Counted from the first letter of the stretch, positions 1 through 64,000 are shown. The stretch: DNA of 64,000 bases from Prevotella sp. (GCA_031285625.1 JAITVV010000080.1:55902-119901), one strand, 5' to 3'. The notes: generated from the sequence alone by a model not told the origin. A program made the numbers and translations.

Positions 1-1
1 A

Positions 2-712
2 ATAACCTCTGAAAGGCTTTATGATTACGAATTAGGATATAAATATGCAAATTCCATTGTTGCTTTCAGTGCCAATTTTTATTATATGAACTATAAAGAT
101 CAACTGGTACAGACTGGAAAATTAAATGATACAGGTTATAAGTTGCAAGAGAATGTTCCCGATAGTTACCGTACAGGGATTGAATTGGCACTATCATATA
201 CTCCAACTTATTGGTTGCGTATGGATGGTAATCTCACTTTAAGCAGAAATAAGATAAAAAATTATACTGTTTTTTATGATTATTATGATAATCAGAGTGA
301 TTGGAACTATTTGGGACAAGTATCACAGACATATAAGTCTACCGATATTTCTTTCTCTCCTAAAGTGGTAGGGAGTTTTATGATTACATTCAAGCCATTC
401 GAAAAAGAAGATATCAGTTTTTCATTTATCAACAAATATGTTGGAAAGATGTATTATGATAATACTTCTAATTCTGAAAACCGGCTGTCAGATTACCTTG
501 TTACCGATTTTGTTGCATCTTATACTTTGGATGCTTCCAGAGTCGGTAAATTCGATTTTCAGTTCTATATAAACAATCTGGCTAGTATAAAGTATAATGC
601 TAATGCATGGGTTGATACATCCAAATTCGAAGATGGTACGCAGGCTGTTTATAAAGGAGTATTTCCTCAGGCAGGTGCAAATCTGATGGGAAGAATAAGA
701 TATAGATTCTAA
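2..712 (+). CDS. TonB-dependent receptor, C-terminal part (5' truncated), probably for thiamine or a related vitamin
   Basis: Frame is open from base 2 (ITSERLYDYELGYKY...). Beta-barrel-like sequence ending in C-terminal Phe (RIRYRF). Lies directly upstream of a PnuC-family gene. Confidence 0.8.
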   Translation: MTSERLYDYELGYKYANSIVAFSANFYYMNYKDQLVQTGKLNDTGYKLQENVPDSYRTGIELALSYTPTYWLRMDGNLTLSRNKIKNYTVFYDYYDNQSDWNYLGQVSQTYKSTDISFSPKVVGSFMITFKPFEKEDISFSFINKYVGKMYYDNTSNSENRLSDYLVTDFVASYTLDASRVGKFDFQFYINNLASIKYNANAWVDTSKFEDGTQAVYKGVFPQAGANLMGRIRYRF

Positions 713-732
713 TATCTTTTACTTACTTTTAC

Positions 733-757
733 GGAGTGCTGAAAAAGCACTCCTTTT
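733..757 (+). terminator. Stem-loop with U-tract between the TonB receptor and pnuC
   Basis: GGAGTGCT-GAAAA-AGCACTCC followed by TTTT. Confidence 0.6.
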
Positions 758-764
758 ATATATT

Positions 765-1358
765 ATGGAAATTATAAATTTTATTGAGAATAATTGGATT
801 AGTATAGCCGGTGCTATCATCGGACTTGTATTTCTTTTTCTGGAGTATAAGGCTAATGTATGGATGTGGGCTGCCAGTATTGTTATGGCTGCATTTTACA
901 TCTATATCTTTTATACTACCAGATTGTATGCCAGTATGGCGATCTATATCTATTTCTTTTTAGCATCAGTTTATGGCTGGGTTGTTTGGGTATTTCGTAA
1001 CAGGGATAGAGAAACCGGGCGTGAAATTATTACACATGTCGGAAAACGCTATATCTTACCTATTATACTGGGAGTGTTTTTCATTTCCATATTGATTTAT
1101 CTGGTTTTGGTACAGTTTAGTAATAATCTGGCATTAATTACTATTGGCGATTCTCTAACCACTTCCCTTAATATTGTCGCTCTATGGATGATTTCCCGTA
1201 AATGGGCCGAGCAATGGTTGTTGGTTATTCCTGCAAATCTTATTTCAGCAATTCTTTTATTTGCCCGGCATGACGTCATGTCAGGTTGTCTCTTCATTAT
1301 ATTCTTTCTTGTATCCATTATGGGTTATTTTAAATGGAAAGGGTTGATTAATAGATAA
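765..1358 (+). CDS. pnuC: PnuC-family (PnuT-like) vitamin transporter
   Basis: Multi-TM 197 aa with YGW..W, DSLTT.L..VA.W and EQWL motifs typical of PnuC; follows a TonB receptor. Confidence 0.85.
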   Translation: MEIINFIENNWISIAGAIIGLVFLFLEYKANVWMWAASIVMAAFYIYIFYTTRLYASMAIYIYFFLASVYGWVVWVFRNRDRETGREIITHVGKRYILPIILGVFFISILIYLVLVQFSNNLALITIGDSLTTSLNIVALWMISRKWAEQWLLVIPANLISAILLFARHDVMSGCLFIIFFLVSIMGYFKWKGLINR

Positions 1359-1444
1359 TAAGTGGTAGAATATGTTATAAAAAGGGAATATTAACAATGA
1401 GAAAAATTAAAAATACTATCTTTGTATCTATTATAAAGTAAAGT

Positions 1445-2509
1445 ATGAAGATTTTTCAGGTTATAACAGTATCTGAATATGGTGGTGCTCAAACCATTGT
1501 TGCAGATCTGGTAAAAAACCTTAGTTCAGAGAATGAACTTTATATTCTTTATGGAGGTAACGGAGAGGCATGGAGTAATCTCGGAAACAATTTTACCCGG
1601 CTGAAATTGAATGATCATCGTAAATCGGTTTCAATTAAAGATATTGGCCTTCTTCTGAAGCTTTTTTATTATCGGTTTAAATACAGACCCGATGTAGTTC
1701 ATTTACACTCATCCAAAATGGGAGTATTAGGACGCTTGGCCTTTAACAAGAAAAAAATAGTCTACACAGTTCATGGATTTGATTCTATACGTACTGCTTT
1801 CCGTAAATTCTTAACAATTGAAAAGTTATTGAAAAACAGGGCCTTCCGTATCATAGGTGTTAGCCAGTATGATGTGAATATGATGAAGGAGGAAAACATT
1901 TATAAAAATGTAGATAGAATTTACAATGGAGTTTCAGATCATTATATTCAACGAAGTGATGTAAATCCTGATGTAATAAGCAAACTGGAGGATATCCGGC
2001 AAGATTTTCCTAAAATTATAATGTGTATATCCAGAATATCCAAACAGAAAAAGTTTGATCTGTTTCTGGATATTGCAAAGCAAATGCCTCAATATGCTTT
2101 TGTGTGGATAGGTAATAAAGAGAATATGGCCGGGCTTCCTGGCAATGTATTTTGTTTAGGAGAAATGCATTCAGCTTTTTCCTGTCTGAGATATGCCGAT
2201 GTTTTTATTCTTCCTTCCAATTATGAGGGGTTACCAATGTCTATACTTGAAGCTTTGGCATTTGGAGTTCCTGTAGTTGCCTCGGCTGTAGGTGGAATTA
2301 CAGAGGTGTTGGATGGGGAAAATGGGTTTGCAGTAGAAAATAGTATTACAAACTTTGAAGATAAAATAAATCACATTTTATCTAATGAAAATATACAAAA
2401 AGAGATGTCACATAATGCAAGACAATCATATCTTGCTAACTTTACAATCGAAAAAATGGTAGGCAGCTATAAAGCTGTTTTTGACACAATCGTAGCAAAT
2501 AAAAAATGA
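1445..2509 (+). CDS. GT4-family glycosyltransferase
   Basis: GGAQ N-terminal motif, VHLHSS, YEGLPMSILEA (EX7E). Confidence 0.9.
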   Translation: MKIFQVITVSEYGGAQTIVADLVKNLSSENELYILYGGNGEAWSNLGNNFTRLKLNDHRKSVSIKDIGLLLKLFYYRFKYRPDVVHLHSSKMGVLGRLAFNKKKIVYTVHGFDSIRTAFRKFLTIEKLLKNRAFRIIGVSQYDVNMMKEENIYKNVDRIYNGVSDHYIQRSDVNPDVISKLEDIRQDFPKIIMCISRISKQKKFDLFLDIAKQMPQYAFVWIGNKENMAGLPGNVFCLGEMHSAFSCLRYADVFILPSNYEGLPMSILEALAFGVPVVASAVGGITEVLDGENGFAVENSITNFEDKINHILSNENIQKEMSHNARQSYLANFTIEKMVGSYKAVFDTIVANKK

Positions 2510-3570
2510 ATCAACCTTTGGTTTCGGTGTTAATACCTTGCTATAATGTAGAGGCGTATGTAGAAGAATCGGTATTGTCGATTCTCAATCAAACATATCC
2601 TAATCTGGAGATTATAGCTATTAATGATTGTTCTACTGACAGAACAGGCGAGTTGTTGCAAAAACTGGCTAATCAGGATTCACGCATGAAGGTTTTTACG
2701 AATGAGGAAAACCTGAAGCTTATAAAAACACTGAATAAGGGTATCGGTCTCTGTAACGGAGAATACATTGCCCGTATGGATGCTGATGATATAGCCCTAC
2801 CGGCGCGTATAGAAAAAGAAGTTAATTTTCTAGAACAGAATAGAGACCATGATATCGTCAGTACACAGTTTTTAGCCTTTCGTTCGGAAAATCCTAAAAG
2901 AAAAGATCTAAATCATAGCCCCTTACATGATTGTGAACTCAGGGCTTATATGTTGTTTCGCTCAGGAATATGTCATCCTGCTGTAATGATCAGAAGAAGG
3001 GTTTTCTCTGAACTTGGATTGAAGTTTGAAGCAGAATACTTACATGTTGAAGATTATGCATTATGGTCGGAAGCCTTATATAAAACGAAATTGGCTAATT
3101 TAGGTGAGGCATTGTTATTATATAGAGTTCATAAGCACCAGATATCTTCTATACACGAAGACCTTCAGATAGAAAATAAGAAGAGAGTCTTTAAGATTCA
3201 CTGTAATCATTTAGGCTTGCCTACAGATGAAGAATATATTAATATCTATGCATCTGTAGCTGAATGTGTGCCTTTACATTCTTCGTTTGAATACTTAGAT
3301 AGATGTGAAGCTTTTATACTCTCATTAGTACAACTGAATGAAGATAAACCATTCTGTGATGACCTTTTTTTGAAAAAAATGTTGTCAATAACATGGTTGC
3401 GTCTATGTGCCAATTCTCGTCTAGGGTTGAAGGTTGTGAAAAAATTGAAAGCCTCTTCCTTGTATAGCAAAGCTGATTATTCTTTAAGAGATTTGGCTGT
3501 TTTTTATACAAAATGTACTTTTAGACTTAGGTATAAGAAGTCCTTTATTTATAAACTTGTATTCAGATAA
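2506..3570 (+). CDS. GT2-family glycosyltransferase
   Basis: PLVSVLIPCYN, INDCSTD, ARMDADD (DxD), EDY. Confidence 0.9.
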   Translation: MNQPLVSVLIPCYNVEAYVEESVLSILNQTYPNLEIIAINDCSTDRTGELLQKLANQDSRMKVFTNEENLKLIKTLNKGIGLCNGEYIARMDADDIALPARIEKEVNFLEQNRDHDIVSTQFLAFRSENPKRKDLNHSPLHDCELRAYMLFRSGICHPAVMIRRRVFSELGLKFEAEYLHVEDYALWSEALYKTKLANLGEALLLYRVHKHQISSIHEDLQIENKKRVFKIHCNHLGLPTDEEYINIYASVAECVPLHSSFEYLDRCEAFILSLVQLNEDKPFCDDLFLKKMLSITWLRLCANSRLGLKVVKKLKASSLYSKADYSLRDLAVFYTKCTFRLRYKKSFIYKLVFR

Positions 3571-3572
3571 GT

Positions 3573-4868
3573 ATGCCAAAGTTGAAACATATTATTCCCA
3601 TGTTACTGCCATTAATAGTCATGTTCTATTATATTTATCCGCAGGCATTAGACATAAGAGGATCGTCTTTTATCTCTTTATCCGGGGTAGTTGGGCTTGG
3701 GGTATATGCATATCATCGTTTCCCGTTCAAAGAAGTGGTTTTCTTGTTATGCGGTTTTTTTGTGTTGTTCTTTACATTTTATTCTTCAACATGGATTAAT
3801 GGGGCTTACGATGATTATAGTATGAGCTATGCAAAGAGTCAGATTGCATGCTTATTTTCAGCATACCTGGTTATTTTCTTAATTTTTAAAACACATGTAA
3901 GACCCTCACTAAATACTGTTTTATTATACATCATTGCAGCTATAGCTTTACAATCTTTTCTGGCTTTTCTAATGTATATCAGTGAACCTATTGAAACTTT
4001 CCTTTTCTCACTTCAGATGCAGGTTGATTATACAGAAGAGATTAGAGAAGAGGCTGGACGGCAACGCTTGATGGGATATGGAATTGGGTTCTTTGGAGCA
4101 GGTGCGATTAGTGGGATAGCACTTATTTTGTTATCCTATCTGTTCATGAGGATGAAATTGAAAACTACAGAATTTGTGCTGCTGGCTGGACTGTATGTTC
4201 TTATTTTCTATATTGGCTTATTTATGGCGCGTACAACAATTGTGGGTATGGCCGTAGGATTTGGCGTGATAGCAGTTTTATACATTTGGGATAACCGAGC
4301 TGTAAAGAAGCAGGCTAAGACATTTGTTATTGCTTCTATTTTTTTGATGGCAGCCGGTTATGTTTTTGCAATGTTTTATTTCTCTAGTTTTTCTGACTGG
4401 GCATTTGAGTTGTTTACAAATCTGTTCGTTCATGGTAGGTTAGAAACAAAGTCATCCAGCGGATTAGCCGAAATGTTTATAATTCCTGAAGAAACATGGA
4501 CTCTTATTTTTGGTACCGGATCGTCGGCGTTTTTTGGTAGTGATGTAGGATATACACGTATTCTTTTCTATGTAGGTATAATTGGAGGATTAGCCTTCTT
4601 CTTATATCCATTGTTTATAATAAAATTGAGCATGACTAAAGACTGGGGAGTTAATATTGTAGCTTTCTCAATATATGTATATTCACTAGCCCTTAATATT
4701 AAGGGGTTGATCGAATTGAATCTTATATTATACCTTATTTTCTTTTATTTCATGTTCTATAGGTATTATATTTATTACCCTAAGCAGTACAGAATGGCAT
4801 TGAAAAGGAAAAAAATGAGAGAGGCGTATAAAAAATCTCCAACAGAAGTAATAGATATTACAAAATGA
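3573..4868 (+). CDS. Wzy-like polysaccharide polymerase or O-antigen ligase-type membrane protein
   Basis: About 10-12 hydrophobic segments, FMARTT and SDVGY motifs, position inside a glycan cluster. Confidence 0.6.
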   Translation: MPKLKHIIPMLLPLIVMFYYIYPQALDIRGSSFISLSGVVGLGVYAYHRFPFKEVVFLLCGFFVLFFTFYSSTWINGAYDDYSMSYAKSQIACLFSAYLVIFLIFKTHVRPSLNTVLLYIIAAIALQSFLAFLMYISEPIETFLFSLQMQVDYTEEIREEAGRQRLMGYGIGFFGAGAISGIALILLSYLFMRMKLKTTEFVLLAGLYVLIFYIGLFMARTTIVGMAVGFGVIAVLYIWDNRAVKKQAKTFVIASIFLMAAGYVFAMFYFSSFSDWAFELFTNLFVHGRLETKSSSGLAEMFIIPEETWTLIFGTGSSAFFGSDVGYTRILFYVGIIGGLAFFLYPLFIIKLSMTKDWGVNIVAFSIYVYSLALNIKGLIELNLILYLIFFYFMFYRYYIYYPKQYRMALKRKKMREAYKKSPTEVIDITK

Positions 4869-5572
4869 AAGAGTGTATTATATTGGCGGGAGGCTTAGGT
4901 ACGCGGCTCCAATCTGTAGTGAGTAATGTTCCTAAATGTATGGCTGAAGTGGCTGGTAAGCCATTTCTGAGCTATCTGTTTGATTATTTACAAAAAAATG
5001 ATTTTGATCACGTAATTTTAGCGTTGGGTTACAAATCTGAAATAGTTCTCCAATGGCTTGAAGGCGTAATTTATCCATTCTCTGTATCATATGTTATCGA
5101 AGAAGATCCTCTTGGTACGGGAGGGGCTATAAAGCTTGCTTTTGGAAAAGTCCAGGGAGATAAATCCTTTGTTTTTAATGGAGATACTTTTTTTGAAATA
5201 GATACTGATAATCTTTTAGAGTTTCATAAAAAGAAGAATGCTGTTATTTCATTAGCTCTCAAACCAATGCTTGACTTCGATCGTTATGGTTCGGTTGACT
5301 TGGATGAGGAACAGCGTATTATACGTTTCAATGAAAAACAGCATTGTAAAAAAGGCTTGATAAATGGAGGTGTGTATATAATTAACAAGGAGTTGTTTAC
5401 ACGTTTGGATTTACCTGAAAAATTTTCATTCGAAAAAGATATTCTTGAAGCACATTTGCTCGATATTTTGGTATATGGTTGTCAGCAAGACAGGTATTTT
5501 ATCGATATAGGTATTCCATCTGATTTCGAAAAAGCTAATCAGGAATTTAAGAATAGATATTTTGATGATTGA
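4865..5572 (+). CDS. hddC: D-glycero-alpha-D-manno-heptose 1-phosphate guanylyltransferase
   Basis: ILAGGLGTRL...PK nucleotidyltransferase motif, PLGTGGA, FIDIG; next to gmhB and hddA. Confidence 0.8.
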   Translation: MKECIILAGGLGTRLQSVVSNVPKCMAEVAGKPFLSYLFDYLQKNDFDHVILALGYKSEIVLQWLEGVIYPFSVSYVIEEDPLGTGGAIKLAFGKVQGDKSFVFNGDTFFEIDTDNLLEFHKKKNAVISLALKPMLDFDRYGSVDLDEEQRIIRFNEKQHCKKGLINGGVYIINKELFTRLDLPEKFSFEKDILEAHLLDILVYGCQQDRYFIDIGIPSDFEKANQEFKNRYFDD

Positions 5573-6107
5573 CTTTAGTAAATATAAATATTTATTCCTT
5601 GACAGAGACGGAGTGGTCAATGTAGAGAGACCTGATGATTATGTAAAATGCATTTCGGAGTTTGTATTTATAGATGGTTCTCTACAAGCCATTGCAAAAT
5701 TAACGAAGAAGTTTGATTATATTTTTATTATTACAAATCAACGGGGAGTTGGACGTAATATAATGACTCTGCTAGACTTGCAACGAGTACATGCATTTAT
5801 GTTGTCGGAAATAGAAAAGGCCGGAGGAAGAATAGCACAAATATACTTCTGTACAGATATAGACTCTACTTCTATAAACAGGAAACCTAACATTGGGATG
5901 GCTTTTCAGGCGCAACGTGATTTCCCGGATGTAAATTTCTTAGAATCAATAATGGTTGGAAATAGTAAATCGGACATTGAGTTTGGTAACAAGCTGGGTA
6001 TGTATACGGTTTTGGTTGGGGACAAATATAATGCAGACCATAAAATATACGGAGATATAGATGCATATTGCGAAAATCTGTATAAGTTTGCAGAGAGTTT
6101 AAATTGA
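5562..6107 (+). CDS. gmhB: Heptose 1,7-bisphosphate phosphatase (HAD-IIIA)
   Basis: FLDRDGVVN, TNQRG, RKPNIGM, MVG..SD. Confidence 0.85.
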   Translation: MMIDFSKYKYLFLDRDGVVNVERPDDYVKCISEFVFIDGSLQAIAKLTKKFDYIFIITNQRGVGRNIMTLLDLQRVHAFMLSEIEKAGGRIAQIYFCTDIDSTSINRKPNIGMAFQAQRDFPDVNFLESIMVGNSKSDIEFGNKLGMYTVLVGDKYNADHKIYGDIDAYCENLYKFAESLN

Positions 6108-6120
6108 TAAATACAAAATC

Positions 6121-7149
6121 ATGATTATAAGAAGTAAGGCACCTTTCAGATTAGGTTTAGCTGGTGGTGGAACAGATGTTTCACCTTATTCAGATTTGTA
6201 TGGAGGATGTATTCTGAATGCAACAATCAATTTATATGCATACGCCAATATCGAACCCCGTAACGATAACAAAATAGTATTCCGTATACCTCAGACTGAG
6301 GAAGAATATATCTTCGATGCCGCACTAGAGCTACCTATATTACATGATAAGGCCGACCTGATGAAAGGTATTTATAACAGGGTTATAAAGGATTTCATTA
6401 AGAAACCTCTGTCTTTTACCCTGACTTGTGCATTAGAAGTGCCATTTGGTTCGGGGTTGGGTACTTCATCTACTCTGGCCACTGCAATACTGGGAGCATA
6501 TACCGAATGGTTGTCGTTGCCTTTGGGTGATTATGATCTTGCTTATCTTGCATACCTTATTGAAAGAATAGATCTTGAACAGGCCGGAGGAAAACAGGAT
6601 CAATATGCTGCAGCATTCGGCGGATTTAATTTTATGGAGTTTTATGCTGAGGATAAGGTTATTGTTAATCCGTTGCGTATTCGTAATGAGATTATAAATG
6701 AACTATCAAATAACTTGCTGTTATATTATACAAACTCGAGCCGTAATTCCGGCGATATTATCGAAAAACAGCAGAAAAATGTAAAAGAACATAAGGATAA
6801 ATCTGTGGAAGCAATGCATCAGATAAAAAAACAGGCTTATGAAATAAAAGAGGCTATTCTGAAAAATAATCTGGATGAAATAGGTAATATATTACACCGC
6901 GGATGGACTTATAAGAGAGATATGGCTGATGGTATATCCACTCCGTTATTTGAAGAATTATATAATACAGCGATAGATGCCGGATCTACGGGTGGTAAAA
7001 TATCCGGAGCGGGAGGTGGAGGATATGTGTTTTTCTATTGCCCTGATAATACTCGTTTTGCTGTAGCTAAAGCTTTGGAAGGCCTCGGCGGATGGGTGCA
7101 ACCTTATACTTTTACAAAAAAAGGTTTGGAAACTTGGCATACTAAATAA
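6121..7149 (+). CDS. hddA: D-glycero-D-manno-heptose 7-phosphate kinase (GHMP)
   Basis: APFRLGLAGGGTD, GSGLGTSS, GGKQDQYAAAFGG, GAGGGG. Confidence 0.9.
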   Translation: MIIRSKAPFRLGLAGGGTDVSPYSDLYGGCILNATINLYAYANIEPRNDNKIVFRIPQTEEEYIFDAALELPILHDKADLMKGIYNRVIKDFIKKPLSFTLTCALEVPFGSGLGTSSTLATAILGAYTEWLSLPLGDYDLAYLAYLIERIDLEQAGGKQDQYAAAFGGFNFMEFYAEDKVIVNPLRIRNEIINELSNNLLLYYTNSSRNSGDIIEKQQKNVKEHKDKSVEAMHQIKKQAYEIKEAILKNNLDEIGNILHRGWTYKRDMADGISTPLFEELYNTAIDAGSTGGKISGAGGGGYVFFYCPDNTRFAVAKALEGLGGWVQPYTFTKKGLETWHTK

Positions 7150-7155
7150 AGCTGA

Positions 7156-7989
7156 ATGAAAATAGCAGTTCTTATACGTGTATATGACCGGATTGAAGAT
7201 TTGAAATATAACCTTCAGATCATATCAGATACATGGAAGGAAAATGATTATTATATTATTGTTGTAAGCAATGGAAGGAGCAACGGCTTCGAGGTCTTAC
7301 CGGAATCATTACCTTTTATCGATAAGTTTATCGTCTTGGAGCAGAATGCAGGACATCGTAAAGGTAACTCCCAGTTGCTGATGGAAGGTATTAAGGCTAT
7401 TCCTGCTGATTGTGCTTTTACACTGATACTCGAAGCTGATACTTGGATGTATGGTGATACCATTATATCTAAGTATACAAGCCTCCTGAAGAACTCCAAA
7501 GCTGTATGGGCCAGTGCAGACTGGTACGATAAATATTACGCATTAGCAACAGATTTTGCAATCGTAAAAACAGATTATATCAGACTAAATCCGGGTATAT
7601 TCGATTTTGAACTTTTCCCTGAATGCCATATAACTAATTTTTTAAGAGATACTAATGCGGATTTTATATGGATAACGGAGAATATGCCGGTGCATGTACC
7701 TAGTTATGTAAATTATAAATATCCATATGTACCGAATATAAAAGAAGGCCGTTTTTATGTTTTTCCAAAATCGAAAACGGTTACACATCATATCGAATTT
7801 CTAAAAGGAGGTATGTATCAAAAGAAGGGTTATTTCAATATAATAGCCAATTGTGATTATTTCTCTAATATCAAGACTGGTAATAAAGGATGGAACCGGT
7901 TTAAGATGAGGTTTTGGACTGGATTGACGAAGCTTTTTATTAAGAGGAGCTGGTATAGTAAGAAGACATATAAAGATATTGAAGAATAG
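7156..7989 (+). CDS. Divergent GT-A-fold glycosyltransferase-like protein
   Basis: GT2-like N-terminus (KIAVLIRVYDRIEDL), EAD motif at the DxD position, cluster context. Confidence 0.5.
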   Translation: MKIAVLIRVYDRIEDLKYNLQIISDTWKENDYYIIVVSNGRSNGFEVLPESLPFIDKFIVLEQNAGHRKGNSQLLMEGIKAIPADCAFTLILEADTWMYGDTIISKYTSLLKNSKAVWASADWYDKYYALATDFAIVKTDYIRLNPGIFDFELFPECHITNFLRDTNADFIWITENMPVHVPSYVNYKYPYVPNIKEGRFYVFPKSKTVTHHIEFLKGGMYQKKGYFNIIANCDYFSNIKTGNKGWNRFKMRFWTGLTKLFIKRSWYSKKTYKDIEE

Positions 7990-7997
7990 TTTGAATT

Positions 7998-9449
7998 ATG
8001 ATATTCTCATCATATAGTTTTATTTTTATCTATTTACCTATTGTGCTTTTGTTATACTTTGGTATGGCAAGGTATGTAAGCCGGAGATTTCAGCAGATTT
8101 TTCTTATTCTGGCATCTTTGGTATTTTACGGAGCACTATTTTTTCAGGGTTTTAATCATTTATGGTATATCTGGCTTATTCTTTCTTCTGTTATAGTAAA
8201 TTATACTATAGCCAGTGGAGTTGAGAATATAAAGAAACCTCTTACCCGGCGGGTTACTTTTACTATAGGAGTCCTGTTTAATGTCTGTTTATTAGGATAT
8301 TATAAATATTATAATTTTTTTCTGGAGAATGTAAACTATACTTTTGGTACAGAGTATATTATAAAAGAAATTGCATTACCTATCGGGATCAGTTTCTTTA
8401 CATTCCAGCAAATAGCTTTTTTAATCGGAGTTTGGAAGAGAGAAGAACGTGTCCCTAACTTCTGGGATTATACTCTCTTTATTGTATTTTTCCCCCAATT
8501 GGTAGCTGGTCCTATAGTTTTCTTAAAGGATGTGTTGCATCAATACCAGGATAGCCAGAATCGCTTCTTTAATAGTGAGAATTTCTCAGCCGGACTCTTC
8601 ATTTTTGCAATTGGACTTTTTAAAAAAGCCGTTATTGCAGATACAATAGATAGTTTCGTCTTCTATTCTTATCTAACGCCAGAAAAACTTTCATTCGGAA
8701 CTTCCTGGCTCGCTTCTTTATCCTATTCGTTTCAGATATATTTCGATTTTAGCGGATATTCCGATATGGCTATCGGCTTGGCTAAGATGATGAATATAAA
8801 TCTTCCTGTCAATTTTTATTCACCGTATAAATCAGTAAGTATTACTGAGTTTTGGAAACGGTGGCATATTACATTAGGGAGGTCTTTAGCTGTACTTATT
8901 TATTTCCCTTTAGGAGGAAATAGAAAAGGAGCAGTACGTACATGTCTTAATCTTTTTGCTGTGTTTTTTGTTAGTGGTGTATGGCATGGGGCAGCATGGA
9001 CATTTATTGTATGGGGAGTAGCTCATGGAGTTGTGCGCGTTTTTGAAAAACTATTTATTAAGCAGTTAGAAAAAATACCAGATTTGATAAGGATTTTCTT
9101 TACATTTATGTTTGTCAATGCGGCGTGGGTCTTATTCAGGTCTCCAACCTTTGATACCGCATTGATTATGTTAAAGAAAATGTTCATGCCGGATAGTTTC
9201 AGTTTTGCCGGCATATCCGATATGGCATATAATACAAGTATAACATATCCTGAAAACATAGCAGTGGTGTATGTTCTGGCTATCCTTGCTATAGTGGCGG
9301 CATTGATATTTTTATATCCAAAGAATAGTATTGATAAATATAATGAGTTTAAACCTACAGTAAAAAATGCTTTCGTTATAGCTGTGTTGTTCTCTGTATC
9401 TGTTGTCCATTTTTCTAGGGTAGGAGCTTTTATATATTTCAATTTTTAG
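7998..9449 (+). CDS. MBOAT O-acyltransferase (AlgI/DltB-like)
   Basis: LPIGISFFTFQ, FFPQLVAGPI, DFSGYSDMA, FWKRWHITL, SGVWHGA. Confidence 0.92.
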   Translation: MIFSSYSFIFIYLPIVLLLYFGMARYVSRRFQQIFLILASLVFYGALFFQGFNHLWYIWLILSSVIVNYTIASGVENIKKPLTRRVTFTIGVLFNVCLLGYYKYYNFFLENVNYTFGTEYIIKEIALPIGISFFTFQQIAFLIGVWKREERVPNFWDYTLFIVFFPQLVAGPIVFLKDVLHQYQDSQNRFFNSENFSAGLFIFAIGLFKKAVIADTIDSFVFYSYLTPEKLSFGTSWLASLSYSFQIYFDFSGYSDMAIGLAKMMNINLPVNFYSPYKSVSITEFWKRWHITLGRSLAVLIYFPLGGNRKGAVRTCLNLFAVFFVSGVWHGAAWTFIVWGVAHGVVRVFEKLFIKQLEKIPDLIRIFFTFMFVNAAWVLFRSPTFDTALIMLKKMFMPDSFSFAGISDMAYNTSITYPENIAVVYVLAILAIVAALIFLYPKNSIDKYNEFKPTVKNAFVIAVLFSVSVVHFSRVGAFIYFNF

Positions 9450-9452
9450 ATT

Positions 9453-10553
9453 ATGGAAACACCGGAAAATAAATATTCATATAAGCGATTCCTTGCTGTT
9501 GTTTCTGTATCAACTATTTTGCTGTTGTTGGTTATAGGCTTAGCGAGTTATATTGTTGATCCGTTTTTCCAGTTCAGGGTTAAAAATGATAATCATTACT
9601 TCTTGAATCCCTGGCTTGTTAATGGCGGGTTGGCAAAAAATTATGATTATAATACAGTAATATTGGGCTCGTCGATGGTTCAGAACTATGACCTGTCTGT
9701 ATTAAGAAAAAAAGACTCATCGGTAAGACCTGTAAAATTATCTTCAGGAGGGATGAACAATGAGGAAATGAAGTACCTTTATTCATTTGTAAAGAAAGAT
9801 AGTGTAAAGTCTTTTATCATCAATATTGATGTCCCTCAACTAAATCTAGGTTTCGAAGAAGTGCGCTTTCCCAAATTTTTGTATGATAATACATTCAAAA
9901 ACAAAATGGAATATTTGTATGGTTATGAAACCTGCATCCGCTTTATACCTATAGATATAGCTTTGTCATTATATCTTAAGAATAAAGATGTTGAAAGTTT
10001 ATCACCTACTTATAGGATGAAAACAGATATAGATCAGATAGGGAATAATAGCCACCAAAATATATATGATGCTGATTATGTAAAAGATATGTACCTTAGT
10101 GGCCGGACGGTCTCTGTACAAAACCTGGAAGGAATACATGAACGTATGCATCAAAAACTTGATACATTACTAGCCAGTATGGATTTGGATAATTATAAAC
10201 ATATTGAGTATACATTTGTTTTATCTCCATATTCGGCATTGTATTGGTATCACACTCGCAAAGAGGGCTATTACAACCATTTTTTGGACTTTGTTTATTA
10301 TCTGAACGAATCGGTAGGGAAGCATGATAATGCTAAACTTATGTTTTTCTTCGACTTGGACGAAATACTGGATCTGAATTATTATACAGATGTATCACAT
10401 TTTAGTCCGGCTTTATCAAATAAAGTACTTGATAATGTATATAACCCGGAATATGAACTCAATGCATCGAATATTGATTATAAAATCCAACGATTAGATA
10501 GTCTGGTGAATGTATTTGTTGAAAAAAATAAGGATTGGCTACCTAAAAATTAA
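9453..10553 (+). CDS. Membrane-anchored SGNH-like partner of the MBOAT (AlgJ/DltD-like)
   Basis: N-terminal TM then VDPF, ILGSS and C-terminal DxxH (TDVSHF); 3 bp after the MBOAT gene. Confidence 0.6.
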   Translation: METPENKYSYKRFLAVVSVSTILLLLVIGLASYIVDPFFQFRVKNDNHYFLNPWLVNGGLAKNYDYNTVILGSSMVQNYDLSVLRKKDSSVRPVKLSSGGMNNEEMKYLYSFVKKDSVKSFIINIDVPQLNLGFEEVRFPKFLYDNTFKNKMEYLYGYETCIRFIPIDIALSLYLKNKDVESLSPTYRMKTDIDQIGNNSHQNIYDADYVKDMYLSGRTVSVQNLEGIHERMHQKLDTLLASMDLDNYKHIEYTFVLSPYSALYWYHTRKEGYYNHFLDFVYYLNESVGKHDNAKLMFFFDLDEILDLNYYTDVSHFSPALSNKVLDNVYNPEYELNASNIDYKIQRLDSLVNVFVEKNKDWLPKN

Positions 10554-10559
10554 TTAGAT

Positions 10560-11621
10560 ATGTTTGTAGTAAATGGCAGATATTTGACCCAGAAAGCGAC
10601 AGGTGTTCATCGTTATGCGTTTGAAATATGCAACAAATTGCATGAGATGGGAGTTGACTTTCATGTAGCTATACCGCAAGAGATAGACCCCGGTTATAAG
10701 ATTGCATTCAAGACGGTAAAATGCGGGTCGTTGAATACACATATGTGGGAACAAATATCTCTGCCTCGTTATCTGAAAAGTATTGGTTCTCCATTACTGA
10801 TTAGCTTCACGGGCTGTGGGCCGCTGAACTATGATAATCAGATAATGACAATTCACGATGTCTCTCACGAACGTTACCCCCAGTGGTTTTCGAAGAACTA
10901 TTACCGGTTTTACCATTTTATGATGCCCCGTATAGGGAGAAAAGCACATGCAGTACTTACTGTAAGTGAATTTTCGAAAGATGAAATCGTGGATACTCTT
11001 GGGCTTGATAAGGATAAAATACATGTAATACATAGTAATGTACCTTTTCATAATAAACCGTCGAAAGATGAGATTTTAAACTTTCGTCGTGACCCTGATG
11101 CCGAAAGATATATCATTGCTGTATCATCTATGGATCCCCGTAAAAACTTTGTACGTCTGGTTGAAGCTTTTGATAAGATTGAAGATAAGTCTGTTAAATT
11201 ATATATAATTGGAATGTCCTTTAAGGCATTCAATACCCCTGATTTGCAGAAGCTGATAAACGAAAGAGTGCATTTACCAGGATATATCCCCGACGAAGCA
11301 TTACAGACAATGTATCAAAATGCATTATTGTCGGTATACCCTTCATTATATGAGGGATTTGGATTGCCACCATTGGAGTCGATGACTTATGGTTGTCCGG
11401 CGATTAATTCTAGTATTCCTGCATTGCGTGAGGTAAGTGAAGATGCGGCATTGTACGTCGATCCGTATGACGTTGAAGATATGACAATAAAAATAAACCA
11501 GTTGTTAGAAGATGAATCTTTGAGGCAGGCGCTGCGTTTAAGAGGCTTGGAACAGATTAAGAAATACTCATGGGACAAATCTGCCAAGCAGGTATATGAA
11601 TTAGCACAACGATTTATGTAA
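10560..11621 (+). CDS. GT4-family glycosyltransferase
   Basis: TGVHRY, TIHD, RKN, YEGFGLPPLES. Confidence 0.9.
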   Translation: MFVVNGRYLTQKATGVHRYAFEICNKLHEMGVDFHVAIPQEIDPGYKIAFKTVKCGSLNTHMWEQISLPRYLKSIGSPLLISFTGCGPLNYDNQIMTIHDVSHERYPQWFSKNYYRFYHFMMPRIGRKAHAVLTVSEFSKDEIVDTLGLDKDKIHVIHSNVPFHNKPSKDEILNFRRDPDAERYIIAVSSMDPRKNFVRLVEAFDKIEDKSVKLYIIGMSFKAFNTPDLQKLINERVHLPGYIPDEALQTMYQNALLSVYPSLYEGFGLPPLESMTYGCPAINSSIPALREVSEDAALYVDPYDVEDMTIKINQLLEDESLRQALRLRGLEQIKKYSWDKSAKQVYELAQRFM

Positions 11622-11814
11622 ACCGTTGATCCTGTGATCTAATCTTTTGCTTTATAGTTATCGCAAGCGATATGATCAATAAGATTACTGAAGCTGCAAA
11701 GCATACATACCCCAATGTCTTATTCGAATCAAAATTGAGTAGCCCTATTGATGTAAGCAACATAGCAGAAGGTACAAGGGCATACGTGATTGTAAATGGC
11801 TTAGACGATTTCAT
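11614..11814 (-). CDS. Small two-TM membrane protein
   Basis: 66 aa with two clear hydrophobic helices and a basic tail; convergent with the glycan operon. Confidence 0.5.
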   Translation of the reverse strand: MKSSKPFTITYALVPSAMLLTSIGLLNFDSNKTLGYVCFAASVILLIISLAITIKQKIRSQDQRFT

Positions 11815-12339
11815 TTTCTTTGTATTTTTTGTGTTCTACTTATTAGATGCAATTTTTAGTGAAAAGCTTCAAAAATAAATTTATTTTATGATAATTTAAC
11901 TTTTATTGACTTTTTGAAGTGTGAAATAATTAATCTAAAAAATAGATAACAGTTTGGAAATCTATATATCTTCTGTATAATAAAAACATCTGACACACGC
12001 TTTTAGTTCATCATTTATATCCTTTTAATTGTTAAGTTTTTGTGTATTTAAATAAAAACACTATTTTTAACTTATTGCATTGTTCTTAATGAACGTAATT
12101 ATTGTTAACTTGTTTACCTAATAAGACCCGGAATCTTGATAAATAAATGGATGTAGAATTGTTTACCATGTGATAAATCATTTTACTTTTTGACTAAATT
12201 GGTATTCCTTTTGCTTTGAAAATCCCTTTATTTAATCTACTTTTGCATGACAATAGAAAAAAACGATACCATATGGTTATTTTCTATGATTATCAGCTAT
12301 TAATTAACTATTCTAAATAACTAAAAACAAATTTAATTT

Positions 12340-13014
12340 ATGAGTTGGTTACTTAAATCTTCTATTGGCCGAAAGTTTATTATGGCTTTGTCCGGCTGTT
12401 GTATGGTTTTGTTCCTGCTGTTTCACATGTCGATGAACTTGGTTTTGGTATTTTCCGCCGAAGCTTATGACATGATATGTGAGTTTTTGGGAACTAATTG
12501 GTATGCTATCGTCGGAACAATGGGGTTGGCAGCTTTATTTTTGGTGCATATTATATATGCAATCATACTGACGTTGCAAAACAGAAAGGCCAGAGGAGCT
12601 GATTCTTACGCTTCATCAAGCCTTAGCGACGCTACATGGTCTTCCAAGAACATGTTCGTTCTGGGTGTGGTTATCCTTGCCTTCCTGGGCTTACATCTTT
12701 ACGATTTCTGGTACAAGATGCAGTTCTCTGAACTTCTTCATCTGCCGGGTGCAGAATCCAAGGGATCGGTAATTGCATTGGCTCTGTTCAAAAATCCGGT
12801 GCATGTAATTCTTTACCTGATAGGTATTGCTGCTGTATGGGTGCATCTATCTCATGGTGTTTGGAGTATGTTCCAATCTACAGGTCTTAACGGTCGTACA
12901 TGGGCTCCTCGTCTTAAGGTGATTGGATATGTGGTTGCTACGATTATCGCAGTAGGATTTGCTATTGTTCCGATCTATTGTTTGGCAAGAGCATATTTAT
13001 GTCCTTTTGCTTAA
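12340..13014 (+). CDS. sdhC: Succinate dehydrogenase/fumarate reductase cytochrome b subunit
   Basis: SSIGRKFIMALSG, heme-ligating His residues in TM helices, first gene of sdhCAB. Confidence 0.92.
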   Translation: MSWLLKSSIGRKFIMALSGCCMVLFLLFHMSMNLVLVFSAEAYDMICEFLGTNWYAIVGTMGLAALFLVHIIYAIILTLQNRKARGADSYASSSLSDATWSSKNMFVLGVVILAFLGLHLYDFWYKMQFSELLHLPGAESKGSVIALALFKNPVHVILYLIGIAAVWVHLSHGVWSMFQSTGLNGRTWAPRLKVIGYVVATIIAVGFAIVPIYCLARAYLCPFA

Positions 13015-13060
13015 GTTAGGCACTGATTATTTTTGTTAAAGATTAAAAGAAAAAACAGAT

Positions 13061-15019
13061 ATGAGTACTATACTAGATCCAAAAAAAGATTCAAAAATAC
13101 CTGAAGGACCATTGGCAGAAAAATGGACTAACTACAAGGATCATCAGAAATTGGTGAACCCTGCAAATAAACGTCGTCTCGATGTTATCGTGGTTGGTAC
13201 TGGCCTTGCCGGAGCTTCAGCCGCCGCTTCTCTGGGAGAAATGGGCTTCAATGTGCTGAACTTCTGTATTCAGGATTCACCTCGTCGTGCACACTCTATT
13301 GCGGCACAAGGAGGTATTAATGCTGCAAAAAATTATCAAAATGATGGTGACTCTGTTTACCGTCTGTTCTATGATACAATTAAAGGTGGTGACTACCGTG
13401 CACGTGAGGCTAACGTATATCGTTTGGCTGAAGTAGCTAACAGTATCATCGACCAGTGTGTTGCACAAGGTGTTCCGTTTGCTCGTGAATATGGTGGTTT
13501 ACTTGATAACCGTTCATTTGGTGGAGCTCAGGTTTCACGTACATTCTATGCAAAAGGACAAACAGGACAACAATTATTGTTAGGGGCTTATTCAGCATTG
13601 AGCCGTCAGGTAAACAAAGGAAGTGTAAAACTTTACACTCGCTACGAAATGCTTGATGTTGTTATCGTTGATGGACGCGCCCGTGGTATTATTGCCCGCA
13701 ATCTGGTAACAGGTCAGTTGGAACGTTTTGCCGCTCATGCAGTAGTAATTGCAACAGGCGGTTATGGAAATACATTCTTCCTTTCTACCAATGCAATGGG
13801 TTCGAATGGTTCTGCTGCTATCCAGGCATACAAGAAAGGCGCTTATTTTGCAAATCCTTGTTATGCTCAGATTCACCCTACATGTATTCCTGTTCATGGT
13901 GAATTCCAGTCGAAATTAACTTTGATGTCAGAATCTCTTCGTAATGATGGCCGTATCTGGGTTCCTAAGAAAATAGAAGATTCGGAAGCTATCCGTGCAG
14001 GAAAACTGAAACCAACTCAAATAAAAGAAGAAGACAGAGATTACTATCTGGAAAGACGTTACCCTGCATTTGGTAACCTTGTGCCTCGTGACGTAGCTTC
14101 ACGTGCTGCTAAAGAAAGATGTGATGCCGGTTATGGTGTAGGCTCTACAGGTCTTGCTGTTTATCTTGACTTTAGCGATGCTATCAAACGTCTTGGTAAA
14201 GATGTGGTAGAGGCTAAATATGGTAACCTGTTCCAGATGTATGACAAAATTGTAGACGAGAATCCATACGAAACTCCGATGATGATCTATCCGGCTATCC
14301 ACTATACAATGGGTGGTATATGGGTTGATTATGAGTTGATGACCTCTATCAAAGGTTTGTTTGCTCTTGGTGAAGCTAACTTCTCTGACCACGGAGCTAA
14401 CCGCCTTGGAGCATCTGCTTTGATGCAGGGATTGGCTGATGGATATTTCGTATTGCCTTATACTATCCAGAATTATCTGGCCGATCAGATTACTGTTCCT
14501 CGCTTCAGTACTGATCTTCCTGAATTTGTACAAACAGAAAATGAGATCAAAGAAAAGGTTTCTAAATTGATGAACATCAAAGGTAACCGTTCTGTAGACT
14601 CTATCCATAAGCAACTTGGTCTTATTATGTGGGACTTTGTTGGTATGGCCCGTACAAAAGAATCTCTTGAAAAAGCGATTGAGGAATTAAAGGTTGTGAA
14701 AAAAGAATTCTGGTCTAACGTTCGTATTCCGGGTGATGCTTCCGACTTGAATACAGAGTTGGAAAAAGCATTACGTTTAGCTGACTTTATCGAAATCGGT
14801 TTATTGATGGCATATGACGGACTGAATCGTAATGAGTCTTGCGGAGGACACTTCCGTGAAGAATATCAAACTCCTGAAGGTGAAGCGATGCGCGACGATG
14901 AGCATTATTCTTATGTTGCATGTTGGAAGTTTACAGGAGAAGATTCTGCTCCTGAACTTGTAAAAGAACCTCTTGATTATGAGTTCGTAGTAAGACAACA
15001 ACGTAATTACAAGGCATAA
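13061..15019 (+). CDS. sdhA: Succinate dehydrogenase/fumarate reductase flavoprotein
   Basis: [42 protein letters not shown]. Confidence 0.97.
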
Positions 15020-15030
15020 AATAAACGACG

Positions 15031-15786
15031 ATGGAAAAATTAATAAATATAACATTAAAAATTTGGCGTCAAAGAGGTCCTAAAGAAAAAGGAGCCTTTG
15101 AAACATATCCACTTAATGGTGTTTCTACAGAAAGTTCATTTCTAGAAATGCTTGATATATTGAATGAAAACCTAATCAATGAAGGTAAAGAGCCTGTAGT
15201 ATTTGATCATGACTGTCGTGAAGGTATCTGCGGTATGTGTAGCCTTTATATAAACGGCCATCCTCATGGACCGGATGAAGATATAACTACCTGTCAGCTG
15301 CATATGCGTAAATTTAAAGATGGTGAAATTATCACTATCGAACCATGGCGTTCAGCAGGATTTCCTGTTATTCGCGACCTTATGGTTGACCGTAATGCAT
15401 TTGATAAAATTATACAAGCCGGAGGTTATGTAAGTGTAAACACTGGTGGTATACCAGATGCAAATGCTATACCTATTCCTAAGGTTGACGCAGATGAAGC
15501 TATGGACTCTGCATCATGTATTGGTTGCGGTGCCTGTGTTGCTGCTTGTAAAAATGGTTCGGCTATGTTGTTCCTTTCAGCAAAGGTTAGTCAGTTGGCG
15601 CTTCTTCCTCAAGGACGTGTTGAAGCTACCCGTCGTGCTAAAGCGATGGTTGCTAAAATGGATGAACTTGGATTCGGTAACTGTACAAATACAGGAGCAT
15701 GTGAGGTAGAATGCCCTAAGAACGTTTCGATAAGCAATATTGCACGTCTGAACCGTGAATTCCTGAAAGCTAAATTCAGAGATTAA
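15031..15786 (+). CDS. sdhB: Succinate dehydrogenase/fumarate reductase Fe-S subunit
   Basis: [32 protein letters not shown]. Confidence 0.97.
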
Positions 15787-15802
15787 GAACAATCTTATTA
15801 TA

Positions 15803-15843
15803 ATAAAAGGTGGCTATTACAAATAGTCACCTTTTTATTTTTT
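15803..15843 (+). terminator. Intrinsic terminator of sdhCAB
   Basis: AAAAGGTGGCTATT-ACA-AATAGTCACCTTTT then T-rich. Confidence 0.8.
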
Positions 15844-16015
15844 AATATGGAGCTATAACTAACTCTTTTTCATTGAAGATGCTGATATATCCTTTTGCCC
15901 ATAACTTAAAGTAATTGAAGTATTCTATCTGTGTCATATGGTTGTTGTATTAAAATGCATAAGCAAATATATCCAATCTGCACAAAATCTGTTATATATT
16001 TGTAAAAAAATAGTT

Positions 16016-16936
16016 ATGTCATTAAAATACGCAGTTATAGGAACCGGTGCCATTGGAGGATACTATGGCGGGAAATTAGCCAGAGCAGGAAAAGATGTTC
16101 ATTTCTTATTTCATTCTGATTATGAATATGTGAAGAGGCATGGTTTGAAAATTGATTCTGTAAACGGAGATTTTAGCCTTTCTTCTGTAAATGCCTATAA
16201 TAATACGATTGACATGCCTAAATGTGATATTGTATTAGTGTGTCTGAAGTCAACAAATAACCATTTGCTGAAAGACTTACTAGCTCCTGTTCTTCATAAA
16301 GAGACTTTGGTAATTCTTATTCAAAATGGACTAGGGTTGGAAGAAGACCTTCAAAAAGATCTTCCCCGATTATATATTGCGGGAGGATTAGCCTTTATAT
16401 GCTCTAATAAGGTAGGGGAGGGGCATATTGCCCACCTCGACTATGGAAAGCTTAATATCGGCTCTTATTCATGCTCTGATCCGGTTTTAATAGATACTGT
16501 GGTTACCGATTTTCAGCAAGCTGGTATTGAAGCAAAGAATGTGGACTTGAAGGAGGCTCGCTGGATGAAGTTAGTATGGAATATTCCTTATAACGGAATG
16601 ACTGTGGTTTTGAATACTACTACTGATAAACTGATGAATAATCCCGATACTCAGGGTTTATTGTATGAGATGATGCTGGAAGTGATCAGGGCTGCTAATA
16701 GTACCGGATTGAGGCATGATATAGATGAATCATATGCAGATGAAATGATTGAGATGACGAAGGCAATGACTCCGTATTCTCCGAGTATGAAACTGGACTT
16801 TGACTCTCTTCGCCCATTAGAGATAGAATATATTTATAGCCGTCCTGTAGAAGTCGCTAAAAGATCTGGTTTTGAAATGGCTCGCGTGTCAATGCTCGAA
16901 AAGCAATTGAAGTTTATAGAATCCAACTATAAGTAA
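16016..16936 (+). CDS. panE: 2-dehydropantoate 2-reductase (ketopantoate reductase family)
   Basis: GTGAIGGYYG, QNG, WMKLVWN, SMKLD, LEIE. Start moved to ATG 16016 (MSLKYAVIG). Confidence 0.85.
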   Translation: MSLKYAVIGTGAIGGYYGGKLARAGKDVHFLFHSDYEYVKRHGLKIDSVNGDFSLSSVNAYNNTIDMPKCDIVLVCLKSTNNHLLKDLLAPVLHKETLVILIQNGLGLEEDLQKDLPRLYIAGGLAFICSNKVGEGHIAHLDYGKLNIGSYSCSDPVLIDTVVTDFQQAGIEAKNVDLKEARWMKLVWNIPYNGMTVVLNTTTDKLMNNPDTQGLLYEMMLEVIRAANSTGLRHDIDESYADEMIEMTKAMTPYSPSMKLDFDSLRPLEIEYIYSRPVEVAKRSGFEMARVSMLEKQLKFIESNYK

Positions 16937-16953
16937 ATATTACTACTATCCAT

Positions 16954-16992
16954 AACAAAATAAGCGTAGAGAAACTCTACGCTTATTTTGTT
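16954..16992. terminator. Bidirectional terminator
   Basis: Perfect inverted repeat AACAAAATAAGCGTAGAG-AAA-CTCTACGCTTATTTTGTT between convergent genes. Confidence 0.85.
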
Positions 16993-17011
16993 CTTTCTAT
17001 TGTATAGTATT

Positions 17012-17662
17012 TTATGGATTGATCAAGAACAATACTGCACGGTTCTTGTCATTCTCTAATTGGAATGGTTGTAACCCGTCTCCTTTCCAGTTAACGGATA
17101 TCCTGCTTTTCGCAATTCCATATTTTGTTTCCAGTGCTTTAGCAACCTCATTAGAACGTTGCTGTGACAGTTTCAGATTGATAGCAGCAGTACCTGTTTT
17201 CTTGTCTGCATATCCTGTAACAACTACAGTTGATCCCGGATTTTCGTTTAGGTAATTAACAGCCAATTCGATCTTGGACCATTCTGATGCATCGATAACA
17301 TATTTGTTGATACGGAAGAATACAGGATCTGGCAAGAAGAATGGGTCACGTTTTACCGGAGCAATCACTGGATCTGGATTCTTGATTGTATTAGGTGTAT
17401 GCGAAATTGGAGGTGTGTCTTTTACTGGTCCGCATAATACAGGAATATTATCAGGGCATCCAAAATATTTTTTTCTTTTTGTTGCAGGGTTTGACAAAAC
17501 TATCGTCTTTCCAGGAGTGTCACTTCTTAAAATAGTAATGCGATCATCACTAATTAATTGTACAGTCGTAGAGTCTTTTGCAGTTGAAGTGATAATTTGC
17601 GCTTTCACAGGAAATACAAATAATCCCAGAAGCAGAAGTGAAAATAAAAATCTTATGTTCAT
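17012..17662 (-). CDS. OmpA-like peptidoglycan-binding protein
   Basis: Signal peptide, Pro-rich linker, VFFRIN...GYAD...NLKLSQQR...NR OmpA_C motifs. Confidence 0.85.
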   Translation of the reverse strand: MNIRFLFSLLLLGLFVFPVKAQIITSTAKDSTTVQLISDDRITILRSDTPGKTIVLSNPATKRKKYFGCPDNIPVLCGPVKDTPPISHTPNTIKNPDPVIAPVKRDPFFLPDPVFFRINKYVIDASEWSKIELAVNYLNENPGSTVVVTGYADKKTGTAAINLKLSQQRSNEVAKALETKYGIAKSRISVNWKGDGLQPFQLENDKNRAVLFLINP

Positions 17663-17883
17663 AACAATATTCTTGGTGTTAAGGTAAATACCTATATACT
17701 CATATTAAAGTACAAATTTAATACATTTCTTATATTATTATCTATTTTTTTAGGAAAAGATTTGCAGAAACTGAAAAATAGCAAAGAATATCCCTGTATT
17801 TTATTCGATTTACAAATTGTTGTGGCTTTTTATCTTTTATAAGTAAACTGTTTTAACTTTGAAACTCGAATTTAAAATATAGA

Positions 17884-19335
17884 ATGAAAAGAACATTGAT
17901 TGAAATAAAAAATGCTGTTCCCCGGCTTGATAATTTTAGGTTTTGCAAACCTATCGACTGGTCGGTAAAAGAGGGAGAGCATTGGGCCATTGTAGGATCG
18001 AACGGAGGAGGTAAAACGCTTCTTACTGATATCTTATTAGGAAAGTTTGCATTAAAAAGTGGAGAGGTTATTTGCAAAGGTAGTAAAGGTGAAGTTTTGC
18101 CTGTTTCATCTGTGGTGAAGAGTGTTGCTTTCCGTGATATATATGGTATTATAGATACACAAAACAGTTATTATCAACAAAGATGGAATAAGGGAGATGA
18201 ACAGGATGTGCCTTTAGTTAAAGAACTTGTCTTGAATGCCGATCCTCAGTGGTTAAACACGTTGATTGAATGGTTTGGTATAGAGGAACTGATGAACAAA
18301 GAGGTGAATATGCTGTCGAGTGGGGAGTTGCGCAAATTTTTGATTGTACGCTCACTATTAACCAAACCTCGTATTCTGATACTTGATAATCCTTTTATCG
18401 GGTTAGATGCTGCCTCACGCACTGTATTGAATGAACTGTTGGTGCGTCTTTCCGAGCTGGATAACCTGCAAATTGTTTTGGTGCTATCCAATCCATCCGA
18501 TATTCCCGAAATGGTCACAGATGTTTTGTCAGTTAAGGATAAGACTATATGTTCGTCTTTATCCCGTCAGGATTTCATAAATGATAAACTGCTGGTTGAG
18601 GAATTATTTCCAAACGTTGAAGTTGGAAAATTAGACTCATTAAAGAATAGTGAAAAGAATGATTTTACTTTCGAAAATGCTGCCGTTTTAAAAAATATCC
18701 ATATAAAATATGGTGCACGCACAATACTGAAAGGTCTGGACTGGACAGTAAAGAATGGCGATAAGTGGGCATTGTTGGGGGTAAACGGATCCGGGAAGTC
18801 TACACTATTGAGCCTTATTTGTGGAGATAATCCTCAAGCTTATGCTAATGACATAACTCTTTTTGACCGTAAGCGGGGTACAGGAGAGAGTATCTGGGAT
18901 ATAAAAAAGCGTATTGGGTATATTTCGCCGGAGATGCACTTGTATTATTTGAAAAACGTGAAGTGCCTTGATGTTGTCGGTTCAGGTTTTTTTGATACAA
19001 TTGGTCTGTATCGGAAATGTAATAGCGAGCAGGAAGAAATTGCACTGCAGTGGATGGAGTTATTCCGGATAGAGCACCTGAAGGATACATCTTTCTTAAA
19101 TATATCATCGGGAGAACAACGCCTGGTACTTTTGGCGCGGGTTTTTGTGAAAAATCCGGATTTATTGATTCTTGATGAACCTCTGCATGGGCTTGATATT
19201 ATTAATAAAAAAAGAGTGAAAGAAATAATCGAAAAGTTCTGTGGAAAAGATAAATCTCTGATATATGTTACGCATTATGAAAATGAGATACCCGATATCG
19301 TTGATAAACGGATGATTTTAGTAAAAAATGAGTAG
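17884..19335 (+). CDS. ModF-like ABC ATPase with two nucleotide-binding domains
   Basis: Two Walker A (GSNGGGKT, GVNGSGKS), SSGE signatures, LDNP and LDEP. Confidence 0.85.
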   Translation: MKRTLIEIKNAVPRLDNFRFCKPIDWSVKEGEHWAIVGSNGGGKTLLTDILLGKFALKSGEVICKGSKGEVLPVSSVVKSVAFRDIYGIIDTQNSYYQQRWNKGDEQDVPLVKELVLNADPQWLNTLIEWFGIEELMNKEVNMLSSGELRKFLIVRSLLTKPRILILDNPFIGLDAASRTVLNELLVRLSELDNLQIVLVLSNPSDIPEMVTDVLSVKDKTICSSLSRQDFINDKLLVEELFPNVEVGKLDSLKNSEKNDFTFENAAVLKNIHIKYGARTILKGLDWTVKNGDKWALLGVNGSGKSTLLSLICGDNPQAYANDITLFDRKRGTGESIWDIKKRIGYISPEMHLYYLKNVKCLDVVGSGFFDTIGLYRKCNSEQEEIALQWMELFRIEHLKDTSFLNISSGEQRLVLLARVFVKNPDLLILDEPLHGLDIINKKRVKEIIEKFCGKDKSLIYVTHYENEIPDIVDKRMILVKNE

Positions 19336-19483
19336 GCTTTAAACATAAAAGAAGATTTGTTGTTTTAAGAAATAATTGCATGATCAGTATAAAAAGGGGT
19401 AGTTTATATATCCCTTTTATGTTTTTATATGTAGATAATGAAAAAATTATTATTTTTGAATTAGAAATAAAAATAACAATTAA

Positions 19484-20035
19484 ATGGTATTTCGTTTTTT
19501 ACTTTTATCAGACGAAGTTGAAGACTTCAAACGTGAGATTCAAATTAGTGCAGATGCTACATTTTTTGATCTGCATAAAGCTATCATAAAGTCAGTAGGC
19601 TATAAGGATGGAGAAATGACTTCGTTTTTCCTGTGCAGCGATGATTGGGAAAAAGAGCAGGAAATTACTCTTGTAGAAATGGACACAAGTTCGGATGAGG
19701 ATTCATATACTATGGATGCTACAGTCTTGAATGATTTTCTTGAGGATGAAAGACAAAAGCTAATGTATGTATTCGACTATCTAACCGAGCGTGCATTTTT
19801 TATGGAGCTGCGCGAAATCATTACAGGTACGAATCTACCGGAAGCTGTTTGTACAAAATCTATAGGCGATGCACCGGCCCAGTTTGTCGATTTCGACACC
19901 GTTTCGGCAACGACTACTTCTCTGGATACCGGAGAAAGTTTTTATGGAGATGAAAGCTATGATATGAATGAACTCGATGCTGAAGGATTTGACGGATTAG
20001 ATGACGTTCAGTTACCAAGCGACGAAGAGTATTGA
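19484..20035 (+). CDS. Conserved protein, pRiA4b ORF-3-like family, with acidic tail
   Basis: REIQI...TFFDLH...YVFDY pattern; conserved position upstream of miaA in Bacteroidota (recalled). Confidence 0.6.
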
Positions 20036-20943
20036 TGAAACGCCTGATAGTACTGCTTGGACCTACAGGTGTAGGAAAAACAGCACTTAGTCTTAACCTG
20101 GCTGAACATTATCACTCTACGATAATCTCGGCTGATTCACGACAATTTTATAAAGGACTTGAAATTGGTACTGCTGCACCTACAGCAGATCAGTTGTTGC
20201 GCGTACCCCATTATCTGGTGGGTATGCTCGATATAAATGATTATTATAGCGCGAGCGAATTTGAGCGTGATGCCCTGAATATAATAGACGATCTGCATAA
20301 AAAACATGATGTTGTAATTGCTTCCGGTGGTTCTATGATGTATATCGATGCCTTGTGCAATGGTATAGATGATGTGCCTACCATCGATGAAAATCTGAGG
20401 AAGGAACTGTTTCAACTATATGAGCAGGAAGGACTAGAGCCTATACGTGCACAGCTAAAAGTACTTGATCCTGTATTTTATGATGAAGTCGATCTTAAGA
20501 ATCATAAACGTGTAATCCATGCGCTCGAAGTTTGCCTGATGACAGGGAAGCCGTATTCTTCTTTCAGGACAAAAACGAAGAAAGAGCGTCCTTTCCAGAT
20601 TATTAAAGTAGGGTTGATGCGTGATAGGGAAGAGCTATATGACCGTATTAATAAGCGCACCGATGAAATGATGGATTTGGGATTTCTGAAAGAGGCTGAG
20701 AAGTTTTATCCGCAACGACACCTGAACTCTCTGAATACTGTAGGATATAAAGAACTATTTAAGTATCTGGATGGTGAGTGGACATTAGACTTTGCAATAG
20801 AGAAGATCAAACAGAGCACGCGTATCTATTCCCGTAAGCAAATGACATGGTTTAAGCGGGATAAAGAGATTTATTGGATAAACTTATCGGAAGTTAGCGA
20901 GTCCGAAGCGTTAAAAAAAATAATATCTATTAGTGGTTGTTAA
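20035..20943 (+). CDS. miaA: tRNA dimethylallyltransferase
   Basis: [30 protein letters not shown]. Confidence 0.95.
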
Positions 20944-21013
20944 CAAAACTAACCGTTTAGTTGTTTAAAAAGAACATATTCCATATTTTTAGCAAAATTT
21001 TAAAATTTATTAT

Positions 21014-21511
21014 ATGAAAACAAAGCTATACAAGTATTTAATAATCTCTTTGGTTACTGTATTTGGAATCACTGGTTTTACTAGTTGTGGGGATGATATT
21101 ACAGAACAGTATTATGTTGGTTCAGAGGTAATAACAAGGGATATTCAAATAAAAAAGAGCGAATGGGGTTGGAATAGTGTTTATAACCGTTATGAATGTA
21201 CTATAGGAATACCTGAAATAGATGAAAGGTTGTATGAGTATGGTACAATAGCTGGAACTATATTTGTAACAGAAGAAACAGAAAAAGGAGAAACATATGA
21301 AGTTCAAAAAAATCTACCTTTTGTACAAGCGTATAAAAACTTAACTACTCCATATACTGAATATATAGGTTTTGATATATTTTATGGAAATGGAACTAAT
21401 CCGTCTGTAACTTTTTATATACAAACATCAGATGGTTTGTCGACAACTCCTTTTATCCCAGATGTATATTATTTTAAGTTAGCTTTAATATGGGATAGTG
21501 AGACAGCTTAA
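21014..21511 (+). CDS. Hypothetical lipoprotein
   Basis: Lipobox FTSC followed by acidic GDD. Confidence 0.75.
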   Translation: MKTKLYKYLIISLVTVFGITGFTSCGDDITEQYYVGSEVITRDIQIKKSEWGWNSVYNRYECTIGIPEIDERLYEYGTIAGTIFVTEETEKGETYEVQKNLPFVQAYKNLTTPYTEYIGFDIFYGNGTNPSVTFYIQTSDGLSTTPFIPDVYYFKLALIWDSETA

Positions 21512-21534
21512 TTAAATAAAAAATATCATAAATG

Positions 21535-21567
21535 AAAAACAGACATCGTTCGATGTCTGTTTTTTTT
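21535..21567 (+). terminator. Intrinsic terminator
   Basis: AAAAACAGACATCG-TT-CGATGTCTGTTTTTTTT. Confidence 0.8.
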
Positions 21568-21580
21568 ATACCTTTAATTT

Positions 21581-22786
21581 ATGAAACGCGGACATGCCGA
21601 TTTACCCCTTCATTATGGAACAGTACCACCTTGGTTAGCTCAGCGGATGAGCTTACTGGGCGGAGCTATTGTAGAAGCTATTGTAATGGAATATGGGCGG
21701 CCTGCCCTTTTACAGCGGCTTAGCGATCCCTTTTGGTTTCAGTCTTTGGGTTGCGTGCTTGGTATGGACTGGCATTCGTCCGGTATTACCACATCGGTAA
21801 TGAATGCGCTTAAGAAAGCTGTAAATAAACGGTCGGCCGAACTGGGTGTATACATCTGTGGCGGCCGTGGAAAATCGTCACGGCAAACACCTGCCGAATT
21901 GCTCGAAATTGCAAATAAAACAGGGCTGAACGGAGAAGAACTTGTCCGCAACAGTAAGCTGTCGGCAAAGGTAGATAATACGGCCATTCAGGACGGGTTT
22001 CAGCTCTATCTGCACTCTTTTGTACTTACTATAGACGGCGAGTGGGCTGTAATTCAGCAGGGTATGAATGGTAACAACCGCATGGCAAGGCGTTATCACT
22101 GGCTTTCGTCCTCTATCCGCTCTTTTATGGAAGAACCGCACACATCTGTTTGTGGAAAGAATCAGGGATTGATACTTAACCTGACAGATAAACTTGCTTC
22201 ACCGACCAAAGATGGTATAATAGAACTAACCAAAGAACTACCCGATAAACTGATGAATGAGGTTTCTATTATTTTACCAAACCATCATGATGTAAGAGCA
22301 GAAGATGTAAACCTCAAACGATTGGGAGCCGCTCTCATACTGGCTCACGAAACAGACATAACGGATATGGAATCCTTGCTTTTGCTGGAGGGGGTAGGGC
22401 CTCGTACCGTACAATCCCTTACGTTGGTGAGTGAAGTAATACATGGTACACCTTCGCGCTTTTCCGATCCGGCACGTTTCTCATTTGCGCATGGTGGTAA
22501 GGATGGGCATCCTTTTCCGGTGCCTACACGTGTGTATGATGAAACGATAGAAATTTTTGATAAGGCTATTCATCAGGCCAAACTAGGCGACAAGGATAAA
22601 TCGGATGCCTTGAAGAACCTGTCTAAAATATCGCAGGAGATGGAGAAAGACTATACTCCAAACGATTATTTCGATGATCTGGTACAGCATGAACGTGATA
22701 CGTCGTACAAGTATGGAGGCAAAACCGTATTTGGTGATGCTAAAAAGCCCAAAGATAAAGGTACTCAGTTGAGCCTTTGGGATTAA
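21581..22786 (+). CDS. DUF763 family protein (contains a helix-hairpin-helix motif)
   Basis: ADLPLH.G.VPPWL, GMDWHSSG.TT, GVGPRT, FAHGGKDGHPFPV. Confidence 0.85.
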   Translation: MKRGHADLPLHYGTVPPWLAQRMSLLGGAIVEAIVMEYGRPALLQRLSDPFWFQSLGCVLGMDWHSSGITTSVMNALKKAVNKRSAELGVYICGGRGKSSRQTPAELLEIANKTGLNGEELVRNSKLSAKVDNTAIQDGFQLYLHSFVLTIDGEWAVIQQGMNGNNRMARRYHWLSSSIRSFMEEPHTSVCGKNQGLILNLTDKLASPTKDGIIELTKELPDKLMNEVSIILPNHHDVRAEDVNLKRLGAALILAHETDITDMESLLLLEGVGPRTVQSLTLVSEVIHGTPSRFSDPARFSFAHGGKDGHPFPVPTRVYDETIEIFDKAIHQAKLGDKDKSDALKNLSKISQEMEKDYTPNDYFDDLVQHERDTSYKYGGKTVFGDAKKPKDKGTQLSLWD

Positions 22787-22849
22787 AGCTACATCTATAA
22801 ATTATCTAAAAGATTATCTAATTATAAGGTCTTTGGCATAATCAGTAAT

Positions 22850-22962
22850 AGAAATAAAAGTTACAATTAAAAGTCTGTCAAAAGGTGTTACTTTTGTCAC
22901 CTTTTTGCTTTAGTGATTTGTATATCATGTGTTTAATAAAAATGAGAATTTGTCACTTTTTT
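22850..22962 (+). repeat. GTYAC-rich dispersed repeat, copy A
   Basis: AAAAGTTACAA...AAAGGTGTTACTTTTGTCACCTTTTTG...TTTGTATATCATGTGTTTAAT...GAATTTGTCACTTTTT; aligns by eye with copies B, C and D. Confidence 0.8.
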
Positions 22963-23024
22963 GCTTTATGATTTTTTTATATGATCAGCCTCCTTGTCAT
23001 TGGCTCCGCTTCGCTCTGCCGAAC

Positions 23025-23108
23025 GTTGTTTCTGAGTGTAATGAAGAATCTCTTAGCTTCTTTCCTTGATAAATGGGTCGGGATGTTTCACTTCGTTCAA
23101 CATGACAA
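23025..23108. repeat. REP-like palindromic doublet
   Basis: TGTTTCTGAGTGTAATGAAGAATCTC and GGGATGTTTCACTTCGTTCAACATGACA resemble the GTCATnCTGAGCGnAGCGAAGAATC REP family in inverted arrangement. Confidence 0.6.
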
Positions 23109-23172
23109 ATGAAACAAATAAAAATTGCCTGGATGATCATCTGATTATACACTTCTTTAGCATATTTCGGAG

Positions 23173-23302
23173 AAGAATAAAGTAACAATAAAAACTATGT
23201 TTGAAAGTGTTACTTTTGTTACCTTTTTGTTGTACTATTTTGTATATCATGTGTTTAATGAAGATGGGAATTTGTTACTTTTTCAAAATCTGTCACTTTT
23301 TT
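23173..23302 (+). repeat. GTYAC-rich dispersed repeat, copy B
   Basis: TAAAGTAACAA...AAAGTGTTACTTTTGTTACCTTTTTG...TTTGTATATCATGTGTTTAAT...GAATTTGTTACTTTTT. Confidence 0.8.
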
Positions 23303-23419
23303 CATATATACATGTATAATCGGACGGAAATTCATCCTAAAGAGGCAATTTATAAGGCATTTAACCGTTATTTAAATAAATTGTACTTACTTTGCACTCC
23401 ATTATCACTATCATTGTGA

Positions 23420-24358
23420 ATGAAGCTTAACTATATAATATTATTCGTTTTATTTCTTGTTCTCGAAACCACTAGTGTTTATGCACAATGGGATACACAG
23501 ATCAGTCAATATTGGCGGATGAAGAATTTCTATAATCCTTCATTTATAGCAGGGGAGAATGTTATAGAGGCTTCTCTATTGCATCGTCGCCAATGGGTGG
23601 GGATCGATAATGCTCCTGTAACATCACTAGTTTCGCTTAACATGCCTCTGAAATTTCTTGGAAAAGAACATGGAGTGGGGGTTATGGTAGTAAATGATAA
23701 GCTTGGTCTGTTTTCTAATACATCGATGATGGGACAATATTCCTATAGATTTAAATTCAAGAAAAACAGATATTTGAGTATCGGATTACAAGCCGGATTG
23801 ATAGATGTTGGTTTCGATGCTTCAGATATAGAAATACCGGACGACCAAAAGACAGGTATAGAACTGCCTCCGGCAATAGGAGATAAGAAACTGGATGTAG
23901 GCTTAGGTATTTCGTGGGTAACGCCAAAATATTATGTAGGAGTGTCCACAACCCATATTTTAGAACCAAAATTTGATATGGATGATGAACATTCTACCTC
24001 TATTGGGCGTATATATTATATGGTAGCAGGATACAATATTCAGATGAATAATCCGTTAATAGAATTGCAACCTTCTGCTCTCTTTAAATCTGATGCTGTA
24101 ACCTATCAATTAGACGTAACGGCAAAAGTTGAATATAAAAAGATGTTCAATGGAGGAATATCTTGGAGAAAAGGAGACGGTTTTGTATTTTTGTTGGGCG
24201 TAAAAATAAAAAATATAGATGCGGGCTATTCATACGACCTTTCGACATCAGCGATATCGAAGGTTAGTAGTGGAAGCCATGAGTTGTTTATACGCTATTG
24301 TCTTCCTCTCGAAAAGAGAAAAGATAGGCATACCGGCAAGAGTATAAGAATACTTTAA
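23420..24358 (+). CDS. porP: T9SS PorP/SprF-family outer-membrane beta-barrel
   Basis: Signal peptide; Q.SQY....FYNP, R.QWVG..AP, GYSYD...S.GSHE motifs. Confidence 0.92.
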   Translation: MKLNYIILFVLFLVLETTSVYAQWDTQISQYWRMKNFYNPSFIAGENVIEASLLHRRQWVGIDNAPVTSLVSLNMPLKFLGKEHGVGVMVVNDKLGLFSNTSMMGQYSYRFKFKKNRYLSIGLQAGLIDVGFDASDIEIPDDQKTGIELPPAIGDKKLDVGLGISWVTPKYYVGVSTTHILEPKFDMDDEHSTSIGRIYYMVAGYNIQMNNPLIELQPSALFKSDAVTYQLDVTAKVEYKKMFNGGISWRKGDGFVFLLGVKIKNIDAGYSYDLSTSAISKVSSGSHELFIRYCLPLEKRKDRHTGKSIRIL

Positions 24359-24442
24359 GAGATTGATTATATACAAGTTTACAAACATACAAATAAAATA
24401 AACTAAAGGCCGCTGGGATAGTTCAGGGCATTGAAAGTAAAT

Positions 24443-25864
24443 ATGAAACATTTGTTTTTTGCAATAATAGCTTCACTTGCATTGTTTACATCCTGCGGTA
24501 AATCTGTGGGATCAGGCATCGGAGGTGAGGTTACCGGCGAGAAAGGATCGTCGTGGGCAGAACCTTCACCCTATGGTATGGTATTGGTTTCGAGAGGTTC
24601 AATAGAAATGGGACCTGCCGAAAACGATTCTTTGTGGGATATCAAAGCTAATCCGAAAGGGGTATCTGTTGATAACTTCTGGATGGATGAAACTGAGGTT
24701 ACCAATTCTAAGTATCGTCAGTTTGTTTATTGGGTTCGCGATTCTATTATCCGGGAACGGCTTGCCGATCCTGCTTTTGGCGGTGATGAAACATTCAAGA
24801 TCACAGAAGATAGATATGGAGATCCTGTAAAACCGTACCTGAACTGGAAGAAAGCTATTCCTAAAAGACCACTGGAAGAGGAAGAACTGGCTATAAACAG
24901 TGTTACGTTCCTGCATCCTATAACAGGTGTACGTGGTCTTGACCCTAGGCAAATGAACTTTAAATACGAATGGTTTGACTATACAGAAGCTGCAAAGCGT
25001 AGAAACAGGCTTATACCTCAGGAAAGAATCCTTAATACAGATATTACTGTGGATCCTAACCAGTCTGTTATGATATCGAAAGATACTGCCTACATTAATG
25101 ATGAAGGGCTTCCTGTAAACGAAACTATTGTGCGTCTGTTGAGTTCCCTGTTCGATTTTGTGCATACCAAGATTGTAAACATATATCCGGATACTACCGT
25201 TTGGGTAAATGACTTTAATAATGCATATAACGAACCTTATATGCGTATGTATTTTACACATACAGGCTATAATGACTATCCTGTTGTTGGGGTAACATGG
25301 GAGCAGGCAACAGCATTTTGTGAGTGGAGAACTGCTTTTTACAGGATGGGGCAACCTAGAAATGGACGTCCTATCGAGAATTTCCGCCTGCCTACAGAAG
25401 GTGAATGGGAGTTTGCAGCGCGTAATGGTAAAACAGAAAACAAATATCCGTGGGATAAAGAAGGAACAATGGATGAAAAGGCATGCTTTATGGCGAACTT
25501 TAAACCGGGAGAAGGTAACTATACGAAAGATGGTAACCTGATTCCTGCACGTGTTGCCTCTTATGTTCCAAACCGCTTTGGAGTCTACGATCTTGCCGGT
25601 AACGTATCGGAATGGACATCTACAGCTTACACCGAATCAGGAACTGCGCAAATGAATGATATGAATCCTCAATATAAATATGATGCTGCTAAAGAAGACC
25701 CCTATTCTATAAAGAAGAAGGTTGTAAAAGGTGGTTCATGGAAAGATATAGGTCGTAATATCAGAGGAGATATGAGAGAGGGTGAATTCCAAAATCAGCC
25801 CCGCTCATACATCGGGTTCAGATGTGTGAGAACTCAGATCGGTTTTGCAAAATCTAAGAAGTGA
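24443..25864 (+). CDS. porK: T9SS lipoprotein PorK/GldK (FGE-sulfatase fold)
   Basis: Lipobox FTSC; PYGMV, MDETEVTN, YPVVGVTWEQA, RLPTEGEWE, GNVSEW, GFRCV. Confidence 0.92.
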   Translation: MKHLFFAIIASLALFTSCGKSVGSGIGGEVTGEKGSSWAEPSPYGMVLVSRGSIEMGPAENDSLWDIKANPKGVSVDNFWMDETEVTNSKYRQFVYWVRDSIIRERLADPAFGGDETFKITEDRYGDPVKPYLNWKKAIPKRPLEEEELAINSVTFLHPITGVRGLDPRQMNFKYEWFDYTEAAKRRNRLIPQERILNTDITVDPNQSVMISKDTAYINDEGLPVNETIVRLLSSLFDFVHTKIVNIYPDTTVWVNDFNNAYNEPYMRMYFTHTGYNDYPVVGVTWEQATAFCEWRTAFYRMGQPRNGRPIENFRLPTEGEWEFAARNGKTENKYPWDKEGTMDEKACFMANFKPGEGNYTKDGNLIPARVASYVPNRFGVYDLAGNVSEWTSTAYTESGTAQMNDMNPQYKYDAAKEDPYSIKKKVVKGGSWKDIGRNIRGDMREGEFQNQPRSYIGFRCVRTQIGFAKSKK

Positions 25865-25872
25865 TTGAAAAG

Positions 25873-26910
25873 ATGAAAAAAATATATCAAATAGCAGCCT
25901 TATTAATTTGCTCTCTGTGTTTTGCATCTTTGGCATATGCACAGGATCAACCGGAGTCTCTCCGCGACAGGCTGGCTAAGAAACAACAGCAACAACAAGG
26001 TACTGCGCAAGATAATGGTCCTAAGGTACCTCAATTATCTGTCCGTGCCGAAATGATGAATGATACACAAACTCAGGATTTGTCGAATGCAACATGGATA
26101 CGCGAAGTATACCGTTTTCTTGACCTTACAAAGGGAAAGAATGCAGCTTTATTTTATCCGGTTCAACCCGTTGGAAATCAGATGAATTTCTATACAATGA
26201 TTTTTAAGCTGATGGGTGATGGAAATTTGGTTGCCTATGATTGGAATAATGGAAAGGATCTATTTGTAGATAAGCTCCGGGTTAATTTTGGAGATGTTCT
26301 GGAAAGGCTGGAGATACCATATCAAAAAAATGGAAATGCCTATTCTTATGATGAATTTAGTATTCCTAGCAATGAGGCATTGGGCTATTACATCAAAGAG
26401 GCATGGTATTTCGATCAGTCGAACTCTGTACTGGGTGTAAAAACAGTGGCTATTTGTCCTGTCTTGTTTCGTCAGGAATATGTTGATGGAATCGACTTGG
26501 GTACAGATCAGGGATTGCGTGAGCCTCAGTTCTGGATTCCTTACGAGAATATTCGTCCGTATGCTGCCCGTATGCCCATTATGGCTTCTGATAAGAATAA
26601 TGTGATGAATAAGACTATCGATGACTATTTCCGTATGCGATTGTATGAAGGAGAAATATACATGACTACAAATATGGAAAATAAGGTCTTGAGTCAGAAA
26701 TATACAACACCAGAAGCTTTAAAAGAAGCTCAGGAAAAGATTGAAGGTGAATTAAAGGAGTTTGATAAGGAATTATGGGTGTTGAATGATTCAATCAATA
26801 ATTTACCTGTAAATAATAAGTCGAAGAATACTAAGACAAAGGCGCCTAAAATGAGTAAGCCTAAAAATTCATCATCTGGTGCTACATATTCGGCCAGAGA
26901 CAGGAGGTAG
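25873..26910 (+). CDS. porN: T9SS periplasmic ring protein PorN/GldN
   Basis: W.REVYR.LDL...N..LFYP, IKEAWYFD...S, AICPV, FWIPY, E...FD.ELW. Alternative GTG start at 25861 overlaps the porK stop. Confidence 0.88.
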   Translation: MKKIYQIAALLICSLCFASLAYAQDQPESLRDRLAKKQQQQQGTAQDNGPKVPQLSVRAEMMNDTQTQDLSNATWIREVYRFLDLTKGKNAALFYPVQPVGNQMNFYTMIFKLMGDGNLVAYDWNNGKDLFVDKLRVNFGDVLERLEIPYQKNGNAYSYDEFSIPSNEALGYYIKEAWYFDQSNSVLGVKTVAICPVLFRQEYVDGIDLGTDQGLREPQFWIPYENIRPYAARMPIMASDKNNVMNKTIDDYFRMRLYEGEIYMTTNMENKVLSQKYTTPEALKEAQEKIEGELKEFDKELWVLNDSINNLPVNNKSKNTKTKAPKMSKPKNSSSGATYSARDRR

Positions 26911-26937
26911 ACTTCATAAATCGATATAGTGAATGGG

Positions 26938-26964
26938 AAGAGTAGCATTTTGCTACTCTTTTTT
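26938..26964 (+). terminator. Intrinsic terminator after porN
   Basis: AAGAGTAGCA-TTT-TGCTACTCTTTTTT. Confidence 0.8.
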
Positions 26965-27214
26965 CATTAATTGATATACGTATATTACATTATTATATAA
27001 TATTTATTCTGTATATGTTATATTGATACAATCAATTCTGATTTAGTGTTAATATGTTTTGTTTTTTGTCTTTTATCTCTATCTTTGTACTGTGATTTAG
27101 GTTATTTAATTTATTATAAGATATAGACCAGAGAATACCATGATACCATAGGTGTTCTCTGTTTTTTTATGTCTTATAGGTAATAAAGATTGTTTAATTA
27201 AGAAAAGATTGGTT

Positions 27215-27580
27215 ATGAAAAGGTTATTAATTTTATTTGCTGCTATTGCAGGTTTTAGTATTAGTTCATTTGCCGAAAAGGATTATGAGGTACTTTGGGT
27301 ATTGAATAACAAATCGACTTTCAATACAGTTACAGACTATGTACAAGCTAGCCCTAATCAACAGGCATTGATGAAGAATATATTTTATGATTCAGCAGAG
27401 AAACTCAAAGATGCACTTATTGAGAACGATCTGCAAGCTGCCGAAAAGGCATTATACTTTAATCTTGTAAATGTAAAATCGGTTTTGACTGTTGACCAGT
27501 ATAAAAAGTATTTGACAATATTAAATGCTACAATACATAATCAGCAAGATAAGTATTTGGCACTTTCCAAGAATAAGTAA
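27215..27580 (+). CDS. Hypothetical secreted helical protein
   Basis: Sec signal MKRLLILFAAIAGFSISSFA; start moved to ATG 27215. Confidence 0.75.
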   Translation: MKRLLILFAAIAGFSISSFAEKDYEVLWVLNNKSTFNTVTDYVQASPNQQALMKNIFYDSAEKLKDALIENDLQAAEKALYFNLVNVKSVLTVDQYKKYLTILNATIHNQQDKYLALSKNK

Positions 27581-27594
27581 GAAAGTAATTTATA

Positions 27595-27636
27595 AAATAA
27601 AAGAGGATATCTGATTTCAGATATCCTCTTTTATTT
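27595..27636. terminator. Bidirectional terminator
   Basis: AAATAAAAGAGGATATCTGA / CAGATATCCTCTTTTATTT inverted repeat between convergent genes. Confidence 0.8.
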
Positions 27637-28690
27637 GTAATCTTTTTTTCTTTATATTATCTATTATTAATACTATAACTAAATAGATAGGCATAAGCAT
27701 AAGGAAAAAGAAAAATATAAAAATCATATATTCGGCTCTTCCTGAGGCGTATTTTCCTATTATAAAATTAGTCAGTGAGCATGAAATAAGATATAAGACC
27801 CAATAAATAAACGGAGCCATAATGCTTCCGGCGATTACTACAGGAGAGAATCGTTTGTTCGGATTTTTTATTCTATATCTTATAATAAAGTAAATATGAA
27901 AACTAATTAATAAAATGGATAAAATAAGAAAAAGACCTTCTGGTGTTAGCTTTATCAGCATTTTTGCTAACCAGCTTATTTCAGGTTTATAACTGATTAT
28001 AAGTTCATCTTGCGGTAATTCTGTAAAGTGAAGATGTGTAACAGTGCTGGTAAGGATTGAGTCCGAACTGATATTTGTTTCAAAGATACCTTTTATATTC
28101 GATGTGTTGATCTCTACATCAAGGCTACCAAAAGATCGCCAGTAACGTGCAGGTTTGAGATTATATTGTATTTTAAATTTTTTTATCAGGTCCCAATTAT
28201 CAACTTCTGCTTGTGCTGTATATTCTACATGTATTGTATGTTCCCCTTTTGTTAGGTCTATTTCAAAGTATTTCAGTCCTATGATATTCGGAACATCTTC
28301 CTTAGGATATCTTAGATAGTTATCTAAAGAGTCAATCCATTGAAGCGCATTCGGATTTTCATATGTAGATGGTATTCTTAGTACAGGTATAGTTTGATTG
28401 TCTAGCCATACTGAAAATGATCCGTCTTCAGCATAGCGATTAGTCATAGTGTCAAATATCATCGGAATTTGTTTTCCGTCACGGTCTGATTTTATTCTAT
28501 ATACTACAGTGAACTTTACAGTATAGAAGTCTATAAAAGTTATGAGCAAATGTTCGTGAAGTATATCTATATCTTTACTAGAATATGCCTCAGAGGTAAT
28601 ATCTCCTTTATGAATCGGAGAACTCATGTTTGCATATACTGATGTGTATAATGTAAAAAGAGTAATAAGTATTACAAGCCGTTTTAGCAT
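27617..28690 (-). CDS. Hypothetical protein: signal peptide, soluble domain and three C-terminal TM helices
   Basis: Long ORF with signal peptide and Y.L.PA..W..FG motif; 5 bp after porD. Confidence 0.7.
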   Translation of the reverse strand: MLKRLVILITLFTLYTSVYANMSSPIHKGDITSEAYSSKDIDILHEHLLITFIDFYTVKFTVVYRIKSDRDGKQIPMIFDTMTNRYAEDGSFSVWLDNQTIPVLRIPSTYENPNALQWIDSLDNYLRYPKEDVPNIIGLKYFEIDLTKGEHTIHVEYTAQAEVDNWDLIKKFKIQYNLKPARYWRSFGSLDVEINTSNIKGIFETNISSDSILTSTVTHLHFTELPQDELIISYKPEISWLAKMLIKLTPEGLFLILSILLISFHIYFIIRYRIKNPNKRFSPVVIAGSIMAPFIYWVLYLISCSLTNFIIGKYASGRAEYMIFIFFFFLMLMPIYLVIVLIIDNIKKKRLQIKEDI

Positions 28691-28695
28691 CCTAA

Positions 28696-29601
28696 TTACC
28701 TTAGGTTATTAATTATATGTCCTTTTGTTGGAAATATCTGATTCAGAGTCTTTTTGATACTTTGCTTCTCTTCGGCTGTTGCTTGTAAACTGATTTGTAC
28801 TATTTCATTCATTTTTGTTTCTCCAATGATCGTAAGCAACGGTGATGCAGGTCGCGCATCATATAATTTCTGAAGATCGGGTAAACATTCTATAATACGT
28901 ATTCTCCCACGTGATGCATTTGCAGCCATTTCATCTAATCCCATACGATGATAATTATACCAGAATGCATGAAAACTCTTAGAGCTCTCGTCAGTTAAGG
29001 CTACAGCAAGATCATAACGGTTGTCATTCTTTCCGGAGAAAGGTTCCCATCCCTTTGTATTAAGGGATTGTGCCATATTAGCGATTTCCATTGCTCTTGC
29101 AAAATAGGGTGCCCCTCCATTCAGCGAAAAAGAATCAAAATCCAACCCTATAACAATGTTAGCATAAAAAGAAAGTACAGCAACCAGATTGCTATTTAAT
29201 ACAATGTTATTTAGATCGAGAGATTCACCTTGGGTATAAGTAAATTCAAATTTTGTATCTCTGAAATTCAGTAGGGTAGCGATGTAAGTTGAATTATATA
29301 CTGGACGTCTCGACGAAACCTGTATTTCGGCAGAGAAACTATTATCTGCAGTCATCTCATTCATCGAAATGACTATAGTACAATCGATACGTTCATTCTT
29401 GTTGAAGTTTGTATCTGTCCATTTCTGATCATTCAATAATTGATTGACTGATCTTTCTAATGAAGAAAATAAAGCTTCGTTTGCTGCAGGTAGTTTACGG
29501 GTATTTAATGTAAGCTTCGCGTTTAGCTCCTGCGCCTTTATAGTAGCGGATATAAGTATTACTGATATGATGAATAAAACTAGTATTCTCATCTTATTCA
29601 A
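28696..29601 (-). CDS. porD: DUF4835 family protein (T9SS-associated PorD)
   Basis: AQELNA, F...ERI.C, SRRPVYNSTY, GLDFDSF...GG, YHR.GLD motifs. Confidence 0.8.
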   Translation of the reverse strand: MNKMRILVLFIISVILISATIKAQELNAKLTLNTRKLPAANEALFSSLERSVNQLLNDQKWTDTNFNKNERIDCTIVISMNEMTADNSFSAEIQVSSRRPVYNSTYIATLLNFRDTKFEFTYTQGESLDLNNIVLNSNLVAVLSFYANIVIGLDFDSFSLNGGAPYFARAMEIANMAQSLNTKGWEPFSGKNDNRYDLAVALTDESSKSFHAFWYNYHRMGLDEMAANASRGRIRIIECLPDLQKLYDARPASPLLTIIGETKMNEIVQISLQATAEEKQSIKKTLNQIFPTKGHIINNLR

Positions 29602-31576
29602 GATTATAGGTTACACTCAATACTTTAAACTCTGTGCGGCGATTTATCTGGTCCGCCATTTCTTGTTGCTCAGGTGTTAATCCCTCAATGAAATCCTCAG
29701 TGAGTATTTCGCCCTCTTTAAGGAAATCATACTTCTTAATTACAGCCTTAGTTACATTTTTTGGTTGCGATTTTCCTTTTCCAACGGCTGTAAGCCGCTC
29801 TTTGGCTATACCGGCAGCAATCAGATAGCTGACTACCGATTCTGCTCTTCGCTGAGATAGTTTAATATTATATTCGTCAGATCCTTTTCTGTCAGTATGA
29901 GCTGATAATTCGATCGTAACATTCGGATTTATATTGAGCAGATCTATTAACCCATCGAGCTCTTCTTTCGATTCAGGACGTAGAGTTGCTTTATCGAAGT
30001 CATAGAATATATTCTCCAATACTACCGGCTTATTGATAGGTGTGAGGATGAAATCTATCAGGTATGTTGAATCCTTCTCTGTGGTTATGGTTTTTAGCGA
30101 CATTCTGGTATTCAGATGATCTTTTGCACTGGCAAGGAATACATAATCTACGCCTTGATTAACGTCCATTTTATAGGTTCCATCATTCTTCCCCGGAAAT
30201 CTCATATTAGTACCGTCTCTTCCCACTACACGTATTGTTGCATTGGTTATAAATTCGTCATCAGTATCTACTATATAACCTTCCGCAACTGTAGTTATTA
30301 CAGGGTAGACAAAGGAATAGATATGGTCAAATCCTTTTCCATCTCCTCTGTTAGAACTGAAGAACCCACTTTCTTTCTCTCCTTCAAATGTGATTCCAAA
30401 ATCGTCACCTTGAGAATTTATCGGTGACCTCAGGTTTTCTATAGTCCAGCTTTTTGTCTTTTTGTTATAATCAGCCTTATATATGTCCAGTCCTCCCATG
30501 CCAACATGCCCATCAGAGGAAAAATACAGAGTGGAGTCATTTCTCATATAAGGAAACATTTCATCTCCTGCTGTATTTATATCCGGTCCCAGGTTTTCCA
30601 CGTATTCTACCAGATCGCCAACCATACTTGCCCGCCATATATCTTTACCGCCATGTCCCCCTGGCATATCTGATACAAAGTATAGGAACTCTCCAGATGG
30701 AGTGATAGTCGGATGTGCATAAACGCTGGTAGAATCTCTTTTATTGATTTCTATCTTGGTCCCTGCTCCCCAAGATCCGGAAGAACGATAAGAGACGTAG
30801 ATAGCCGGAAAAGAGGTATTAATAGAATCTAGTTTCGTCTGAGTGAAATACATGGCTGTACCTGATGCTGAAAAAGATGTAGTACCTTCATCGGAAGAGG
30901 TGTTTATTGCTGATTCAAGATGTTCCGGCTTCATCCAGTTACCACTTTCATCCTTTCGCGCCATAAATACGTCGTTGAGTTTGGACCCCGTAATGTTGCT
31001 TATTGTATCTCCGATCACTTCATCCCTGTTTGATGTAAAATATAGTTGGTCGTAGTCCGGAGGAAGTAACATCGGGCTAAATTCTCCTCTTCTCGAATTT
31101 AGCAATTCCATCCTCTTTACGGTGTGAAGAGTTGGATTTGCTTTCCATTCGGGAGCTATCTTAGAACCTTCCAGTCCATTAAGAGCAAACTTATTATTTG
31201 GGTACAGTTTAAGGAAATCAGTATAATATTTGATGGCCTGTTTGTAATCTCCTGCTTTTTGTAACGATCTGGCATATTGCAGGTTGATGGTGCTATCATT
31301 TACCTTATAGCGAACAGCGTTTGCATAAGCAGCATTCGCCCGTAAAGGGTTGTTGATAAGGCGATAACTTTCGGCCATCCTGTGAGCAATCTCTCCCCGG
31401 AATTCCCTTTTCTTAGCAGGGGTTTGACGATATATCTTTCGATACATATCAGCTGCTACAAAGTACTCGCCTTGTGCAAATTTCCGGTCTGCATCTTCCA
31501 ACTTGACCTGTTTGCAAGACCATACAGATAATAGTAGTGTGAGAATTCCCAGTGTATAGGATATATATCTTTTCAA
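29594..31576 (-). CDS. porE: PorE-like lipoprotein (TPR, PD40 beta-propeller, carboxypeptidase-regulatory-like and OmpA_C domains)
   Basis: Lipobox VWSC; TPR helices; repeated LYF.S..GG.D PD40 units; NIFYDFDK, HTD..G...YN..LS.RRA, NRRTEF. TTG start. Confidence 0.85.
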   Translation of the reverse strand: MKRYISYTLGILTLLLSVWSCKQVKLEDADRKFAQGEYFVAADMYRKIYRQTPAKKREFRGEIAHRMAESYRLINNPLRANAAYANAVRYKVNDSTINLQYARSLQKAGDYKQAIKYYTDFLKLYPNNKFALNGLEGSKIAPEWKANPTLHTVKRMELLNSRRGEFSPMLLPPDYDQLYFTSNRDEVIGDTISNITGSKLNDVFMARKDESGNWMKPEHLESAINTSSDEGTTSFSASGTAMYFTQTKLDSINTSFPAIYVSYRSSGSWGAGTKIEINKRDSTSVYAHPTITPSGEFLYFVSDMPGGHGGKDIWRASMVGDLVEYVENLGPDINTAGDEMFPYMRNDSTLYFSSDGHVGMGGLDIYKADYNKKTKSWTIENLRSPINSQGDDFGITFEGEKESGFFSSNRGDGKGFDHIYSFVYPVITTVAEGYIVDTDDEFITNATIRVVGRDGTNMRFPGKNDGTYKMDVNQGVDYVFLASAKDHLNTRMSLKTITTEKDSTYLIDFILTPINKPVVLENIFYDFDKATLRPESKEELDGLIDLLNINPNVTIELSAHTDRKGSDEYNIKLSQRRAESVVSYLIAAGIAKERLTAVGKGKSQPKNVTKAVIKKYDFLKEGEILTEDFIEGLTPEQQEMADQINRRTEFKVLSVTYNLE

Positions 31577-31679
31577 GACTTTTTACATCTAAGTTATTAC
31601 AGTCTACAAATATAACTCATTTCCTTGTAGAATATTGCTTTTATGACATGGAAACGTAATCAGGATGTAGTATATCTCC

Positions 31680-31806
31680 AAAAAGTAACAAAGCCGAGAG
31701 GTAATAATTATCCCATTTATTTAAGTTGTTGTATGCCAGTTTTGTATTGTGAAAAGGTGACAAAGGTAACAGCTTTCAAGCTATTTTTGCATGTAACTTT
31801 TTGTAT
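31680..31806 (-). repeat. GTYAC-rich dispersed repeat, copy C (inverted relative to A and B)
   Basis: Reverse complement reads AAAAAGTTACA...GAAAGCTGTTACCTTTGTCACCTTTT...AAATGGGA...TTTGTTACTTTT. Confidence 0.75.
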
Positions 31807-31838
31807 TATCATCCTTTTTCGAGAAATACAGAAAATAA

Positions 31839-31870
31839 TAAAGCAAGGAATCAAATCAATCCTTGCTTTA
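31839..31870 (-). terminator. Terminator downstream of recA
   Basis: TAAAGCAAGGA...TCCTTGCTTTA inverted repeat with A/T-rich flank. Confidence 0.65.
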
Positions 31871-31900
31871 TATAAGATAATTTTATGTATATTAAATACT

Positions 31901-32926
31901 TTAGTTTTTCTTTTCCTTCAATGCATTGAATATAAGCACTTCCAGTTCATCAGCCAGTTCGGGATTATCTTTTATTACCTCTTTTGCCGATTCACGGCCT
32001 TGCGCTAATTTAGTATCGTTGTAGCTGTACCACGAACCACTTTTCTTGATAATACCCAGTTCCGATCCTAAATCAATGATTTCTCCTGAACGGGAAATGC
32101 CTTCACCATACATGATGTCAAATTCGGCTTTACGGAACGGAGGAGCCACCTTGTTTTTTGCCACTTTTACACGGGTCTGGCTACCTTTTACTTCGTCCCC
32201 GTCTTTTAACTGTCCTATACGGCGTATATCAAGACGTACAGATGAATAATACTTCAGGGCATTACCTCCGGTTGTTGTTTCCGGTGAACCGAACATAACC
32301 CCGATCTTATCACGCAACTGGTTGATAAAAATACATGTTGTACTTGTCTTATTGATTGCTGCAGTAAGTTTACGTAATGCCTGAGACATCAAGCGTGCTT
32401 GTAATCCCATTTTAGAATCACCCATCTCACCTTCCAGTTCGGCTTTTGGCGTAAGAGCTGCAACCGAGTCTATAACAATAATATCTATTGCTGACGAGCG
32501 GATAAGCTGTTCCGCAATTTCCAGAGCTTGTTCTCCGCTATCAGGTTGTGATATATAAAGATTTTCAACATCTACACCCAATTTCTCTGCATAAAAGCGA
32601 TCGAAAGCATGCTCAGCATCGATAAATGCAGCTATACCACCTGCTTTTTGAGCTTCGGCGATAGCATGTATCGCTAAAGTAGTTTTACCTGAAGACTCAG
32701 GGCCATATATTTCCACTACTCTGCCACGTGGGTATCCACCTACGCCAAGAGCAGCATTTAATGCTATTGAACCTGTAGAAATAACGGCTACCTCATCGAC
32801 TTTTTCGTCGCCCATTTTCATTATCGAGCCTTTACCGTAACTCTTTTCAATTTTGTCCATTGCAGCATGCAGAGCTTTTAGTTTCTCTGTATTTGGTGCT
32901 GCTTTCTTTTCTTTTTCTTCTGCCAT
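31901..32926 (-). CDS. recA: Recombinase RecA
   Basis: [46 protein letters not shown]. Confidence 0.99.
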
Positions 32927-32958
32927 TATTTTCTTGTAATTATATGTAAGTAAACTTA

Positions 32959-33417
32959 TTATAGATCCAATATCTGTTGCGCGTGCTCTTTTGTCTTTAT
33001 TTCTTTTGGAGTGATTATTTTTTCTATTACTCCCTTTTCATCAATGAGGAAAGTTGTGCGGAATGTACCCATATATTTACGTCCGGCAAGAGTTTTTTCT
33101 CCCCATACACCAAATTGCTCAACCAGTTTTTTGTCTGTGTCTGCTATCAAAGGGAATGGCAACTGTTGCTTTTCGATAAACTTTTGATGAGATTTCTCAC
33201 TGTCTACACTGACACCTAATATCTGATACCCTGCTTTTCTAAGTTGAGAGAAATTATCCCTGAAACTGCAAGCCTCTGCTGTACATCCCGGTGTGCTGTC
33301 TTTAGGATAAAAATAAAGTACAAGCTTAGTACCTGCATAATCTGCAGCTTTTACTTCTTTTCCATCCTGATCTGTTCCCAGTATATCAGGTATTTTATCT
33401 CCTATACTCAACGCCAT
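32959..33417 (-). CDS. bcp: Thioredoxin-dependent peroxiredoxin Bcp
   Basis: [16 protein letters not shown]. Confidence 0.95.
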
Positions 33418-33419
33418 AA

Positions 33420-33944
33420 TTATTCTATATAAAATGTTTTTTCGTATGTACTTTTTTTATCTCTTACTATATTTCTCAAATCTATCGTTTGATTAGAGAC
33501 ATCAGTAAATTTAATAGATGCATTATTGTATTCTATTGCATCTGCATTAGGATCATCTCCAAGTATCCCCAGATTTTCCAAAGCTTCGACCTTTGCTTTT
33601 ACCGAATTGATATAAGTCAGAACGGCCAGTTGATATTCTTCTCCCCCTTTGTAGATAGGAGTTGTTTTTACTATATCGAGGTACTTGTCAATTTCTTTAA
33701 AAGCCTCTGTTTTTCCTTTACGTAGGTCTGCGCTTATCTTTTTATCCCATACATCCTGTACTTTTTTCTCATATTCGGAGTATACTGCATCACTATAATT
33801 AACCGCATCTAAAAGTAAATAATTATAATGCTTTTTTGAATCTCCTTTATTTGTGTTCTCTACCACACGTTTTACTACATTCTGAGCATTCATAACTGTT
33901 GTAACGCTCAACATCGCTAATACGATGAATAAATACTTTCTCAT
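33420..33944 (-). CDS. Hypothetical secreted helical protein
   Basis: Sec signal peptide; tight operon spacing with bcp. Confidence 0.7.
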   Translation of the reverse strand: MRKYLFIVLAMLSVTTVMNAQNVVKRVVENTNKGDSKKHYNYLLLDAVNYSDAVYSEYEKKVQDVWDKKISADLRKGKTEAFKEIDKYLDIVKTTPIYKGGEEYQLAVLTYINSVKAKVEALENLGILGDDPNADAIEYNNASIKFTDVSNQTIDLRNIVRDKKSTYEKTFYIE

Positions 33945-33983
33945 AGCTCGTTTTGTTTGTTTGTTTTTATCTTTAGTCCAATT

Positions 33984-34559
33984 TTAATTCACTACAAACC
34001 ATTTATCATTTACAGGTGGAGCATATTTCTCCATCTTGTTTAATAAACAATCTATTTTATCGTCTACTAACAATAGATCCTGATATTCCTCTTTGAGAAA
34101 ACCATTTTTAATCATTGTTTGCGACATTGTTATCAATGGATTGTAATACCCATTGGTATTTAATATAGCTACCGGTTTCTTATGCAAAGCTAATTGCGCC
34201 CAGGTAAGCATTTCAAATAACTCGTCCAATGTACCATACCCGCCAGGAAGAGCGATGATTCCGTCACTTAGGTCGTTCATCAATGCTTTTCTTTCGTGCA
34301 TAGTTTCCACTATATGTATTTTGGTGAGTCTGGTATGTTCCAGTTCCTTACTTTTCAGAAACTCAGGAATTATACCTATCACTTCTCCTCCGGCATTAAG
34401 CGCTCCGTTGGCAACATATCCCATAAGTCCTACATGAGCTCCCCCATATACAATCCCATAACCACGTTGTGCAATTGTTTTTCCCAATAGTGTAGCTTGT
34501 TCTGCATATACGGTATCATTACCGGAAGATGAACCGCAAAATATAGATATATATTTCAT
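33984..34559 (-). CDS. LOG-family nucleotide monophosphate nucleosidase (TIGR00730-like)
   Basis: FCGSS, YGG..VGLMG, MHERK, PGGYGTLDE. Confidence 0.92.
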   Translation of the reverse strand: MKYISIFCGSSSGNDTVYAEQATLLGKTIAQRGYGIVYGGAHVGLMGYVANGALNAGGEVIGIIPEFLKSKELEHTRLTKIHIVETMHERKALMNDLSDGIIALPGGYGTLDELFEMLTWAQLALHKKPVAILNTNGYYNPLITMSQTMIKNGFLKEEYQDLLLVDDKIDCLLNKMEKYAPPVNDKWFVVN

Positions 34560-34718
34560 TCAATAATTCTTTCCTTTCTTAAGAAGCAAAGATAATAATA
34601 TTCTCAAATAATTTTAATAATAAAATATGCTGTTGAAAACTTTTGAATGATTTATCTTTGTTTAGAAATGATCTGTGAAATGATTTTCTGTTTTACAGAA
34701 AGAAAAAACTTATATGAT

Positions 34719-35213
34719 ATGAAGTTTATTTTATTTTTAATAAGTCTCATTTTATTATTTTCAGGTTGCCAGTCGGTACCCAAAACAGTCTCAAAAACGG
34801 AAGGATGGCATAATATAGCTGTTACCGAAGATGTTGAAATCTTTACAGATACTACAAGTATTCGTCAGGAAGGAGCCGTAGCATATGCCCGTGAAAAGAG
34901 AATATATGTTACTGTAGATGGCCGTAAATCGTATGTGGATAAAATAAGGAATGAATATGCCAAAATGGGTAAAGCTGAAAAGGCTGATAAGTGGAGCGAT
35001 TTTAGCTACTGCATATATAATAGCCTGTATGACTGTACAAACAAAAGATTCAGAGTCTTATCTGTAGAAGACTATGATTCGGCAGGGAAGCTAATAATGA
35101 AAACTACTTCTTCCAAAAAAAATATAAGGTGGTTGAATGTAGACAGTGAAACGGTAGGCGATTATACTTTCTTTTTTGTCTGCGATTATCAGAACCGATT
35201 TGTTATAGAATAA
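34719..35213 (+). CDS. Lipoprotein, surface-adhesin E-like
   Basis: Lipobox FSGC; W..IA...IF.D..SI, YDC...R, YD..G, C-terminal FVC. Start moved to ATG 34719. Confidence 0.6.
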   Translation: MKFILFLISLILLFSGCQSVPKTVSKTEGWHNIAVTEDVEIFTDTTSIRQEGAVAYAREKRIYVTVDGRKSYVDKIRNEYAKMGKAEKADKWSDFSYCIYNSLYDCTNKRFRVLSVEDYDSAGKLIMKTTSSKKNIRWLNVDSETVGDYTFFFVCDYQNRFVIE

Positions 35214-35228
35214 GAAAAGAGTAGGGAA

Positions 35229-35612
35229 CTACTCCTTTTCTTTTATACGTATAAGGCGCATTATAATTTTATTCGGATCGTCTTTATCTACTACGGTAAG
35301 GATATCATCTTTTAGTATAAACCGGTGTGTTTGTTGCTCTCCCATTCTGCCGGTAACAGTGATCAGATTGTCTTGGATAGAATAGACACCCATACACTCA
35401 CTCCTGGCTATTACTCCGTTTGTACGTACTTCCATATACATCGTATCCCGTTCAAATCTTAGTTCGGGTGCAACGATAGTATCTCCTCTGACAACAAAGG
35501 CTGTATCCTGATTATGATCCATCTCCATAGCCCATCTTCCTTCTATTGTAGGACGGGTACTACAAGCCATAAGTACGATTACAAATGAAAAGCAAAAAAA
35601 CAGTCGTTTCAT
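35229..35612 (-). CDS. Lipocalin-like lipoprotein
   Basis: Lipobox LMAC; IEGRW; G.Y.I.D..I. Confidence 0.65.
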   Translation of the reverse strand: MKRLFFCFSFVIVLMACSTRPTIEGRWAMEMDHNQDTAFVVRGDTIVAPELRFERDTMYMEVRTNGVIARSECMGVYSIQDNLITVTGRMGEQQTHRFILKDDILTVVDKDDPNKIIMRLIRIKEKE

Positions 35613-35825
35613 TATTATATGTTTAAGTATGATATCTCTGTCTGTAAGACGATGTGAAGATATTAAAAAAAGTTGAATTACTGTTTTCTCAGGTATTTAA
35701 CGATATTAAAAAAACGTTATACACGTTATTTATGGATAAACAATTGACTTAACTTGATTGTTATTTTAATAAATAAGCTATATTTGTTAAAACGAAAATG
35801 TATAACTCATAAAATACAGCACATT

Positions 35826-36128
35826 ATGAAAGGATTTATATTAGGATTGGCTGTTGGTGCACTAGGTGTATATGCAGCATTGAAACTATCAGATGAGGAA
35901 ACAAGGGAAGAATTGCGTTCCAGAGTGAATAATGTTACTGATAAGGCAAAATCTGAATTAGATTATGGTCTTACTGTAGGTAGGAGTAAAGCATTACGTG
36001 CTGGGGTAAAAGCAAGACAGGAAGTAAGAAAAGGTAAGCAGAAAATTAATCAGGTAACTGGTGATGTAGCCGGAAAGTTAGCTAGTGAACTGTCTGAAAT
36101 AGAAGCAAAGGCGAAAGCTAATGCATAA
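35826..36128 (+). CDS. YtxH-like small membrane-anchored protein
   Basis: GFILGLAVGALG anchor then charged helical region; start ATG 35826. Confidence 0.65.
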   Translation: MKGFILGLAVGALGVYAALKLSDEETREELRSRVNNVTDKAKSELDYGLTVGRSKALRAGVKARQEVRKGKQKINQVTGDVAGKLASELSEIEAKAKANA

Positions 36129-36152
36129 ATTGACAAAGTAATAAATTACTAT

Positions 36153-36190
36153 AAAAAAGGATTATCTGATACAGATAATCCTTTTCTTTT
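36153..36190. terminator. Bidirectional terminator
   Basis: AAAAGGATTATCTG-ATA-CAGATAATCCTTTT. Confidence 0.8.
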
Positions 36191-36197
36191 TATGTTT

Positions 36198-37112
36198 TCA
36201 CTCTCTTATCAATGGCAGAGTAGAACATCTGAGTAATCCCCCCATCTTTGATATTTCGTAATATGGGACTGTTTCTACGGTCAACCCCCATTGATCAGCC
36301 ATATGGCGATTGAGTCTCTTAAAGTTCTGCTCACTTACCACTACCGAAGGAGATATAGAAAAGACATTGGTATTCATATAGTACATTTCTTCTTGTGTAA
36401 TATCAAAAATATTTTCCTTTCCGAAAAAGTCTACTACAAAATTATAATCTTCTTCATGCTTGAATCCTCTCTTGTAAATGATGGCTTTTCCTTTACCGAC
36501 AGGCATGAAAGTACAGTCGAGATGCAGAATCCCTTTGCGTGGATCTGTATCACTCTTTTCCAGTTCCAGTGGAACAAATACTTTATTAGGGAATAACTCC
36601 TTTAGAAATGCAAAAGCATAGGCATTTGTACGTGCTGTTTTGAATTCAGGATAGTCTCTTTCTGTATACGTCCCTACAAAAACAGTGTCTCCGTATAGCA
36701 CTACATCACCACCTTCTACATGGGCCTTTTCGGGCAGATTGTATATCTTGTTGAATGCAATCTCGCTATATATAGGGGCATACGCCTCTTGCTCGTCAGC
36801 CCGGTCAGGGATAATGTTGGATGTGATTATCATATCATCTATAACAAATGCTACATCACGGGCATATACCTGATTGCAATTGGGTAATATAAGCGGGCGG
36901 AGTACTTCTACTCCGTATTTAACAAGAACTTGTTCAAAAGCTGTCATTTCAGCAGCTATGTCTTCTTCTTTCGGATAGGTTCCGTTTTGTATGGTCTCGT
37001 ATGATTTCGCATCATATGACTCATCTAGGGTGGGCACTTTGCCTAAAGAATAAGGCTGCCCTAAGACTACAGTTCTGAGCGTTGAAGTCTCGTTTTGGAT
37101 ATTCAGTATCAT
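36198..37112 (-). CDS. Amidinotransferase / dimethylarginine dimethylaminohydrolase-family protein
   Basis: YARD, EGGD, LHLDC, GGLLRCST (pentein catalytic residues). Confidence 0.85.
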   Translation of the reverse strand: MILNIQNETSTLRTVVLGQPYSLGKVPTLDESYDAKSYETIQNGTYPKEEDIAAEMTAFEQVLVKYGVEVLRPLILPNCNQVYARDVAFVIDDMIITSNIIPDRADEQEAYAPIYSEIAFNKIYNLPEKAHVEGGDVVLYGDTVFVGTYTERDYPEFKTARTNAYAFAFLKELFPNKVFVPLELEKSDTDPRKGILHLDCTFMPVGKGKAIIYKRGFKHEEDYNFVVDFFGKENIFDITQEEMYYMNTNVFSISPSVVVSEQNFKRLNRHMADQWGLTVETVPYYEISKMGGLLRCSTLPLIRE

Positions 37113-37176
37113 AATCTTCTTATTTGATACAAATATACAGTTTTCAAACGGTAATGAAAAAACAATAGGGTGATAC

Positions 37177-37755
37177 TTATTTCAATATAACAGTTACCCC
37201 TTTAGCACCGTGGGCTCCTACAACGAGAGCCTGCTCAATATCAGCTGTTTTAGAGGGACCGGAAATAAATACTCCAAAACCGTAATCATTAAATTTAAGC
37301 TGGTTATATGCCTCATGCATATTGTTGACTATATCATTTCTATCCAGAATGATAATAAGGTATTCTGCGATAAAGTAAATGACTTTTTCTTTCACATTCT
37401 GCGGTATCCATACACAGCCATTTTCTGCAACACCCAGTTCTCCCTCTATTATGGCCAAATCAATACCATTTAAATCATGGGGTGACTGCACATCATCCGG
37501 ATTGATTGCTGTCAGGCTGATGTCAGGCAGATTGGAAGCTATTGTCTTAGCTTCCGGATATAGGGCTCTGATCAATTCATTTATATCATCTTTCCCATCA
37601 TGGATAATCGCATCTCCTCCAACCGATTTGCTGATCTCAATAAATTGTGCTGTCTTATCTGCATATTGGATTCCCTGAATATCAATATCCGGCATTTCAT
37701 ATTGCGTATTGATATGGCGCCTTATATTCTCTAATATGTCTTTCTTATTACTCAT
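37177..37755 (-). CDS. lutC: Lactate utilization protein C (LUD domain)
   Basis: GVAENG, ISGPSKTADIEQ.LV.GAHG. Confidence 0.9.
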   Translation of the reverse strand: MSNKKDILENIRRHINTQYEMPDIDIQGIQYADKTAQFIEISKSVGGDAIIHDGKDDINELIRALYPEAKTIASNLPDISLTAINPDDVQSPHDLNGIDLAIIEGELGVAENGCVWIPQNVKEKVIYFIAEYLIIILDRNDIVNNMHEAYNQLKFNDYGFGVFISGPSKTADIEQALVVGAHGAKGVTVILK

Positions 37756-37757
37756 AC

Positions 37758-39137
37758 TTAACTTTGTTTATTCTGTATTTTCTCCTTTTTCCACATTTCC
37801 GTGAATGTTTCTTTTGAGAATCGAGGCAATTCCCTTCCTTTTCCCCAATCGTTTAATCCATTGTATAACATAAAGCGGGGTAAATGATTTATTACAGGAG
37901 CAAATTTCAGACTAGTGTTATATAATCCCGGATGAGTAAATATAAATTTCATGCCTGTTGACATCAATTTTTTCATTTTGTCTGCCTTGTGCAACGAGTC
38001 AAGATCTTGCCGCCACCTATATATCTGATCGGCTAAATCTATCTTTACTGGGCATACATTGTTACATGAATAGCATAGTGAACAAGCTGATACATTATCG
38101 GCATATTCCTGTGGAGACTTGAGCATCCCAAGATTGATCCCTATCGGTCCGGGTATAAAGTAGGTATATGAATATCCTCCGCTTCGGCGATATACAGGGC
38201 AGGTATTCATGCAGGCTCCACAACGGATACACTTTAATGTCTGAATATGTTCTTTATTTCCCAGTATCTCGCTTCTGCCATTATCAACAAGTATAATATG
38301 CATTTCGCAGCCTTTGCGTGGTTTACGAAAATGTGAGGTGTATGTAGTTACAGGCTGTCCTGTAGCAGAGCGTGCCAGTAGCCTGGTGTATATACTGAGT
38401 GCTTTGTGGTTGGGTATTACTTTCTCCAATCCCATGGATACAATATGTACTTTAGGGAGTGAAGTTCCCATGTCAGCGTTCCCCTCATTGGTACATACAA
38501 CGATATCGCCTGTTTCTGCTACACCGAAATTGGCTCCTGTCATAGCCGCATCAGCAGTTAAGAATTCATTTCTCAGATGTTGCCGGGCTGCACGGGTGAG
38601 ATAGGTAGGGTCGCTGTTGTCTTTTTCGGTTTGAAGCTTTTCTTCGAATAATTTACCTACTTCCTGCCTCTTGAGGTGGATTGCCGGCATTACAATATGG
38701 CTTGGAGGCTCGTTCATCAACTGTAGTATTCGTTCACCCAGATCGCTTTCCACAACATCTATTCCTCTTTCTATCAGGTAAGGATTTAAATGACATTCCT
38801 CGGTGAGCATCGATTTGCTTTTCACCAGCTTTTTTGCATTACGATCAGCCAGTATTTGATACACTATTTCGTTATGTTCTTTTTCATCTTTAGCCCAATG
38901 TATTACTACTCCGTTTGCTTCTGCATTTTGTGCAAATTGCTCCAAATACTTATCAAGATGGGTGATGGTATGCATTTTCACTTTGGCGGCGAGTTCCCGT
39001 AATTCTTCCCATTCGGGTATTAGCATAGCCATCCGGTCTCTCTTCTCCCGCACCATCCAGAGAGTCTCATTATGCCAGTTTTCCTGTTCTTTATTTCCGA
39101 TGAAGCGTTTTGCTGCTTCTGCATGTTTTGTACTCAT
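37758..39137 (-). CDS. lutB: Lactate utilization protein B (Fe-S)
   Basis: KSKSM, PSHIVMPAIH, TNEGN, CIRCGACMNTCP, CSLCYSCNNVCP. Confidence 0.93.
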   Translation of the reverse strand: MSTKHAEAAKRFIGNKEQENWHNETLWMVREKRDRMAMLIPEWEELRELAAKVKMHTITHLDKYLEQFAQNAEANGVVIHWAKDEKEHNEIVYQILADRNAKKLVKSKSMLTEECHLNPYLIERGIDVVESDLGERILQLMNEPPSHIVMPAIHLKRQEVGKLFEEKLQTEKDNSDPTYLTRAARQHLRNEFLTADAAMTGANFGVAETGDIVVCTNEGNADMGTSLPKVHIVSMGLEKVIPNHKALSIYTRLLARSATGQPVTTYTSHFRKPRKGCEMHIILVDNGRSEILGNKEHIQTLKCIRCGACMNTCPVYRRSGGYSYTYFIPGPIGINLGMLKSPQEYADNVSACSLCYSCNNVCPVKIDLADQIYRWRQDLDSLHKADKMKKLMSTGMKFIFTHPGLYNTSLKFAPVINHLPRFMLYNGLNDWGKGRELPRFSKETFTEMWKKEKIQNKQS

Positions 39138-39874
39138 ATTCCTGCAGCTAAGATTTGTATTACATGAATAAACTTAACAGGTAGGTTTTCCCTGTTGACA
39201 ATTCCCTGCATATGCATCAGGCATGAGCTGTCTGCCCCGGTAATATATTCCGCTCCGGTAGCAATATGATTATTCACCTTATCCTGTCCCATACAAACCG
39301 ATACTTCAGGCTCCTCAATGGAAAACATACCTCCGAAGCCACAGCACTCATCAACTTTCTTAGGTTCCAGTACTTCTATACCTTCCACTAAAGACAGTAA
39401 GTCTTTAATTTTAGAATAGCGGGGGATATTCAGTTCGCTGGCTGATGACAGATGTAATTCTCGAACACCATGACAGCTATTATGAATACTGACTTTATGA
39501 TGAAATTTCCCCGGCAGCTTATCCACCTTCAGTATATCATGTATGAATTCGCATAAATCATATATTTTCTCACTGGCCTGGCATAAGTGTCCATCCTTTT
39601 TCATCAGGCGGGGATAATTTTCCTTTACAAATACTGCACAACTGGCCGAAGGAGCAACTATATACTCATACTGCCCAAATAATTTCTCGAATTGCTTTGC
39701 CAAAGGAATTGCCTTTTCTTCAAAACCTGCATTGGCCATCGGTTGACCACAACAAGTCTGCCCCAGAGGATAATCGACTTCTACACCCAGATAATTTAGT
39801 AATTTGTATGAAGCAATTCCAACTTCAGGATAGATTGTATTTACATAACAAGGAATAAATAATCCGACTTTCAT
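39134..39874 (-). CDS. lutA: Lactate utilization protein A (CCG domains)
   Basis: QTCCGQP, H.SCH, ECCGFGG, DSSCLMH; start moved to MKVGLFIPC. Confidence 0.92.
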   Translation of the reverse strand: MKVGLFIPCYVNTIYPEVGIASYKLLNYLGVEVDYPLGQTCCGQPMANAGFEEKAIPLAKQFEKLFGQYEYIVAPSASCAVFVKENYPRLMKKDGHLCQASEKIYDLCEFIHDILKVDKLPGKFHHKVSIHNSCHGVRELHLSSASELNIPRYSKIKDLLSLVEGIEVLEPKKVDECCGFGGMFSIEEPEVSVCMGQDKVNNHIATGAEYITGADSSCLMHMQGIVNRENLPVKFIHVIQILAAGI

Positions 39875-39891
39875 ATTGATAAAGTTAAGTA

Positions 39892-39923
39892 AAAAACTCA
39901 AAGCTAATTTGCTTTGAGTTTTT
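39892..39923 (-). terminator. Stem-loop between aldA and lutA
   Basis: AAAAACTCAAAGC-TAATTT-GCTTTGAGTTTTT. Confidence 0.7.
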
Positions 39924-39936
39924 AATCTTATTTTAA

Positions 39937-41373
39937 TTAGCCTTTTGTTTCCAGATATACGACATGTGTTTGGAGATATTCTTCAAGTCCGTGTTTTCCA
40001 TCTGCACCACCAATACCCGATTTACGCCATCCGGCATGGAATCCCTGCATAGCCTCAAAGTTTTCCCGGTTGATGTAGGTTTCGCCAAATTTGAGAGCTC
40101 TAACCAGTTTAAAGGCTGTATCCAGATTCTGAGTATAGACAGACGATGTTAAACCATATTCACAATCATTAGCCCATGTAATAGCATCGTTTATATCCGT
40201 AAAATCTACAATAGGTAATACAGGCCCAAATGTTTCTTCCTGTATGATGTCCATTTTTTGAGTAGCATCTGTAAGTATAGTCGGTTCAAAGAAATAGCCC
40301 TTGTCTCCAATGCGATTTCCTCCCAAGGCCAGTTTTGCCCCTTGTTTTATCGCTTTCTCTACTTTTTCACTTACTGATTTCAAGGCATTTGCTTCTACAA
40401 GAGGTCCCATATCCAGATCTGTGATTTCGGATGGATTTCCTACTTTCACAGCTTTCATTCCTGCAATTAATTTCTCAAGAAAAGCTTCTTTTACCTTTTT
40501 GTGAACATATACACGCTCTGCACAATTGCAGACTTGCCCTGTGTTGATTACACGCGATGCTATAATAGACTTTACAGCTAAGTCAAGATCTGCATCGTCC
40601 ATAACAATAGCCGGAGCTTTACCTCCCAGTTCGAGCGATACTTTTGTTACATTGGTAGCCGCAGCTTCCATTGTTTGTATTCCTGCGCTCACACTACCAG
40701 TGAGGCTGACCATTCCAACCTTAGGGTTAGCTGCCAGTTCATGCCCTATAACAGAACCACGCCCCATGACCAGATTGAACACTCCGGCAGGCACACCAAC
40801 TTCTTCTACAATCTGTGCAAATACATAAGCATTTTCAGGTGTTATCTGGCTTGGTTTCACTACTATGGTATTTCCGGTTACCAGAGCTGGTGCAGCTTTA
40901 CGTGCTATAAGGAAGAAAGGGAAATTCCACGGCAGAATCCCGGTTGTAACTCCGATTGGTTTCTTAAATAGAAAGATATTTTCATTTGGGCGGTCGCTTT
41001 GGATAATTTCACCTTCGTATCTGCGTGCCCATCCAGCCATATATTCAAGATAATCGGCAGTAAACAGGACTTCAACATTAGCCAAACCTTGTGTTTTACC
41101 TCCTTCACGAACAATTATATCGGTTAATTCTTTTTCTCTTTTACGGATCCCTGCTGCAATTTTTATCAGGTAACCGGCTCTTTCTACTGCAGGCGTCTTT
41201 TCCCATTTATCCTGAGCTTTCTCTGCTGCATCTATTGCTTTTTTTGCATCGTCAATAGTACCATCAGGCATTTTGGAGATTACTTCTTCGGTAGACGGAT
41301 TTAGTACATTGATCCATTTTCCGGATGTGTTTTGTACAAACTTTCCATCGATAAACATTTTTAATTCTTTCAT
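39937..41373 (-). CDS. aldA: Lactaldehyde dehydrogenase (AldA-like)
   Basis: ARRYEGEIIQSDRPNE, PWNFP, LELGGKAP, NTGQVCNC, ETFGP, GADGKHGL. Confidence 0.9.
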   Translation of the reverse strand: MKELKMFIDGKFVQNTSGKWINVLNPSTEEVISKMPDGTIDDAKKAIDAAEKAQDKWEKTPAVERAGYLIKIAAGIRKREKELTDIIVREGGKTQGLANVEVLFTADYLEYMAGWARRYEGEIIQSDRPNENIFLFKKPIGVTTGILPWNFPFFLIARKAAPALVTGNTIVVKPSQITPENAYVFAQIVEEVGVPAGVFNLVMGRGSVIGHELAANPKVGMVSLTGSVSAGIQTMEAAATNVTKVSLELGGKAPAIVMDDADLDLAVKSIIASRVINTGQVCNCAERVYVHKKVKEAFLEKLIAGMKAVKVGNPSEITDLDMGPLVEANALKSVSEKVEKAIKQGAKLALGGNRIGDKGYFFEPTILTDATQKMDIIQEETFGPVLPIVDFTDINDAITWANDCEYGLTSSVYTQNLDTAFKLVRALKFGETYINRENFEAMQGFHAGWRKSGIGGADGKHGLEEYLQTHVVYLETKG

Positions 41374-41523
41374 GATATTCTGGTTTAACGTTAGTTGTGG
41401 TAAATGATTTTACTAAATTACTAAATTTAAGACAATATTTATTTTGATTTTTGACAATAATATTCCATAATATGATGGTTTAAGATTATTTCATATATTT
41501 ACACCCTAATCAAAATTTGCAAA

Positions 41524-42477
41524 ATGAAAAGAGTAGCTATTACCGGAGCAGCAGGAAACTTAGGCGGGTTGTTGGCTCAGGGTATGAAGAATTTAAGTGT
41601 AAATTTAAACTTATTGATTCATAAAAAAGATGTAGCTGAAGATTTAAAGGGTAAAGAAAGTATTTCTGTTTTTAGGGTTGATCTGGCTAAACAGGAAACA
41701 CTAAATGAGGCTTTGACGAATGTTGATGTAATTGTGCATTTTGCAGGTATATTGTTTAAAGCTAATCCTGAGAAATTCTTACCAACCACAAATACGCAAT
41801 ATTTTAGAAATCTATTAGATGTTGCTGTAAAACAAAAAGTGAAGCGCGTAATTCTTATCAGCTTTCCTCATGTTGAAGGTGAGAATACTCCAGATAACCC
41901 GGCTACAGGAATACTTACGGGAAACCCCGAATCGATGCACGCACGCACAAGACTTGAAGAGGAAAAGTTATTATTCCAATATGGAGAAAAATATGGATTT
42001 GAAGCTGTTTCGTTACGTGTGGGAATGGTTTATGGCAAAGGTATTCTGATGATAGATGCCGGACAGTGGTTTGCGCGTCATTGGTTGCTGGGTATATGGA
42101 AGAAGCCTACTTATATTCATCTGATTTCAAAGGATGATTTTGTAGAAGCAACAATCGCCGCCTCTTTAAATCTTAATGTAAAGGGCATCTACCATATTGG
42201 TGATGAGGGAATACAGACATTGCAGCAATTTTTGGATGACATAACCGTATATAAAGGAAATCATAAACCTTGGCGCATGCCTGTATGGATGATAATGACA
42301 GCAGCCCGGGGATTTGAATTATTCTCTGCTATATTCGGTACACAGAGTCCATTAACTATTGATTTCGTAAAAATAGGAATGACATCTTATTATGGCGATA
42401 CCAGCCGTATGCGAACAGAGTTATTACCACAACTTAAATATAAGACGTATAAGGAAGGTATGGGGCTTTTTGATTGA
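41524..42477 (+). CDS. NAD-dependent epimerase/dehydratase-family protein
   Basis: ITGAAGNLG Rossmann motif, VIVHFAG. Confidence 0.8.
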   Translation: MKRVAITGAAGNLGGLLAQGMKNLSVNLNLLIHKKDVAEDLKGKESISVFRVDLAKQETLNEALTNVDVIVHFAGILFKANPEKFLPTTNTQYFRNLLDVAVKQKVKRVILISFPHVEGENTPDNPATGILTGNPESMHARTRLEEEKLLFQYGEKYGFEAVSLRVGMVYGKGILMIDAGQWFARHWLLGIWKKPTYIHLISKDDFVEATIAASLNLNVKGIYHIGDEGIQTLQQFLDDITVYKGNHKPWRMPVWMIMTAARGFELFSAIFGTQSPLTIDFVKIGMTSYYGDTSRMRTELLPQLKYKTYKEGMGLFD

Positions 42478-42483
42478 TAATAT

Positions 42484-42523
42484 AAAATAATAATGGCTGT
42501 ATTTATACAGCCATTATTATTTT
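42484..42523. terminator. Bidirectional terminator
   Basis: AAAATAATAATGGCTGTA...TACAGCCATTATTATTTT. Confidence 0.85.
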
Positions 42524-42526
42524 ATA

Positions 42527-44095
42527 TTATCTCGGTGCTAATCCGTCATCATCACTATTGGATTTCGTATTGATTGTAATTGGTTTTTGAAAGAAATCCA
42601 TAAATCTGTCATATGTACTTTCATAATACATTTTGCTGAATAATACGTCAGATCCCAATAGGGGTTCATCATCATACTTTATTTTGCTGGATATTTTCGC
42701 ATTACAGTTTTCTTTTGATGCTTCTGAACCATATTTCGAACATTCTTGCTGGAAGACAAAAAAGCGTGCAAGATTCTTAGATGAAGATAGTTTGTATTGT
42801 AAAACAAGATAGTTTGTTTTAAAGATTATAGCATCTTTTCTTTTAGGAGTATCAATCGCCTGCTCACTTATTCTTATCATATCATCCAGTGTATTACTTA
42901 AGTCTGCATGTGCAGCAAGCGGAAACCGGATTATAGATGAATTTTCGAGATCTGCAAATGCAGTCAGATAATCTTCTTTAGATATAAGATAAAATGTTTC
43001 ACCTGCATATTTCTCAAATCTGGTAATCAATATATAATCTTTTTCATCATATCTGAAGTTTCTCATTTCATATCTTCCTACTGTCTCAAAGCGGTAAGAA
43101 TAATTTGAATCTGTGACCCATTCGCTCTCACTATTCAGATACCATCCTTCGATTCCAGAAAAAGAAGCGATGGGAGCCGATATGGTAGCTTTTTCTTTAT
43201 TCTTTCTTATTGTGATATTTTCATTGTCTTGTACAGGCATTGCTTGTATTGTATCAGCTGCTACTGAAGGTCTGGGTTCAAAGTCGGATTCTTCAATCTC
43301 TGTTCTGGGAGCTATACTATTACTATTCTGTTGTGATGGCTCTGTATTCGTTGTTGCGACAGTTGCTGCTATGTCTCCCAAGTCAAACTCTTCATTTATT
43401 ATTTGCTTTGGTGCCGGTAATAAGATTTTATTAAATTCGTCCCATTTTGTTTCAAAATAGCTGCTCGTTAAGGCTTTGCTTGTTTCACTTGATTTTTCTG
43501 GTAGAAGAAAACGTACCACATCTTCGTTATCTACATGTTGGGCGTTTATGCTGAAATCATATTTAGGTGAGCTTTCGCCTGCTAGTATAGATTGTCCCAT
43601 TAACTGCAATAATTTGCTTGCAGAGTATATTCCATCATTATCAGACATGTAGCCATACGATGAAGAGTGGATCGTGAGTGTTTCTCCTGTTTTTGCTGCT
43701 ACAGTTGCTGCTATACTGGCATACGATTTACTAGTCATCAGATAATAATAAACCCGGCGTTCATTCTGTGTATTCGAGATATATACAGTTGTTTCATATA
43801 ATAACGCATACAAATCTTGTGCCCCGTTTTTCAGGGAAATTAGTTGTACCCATTTAAAGTTTTGCGGAACAGTATATTGTGTTGATTCATTTAGTTCTGT
43901 ATCAGATATAGCGTTCTGATTTGAAATCCAGTTACCCACGAGATCCTGTTGCCAGCCTGTAGCAACTCTCAGCTTTTCAGACTGACTTTGTATGGTCAGG
44001 CTATTGCTCTGTTTTGGATTCCGGCTTTGCCCTACTAACTGAGATGTAAAGCAGAAGGCAAATACGGTCAGGGTAAATAGTTTAAAGTATTTCAT
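42527..44095 (-). CDS. Hypothetical secreted protein with two homologous domains
   Basis: Signal peptide; duplicated GW.....W and RF...Y.E...F motifs around a low-complexity linker. Confidence 0.7.
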   Translation of the reverse strand: MKYFKLFTLTVFAFCFTSQLVGQSRNPKQSNSLTIQSQSEKLRVATGWQQDLVGNWISNQNAISDTELNESTQYTVPQNFKWVQLISLKNGAQDLYALLYETTVYISNTQNERRVYYYLMTSKSYASIAATVAAKTGETLTIHSSSYGYMSDNDGIYSASKLLQLMGQSILAGESSPKYDFSINAQHVDNEDVVRFLLPEKSSETSKALTSSYFETKWDEFNKILLPAPKQIINEEFDLGDIAATVATTNTEPSQQNSNSIAPRTEIEESDFEPRPSVAADTIQAMPVQDNENITIRKNKEKATISAPIASFSGIEGWYLNSESEWVTDSNYSYRFETVGRYEMRNFRYDEKDYILITRFEKYAGETFYLISKEDYLTAFADLENSSIIRFPLAAHADLSNTLDDMIRISEQAIDTPKRKDAIIFKTNYLVLQYKLSSSKNLARFFVFQQECSKYGSEASKENCNAKISSKIKYDDEPLLGSDVLFSKMYYESTYDRFMDFFQKPITINTKSNSDDDGLAPR

Positions 44096-44123
44096 AAGGC
44101 ATTTATCGATTTATAAGTATTTA

Positions 44124-44492
44124 TTATTCTATTTTCTTCCCAAACGGAACAAGTGCCAGATGTATTAGTTTGAAATGTTGTTTTCCAAACGGAATACCGA
44201 TAATCGTTATACAGAATAATACTCCCCAAAACAGATGTGTGAGTGCTATCCAGAATCCTCCAATAATAATCCATATTATGTTCATAATAAGGCTGAGGCA
44301 ACCTGAAGAATTTTCAATTTCCTTGACACTGCTTCCAAAAGGCCAAAGGGCTAATATTCCTAATTTGAAAGCTTGTAACCCAAATGGGATACCAATGATT
44401 GTGAGCATTAATAAAAAACCGGCAATAAAATATTCAAGGGCAATCATAAAGCCACCAAAAATTACCCATATAATATTTCCTAATGTCTTCAT
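44124..44492 (-). CDS. yccF: YccF-domain inner-membrane protein
   Basis: Two repeats of NIIW..GG...TIIGIPFG....K....L.PFG. Confidence 0.9.
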   Translation of the reverse strand: MKTLGNIIWVIFGGFMIALEYFIAGFLLMLTIIGIPFGLQAFKLGILALWPFGSSVKEIENSSGCLSLIMNIIWIIIGGFWIALTHLFWGVLFCITIIGIPFGKQHFKLIHLALVPFGKKIE

Positions 44493-44653
44493 ATATTTTT
44501 ATTTATAGTTGTTTGGGCAATGAACGCCAGTCCAAAATATTTTGACAAATATAGCATGATTTTGAATATGGATAACTCTTTTTCTCTATTTTTCAGAAAT
44601 GTAAATTCTTATTAATGGAAAATAATTCGTTTTTTTGTAACAAAAATAGTATT

Positions 44654-45037
44654 ATGTTTAGAATTTGTTATATGACATTTATACTCCTTATTTGCTGTTC
44701 GAGTAGCTGCAAGCGTTTCAATAGTGATGAGCTAAATCAGCAGATGATACAAGGAAAGTGGAGGCTTATGGATGTGAAGCGTAAAGCATATGATTCTATA
44801 CATATAGATTACGATAAACAAATTACTTATCTTGTTTTTGATGGGAATAAATGTACGCAGGAAATGGTAGGGCTTACGACTTCAAACTATACGTTTACCA
44901 TACATAATTATTCATTAACCCTGTATGTTGATTCGGTATTTGAAAATAAACTGGAAATAAATACATTAACTGAGGACTCCCTTATATTTACCCAAGGGCG
45001 TGATAGTAAATGGCAGTATATAAGAATGGAGCAATAA
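44654..45037 (+). CDS. Lipocalin-like lipoprotein
   Basis: Hydrophobic signal with Cys, IQGKW, I..LTEDSL; start uncertain. Confidence 0.6.
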   Translation: MFRICYMTFILLICCSSSCKRFNSDELNQQMIQGKWRLMDVKRKAYDSIHIDYDKQITYLVFDGNKCTQEMVGLTTSNYTFTIHNYSLTLYVDSVFENKLEINTLTEDSLIFTQGRDSKWQYIRMEQ

Positions 45038-45053
45038 TCTATTGCTCCACTTT

Positions 45054-46046
45054 TTATTTAACTCTTTTGAAATATCTTTTCTCCTGGTAATATAATTCCG
45101 GTTTTGCATCCGTTCTTAATTGATTTAAGTCAATAAATGAATCTATGGTTTGTCCGTTGTCAGGATCTTTTCTATCTTGCCATTCTGTTATCCAAAGCCA
45201 GAACGCCTGAGGGCCCCATTTTTCGGTTTTTTCATTATATTCATTAGGAGCAATATAGTATATAACATCATCAACTATTTTTACCTCCAGATTTCTATAT
45301 GATGTTTCATCCCAAAACATATTTCCATCATCATCCCAACCTTTTAGCTTAAGAGAAACTCTTTTCTTTCCCTGGGTATCGATGGTAAATGTAAATGAGT
45401 TTCCTTTGAGGGTATCCAATTCTAATTGGGAATGCTTCTCTTCATATTTACCATTATTGAGTAATAAATAATCATATATTTCCCATGTTCCTAGCATTTC
45501 ATTAAATCGGGTATCCATATCTATCTTCTCTATATCAGGATGCACTTTAGGTGCTCTTTCAAGATTACGCATAGCCCTGTTATCCTTAACATTCCATTTA
45601 TCAATCGTAAAGAATTTAAATACACTTATTGTTTCTTTCTTTTCCAAGAAAACCCCAATAGTTTCAATATTCTGGTAGGCAGTATCCCGTCCATTATGCA
45701 TGGTCACATCCATTATAATAGATTGGCCATCTATCTTGTATGTACCTTTATCAATAACCTGATCTACAAGATTTAAGTTTTCAAAGATGTAAGAACCGTC
45801 CGATCCTTTATAAAACTTATTTATAAAGCCATCATAGTCTGGTCTGCGGAAAACCGGTAAATTGGTACCTCCTGAAGATACCTGTTTGGCTGAATAGTAT
45901 ACCTCCCAAGTACCAAGAAGATCATCTTCCTTTGGATTTTCAATAGGTTTAGGAGGAATTTCTTTTTCATCCGGGCTGTCACTATTGCAACTACTGAAGC
46001 CTAATAAGGTAAGGGCAAGAAAGATAAGATATAAGTATTTTTTCAT
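45054..46046 (-). CDS. Surface lipoprotein with two lipocalin-like domains
   Basis: Lipobox FSSC with acidic export signal; LLGTWEVY and MLGTWEIY repeats. Confidence 0.7.
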   Translation of the reverse strand: MKKYLYLIFLALTLLGFSSCNSDSPDEKEIPPKPIENPKEDDLLGTWEVYYSAKQVSSGGTNLPVFRRPDYDGFINKFYKGSDGSYIFENLNLVDQVIDKGTYKIDGQSIIMDVTMHNGRDTAYQNIETIGVFLEKKETISVFKFFTIDKWNVKDNRAMRNLERAPKVHPDIEKIDMDTRFNEMLGTWEIYDYLLLNNGKYEEKHSQLELDTLKGNSFTFTIDTQGKKRVSLKLKGWDDDGNMFWDETSYRNLEVKIVDDVIYYIAPNEYNEKTEKWGPQAFWLWITEWQDRKDPDNGQTIDSFIDLNQLRTDAKPELYYQEKRYFKRVK

Positions 46047-46216
46047 TTTGAATGAACCGTTGTGTATTGGTTTATGTATTGCAAAGATACGATAAATATA
46101 TAAAAGAATAAGATACTATTTGTTTTTTAACTAGATACTGTGCTGTAACATACTGTTTTGCATCATTCTGTGTTTATAACGAATCAATATGGTTATTATT
46201 GCCTGTCAATTAAGTT

Positions 46217-46636
46217 TTATTGCGTTAAGTCTTGTTTTTTCAACAGTAGTTTATAACTATAATCATAATCTGTGACCATTGCAGTCATCAGGTTGCTGTT
46301 GATAGATAGCACTTTTAGAGATATTTGCTTCGCTTTTCTATTGTGCGCATTGCCTTTTAGGAAGTCAAGATAGATAATGCTTATAACATCTTCGTGTATT
46401 GTATATTTACCTGCTACATTGAATAAAATAACACCATCTGATGCTTCACCCAAATGGAAAGTATCATTGTCGCGAAAGATATATGTATATGGAAACTCTA
46501 TATCCTCTATCTGGTTATTTATTTCTTTTACTTCCACCCAGCGTCCGATTATATCCTCCTTGTTCAATAATACATTTTGTGAAAAAGTATTTTGAAAGAA
46601 GGGAAAGAATAGTAGAAGTATTATGACTTTCTTCAT
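46217..46636 (-). CDS. Hypothetical secreted lipocalin-like protein
   Basis: Signal peptide from MKKVIILL; IIGRW, GKYTI. Confidence 0.6.
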   Translation of the reverse strand: MKKVIILLLFFPFFQNTFSQNVLLNKEDIIGRWVEVKEINNQIEDIEFPYTYIFRDNDTFHLGEASDGVILFNVAGKYTIHEDVISIIYLDFLKGNAHNRKAKQISLKVLSINSNLMTAMVTDYDYSYKLLLKKQDLTQ

Positions 46637-46650
46637 TATTTGTATTTTGT

Positions 46651-46706
46651 TAAAAAGTGACAAAGGTAACAGCTTTTTACCGTTTCTGTATTGTAACCTT
46701 TTCTAT
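46651..46706 (-). repeat. GTYAC-rich dispersed repeat, partial copy D
   Basis: Reverse complement ATAGAAAAGGTTACAA...AAAAAGCTGTTACCTTTGTCACTTTTT. Confidence 0.7.
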
Positions 46707-46751
46707 CGTAGTATTTGTTATAGATAAAACAATAAACATAAAGTAATAGTT

Positions 46752-47405
46752 TTACATACTTGCTATTTCATCCGATTCATATACATGATAACCTACTGTA
46801 CCCTGTTGTGCTATATTAAACATTGCATTGGCTACTTTCTTAGATTTTACCGGACGATATTTTCTTAGTTTTCCAACCATGAATACAGAGAAAATTTTCA
46901 TTGCATATTCTCCCAGCTTTTCACCCAGACGGAATTCTTTCCTGTTTCCGATCAATAGAGATGGACGAAATATGGAGATAGACTGAAATGGCAGTTTTCT
47001 CAATTGCTCTTCACATTTTCCTTTAGTGCGCAAATAGAAATTGCTGGATTCGGGATTGGCCCCGATAGAGGAGATTATCGAAAATTGTTTTACTCCGTTT
47101 TTAGCTCCTGTCTTAGCAAATTCGACAGGATAGGTCAGGTCTACTTTTTCAAAAGCTTCCTGACTTCCGGCTTGTTTGATAGTGGTGCCAAGACAACAGA
47201 ACATATCATTCCCTTCCACATAGTCCTGATATGATTCGACATTGTCAAAATCGACAACATGCTGAATCAGTTTTGGATGAGATATTTTTGTTTGCCGGCG
47301 TACAAAGCTGATTACCTTATCATATACATCGCTCGAAAGTAATGTCTTTAATAAATGGGAACCGGTTAGTCCTGTACTACCTATTATAATTGCAGTTTTT
47401 GTCAT
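46752..47405 (-). CDS. NAD(P)-binding atypical SDR (TIP30/CC3/YraR-like)
   Basis: GSTGLTG, CCLGTT...AGS, NFYLRTKG, RPSLL. Confidence 0.88.
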   Translation of the reverse strand: MTKTAIIIGSTGLTGSHLLKTLLSSDVYDKVISFVRRQTKISHPKLIQHVVDFDNVESYQDYVEGNDMFCCLGTTIKQAGSQEAFEKVDLTYPVEFAKTGAKNGVKQFSIISSIGANPESSNFYLRTKGKCEEQLRKLPFQSISIFRPSLLIGNRKEFRLGEKLGEYAMKIFSVFMVGKLRKYRPVKSKKVANAMFNIAQQGTVGYHVYESDEIASM

Positions 47406-47510
47406 TCTTATTTCTTAAATTTAATTGTTTCTTAGATAGTTATGTCAATAATAGTGCCAATATGGTTTTATATTTGTTATTTTAAACTATATTATGAAAT
47501 ATCATTTATG

Positions 47511-49973
47511 TTAATCTAAATCAACAACAGTGATCCCTGTTCCTCCAAACTGTACATGCTCATCCTGATAATTACGGACTCCCGGAGCACTATGCAGATA
47601 ATCCCTGATGATTTGTCTTAATGCTCCTGTGCCCGTTCCATGAAGGATACGGACACGGGACATACCTACTAATACAGCATCATCGATAAAATACATCACA
47701 GCTTGTAGCGCTTCGTCGCCTCTCATACCTCTCACATCGATATCTTGCTTGAAGTTAAGCTTTTTTTCTCGTACATCATCAGTGGCAGCGGCACTCATTA
47801 ATGTGCTTTTTGTATCCCGTTTAACCTGATTTTTGCTTACATATTCCAGCGTATCGAGCTTCGCAGTCGATTTTATCATACCGAAAGCAACAATAGCACT
47901 ATCTTTTTTTATATCCAGTACTTGTCCTATAGATGTCTGCCCTTTAATGCGCACATTATCTCCAACAGATATCGGTTGCTGTCTTTGCTCTTTAGGCTGT
48001 TTGTCCTTTTGTTTCTTTGTTTTTTCTTTGTCTTTTATTTTTTGAATTTTACGGGCGATCTTATCATCCGTAAAATTATCATCGTTTCCTAGTGTCGATT
48101 TAAAATCATTAAGCGATTGCCGCGCTTCTTTGGTTTTCTCCTTTTCAGCTTGAGATTCCCTTATTGTACGTATTGTATTTTCTATCTTCGCATTAGCTTC
48201 TGATAATATGCGTTCTGCTTCAGTTTTTGCCTGACGGAGTATTTCTTTGCGCTGTTTATCTACAGCAAGCAAGTCGGTTTCGTAAGTTTCTGTAATTTCT
48301 TCAAGCCGTTTTTCTTTTTGGCGAACACTTTGTCGTTTGGTTTCCCAATAACGTTTGTCACGGACTATATCTTGCAAATACTTGTCCATATTGATATAGT
48401 CACTACCAACAATTTCAGAAGCATCTGCAATAACATCTTCTGGAAGGCCAATCTTTCGCGCAATTTCTATAGCAAACGAACTTCCCGGATTGCCAATAGA
48501 AAGGGTAAATAACGGTTGCATCAGATGGCGGTCATAGAGCATAGCCCCGTTTACCACGCCTTTGTGCTCATTTGCGTAATGCTTCAGATTCTGATAGTGT
48601 GTTGTTATTACACCGAATGCTTCTTTTTCATTAAAGCGTTTAAGTAATGATTCAGCAATAGCACCCCCTATCTGAGGTTCAGTACCACCTCCGAATTCGT
48701 CAATGAGCAAAATTGTATTCTTATCACAGTTCCTGACAAAATATTTCATGTTGGTCAGATGCGAGCTATATGTACTCAGGTCGTTTTCTATAGATTGTTC
48801 ATCACCTATATCTATAAATATATTATCAAATACTCCAACAATAGAATTCTCGGCCAGTGGAATAGGAACTCCGCATTGAACCATATATTGCAAAAGTCCT
48901 ACGGTTTTCAAACATACGGACTTTCCTCCGGCATTGGGTCCTGAAATAATAAGTAGTCGCTTGTCCTCTTCAAGCTCTATATCAAGAGGGACGATATTTT
49001 TATTTTGTTTCCTGTGAGATATGAACAATAAAGGATGCTTAGCCCTATACCACCTGATAATCTGTTTGTTTTCCATTGGTGGTTTGATGGCATCAATATC
49101 GATAGCAAAAGTAGCTTTGGCTCTGATGAAATCTATCATAGCCAGAAATTCATAGGATTGCAAGATCTCGGGAACAAGCGGGCGTAGAATATCCGTGAAT
49201 GCGATTAGTATTTTTACTATCTCGCGACGTTCTTCACTTTCCAGCTCTCTTATGCGATTATTAGCTTCCACCACCTCGGCAGGTTCTATAAACACGGTTT
49301 TTCCGGAAGCAGACTCATCATGTACGATTCCCTTTATTTTTCGTTTGAATGCAGGGGCAACAGGTATCACCAGACGTCCGTCACGCATTGTTGGGGTTAC
49401 GTCTTTTTCTACAAGGCCCTCACTTTGAGCTGATCGGAGAATTGCATTTAAGCTTCGAGAAATACCACCCGCTACATGTGCAATATCTTTTCGTATGCGA
49501 TTCAGTTCGGATGAAGCATTATCCTTTATACGTCCAAACTTATCTAGAATGTTATCTATCCTGCTGATTAGCTGTGGAAAGACAATAACTTCGCCTGCTA
49601 AAGCATATAAATAAGGGTAAGCTGTGTTTTCTTCGTCTTCTTTCTTTAGAAAGGAAACGATATCACGTATTGTTTGTAGCGAACGGCGTAGGTCAAACAG
49701 GGCTATTTCATCTATCCATGTACCTTCTATCCGTATATTACGTAACGATGGACGGACATCCAAAAAGTAATTGGTAGGGAAGTTATCCTCTTCTTGTATA
49801 ATCCGGATAAATTCCTCTGTTTGTGATAATGCATCTGTTATATGTATGTAGTCAGAAGAAAAAAGCATTTCCTCGACCCTTTCTTCTCCTAATGGACTTA
49901 AGCATTTGGATGCAAGTATTTGACGAATTTTGTCAAATCCTATTTTATATTCAAAATTTTCAGGATAGATCAC
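47511..49973 (-). CDS. mutS2: MutS2 (MutS ATPase with Smr domain)
   Basis: SGPNAGGKS, DIGDEQS, DEFGGGTEP, C-terminal Smr (DVRGMR...HGTGTG). GTG start at 49973 preferred because the upstream start codon falls inside a TATCTTTG promoter. Confidence 0.95.
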   Translation of the reverse strand: MIYPENFEYKIGFDKIRQILASKCLSPLGEERVEEMLFSSDYIHITDALSQTEEFIRIIQEEDNFPTNYFLDVRPSLRNIRIEGTWIDEIALFDLRRSLQTIRDIVSFLKKEDEENTAYPYLYALAGEVIVFPQLISRIDNILDKFGRIKDNASSELNRIRKDIAHVAGGISRSLNAILRSAQSEGLVEKDVTPTMRDGRLVIPVAPAFKRKIKGIVHDESASGKTVFIEPAEVVEANNRIRELESEERREIVKILIAFTDILRPLVPEILQSYEFLAMIDFIRAKATFAIDIDAIKPPMENKQIIRWYRAKHPLLFISHRKQNKNIVPLDIELEEDKRLLIISGPNAGGKSVCLKTVGLLQYMVQCGVPIPLAENSIVGVFDNIFIDIGDEQSIENDLSTYSSHLTNMKYFVRNCDKNTILLIDEFGGGTEPQIGGAIAESLLKRFNEKEAFGVITTHYQNLKHYANEHKGVVNGAMLYDRHLMQPLFTLSIGNPGSSFAIEIARKIGLPEDVIADASEIVGSDYINMDKYLQDIVRDKRYWETKRQSVRQKEKRLEEITETYETDLLAVDKQRKEILRQAKTEAERILSEANAKIENTIRTIRESQAEKEKTKEARQSLNDFKSTLGNDDNFTDDKIARKIQKIKDKEKTKKQKDKQPKEQRQQPISVGDNVRIKGQTSIGQVLDIKKDSAIVAFGMIKSTAKLDTLEYVSKNQVKRDTKSTLMSAAATDDVREKKLNFKQDIDVRGMRGDEALQAVMYFIDDAVLVGMSRVRILHGTGTGALRQIIRDYLHSAPGVRNYQDEHVQFGGTGITVVDLD

Positions 49974-50057
49974 ACTATTATTTTTTATTGGGTGCAAAGA
50001 TAATGAATTTGCTTAAAAAGTTTTATTCTCATTTTTTTGTAAAATTGACATAGAATT

Positions 50058-50089
50058 TTTGTTAAATATAAAATTAAATTCTATTTTTG
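50058..50089 (+). promoter_or_regulatory. Bacteroidota sigma-A promoter with no protein gene directly downstream
   Basis: TTTG (50058-61), 20-nt spacer, TATTTTTG (50082-89). Confidence 0.55.
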
Positions 50090-50095
50090 TAGTGA

Positions 50096-50616
50096 CAATA
50101 CATAAAAGAAGACTTGAAAGGTCCTTTGCAAACTGAATAAAATATTAGAATAACAAAAGTATCAGATATTTACATCAAAGTAAAGAAGAACTATACATTA
50201 TTTTTTATTACCTATATACTTTAAGGAGCCCAAATTAAAAACCATTAAAAATATAAGATATAAAATAATTGGAAAACGAAGACCAAATAACTTCTGGTTC
50301 TACTTGTCTGAAACTTTCAAAAATAAAATATAGAATATACCAATGCAATAGAGGAGTGACTAAAGGATTTATTGGGCATTTATTATCCTGCAATGACTCT
50401 TATCTTTAAACTAACAAGTGTTTTACCTCATTTATTTGCTTGTGAAAGTGGATACTTGGGTTGTCATTGAAAAAACACTTCTCTAACGCGTTGGTTATTT
50501 AATCTCTTACTTGCCAAGCCGAATATATATGGTTAGACTCACTAATCAACTGGTATTATGCATGGTTTCTTAAATATACTTTAGATATCTGAAATTATAT
50601 TATTCTTTCTTAATAG
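50096..50616 (+). ncRNA. Putative large structured ncRNA of unknown family
   Basis: Nested long-range helices, a pseudoknot, a GNRA tetraloop hairpin, + strand G-U pairs, an upstream promoter, and no ORF of 60 aa or more. Confidence 0.55.
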
Positions 50617-50658
50617 TATTTTTGTATTTGTTTGGTATATAGCTACAAAAGGAATTCT

Positions 50659-50680
50659 TTTTTATATTCATTCTAAATAG
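50659..50680. promoter_or_regulatory. Fur-box-like site upstream of feoAB
   Basis: TTTATATTCATTCTAAATAG resembles the ATTTAGAATnATTCTAAAT-type palindrome found at Bacteroidota iron genes (recalled). Confidence 0.5.
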
Positions 50681-50752
50681 GCTGAAATTTATATCTTCTT
50701 TTAGATAAAAAATACGCATCTTTGCACTTCTAAATTAAAGAAAGATTTGGCT

Positions 50753-53230
50753 ATGCTTTTGTCTGATTTGAAGACGGGTGAAAAAGGTGTGATTGTACGT
50801 GTTTACGGTAGTGGTGCCTTTCGAAAACGTATTCTGGAAATGGGTTTTATCAAAGGTAAAACAATAAAGGTTATTCTTAATGCACCTCTGAAGGACCCGA
50901 TTAAGTATAAAATAATGGATTATGAAGTTTCACTGCGTCGTAGTGAGGCGAGACTAATCGAGGTTGTTTATTCCGATACACCTAAAGTAAAAGGGGAATT
51001 TTCCTCTCAGGATCCGGTTACTGTTGATTCTGACCGGTATTCAGAAGATGCTTTTATTCCTTCGCATAGGGCATCACATTTGGAGGGGAAGAAAAAAATT
51101 ACGGTTGCGTTAGTGGGAAATCCTAATGCTGGTAAGACGTCTTTATTTAATATCGCTTCAGGTGCTCATGAGCATGTGGGGAATTATGGCGGCGTCACAG
51201 TTGATTCAAAAGAGGGTAAGTTTAAGCATGGTGGATACACATTCCATATAGTCGATCTTCCTGGTACCTATTCATTATCAGCATATACCCCCGAGGAGCT
51301 TTTTGTAAGAAGGCATATTGTAGAGGATCAGCCGGATGTTATAATAAATATTGTAGCAGCATCCAATCTGGAACGTAATCTATATCTGACCACGGAGCTT
51401 ATAGATATGGAGGTGCCTGCTGTGATAGCACTGAATATGTATGATGAGTTGCAGGATACAGGCAGTGAATTTGATTATCAGAGTCTCTCTGAAATGATTG
51501 GCATTCCTATTGTTCCTACTGTTGCAAAATCAGGGGTTGGTATAGGTGATCTATTTGATGCGGTGATCCGTGTATATGAAGAGAAAGAACCTGTCGTTCG
51601 CAGAGTTCATATATATTATGGTAATACAGTAGAGAATTCTATAAGCAAACTGAACATATTGCTTGAAAAGCAAATGGGAGCCGGATTAGTCTTTCCCCGC
51701 CGTTATATTTCTGTCAAATTACTGGAAAAAGATAAAGATATCGATGCATATGTAAGCGGATTGTCAAATGCGAAGGATATATTTACTTTAAGGGATGCGG
51801 AAATAAAATATATTGAGGACACACTAAAAGAAGATACAGAGTCTGCATTAACCAATGCGCGTTATGGCTTTGTGGCCGGGGGGCTGAAGCAAACCTTAAA
51901 AGAGAAGCTAGTAGAATCGGATACTACCCGTATGATAGATGCTGTGGTGACAAATAAGTATCTTGGTTTTCCTATCTTTTTCTTCTTTATGTGGGTTATG
52001 TTTGAATGTACCTTCAGGCTTGGTGGATACCCTATGGAGTGGATAGAAAGCGGTGTAGGTGTATTGGGCGATTTTATCCGTACTACTATGGCTGATGGAA
52101 TGCTCAAGGATCTTATTGTTGATGGCATCATTGGCGGGGTAGGGGGCGTTATTGTTTTTCTTCCCAATATATTGATATTATATGCTTTTATTTCATTTAT
52201 GGAAGATTCCGGCTATATGGCACGTGCAGCTTTTATAATGGATAAGGTTATGCATAAGATGGGGTTGCATGGAAAATCTTTTATCCCACTTGTAATGGGT
52301 TTTGGTTGTAATGTACCTGCCATATTGTCAACTCGTACTATCGAGAGCCGTAATAGCAGAATGATAACTATGCTGATCAATCCTTTTATGTCTTGTAGTG
52401 CCCGATTACCGGTTTATCTGTTGTTTGTGGGGGTCTTCTTTAAGTCATATGCCAGTTTTGTCTTATTCGGATTATATTTTACGGGTATATTGCTTGCAGT
52501 TGTTTCTGCCAGGCTGTTTAAGCGATTTCTTTTTCCTAAAGAGGATATGCCTTTTGTAATGGAATTACCTCCTTATCGTATGCCTACCGCAAAATCAGTT
52601 GCGATACATATGTGGGATAAATCCCAGCAATATTTGAGAAAAATGGGAGGGGTTATTCTTATTGCATCTATTATTATTTGGTTCTTGGGGTATTTCCCTC
52701 TGGATAAAGAGCGCGAAGATAGATATAACCAATTAATGACTCAGATTGAGCAACAGGATAGTCTGGCTGAGGTAGAAAAGGGGGCGCAACTTGAGGAACT
52801 GATGGATCAGCATAATATTGAGCATCAGGAAGAATCATATATAGGGCGTATCGGAAAGGCTATCGAGCCGGTAATGAAACCTCTTGGTTTCGACTGGAAG
52901 ATAAGTGTGAGTTTATTGTCTGGTATGGCCGCGAAAGAAGTTGTAGTAAGTACACTGGGTGTCTTATATACAGGTGAATCGGAAAATCAGGAATCCTTGG
53001 AGGCCCGGTTGACAAGTGAAACTAAAGCAGATGGTTCTCCTACTTTTACACCGTTGGTTGTTGTCAGTTTGTTGCTTTTTGTGTTAATTTACTTTCCATG
53101 TGTTGCTACTATAGTTGCAATAAAAGAAGAGGCTGGGTCATGGAAGTGGGGCGTTTTTAGTATCATTTATACAACAATGTTAGCTTGGTTTATCTCTTTT
53201 ATTGTCTTTCAGATTGGAAGTTTGCTCTAA
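50753..53230 (+). CDS. feoB: Ferrous iron transporter FeoB with N-terminal FeoA fusion
   Basis: FeoA (RILEMG, APLKDP, SLRRSEA); GNPNAGKT, DLPGTYS, NMYD; GFGCNVP, CSARLP, YFPC. Confidence 0.96.
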   Translation: MLLSDLKTGEKGVIVRVYGSGAFRKRILEMGFIKGKTIKVILNAPLKDPIKYKIMDYEVSLRRSEARLIEVVYSDTPKVKGEFSSQDPVTVDSDRYSEDAFIPSHRASHLEGKKKITVALVGNPNAGKTSLFNIASGAHEHVGNYGGVTVDSKEGKFKHGGYTFHIVDLPGTYSLSAYTPEELFVRRHIVEDQPDVIINIVAASNLERNLYLTTELIDMEVPAVIALNMYDELQDTGSEFDYQSLSEMIGIPIVPTVAKSGVGIGDLFDAVIRVYEEKEPVVRRVHIYYGNTVENSISKLNILLEKQMGAGLVFPRRYISVKLLEKDKDIDAYVSGLSNAKDIFTLRDAEIKYIEDTLKEDTESALTNARYGFVAGGLKQTLKEKLVESDTTRMIDAVVTNKYLGFPIFFFFMWVMFECTFRLGGYPMEWIESGVGVLGDFIRTTMADGMLKDLIVDGIIGGVGGVIVFLPNILILYAFISFMEDSGYMARAAFIMDKVMHKMGLHGKSFIPLVMGFGCNVPAILSTRTIESRNSRMITMLINPFMSCSARLPVYLLFVGVFFKSYASFVLFGLYFTGILLAVVSARLFKRFLFPKEDMPFVMELPPYRMPTAKSVAIHMWDKSQQYLRKMGGVILIASIIIWFLGYFPLDKEREDRYNQLMTQIEQQDSLAEVEKGAQLEELMDQHNIEHQEESYIGRIGKAIEPVMKPLGFDWKISVSLLSGMAAKEVVVSTLGVLYTGESENQESLEARLTSETKADGSPTFTPLVVVSLLLFVLIYFPCVATIVAIKEEAGSWKWGVFSIIYTTMLAWFISFIVFQIGSLL

Positions 53231-53667
53231 ATTGAGCTTTTTTGATTTCTATTCGTAATGTTAGCGTATTTATTATAATCTTAAAGTAAAGTAAAGAGCA
53301 ATTTGTATTGCTCTTTCTTGTTTTTTGGAAAATGCTGGAAAAAAAGTGTTAAAACTACTATCTTCTCAAAAAAGTGTAAGTTGTTTTTCAAGAGTGAGCT
53401 TCCTTGATAAGTATATTTGTCTTTCAATGTGTTATGTAATTAACATATTCGTGTCTGAATTACCCTTTGTATTTTCCATTTTTTCTTATTTTCACTTTCA
53501 TAATGTCAAATTTTATATAATTTAATCTAAGGTTTGTTTTTTCGTGAAAATTGCCTAAATTTGCATGTCAAAAAACAAACTGATGCTAAAAATCAAAATA
53601 TGGTATCAAAGTGTTAAAATGATAGTGTCAGGTTGAAGTTTTAATTTATAATTAAAGTAGTGTTTGT

Positions 53668-56600
53668 ATGAAGAAAAGAGTGATGTTAATTTTATCCTGC
53701 TTATTTTTAAGTATAGGATTCATTACAGCACAAACAACTCGTGTTACCGGTGTCGTTATTGATGATATAGGTGAACCTGTTGTTGGTGCTTCGGTCGTTG
53801 TTAAAGGGACTACTGTTGGTACGATAACTGAAGTAGATGGTACTTTTTCTATTAATGTTCCTGAAGGAAAGAATACATTAGTATTTTCTTTAGTTGGGAT
53901 GACTTCTGTTGAAGCTAAAGTTTCTCAGAATATGAAGATTACCCTGAAGAATGACGAAACTGCATTAGAAGAGGTAGTTGTAACAGGATATGGTAATACT
54001 AAGAAAGCTACTTTTACAGGGTCAGCAACTACGATATCCAATAAATCCATAACTGAGGTAACTGTTAGTTCGATGGATAAGGCATTACAAGGAAATGCTC
54101 CCGGACTATTGACTCAAGCCTCTTCAGGACAACCCGGAGCTGGTCAACGTATTGTTATCCGTGGTCTTGGGTCTATTAATGCTGGTACAGAGCCATTGTG
54201 GATTATTGATGGTGTTCCGGTTGCCTCTGGTAATTATGGACAATTGACTGCGACAGGAGAAGTTGATTATTCTGATAACTCAAATCCACTTGCGGGAATT
54301 AATCCGAATGATATAGCAAATGTTACAGTTTTAAAGGATGCATCAGCTACATCTATATATGGAGCCCGTGCGGCTAATGGTGTGGTGTTGGTCACAACAA
54401 AACAGGGTTCAGAAGGTAAAACCAAATTCAATTTGTCTTCAAGTTATGGATGGTCTAGCCGTGCAACTAAGAAATTTAAAGTCATGAATAAAGATCAATA
54501 TGTTGATTTTCTATCTGATGCTTTATATAATGCTGGAGGGTATGCAGATAAGAATGAAGCTATTGCAGATGTTTATGATACTTTTCCAGTAGATGCAAAT
54601 GGAAATTCGTATGATTTTGATTGGATGAAGGCAGCATATAAAGACGATGCTCCTACTTATAGCGTAGACTTTTCGGCAAATGGTGGTAATTCTAAGACAA
54701 AATTTTATGTTTCTGCTGCTATTTTTAACCAAGAAGGTATGTTAGAAGCATCAGGTCTGAATCGTTTATCTAATAAGGTCAATGTTAGTCATGAATATTC
54801 AGAGAAATTGAGATTTGGTGTAAATAGTACTCTTTCGTTAACTAAACAGGATACACCATTAACTTCAAATAGTTATTATTCTAATCCGGTTTTGGCGTCA
54901 GCTGTTCAGCCAAATCTTGATCCGGGCATTATTGATGGCAAACCATTATCCAGAACGGTTATCCTTAGTTCAAATTTCTTATCTAATGTTGCATATAATT
55001 ATGCTAAGCAGAGAGTGTATCGGATTATCGAAAGTGGTTATGCTGAATATGATATATTAAAAGAATTAACTTACCGCATCCAAGCCGGGTTTGACTATAT
55101 GCAGGTGAATGAATCTCAATGGGATGATACCAGAGTTGGTGGTAATACTGCTATGAATACAGGTGGTCGGGCAACGCGTACCAATGGTGAAAGTTTGATT
55201 TGGAATGTTTCAAATACATTAAGTTATAATAAGATTTTTGATGGCGTACATAACTTAGGCGTTATGATAGGTCAGGAAGTAAATGATGATTCATATCGTT
55301 ATAATGGATCTTCCATTGAAGGATTTCCTTCTAATGAACTTCAGGAGCCTTCTTCTGGAACAACTCCTTCGGATGCATTTGGTAGCCATACAAATGTAAG
55401 ATTGGCATCTTTCTTGTCTCGGGTAAATTATGCTTACGATAATAAATATATTCTCTCTGCTAGTTTTCGTCGTGATGGATCTTCTCGTTTCTCCGAAAAG
55501 AACAGATGGGCTAACTTCTGGTCTGTAGGTGGACAATGGAGAATCAGTCAGGAGCAATTTATGCAAGGCTTTTCTGGATGGTTATCCAATTTAGGATTAA
55601 GAGCTAGTTATGGTACTGCTGGTAACTCGGATATTAAAACAACTACCAGAATCGATGGCCGATATGCTGCCAGGGGTACATATAGAGCTGGTTATAATTA
55701 TAATGGAATACCAGGAATGGGACCTTATCAGATGGTAAATGAAAATTTGAAATGGGAAACAAGTAATTCTTTTAATGTGGGTCTTGATTTTGCTGCTTTC
55801 AATAATAGGTTAAGCACAACAATTGAATTCTATAACAAACGGACAACAGATTTATTACTTGAAGTGCCTGTTTCCAGAACTACAGGTTTTTCTGTTGCAA
55901 TGCAAAATGTCGGTGTGATGCAAAACAGGGGTGTTGAATGGACTGTAAATGCAGTGCCTGTGGTTACAAAAGACTTTGAATGGTCTGTAAACTTTAATAT
56001 AAGCCATAATAAGAACAAGATTGTTGAACTTTATGAGAAACAGGATATCATAATCGGATCTAGAATATATAGAGAAGGTGAGGACATGCAGTCTATTTAT
56101 ACATACGAGTGGGCTGGAGTTGATCCGGATGATGGAGCTCCTATGTGGTATGCAAAAGATGGCTCAAAGGTGAAAAGTGTAAGCCAGGCTGAGAGGCGTA
56201 TTGTTGGTTCTGCAGCTCCTAAATATTTTGGGGGGTTAACAAATTCATTCAAATTTAAAGGCTTTGATTTATCTGCATTGATTTACTTTAATCAGGGTAA
56301 CGATATATCGGATCAAACCCTTGCTATGGTTAATGCTTTTGGATCGAGAGGCTTATTCAACCAGTCTGTTGATATGGTAAATAGATGGCAAAAGCCGGGA
56401 GATATAACAGATGTGCCAAAAGCAATGTATGGTGTATCTTCAGCTGTATATGCACCTATGTCTTCAAGATATGTATACGATGGTTCTTACATACGTTTAA
56501 GAAGTTTAACTGTTGGTTATACCCTTCCTATGGTTAAAGGTTTAAGATTATATTTCCAGGGAACAAATCTATTTACTATAACTGATTATAAAGGTTTAGA

Positions 56601-56685
56601 CCCTGAGGTTGGTATTAATGGAGACCCATGGTTTGGTTATCCGGTAAGCAAGACAATTACTTTCGGATTTAATTATAATTTTTAA
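53668..56685 (+). CDS. susC: SusC/RagA-family TonB-dependent transporter
   Basis: N-terminal extension, VVVTGYG, IRG.GS, PLWIIDG, LKDASATSIYGARAANGV.LVTTK, LKWET, C-terminal Phe. Confidence 0.96.
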   Translation: MKKRVMLILSCLFLSIGFITAQTTRVTGVVIDDIGEPVVGASVVVKGTTVGTITEVDGTFSINVPEGKNTLVFSLVGMTSVEAKVSQNMKITLKNDETALEEVVVTGYGNTKKATFTGSATTISNKSITEVTVSSMDKALQGNAPGLLTQASSGQPGAGQRIVIRGLGSINAGTEPLWIIDGVPVASGNYGQLTATGEVDYSDNSNPLAGINPNDIANVTVLKDASATSIYGARAANGVVLVTTKQGSEGKTKFNLSSSYGWSSRATKKFKVMNKDQYVDFLSDALYNAGGYADKNEAIADVYDTFPVDANGNSYDFDWMKAAYKDDAPTYSVDFSANGGNSKTKFYVSAAIFNQEGMLEASGLNRLSNKVNVSHEYSEKLRFGVNSTLSLTKQDTPLTSNSYYSNPVLASAVQPNLDPGIIDGKPLSRTVILSSNFLSNVAYNYAKQRVYRIIESGYAEYDILKELTYRIQAGFDYMQVNESQWDDTRVGGNTAMNTGGRATRTNGESLIWNVSNTLSYNKIFDGVHNLGVMIGQEVNDDSYRYNGSSIEGFPSNELQEPSSGTTPSDAFGSHTNVRLASFLSRVNYAYDNKYILSASFRRDGSSRFSEKNRWANFWSVGGQWRISQEQFMQGFSGWLSNLGLRASYGTAGNSDIKTTTRIDGRYAARGTYRAGYNYNGIPGMGPYQMVNENLKWETSNSFNVGLDFAAFNNRLSTTIEFYNKRTTDLLLEVPVSRTTGFSVAMQNVGVMQNRGVEWTVNAVPVVTKDFEWSVNFNISHNKNKIVELYEKQDIIIGSRIYREGEDMQSIYTYEWAGVDPDDGAPMWYAKDGSKVKSVSQAERRIVGSAAPKYFGGLTNSFKFKGFDLSALIYFNQGNDISDQTLAMVNAFGSRGLFNQSVDMVNRWQKPGDITDVPKAMYGVSSAVYAPMSSRYVYDGSYIRLRSLTVGYTLPMVKGLRLYFQGTNLFTITDYKGLDPEVGINGDPWFGYPVSKTITFGFNYNF

Positions 56686-56720
56686 GTAGTTAATAGCTAT
56701 TTTTATCAAAAAAAAACATT

Positions 56721-58169
56721 ATGAATAAGTTTATAAAAACAACTATATTAATAGTAATAAGCACTGTCCTGCTGCAATCTTGTGGCGATTTCTTGGATTC
56801 GTCGCCACATATATCAATTGATGATGATACAGCTATTAAAGACGTGAAAAGTGCTATTGGTGGTGTTACGGGTGCATATGATGCAATGACACAAGTAGAT
56901 AGTTATGGTCGTAATTTTTCTGTATTTGGTGATGTCTTTACAGATAATGTACAGATAAGTCCAACAAATTCAAACAGATTTACTGGTGAGGCAGCATGGT
57001 CATGGACTTCTTCTAATACTGATTACAGGGATTATTGGACTCGTTCATATCAGGTAATCAATCGAGTTAATAATATAATTAATGCCAGTATAGCTGGAGA
57101 CCCAGATCAAATAGATCAACTTTTAGGAGAATCCTATGCAATCAGGGCATTAATCCATTTCGATATGGTACGTTTATTTGCTCAGGATTATAGATTTACT
57201 GCAGATCAGTCTCATCTAGGTATACCTTATATTAAGGCTCATGACCCTAAAGGCCAGCCTTCACGTAATACTGTAGCAGAAGTGTATACAAATATCCTTT
57301 CGGATATGGAAGAAGCAGCTAAACGTATTAAGGTATTAAGAGGTATTAGCCTTGAAAATCCTTTAGCAAAGCCATATGGTACAGCTCCCTATACAATATC
57401 ACCAGATGTTGTGAATGCTATTTATGCCAGAATATATCTGACAATGGGTAATTATGCAAAAGCAAAAGAATACGCTGAGTTGCTAATTCCTAAATATTCA
57501 TTAGTAAGTAATGAAGATTATGCCAGCATTTGGACTGAATTATATTCTTCCGAATCAATTTTTACAATGTCCAATTCTGAAATAGATTACCTATCTACAA
57601 ACTCTTTGGGATATATATATGTAGAAAGTGGATACGGGGATCTATTAGTTAGCCCTACATTATATGCTTTGTATGCGGATAATGATATTAGAAAATCATT
57701 GGTTGTGAATGGTACAGCTGCATCTAAGAAAAATAATCTTTATATGCAAGGGAAATATCCATATACGAGAGGGCGTCCGGGACTAGATAATCCCAATCTA
57801 ATCAGAGTTTCTGAAATGTATTTGATTGCTGCTGAAGCTGCTGCAAGAACAGGTAATGAACCTATAGCTCGCAAATATCTAGATAATATCCGTCAAAGAG
57901 CTATTCCTACAGCACCAGCTAGCACAGCTACAGGACAAGCTCTTATCGATGAGATTCTTTTAGAGAAAAGAAAAGAGTTGGCTTTCGAAGGTCAATATTT
58001 CTATGACTTGAAACGTCTTCATTTGGACATTATTGGTGCTACAGCTGGTAATGGAACAATAGGCAAGGTGATCAAATATGGTGATGATCTATTGGCTCTA
58101 CCTATACCTCAGGCTGAAACGGATGCTAATCCTAATCTAGCTAAACAACAAAACCCTGGTTATAATTAA
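56721..58169 (+). CDS. susD: SusD/RagB-family lipoprotein
   Basis: Lipobox LQSC..FLD; Y..INR.N, RAL.HF, R.SEMYL..AEA, E..KELAFEG...DL.R, PIP..E, QN.GY. Confidence 0.95.
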   Translation: MNKFIKTTILIVISTVLLQSCGDFLDSSPHISIDDDTAIKDVKSAIGGVTGAYDAMTQVDSYGRNFSVFGDVFTDNVQISPTNSNRFTGEAAWSWTSSNTDYRDYWTRSYQVINRVNNIINASIAGDPDQIDQLLGESYAIRALIHFDMVRLFAQDYRFTADQSHLGIPYIKAHDPKGQPSRNTVAEVYTNILSDMEEAAKRIKVLRGISLENPLAKPYGTAPYTISPDVVNAIYARIYLTMGNYAKAKEYAELLIPKYSLVSNEDYASIWTELYSSESIFTMSNSEIDYLSTNSLGYIYVESGYGDLLVSPTLYALYADNDIRKSLVVNGTAASKKNNLYMQGKYPYTRGRPGLDNPNLIRVSEMYLIAAEAAARTGNEPIARKYLDNIRQRAIPTAPASTATGQALIDEILLEKRKELAFEGQYFYDLKRLHLDIIGATAGNGTIGKVIKYGDDLLALPIPQAETDANPNLAKQQNPGYN

Positions 58170-58185
58170 TCTGAGTTTAATATAT

Positions 58186-58221
58186 AAAAAACTCCAAGTA
58201 TTTTCACTTGGAGTTTTTTTT
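58186..58221 (+). terminator. Terminator of susCD
   Basis: AAAAACTCCAAGT...ACTTGGAGTTTTTTT. Confidence 0.8.
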
Positions 58222-58298
58222 ATTTCTTTTAACCCACTATTAACGCTGATTTTCTTTTTTCTTATATATCTTTGATATCACAAACGGAGGATAGTATA

Positions 58299-58457
58299 AT
58301 GTTTCAGGAGATTATTGTTGCTATAATAGGACTTGCTGTAGCTCTGCTGGTCGCATATAAAATATATGGATTCTTCTTCTCGAAGAATGAACAAAAAGGA
58401 AGTTACGGATGTTCTAGTTGCGGTTGTAGTACCAAACAAAAGCAAATAAAATATTAA
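58299..58457 (+). CDS. FeoB-associated Cys-rich small membrane protein
   Basis: MFQEIIVAIIG TM helix followed by GCSSCGC; own TATCTTTG element at 58267-58274. Confidence 0.7.
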   Translation: MFQEIIVAIIGLAVALLVAYKIYGFFFSKNEQKGSYGCSSCGCSTKQKQIKY

Positions 58458-58502
58458 GATTTTATTTGGAGTTAAAGAATATAGTCCTTATATTTGATAT
58501 AG

Positions 58503-58686
58503 AGAAAGATTTAAGTCGTATTGGTCGATTGGGAAGCTCATCAATTAATAAATGACCGAGACAAGCTTTTGATTCTAATGGCGGGCCACACCTTCGGGTT
58601 GCTTAGCGCAGTGGATTACAAAGGGATCGAGGCACTCAAATCCTGTTTAACGGAGTTTCGGTATATCCACCAATGCGACTTTATAT
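58503..58686 (+). ncRNA. Structured ncRNA, probably the Bacteroidales-1 RNA motif
   Basis: Promoter TTTG-N20-TATATTTG (58465-58496); closing helix AAGTCGTATTGGT/ACCAATGCGACTT; inner GTGGAT/ATCCAC; cUUCGg hairpin; downstream terminator. The family name is from recall, not a search. Confidence 0.7.
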
Positions 58687-58688
58687 AC

Positions 58689-58722
58689 AAAGGAGTTACT
58701 TTGAAAAAAGTAACTCCTTTCT
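58689..58722. terminator. Terminator after the ncRNA (likely bidirectional)
   Basis: AAAGGAGTTACTTT-GAAA-AAAGTAACTCCTTT. Confidence 0.85.
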
Positions 58723-58741
58723 GTTTCTGATATAATCAGTT

Positions 58742-59224
58742 TTAATTATTAATCAATGATTTAAGAAATCCTAATGTAAGTCCAACCCCTATTCTTACAA
58801 AAAACTGTCCATCGTTATGATGGGTATTGTAATCATAACCGGCAGATATATAGTAAACAGAAGCATCCGCATAAAGGCTCGGGGTAAGGATAACCCCATT
58901 TCCATGACCGAAACCGAAATTATAACCGGCATCGAGTTTCATCCCAATGGTGAATGCTGAATAATTATTCTTCATAAGAAATAATGATATCGGTTTCATA
59001 TTTAATCCCGACACTTTAAATCCTGGAGAAAGATAATCAAATCCTGATCCCAGGCCAAGAATAAAGGGTGATGAAGTATCATTTATCTGATAAAAAGGCA
59101 CATAACTATTTATTGAGAATTGGAGTTTTTCTTTCTTTACATGTTGTGAGCCGATCCCCAATGATTGGGCTGAACAAATAGCGCATGGAATCAGGAGAAA
59201 AAGACAAATAATAATTTTCTTCAT
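58742..59224 (-). CDS. Small outer-membrane beta-barrel-like protein (paralog 2)
   Basis: Signal peptide; alternating beta pattern; homologous to 59237-59746. Confidence 0.65.
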   Translation of the reverse strand: MKKIIICLFLLIPCAICSAQSLGIGSQHVKKEKLQFSINSYVPFYQINDTSSPFILGLGSGFDYLSPGFKVSGLNMKPISLFLMKNNYSAFTIGMKLDAGYNFGFGHGNGVILTPSLYADASVYYISAGYDYNTHHNDGQFFVRIGVGLTLGFLKSLINN

Positions 59225-59236
59225 TGTTAGATGATA

Positions 59237-59746
59237 TTACCAGATTTGTGTTTTTACAAACGATTTTATAGATCCCATCCCAAAACAAAAACCGGCGCGC
59301 ACAAAGAATTGCTGCTCGTTACCTGTTATATTAAAATCGTAACCGGCTTTTACAAAGAAGAATTTATAATCAAAATACACATTGGGTGTTATCACAATAC
59401 CATCCTTACCATGTCTGAAATTAAATAAGTAACCGGCATCACATCCTACCAGAATGGTTGCTTTATTATTATTGAATAAAGATTCGCTAAGAAAAGATGT
59501 AAGCTGGATCGGTTTCAGATTCAGTCCTGCTACGGGAGAGCTTCCCCCTGTATAGTCTATACCGCTGGATACAAAGGAGTTTAATGGGTTCTTCTTATGC
59601 CACACAGGAAATGAAGCGTTTGCGGCAAACTGAAAATCATTTCCCCTACCTTTTGCATCAGCATATTGTGCACCTATGCCCAGAAACTGAGCTGAACAGG
59701 CTAGGGGTAAAAGTATAAACAGTAATATTATTTTTATTTTTTTCAT
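59237..59746 (-). CDS. Small outer-membrane beta-barrel-like protein (paralog 1)
   Basis: Signal peptide; shares G.DY...GLN.KPI, DAGY.F.F.H..G...TP, AGYD.N...QFFVR.G with its neighbour. Confidence 0.65.
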   Translation of the reverse strand: MKKIKIILLFILLPLACSAQFLGIGAQYADAKGRGNDFQFAANASFPVWHKKNPLNSFVSSGIDYTGGSSPVAGLNLKPIQLTSFLSESLFNNNKATILVGCDAGYLFNFRHGKDGIVITPNVYFDYKFFFVKAGYDFNITGNEQQFFVRAGFCFGMGSIKSFVKTQIW

Positions 59747-59777
59747 CAGACATAAATTTAAGAAACAAAGTTACACT

Positions 59778-60716
59778 TTATTTTTTAACCGGAACAACCT
59801 CTTCCTCTAAGTCTGCCCTTGATTTACTTACTGTTACCAGATAGACTCCTCCGAATATAAGTATGGCGGCTATCAATTTTTCTATTGTAAACCTGTCCAT
59901 ACCCATGTATATGGCTACAGCTGAGGCAATCAGAGGCTGCATATTGTTGTACATTGAGATTGTTGTTGGTCTGATCCGTCTTTGGGCAAGAGGTATAAGT
60001 AAATAGGTAATAAATGTAGCTCCAACCAAAGTAAACGATAAAAGTAAATAAGGCATTATATCTGGTTGATAGAATAAAGGTGCATCCATTACATATTTGT
60101 AACCTATGGGTAAATCTATCAGAGCAGAGAATAAAAACATCCACTTCATCATAGTTATCGGAGAATATTTAGTTGACAAAGGGCGAGTTATTACCAAATA
60201 GAATGAATAAAAAAGCTGTGCACTCAAAACAGCAATATCTCCCGCCAAAGCCGATCCCTGCCCTGTTGTACTTACTTGTGTACTCGAGTAAACAAGAAAT
60301 ATGGCTCCTGCCCCCCCGACTAATACACCACCAGCCTTTTTAGCTGTAATAGGTTCTTTTAGAATTATAGCTGCGAGAATCATAGCAAACAGAGGGCCAC
60401 TAGTAGTAATAATAGATGCATCTACAGATGATGTCTGCCCCAAGCCATATGCAAAGAGACTTTGATTGATAAGCATACCACAAAGCCCGCCAATAAGCAA
60501 GATCAACATATCTTTCTTTTCCACTTTCTCCTTCGGCATCATTAAGGAGATAAGCCAAAAAGCTATTGACGCAAATCCCATACGCAACAATGTCATAGCC
60601 ATTGGTGTAAGGAGTCCGCTTGTATAAAGATATTTATTGATTGGAATATTCAAGCCGAATATCGTCATCACAACAAGCATGATAAGGTGTCCTTGCTGTT
60701 TCTGGGAAATGGTCAT
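59778..60716 (-). CDS. EamA/DMT-family transporter
   Basis: About 10 TMs with duplicated EamA halves (LKEPIT..K..G; QPLIA). Confidence 0.88.
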   Translation of the reverse strand: MTISQKQQGHLIMLVVMTIFGLNIPINKYLYTSGLLTPMAMTLLRMGFASIAFWLISLMMPKEKVEKKDMLILLIGGLCGMLINQSLFAYGLGQTSSVDASIITTSGPLFAMILAAIILKEPITAKKAGGVLVGGAGAIFLVYSSTQVSTTGQGSALAGDIAVLSAQLFYSFYLVITRPLSTKYSPITMMKWMFLFSALIDLPIGYKYVMDAPLFYQPDIMPYLLLSFTLVGATFITYLLIPLAQRRIRPTTISMYNNMQPLIASAVAIYMGMDRFTIEKLIAAILIFGGVYLVTVSKSRADLEEEVVPVKK

Positions 60717-60731
60717 TACTATTTAATTAAA

Positions 60732-61349
60732 TCACTTATTACCTGCTAACTTGCTAATCTGTTTATTCTGTAACTTCGAAAAGAATATAAGCATACAAAT
60801 GGCACCGATCATCGCACAGAGCATATCAGATTGAGTATCCCATTCATATCCCTGCATGCCGAGAAAATCATCGGCTCCATCTCCTGATAGTACAGCAACC
60901 CACCATTCTATAAATTCGTAAAAAGCACTAATTGCCATACAAATACAAACCACAAAAAATGGAATCCATGATTTCTTTCGAACTACATCCAGGCGAATTA
61001 TTATTTCACGGGCAATCATTGCAGGTATGAATCCCTGAGCAAAATGGCCTACCTTATCGTAATTATTACGGCTCTGGTCGAAAACTTCCCTTATCCAATC
61101 AAATAAAGGTACTCTGGCATAGGAATAATGTGCTCCTACAAAGAGGATTATGAGATGGATAAGTATAAATGTGTATGTAAGGTCTGTAAATTGAAACCGC
61201 TTGTAAGTAAAAGCGAGAATAATCACTCCCACAATACACATGCCAGCCTCCATAAACCAAAGCCCGGTCTCATATGCTCCTACACCCGACCAAACGGCTA
61301 CCACAGCGAATATTATAAGATAGACCCAATGTAATTTCTTAACTGCCAT
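60732..61349 (-). CDS. DUF2238 (YjdF-like) membrane protein
   Basis: GAHYSYA.VP, RNNYDKVGH, YEFIEW, FLG.QG..WDTQSDM. Confidence 0.88.
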   Translation of the reverse strand: MAVKKLHWVYLIIFAVVAVWSGVGAYETGLWFMEAGMCIVGVIILAFTYKRFQFTDLTYTFILIHLIILFVGAHYSYARVPLFDWIREVFDQSRNNYDKVGHFAQGFIPAMIAREIIIRLDVVRKKSWIPFFVVCICMAISAFYEFIEWWVAVLSGDGADDFLGMQGYEWDTQSDMLCAMIGAICMLIFFSKLQNKQISKLAGNK

Positions 61350-61351
61350 AG

Positions 61352-61897
61352 TTATTTATAGGTGTTATATGATATTATTTCCTCTGAAGTTTTACGTTTC
61401 TTATTTCGTAGTGGCTGTGCCGGATAGCCAATAACAATATCCAGAACCACGCGTTTATTATCAGGAATGTTTAATAATTTCTTCATTTTAGATTCGGCAA
61501 ACCAACCCAGTATACAGCTACCTAATCCTTCGGCTTCTGCGGCAAGGCAAATATGTGCAGTGGCAATACCAATATCCAGAAATGCAAAATGCTTGTCTTT
61601 TACAATACCTCCGATACCCGAACTTAGATTTACCTTCTCTTCAACTACAACTATATGTACGGGAGCTTGTTTTGTAAAATGGTTCATACCCAACAAACGG
61701 GCAGAAGCAGCATCAGCTACTTTATTTTTTAATTGGGGATCGTCTACTACTATAAAATGCCAGGGTTGCGCGTTGCACGCAGATGGGGCCAGACGCCCTG
61801 CATCAAGGATACGTGCAAGTATCTCTCTGTTTACTGTACGGGATGTGTCAAAGGCGCGTGTACTTTGTCGATGTTTTACAAGTTCGTAAAAGTCCAT
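61352..61897 (-). CDS. Nitroreductase-family protein
   Basis: RQSTR.F, APSACNAQPWHF, GLGSC, GYP. Confidence 0.92.
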   Translation of the reverse strand: MDFYELVKHRQSTRAFDTSRTVNREILARILDAGRLAPSACNAQPWHFIVVDDPQLKNKVADAASARLLGMNHFTKQAPVHIVVVEEKVNLSSGIGGIVKDKHFAFLDIGIATAHICLAAEAEGLGSCILGWFAESKMKKLLNIPDNKRVVLDIVIGYPAQPLRNKKRKTSEEIISYNTYK

Positions 61898-61902
61898 ATT
61901 AA

Positions 61903-62532
61903 TTAATGTCGCATTTTAGCTTTTATATCTTCTATTGTTATCTTTTTATCCCAGATAGCGGTATTACCGAAGAGTTTCAGATATTCTTCCATCGGAGACA
62001 AGTCCATTTCTTTTCTTCTTATATCTACATTTTCCGGATCTTCAATTGGCCAGACATAACCATTTACAATCTGGGAACCATATATCTGGAATTTATCGGC
62101 ATACATCAGTATACGGTCTCTAAATATGGCATAAAGACTTGGAATAATATTACCTTTCGTATATTCTTCCTCAACAACGGAGGCATATTTATTCATATAG
62201 TCAGGCCCGCCATGTTGTATAACCATAAAAATTGCCATATTTCCTTCAAATGAAAGCCCCGAAGGCCATCCATCAGAATCCAGCATAGTTGAAATAAACT
62301 GTTGGTTCTCTTTATCGATCTCCAACATCTGAGAAATTACACTGTCCATCTTTTCTTTCAGTTCAGCTTTGCCTGCATATTTGGAATTAATCTCACCCAA
62401 ACTTTTGCGTATAGACTGGTCGGTATTATATATTTCCGATAGTCTTTTTTCCAAATCCTGTTTATCTTCCTGTGAAAAAGCAACGATTATGGGTAAGGAT
62501 AATATGATGAAAAGAAGGATATATTTTTTCAT
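61903..62532 (-). CDS. DUF6624-like secreted protein
   Basis: Signal peptide; DQ..R, GWP, IQH, DR......Q.YGSQ, VD.RR..M.L. Confidence 0.7.
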   Translation of the reverse strand: MKKYILLFIILSLPIIVAFSQEDKQDLEKRLSEIYNTDQSIRKSLGEINSKYAGKAELKEKMDSVISQMLEIDKENQQFISTMLDSDGWPSGLSFEGNMAIFMVIQHGGPDYMNKYASVVEEEYTKGNIIPSLYAIFRDRILMYADKFQIYGSQIVNGYVWPIEDPENVDIRRKEMDLSPMEEYLKLFGNTAIWDKKITIEDIKAKMRH

Positions 62533-62535
62533 ATA

Positions 62536-63135
62536 TTAAAATTGTGAAAGGCGGCTGATATATTTGCCTATAATATCAAATTCGATATTCACTACACTCC
62601 CAACTTTTAGCTGATGGAAGTTAGTATGCTCATATGTATATGGAATAATAGCTACTTCGAAAGTATTGTCTGTTGGCGAAACTACTGTCAGGCTGATACC
62701 ATTTACTGTTACAGAGCCTTTATCTACTGTGAAGTAACCTTTCTTAGTCATTTCACGGTCAAACTCATATTCAAACTTGAAGTACCAGCTGCCATCAGCC
62801 TCACGTATCTCTACACATCTAGCAGTCTGATCGACATGTCCCTGAACGATATGACCATCCAGACGTCCATTCATTATCATACTGCGTTCAAGGTTTACTT
62901 TATCTCCTTCTTTAAGTAATCCCAGATTGGAGCGTTCTAATGTTTCCTTAATTGCTGTAACTGTATATTTATCATCATCAAGGTTTACCACAGTCAGGCA
63001 AACGCCGTTATGTGATACGCTTTGGTCTATTTTTAATTCGTTAGTAAATGAACATTTCATTGTAAGATGCAGGTTTTCTGCCTCTTTACGTAATGATACT
63101 ACGGTTGCTGCTTCTTCTACTATACCTGAAAACAT
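62536..63135 (-). CDS. ribE: Riboflavin synthase (alpha chain)
   Basis: MFSGIVE, SHNGVCLT, VNLER, GHIVQGHVD, KGSVTVNGISLT, VNIEFD. Confidence 0.96.
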   Translation of the reverse strand: MFSGIVEEAATVVSLRKEAENLHLTMKCSFTNELKIDQSVSHNGVCLTVVNLDDDKYTVTAIKETLERSNLGLLKEGDKVNLERSMIMNGRLDGHIVQGHVDQTARCVEIREADGSWYFKFEYEFDREMTKKGYFTVDKGSVTVNGISLTVVSPTDNTFEVAIIPYTYEHTNFHQLKVGSVVNIEFDIIGKYISRLSQF

Positions 63136-63198
63136 GATCTTTATATTTTAGTTATACGATTTCTTATATACAAAGGTACGGATTTATTTAGAGAAAAA

Positions 63199-63876
63199 TC
63201 AGCAAATATTATCCGGATCCCAGCCAATCTTTCTAAAAACTAAACAGACAATAGCATAAGCCCTGAACAGCTCTTCTACATTAGGGCATTCTTTCAAATA
63301 TCCTTTGGGACAGTGATAAGAGTATGAACGCTTTTTATCCTGTGTTCTTAATTCTATCCTATATAATACTCCATCCAAAATATACGGATCGTAATAAGGT
63401 CCTCCTGATAAATTTGTATATATACCCTGTACTGCCAATGTATCAGCAGAATATATCCTCATCTTATCTCTGATAGAATCAAGCGTTGGTAAAGTCAATA
63501 TTTGATTGCCTCTAAGTTTCTCCCATAACTCTACCAAATCATTTTGTGCTAATTCCTTTTCTTGCCAATAAACAGATACAACCTGATCTTGAATCTTCAC
63601 CTTTTGAGTAAAACAACGGGTATTCCATTGATCATCTTTCTTACTTAATATGAATATACTTCTTCCACTCATAGGTGCAGGCTCTATCCAAAAGCGAAAT
63701 TCGAAATCATATTTGTCTGTTACTCCAAATTCTTTATTTATATCCTTATTCAATTTTTCATAATCATAATGTTTATTATAAGTATCATTAAAGGAGTCAG
63801 GATCATTATCGAAATCTATCTGAGAATAGGCATTCACTGAGAACAAAGCAAACAAGATTACCAGTATATTCTTCAT
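63199..63876 (-). CDS. Hypothetical secreted protein
   Basis: Signal peptide; FEFRFW, ILTLP, DG..Y.IE, Y.YHCP. Confidence 0.7.
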   Translation of the reverse strand: MKNILVILFALFSVNAYSQIDFDNDPDSFNDTYNKHYDYEKLNKDINKEFGVTDKYDFEFRFWIEPAPMSGRSIFILSKKDDQWNTRCFTQKVKIQDQVVSVYWQEKELAQNDLVELWEKLRGNQILTLPTLDSIRDKMRIYSADTLAVQGIYTNLSGGPYYDPYILDGVLYRIELRTQDKKRSYSYHCPKGYLKECPNVEELFRAYAIVCLVFRKIGWDPDNIC

Positions 63877-63952
63877 AAGATTATTTCCAGTTAAAATCCA
63901 AATAAATTGGATGATTATTTTAAATTAATTTCAGTTTTATATCTTTGTGTCA

Positions 63953-64000
63953 GGATGTTAAGAGGAAACAGGCACTGCTGGGGAGCAACCTGTCAGCAAT
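63953..64000 (+). ncRNA. 5' end of a GC-richer transcript cut by the window edge; possibly 6S-like RNA
   Basis: TATCTTTG at 63940-63947 followed by GC-rich sequence with TGCTG/CAGCA pairing; only about 48 nt visible. Confidence 0.3.

Follow-up and report, generated by a model that had tools for sequence, protein, structure and literature searches.

A structured RNA of about 173 nt, here called class A, was found on the + strand at 50330-50502 of the 64,000-nt stretch of DNA analysed (the window), in the gap between mutS2 and feoAB. Its core is a closed four-helix arrangement of P1, P1b, P2, P3 and P4, in which P1 joins the two ends and a U-rich tail follows (Table 1). By sequence comparison, class A and its relatives form a new RNA family that is confined to one genus, is supported by covariation and has five or more subclasses, and class A appears so far in Dysgonomonas only. 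We lean towards the reading that 50330-50502 (+) is a discrete, stable, free-standing small RNA of ~173 nt that acts in trans; its link to iron rests on the position beside feoAB. The first-pass annotation of this DNA had proposed an unannotated large ncRNA of ~500 nt. A structured RNA of the + strand with no Rfam match is retained from that proposal, and the size is revised to ~173 nt.

Table 1. Features of the mutS2-feoAB gap, in coordinates of the window.
Feature	Position	Strand	Description
Promoter-like site	50058-50089	+	TTTG 50058-61, 20-nt spacer, TATTTTTG 50082-89; Bacteroidota-type
Stretch between promoter-like site and core	50097-50329	+	Poorly conserved; aligns in closest relatives only; z -1.2
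Class A structured RNA	50330-50502	+	~173 nt; covariance-model matches, covariation, fold energy, RNA-library contigs
P1 5' arm	50339-50346	+	ACCAATGC; partner 50488-50495
P1b 5' arm	50350-50358	+	AGAG 50350-53 general; to 50358 in the window's subgroup; partner 50476-50484
P2 hairpin	50364-50389	+	Stem 50364-68 / 50385-89; loop invariant in class A
P3 5' arm	50391-50397	+	CAATGAC; partner 50463-50469
P4 hairpin	50433-50454	+	50433-41 / 50446-54; GUGA (GNRA) loop
P3 3' arm	50463-50469	+	GTCATTG; partner 50391-50397
P1b 3' arm	50476-50484	+	CTCT 50481-84; longer in the window's subgroup
P1 3' arm and U-rich tail	50488-50502	+	P1 arm 50488-95, GCGTTGGT; tail 50496-50502
Conserved 25-nt block	50655-50679	+	Operator-like; upstream of the feoAB promoter; outside the RNA
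-7-box-like CATCTTTG	50717-50724	+	Putative own promoter of feoAB, ~28 nt before ATG 50753

The gap is flanked by MutS2 (47511-49997, - strand; Pfam matches to MutS_V, Smr and the MutS2/Smr SH3 domain) and by a FeoA-FeoB fusion (50753-53230, + strand, ATG at 50753; Pfam), and these domain matches confirmed the earlier naming of mutS2 and feoB as the flanking genes. Every sequence string quoted in the first-pass annotation was likewise found where it had been placed. The ORF scan detected no ORF of at least 60 aa in the gap, as had been claimed, when only ORFs lying wholly inside the gap are counted; a 76-aa ORF (49823-50053) enters it from the mutS2 side. The + strand of the core contains ORFs of 46 and 32 aa and no others. 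A small protein gene was considered and rejected, as the indels in the core alignment are not multiples of three and the invariant columns lie in loops. The gap stretch occurs once in its own genome (G000), indicating that it is not a multi-copy mobile element.

The conserved part of the gap was delimited by comparison with relatives. When 40 related genomes were searched at the DNA level, only query 330-504 (~50330-50503) and the block before feoAB were matched; 50503-50646 gave no match. With nhmmer, the core was detected in 16/20 feoB loci, on the feoB strand every time. A covariance model (R1), built from an alignment of 16 class A copies (A1), recovered the core at 112-176 bits in 24/35 Dysgonomonas genomes, confirming the homologues that had been anticipated in this genus. 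The same model gave nothing convincing in 116 genomes of the family's other genera (a single match at 33 bits), and a further model, R2, gave a single borderline match (30 bits, E 0.007) in 149 other genomes of the order. A pattern scan across all species returned at least 119 stretches; among the matches listed (80), 16 were confirmed by the model, all of them from Dysgonomonas, and the rest were chance matches. One cultured strain with class A is Dysgonomonas gadei ATCC BAA-286 (L106, 175 bits). Class A is syntenic across the genus, and its conservation is far above that of its flanks.

The core alone had a minimum free energy (MFE) of -47.7 kcal/mol (z -4.55), and none of 200 shuffles folded as well; the - strand of the core gave a z of -2.68. 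For the 521-nt stretch, the z values were -2.2 on the + strand, with 2/100 shuffles as good, and 0.05 on the - strand, and this signal is accounted for by the core alone. The 233 nt upstream of the core folded no better than shuffles (z -1.2). The comparison with shuffled controls thus favoured the core and spoke against the 5' part of the structure first proposed. The RNA was assigned to the + strand on the basis of the many G-U pairs in the covariation alignment, the fold energies and the model scores (20-36 bits antisense vs 112-176 bits sense), and the earlier proposal, made from G-U pairs, that an RNA fold of this strand is favoured was borne out by all three.

Covariation was assessed in two alignments. 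In the model-fitted alignment, which leans towards structure (35 sequences, 24 of class A and 11 of class B, in 34 distinct rows), 94.0% of cells pair vs 34-44% with the partners slid by 1-3 columns; 24/30 pairs were changed on both sides, and 0/500 shuffles reached any of the five measures. The MAFFT alignment of 16 class A copies, which is not structure-fitted, gave 94.8% pairing vs 30-42% when slid, with 7 pairs changed on both sides (0/500 shuffles). The inner helices of the first-pass annotation are thereby supported by compensatory changes. Across classes A and B, all 8 pairs of P1 were changed on both sides and 93.5% of its cells pair; the corresponding values were 4/4 and 100% for P1b, and 6/7 and 98.7% for P3. 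In the window's subgroup, P1b is extended to 9 bp in both the MFE structure and the subgroup alignment. The hairpin described earlier at 50364/50385 is P2. Its loop columns, which include TGGGCATTT, common to class B, are invariant in 16/16 aligned class A copies, and its closing pair, compared by eye, is A-U or C-G depending on the subgroup. P2 came out lower in the automatic pair counts because a one-base loop indel misaligns the stem of one subgroup. The predicted stem with a GUGA loop at 50433-54 is P4 and is also supported by covariation: the inner four pairs are nearly invariant, the outer pairs covary, and the loop in relatives reads GUGA, GGGA, GCGA or GAGA. A 12-nt motif of P4 (50438-50449) is common to most paralogue classes, with variants in class E and a few other copies.

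The pseudoknot that had been drawn inside the structure was upheld in one of its two helices. CAATGAC/GTCATTG is P3 and is general. The crossing helix 50416-24/50472-80 was seen in the window's subgroup, where all seven closest copies retain it and G011 shows a compensatory swap; it was not traceable in the genomes of the other subgroup. In the MFE structure, the extended P1b uses the same 3' strand, and ACACUU in the window's subgroup pairs with either 50353-58 or 50416-21, with one compensatory change for the latter. A crossing pseudoknot at 50416-24/50472-80 in this subgroup, in competition with the extended P1b, is possible. The five outer nested helices had to be given up. Their 3' arms (50530-50606) match nothing in the 40 related genomes; ATACCA at 50337-42 had been paired with 50551-56, and the comparative data instead pair ACCAATGC (50339-46) with GCGTTGGT (50488-95); and in the helix proposed between 50354-62 and 50530-40, GAGTGA instead pairs with ACACTT inside the core. 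These long-range outer helices are best read as chance pairings in AT-rich DNA.

Rfam 15 (4227 models) was searched at two thresholds. With the gathering cut-offs, RF01693 at 58514-58686 was the only match in the whole window, and none fell in the gap; relaxing the search of the gap to E up to 10 added three chance-level matches of 18-22 bits vs cut-offs of 59-70. The Rfam comparison foreseen for the gap thus returned no family match. Twelve paralogue loci, searched at E up to 1, gave tRNAs and two weak unrelated matches only. Nothing favours the ribozyme-like element that had been suggested except one end-to-end joint in a contig, described next.

Twenty public runs contain part of the stretch, and four RNA-labelled runs among them were compared (X3, X13, X17 and X20); contigs of this kind cannot prove ends, strand or level, and RNA libraries can contain DNA. 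The contig from X13 (203 nt, word depth 123) spans 50330-50502, and in it 50502 is followed immediately by 50330, an order that the genome does not have. The 203 nt can be written as 173 + 30, where we take 30 to be the k-1 of the assembler (word size 31), which would fit a closed cycle. In the 162-nt contig from X17, a run of the same study, adapter letters enclose 50355-50494. A second study supplied X20, whose 242-nt contig covers 50363-50511; the 93 unlike letters on its 5' side resemble the copy of another strain. The 10-kb contig from X3 spans everything and is uninformative. In X13, X17 and X20, mutS2, feoAB and the remaining gap were without cover, which does not count as absence. The contig stops differ (50494, 50502 and 50511). 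The joint between 50502 and 50330, be it a circle or a product of reverse transcriptase switching, suggests that the RNA ends at 50330 on one side and at 50502 on the other. Short contigs on the core were thus obtained from RNA-labelled libraries of two studies.

The promoter-like assignments below presume the Bacteroides promoter consensus. The TTTG-N20 promoter-like site proposed earlier is present at 50058-50089, and among the closest genomes aligned, those of the window's subgroup, TTTG-N19-21-TAYTTTTG is kept in 6/7, 213-250 nt before the core. The site is a candidate promoter, from which a primary transcript would start near 50095-50100. Within 600 nt upstream, TAnnTTTG was found in 17/24 class A copies, which is not far above an estimated chance expectation of ~0.5 per copy; its distance varies and is 54-240 nt outside the window's subgroup. 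Directly before 50330 and P1, class A loci have no canonical or conserved promoter, so the 5' end would be processed or derive from another promoter. For the same reason we infer that a leader, variable between copies, is cut back as far as the foot of P1, and the stretch 50097-50329 may be such a 5' leader, later removed. On the 3' side, at least four T directly follow P1 in 16/24 class A copies. The window's own tail is weaker (TATTTAA), and three genomes (L043, L052 and L053) have an extra GC hairpin and U-run after the RNA.

Class A lies beside feoAB on the same strand in 20/24 genomes. Both the conserved 25-nt block and CATCTTTG are present in all 20 linked loci, the latter with TTTG 18 nt upstream in several of them. 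The spacer between the RNA and feoAB ranges from ~30 to more than 400 nt, and in L054 and L036 the RNA ends ~30-40 nt before the upstream block. In the remaining four genomes (L048, L049, L052 and L053), class A scores 115-128 bits with no feoAB downstream, and mutS2 is still the divergent neighbour in three of them. Because it is not followed by feoAB in 4/24 genomes, the RNA is regarded as an independent unit lying ahead of the feoAB promoter. The other form of the earlier proposal, a very long feoB leader, is weakened by the intervening -33/-7-type promoter-like site and conserved block, by the extra terminator hairpin in three genomes and by the 4/24 loci without feoAB. A cis leader is marked by the absence of a promoter between RNA and gene and by a constant gene association. 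Here, a promoter-like site assigned by consensus only lies between them, and the association is variable: 20/24 copies precede feoAB, and paralogues precede unrelated genes or none.

Weaker full-length matches of R1 (30-52 bits) elsewhere in the same genomes revealed paralogues with a common architecture, mostly a common 12-nt P4 motif, and differing P1 sequences. Class B has the P2 loop core UGGGCAUUU; in nine genomes the distance between it and class A is ~13 kb. Its neighbours in L056 and L058 are two convergent genes, whose 3' ends flank it, with no same-strand gene downstream; judging from their translations, these are presumably genes for an ABC-F-type ATPase and a phosphoserine phosphatase. 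Class C is found ~55 nt before a secreted-protein gene whose product has a mature end starting with QVTIGS. Class D is 110-150 nt long, with a 12-17-bp P1 followed by a U-run and with UUGUCU motifs before P4, and class E comprises two copies (L062 in G063 and L078 in G144) with a variant P4 motif. The mixed alignment of classes C, D and E (A4) supported P4 only.

A model built on class D (R3) had matches in 17/35 genomes, with 0-12 copies per genome, many of them within 500 nt of contig ends. Among the 11 R3 matches in G000, those on C10, C23, C37 and C55 (two) stop 29-110 nt short of paralogous secreted-protein genes; one copy precedes what we take, from its translation, to be a kdpD-like gene. 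Synteny between species was seen for class D copies that precede the kdpD-like gene and for copies that precede one and the same secreted-protein gene. When 401 genomes of the order were scanned for the class D pattern, only G000, G015 and one unconfirmed match came up; of 85 viral stretches with the pattern, the 80 listed gave no full-length match and two partial ones at 23 bits. The secreted proteins behind the leaders matched no Pfam or NCBIfam family. A lead from the protein atlas for these proteins points to phage-tail-like trimerisation and C1q-like clusters (score 0.95). The 29-60 nt between classes C and D and the start codons leave no room for a promoter, so both must be leaders that are read through, which speaks for a cis role of the family overall.

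Searches for base-pairing targets in trans gave no enrichment. The 9-mer complement of the P2 loop occurred 43 times vs ~35 expected, and its 15 ORF matches near start codons were all internal or spurious. For 8-mers near 4836 crude ORF starts, there were 43 matches vs ~31 expected, and the best-looking target gene was present in 3/35 genus genomes only. The core and the start region of feoA, compared in 17 genomes, gave duplex z values of -2.5 to +2.9 and no common site. With respect to the seed and conserved targets typical of an sRNA, the invariant P2 loop is present, the complementary sites are not enriched, and these searches revealed no conserved target.

The free-standing, trans-acting reading of class A is preferred because a promoter-like site of feoAB's own follows the RNA and because feoAB is not adjacent in 4/24 genomes. 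Under this model, transcription would start at the promoter-like site near 50058-50089, or 50-250 nt upstream in other species, and would end at P1 and the U-tract, acting as a terminator. The unstructured 5' leader would then be trimmed to the foot of P1, and a nuclease-resistant core would accumulate. The least certain step is that this RNA would act in trans and not as a feoAB leader. The scaffold would display two invariant elements as contacts for partners, the P2 loop (UGGGCAUUU) and the P4 GNRA hairpin. P4 would contact a family-wide factor, most likely a protein, and the partner of the P2 loop would be specific to the class: an mRNA or, alternatively, that same protein.

The nearest competing explanation is a cis attenuator of feoAB, riboswitch-like or protein-dependent, in which transcription, depending on a ligand or protein bound to the core, either stops at P1 and the U-tract or reads through, the short RNA being the terminated leader. 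This is rather unlikely, yet several observations fit it: the RNA is on the same strand as feoAB and adjoins it in 20/24 genomes, a T-run follows P1 in 16/24, read-through is required in the relatives of classes C and D, 29-60 nt ahead of start codons, and in L054 and L036 the RNA ends ~30-40 nt before the upstream block of feoAB. It is opposed by the conserved promoter-like site and block of feoAB, which both lie after the RNA, by the spacer of ~30 to more than 400 nt with a further canonical terminator in three genomes, and by the persistence of the RNA at 115-128 bits where feoAB is not adjacent (4/24). Class B in L056 and L058 has no same-strand gene downstream to attenuate, and no Rfam riboswitch matched. 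A different account starts from the X13 contig, with its joint from 50502 to 50330 and its length of 203 = 173 + 30: ends held together by P1 would be ligated by RtcB or self-processed into a 173-nt circle. P1 does place the ends side by side, and G000 has an RtcB gene. The joint, however, comes from a single contig of a single run, the joined share cannot be read from it, and no known ribozyme family matches. A reverse transcriptase that jumps from the 5' end of one molecule to the 3' end of another copy produces the same joint with any abundant small RNA. We give a circular or end-joined RNA a small chance. The wider idea that the family consists of end-closed RNAs, free or as leaders, that present an invariant GNRA hairpin to a genus-specific factor, class A being a circular, exonuclease-proof decoy for that factor beside the iron-uptake operon, is similarly speculative and improbable.

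Two explanations that would remove a small functional RNA altogether or enlarge it fared worse. A decaying dispersed repeat of MITE-like or Correia/ERIC-like type, whose inverted ends mimic a closing stem and which is transcribed incidentally, would account for the 0-12 class D copies per genome, for the many copies within 500 nt of contig ends and for the terminal inverted arms of 12-17 bp in class D. Class A, on the other hand, is single-copy, syntenic and conserved far beyond its flanks. Covariation is seen in its internal helices, and from class to class the arms change in sequence with pairing kept, a pattern of selection on the fold instead of transposase sites. Even class D shows synteny between species, and the paralogues of class A are highly divergent (30-52 bits), so that a repeat seems very unlikely for class A; it may apply to class D, whose copy number varies. 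An origin of class A from a MITE was examined separately and rejected, the sequence being found at a single place in G000 with no near-identical copies. The pseudoknotted RNA of ~500 nt at 50100-50616, as first proposed, has hardly any probability left. The outermost two helices do occur in the MFE structure of the 521-nt stretch (z -2.2), and the promoter-like site at 50058-89 would suit it, but 50503-50646 matches nothing in the 40 relatives and the 5' part folds like shuffles. In addition, the comparative data pair 50339-46 with 50488-95, not with 50551-56, and the core explains the fold signal. The small, free-standing, trans-acting RNA thus remains the preferred reading of 50330-50502.

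To our knowledge, Bacteroidota lack Hfq and ProQ, and very few regulatory RNAs are understood there. The literature searched contained no relevant report of a regulatory RNA from Dysgonomonas. The family described here would span free-standing RNAs and terminator-closed leaders of a large secreted-protein family with a phage-tail-like/C1q-like look; it offers a new Rfam entry and a possible route to a genus-specific RNA-binding regulator that recognises the P4 hairpin. Within it, class A is a candidate iron-linked RNA beside feoAB, and true circles behind the end-to-end joint would make it one of the rare circular regulatory RNAs encoded by a bacterial chromosome.

Several known systems resemble parts of this family. 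Like 6S RNA (Bacteroidales-1, RF01693), which is abundant, ~170-180 nt long and has its ends paired in a closing stem, class A is a small end-closed RNA; the true 6S RNA of this genome, however, is separate from the core, at 58514-58686 (141.9 bits), and the core lacks the central bubble architecture and does not match RF01693. With the czcD/NiCo and yybP-ykoY riboswitches, the core shares a closing P1 with a U-tract and a same-strand position upstream of a metal transporter gene. It differs from them in matching no Rfam family, whether at gathering score or at E up to 10, in the promoter-like site between core and gene, in its persistence where the gene is not adjacent, and in paralogues that precede unrelated genes or none. 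Classes C and D recall the UpxY/NusG-like antitermination leaders of Bacteroides capsule operons: they are likewise leaders with a stem and a U-run, they precede paralogous surface or secreted-protein genes, and their common hairpin is a possible factor site. Class A departs from that pattern in the promoter-like site before the next gene, and class B in having no downstream gene.

Among iron-linked sRNAs, RyhB, PrrF, NrrF and FsrA (summarised in PMC13750123) are free-standing sRNAs with an intrinsic terminator, some encoded beside iron-uptake genes and some present as paralogues or tandem copies, features that class A would share. RNAs of the RyhB type are ~90-150 nt long, loosely structured, with single-stranded seeds and regulated by Fur, whereas class A is almost fully structured. 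No Fur box was identified for class A, and the conserved upstream block belongs to feoAB. The closest parallel in host and setting is IroR (BTnc022), described in its preprint as an iron-responsive sRNA of B. thetaiotaomicron (bioRxiv 10.1101/2025.09.08.672848) and, in the literature searched, the sole iron-linked sRNA found reported in Bacteroidales. Class A would match it as a small abundant ncRNA from a Bacteroidales host without Hfq and with a proposed iron link, which for class A is one of position only. According to the preprint, IroR consists of a bulged 5' hairpin, a stem-loop and a terminator and is conserved in Bacteroides, and this description sets it apart from the closed four-helix class A of Dysgonomonas.

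A 25-nt block upstream of feoAB is conserved almost letter for letter across 20 genomes, and the two halves of the block are imperfect inverted repeats of each other in a 7-1-7 arrangement. The block lies ~35 nt upstream of a -7-box-like CATCTTTG and ~75 nt upstream of the feoAB ATG, and the two elements together are probably an operator bound by an iron-responsive or other regulator, and the feoAB promoter. On the mutS2 strand, a second -7-box-like sequence, TATCTTTG, overlaps the TTG listed as the mutS2 start in the ORF list (49997); the true start is probably an ATG further inside the gene.

Within the class A RNA, the conserved structured RNA between mutS2 and feoAB, ACACUU (50475-50480) has two possible partners in the window's subgroup, and the alternative pairings, with GAGUGA of helix P1b versus AAGUGU enclosed by helix P3, could constitute a two-state switch in that subgroup. 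In the relative G011, the full class A copy and feoAB are separated by a second, 5'-truncated class A copy (model positions 21-141), which lies ~160 nt downstream of the full one. Tandem copies were also found for class D, which with class C comprises shorter relatives of the class A RNA. The sole Rfam match anywhere in the window was a 6S RNA.

Coordinates of the features (window positions unless a contig of the window's genome, C, or a fetched locus, L, is given).
Feature	Position	Strand	Remark
6S RNA, Bacteroidales type	58514-58686	+	RF01693, 141.9 bits, full length
GAGUGA in P1b	50353-50358		possible partner of ACACUU
AAGUGU inside P3	50416-50421		possible partner of ACACUU
Truncated class A copy	L044:1223-1339	-	G011; 32.7 bits
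Class D copies	L074:917-1043, 1501-1643		G004; tandem, before kdpD-like gene
Secreted-protein paralogues	C10:8725-10647	-	
	C23:55122-56384, 56406-57410	+	
	C37:88168-88941	+	
	C55:574-2100, 2717-3943	+	
	C71, start 21539	-	
	L064:1725-2411		
(AG)n microsatellite	L064:1249-1320		
	L065 ~1190-1260		
	C10 ~11085-11145	-	
	C55:85-145		
-7-box-like TATCTTTG	49994-50001	-	kept in closest genomes
25-nt block	50655-50679	+	upstream of feoAB
-7-box-like CATCTTTG	50717-50724	+	before feoAB

Class C/D RNAs are preceded, at a distance of ~230-250 nt, by an (AG)n microsatellite of ~40-60 nt, which appears as RERERE... in ORF lists. It may be a site of slipped-strand phase variation, and it probably accounts for the many class C/D copies sitting at contig ends.

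The window's genome and locus L064 also encode secreted proteins of 230-640 aa that make up a large family of paralogues. A class C or D RNA precedes most of these genes, and most have opposite-strand neighbours encoding proteins of ~320 aa. The family had no match in Pfam or NCBIfam; its mature N-terminus, after the signal peptide, reads QVT[IVM]G..P..A.LQL, and a lead from the protein atlas points to the phage-tail-like trimerisation/C1q-like proteins of Bacteroidota.
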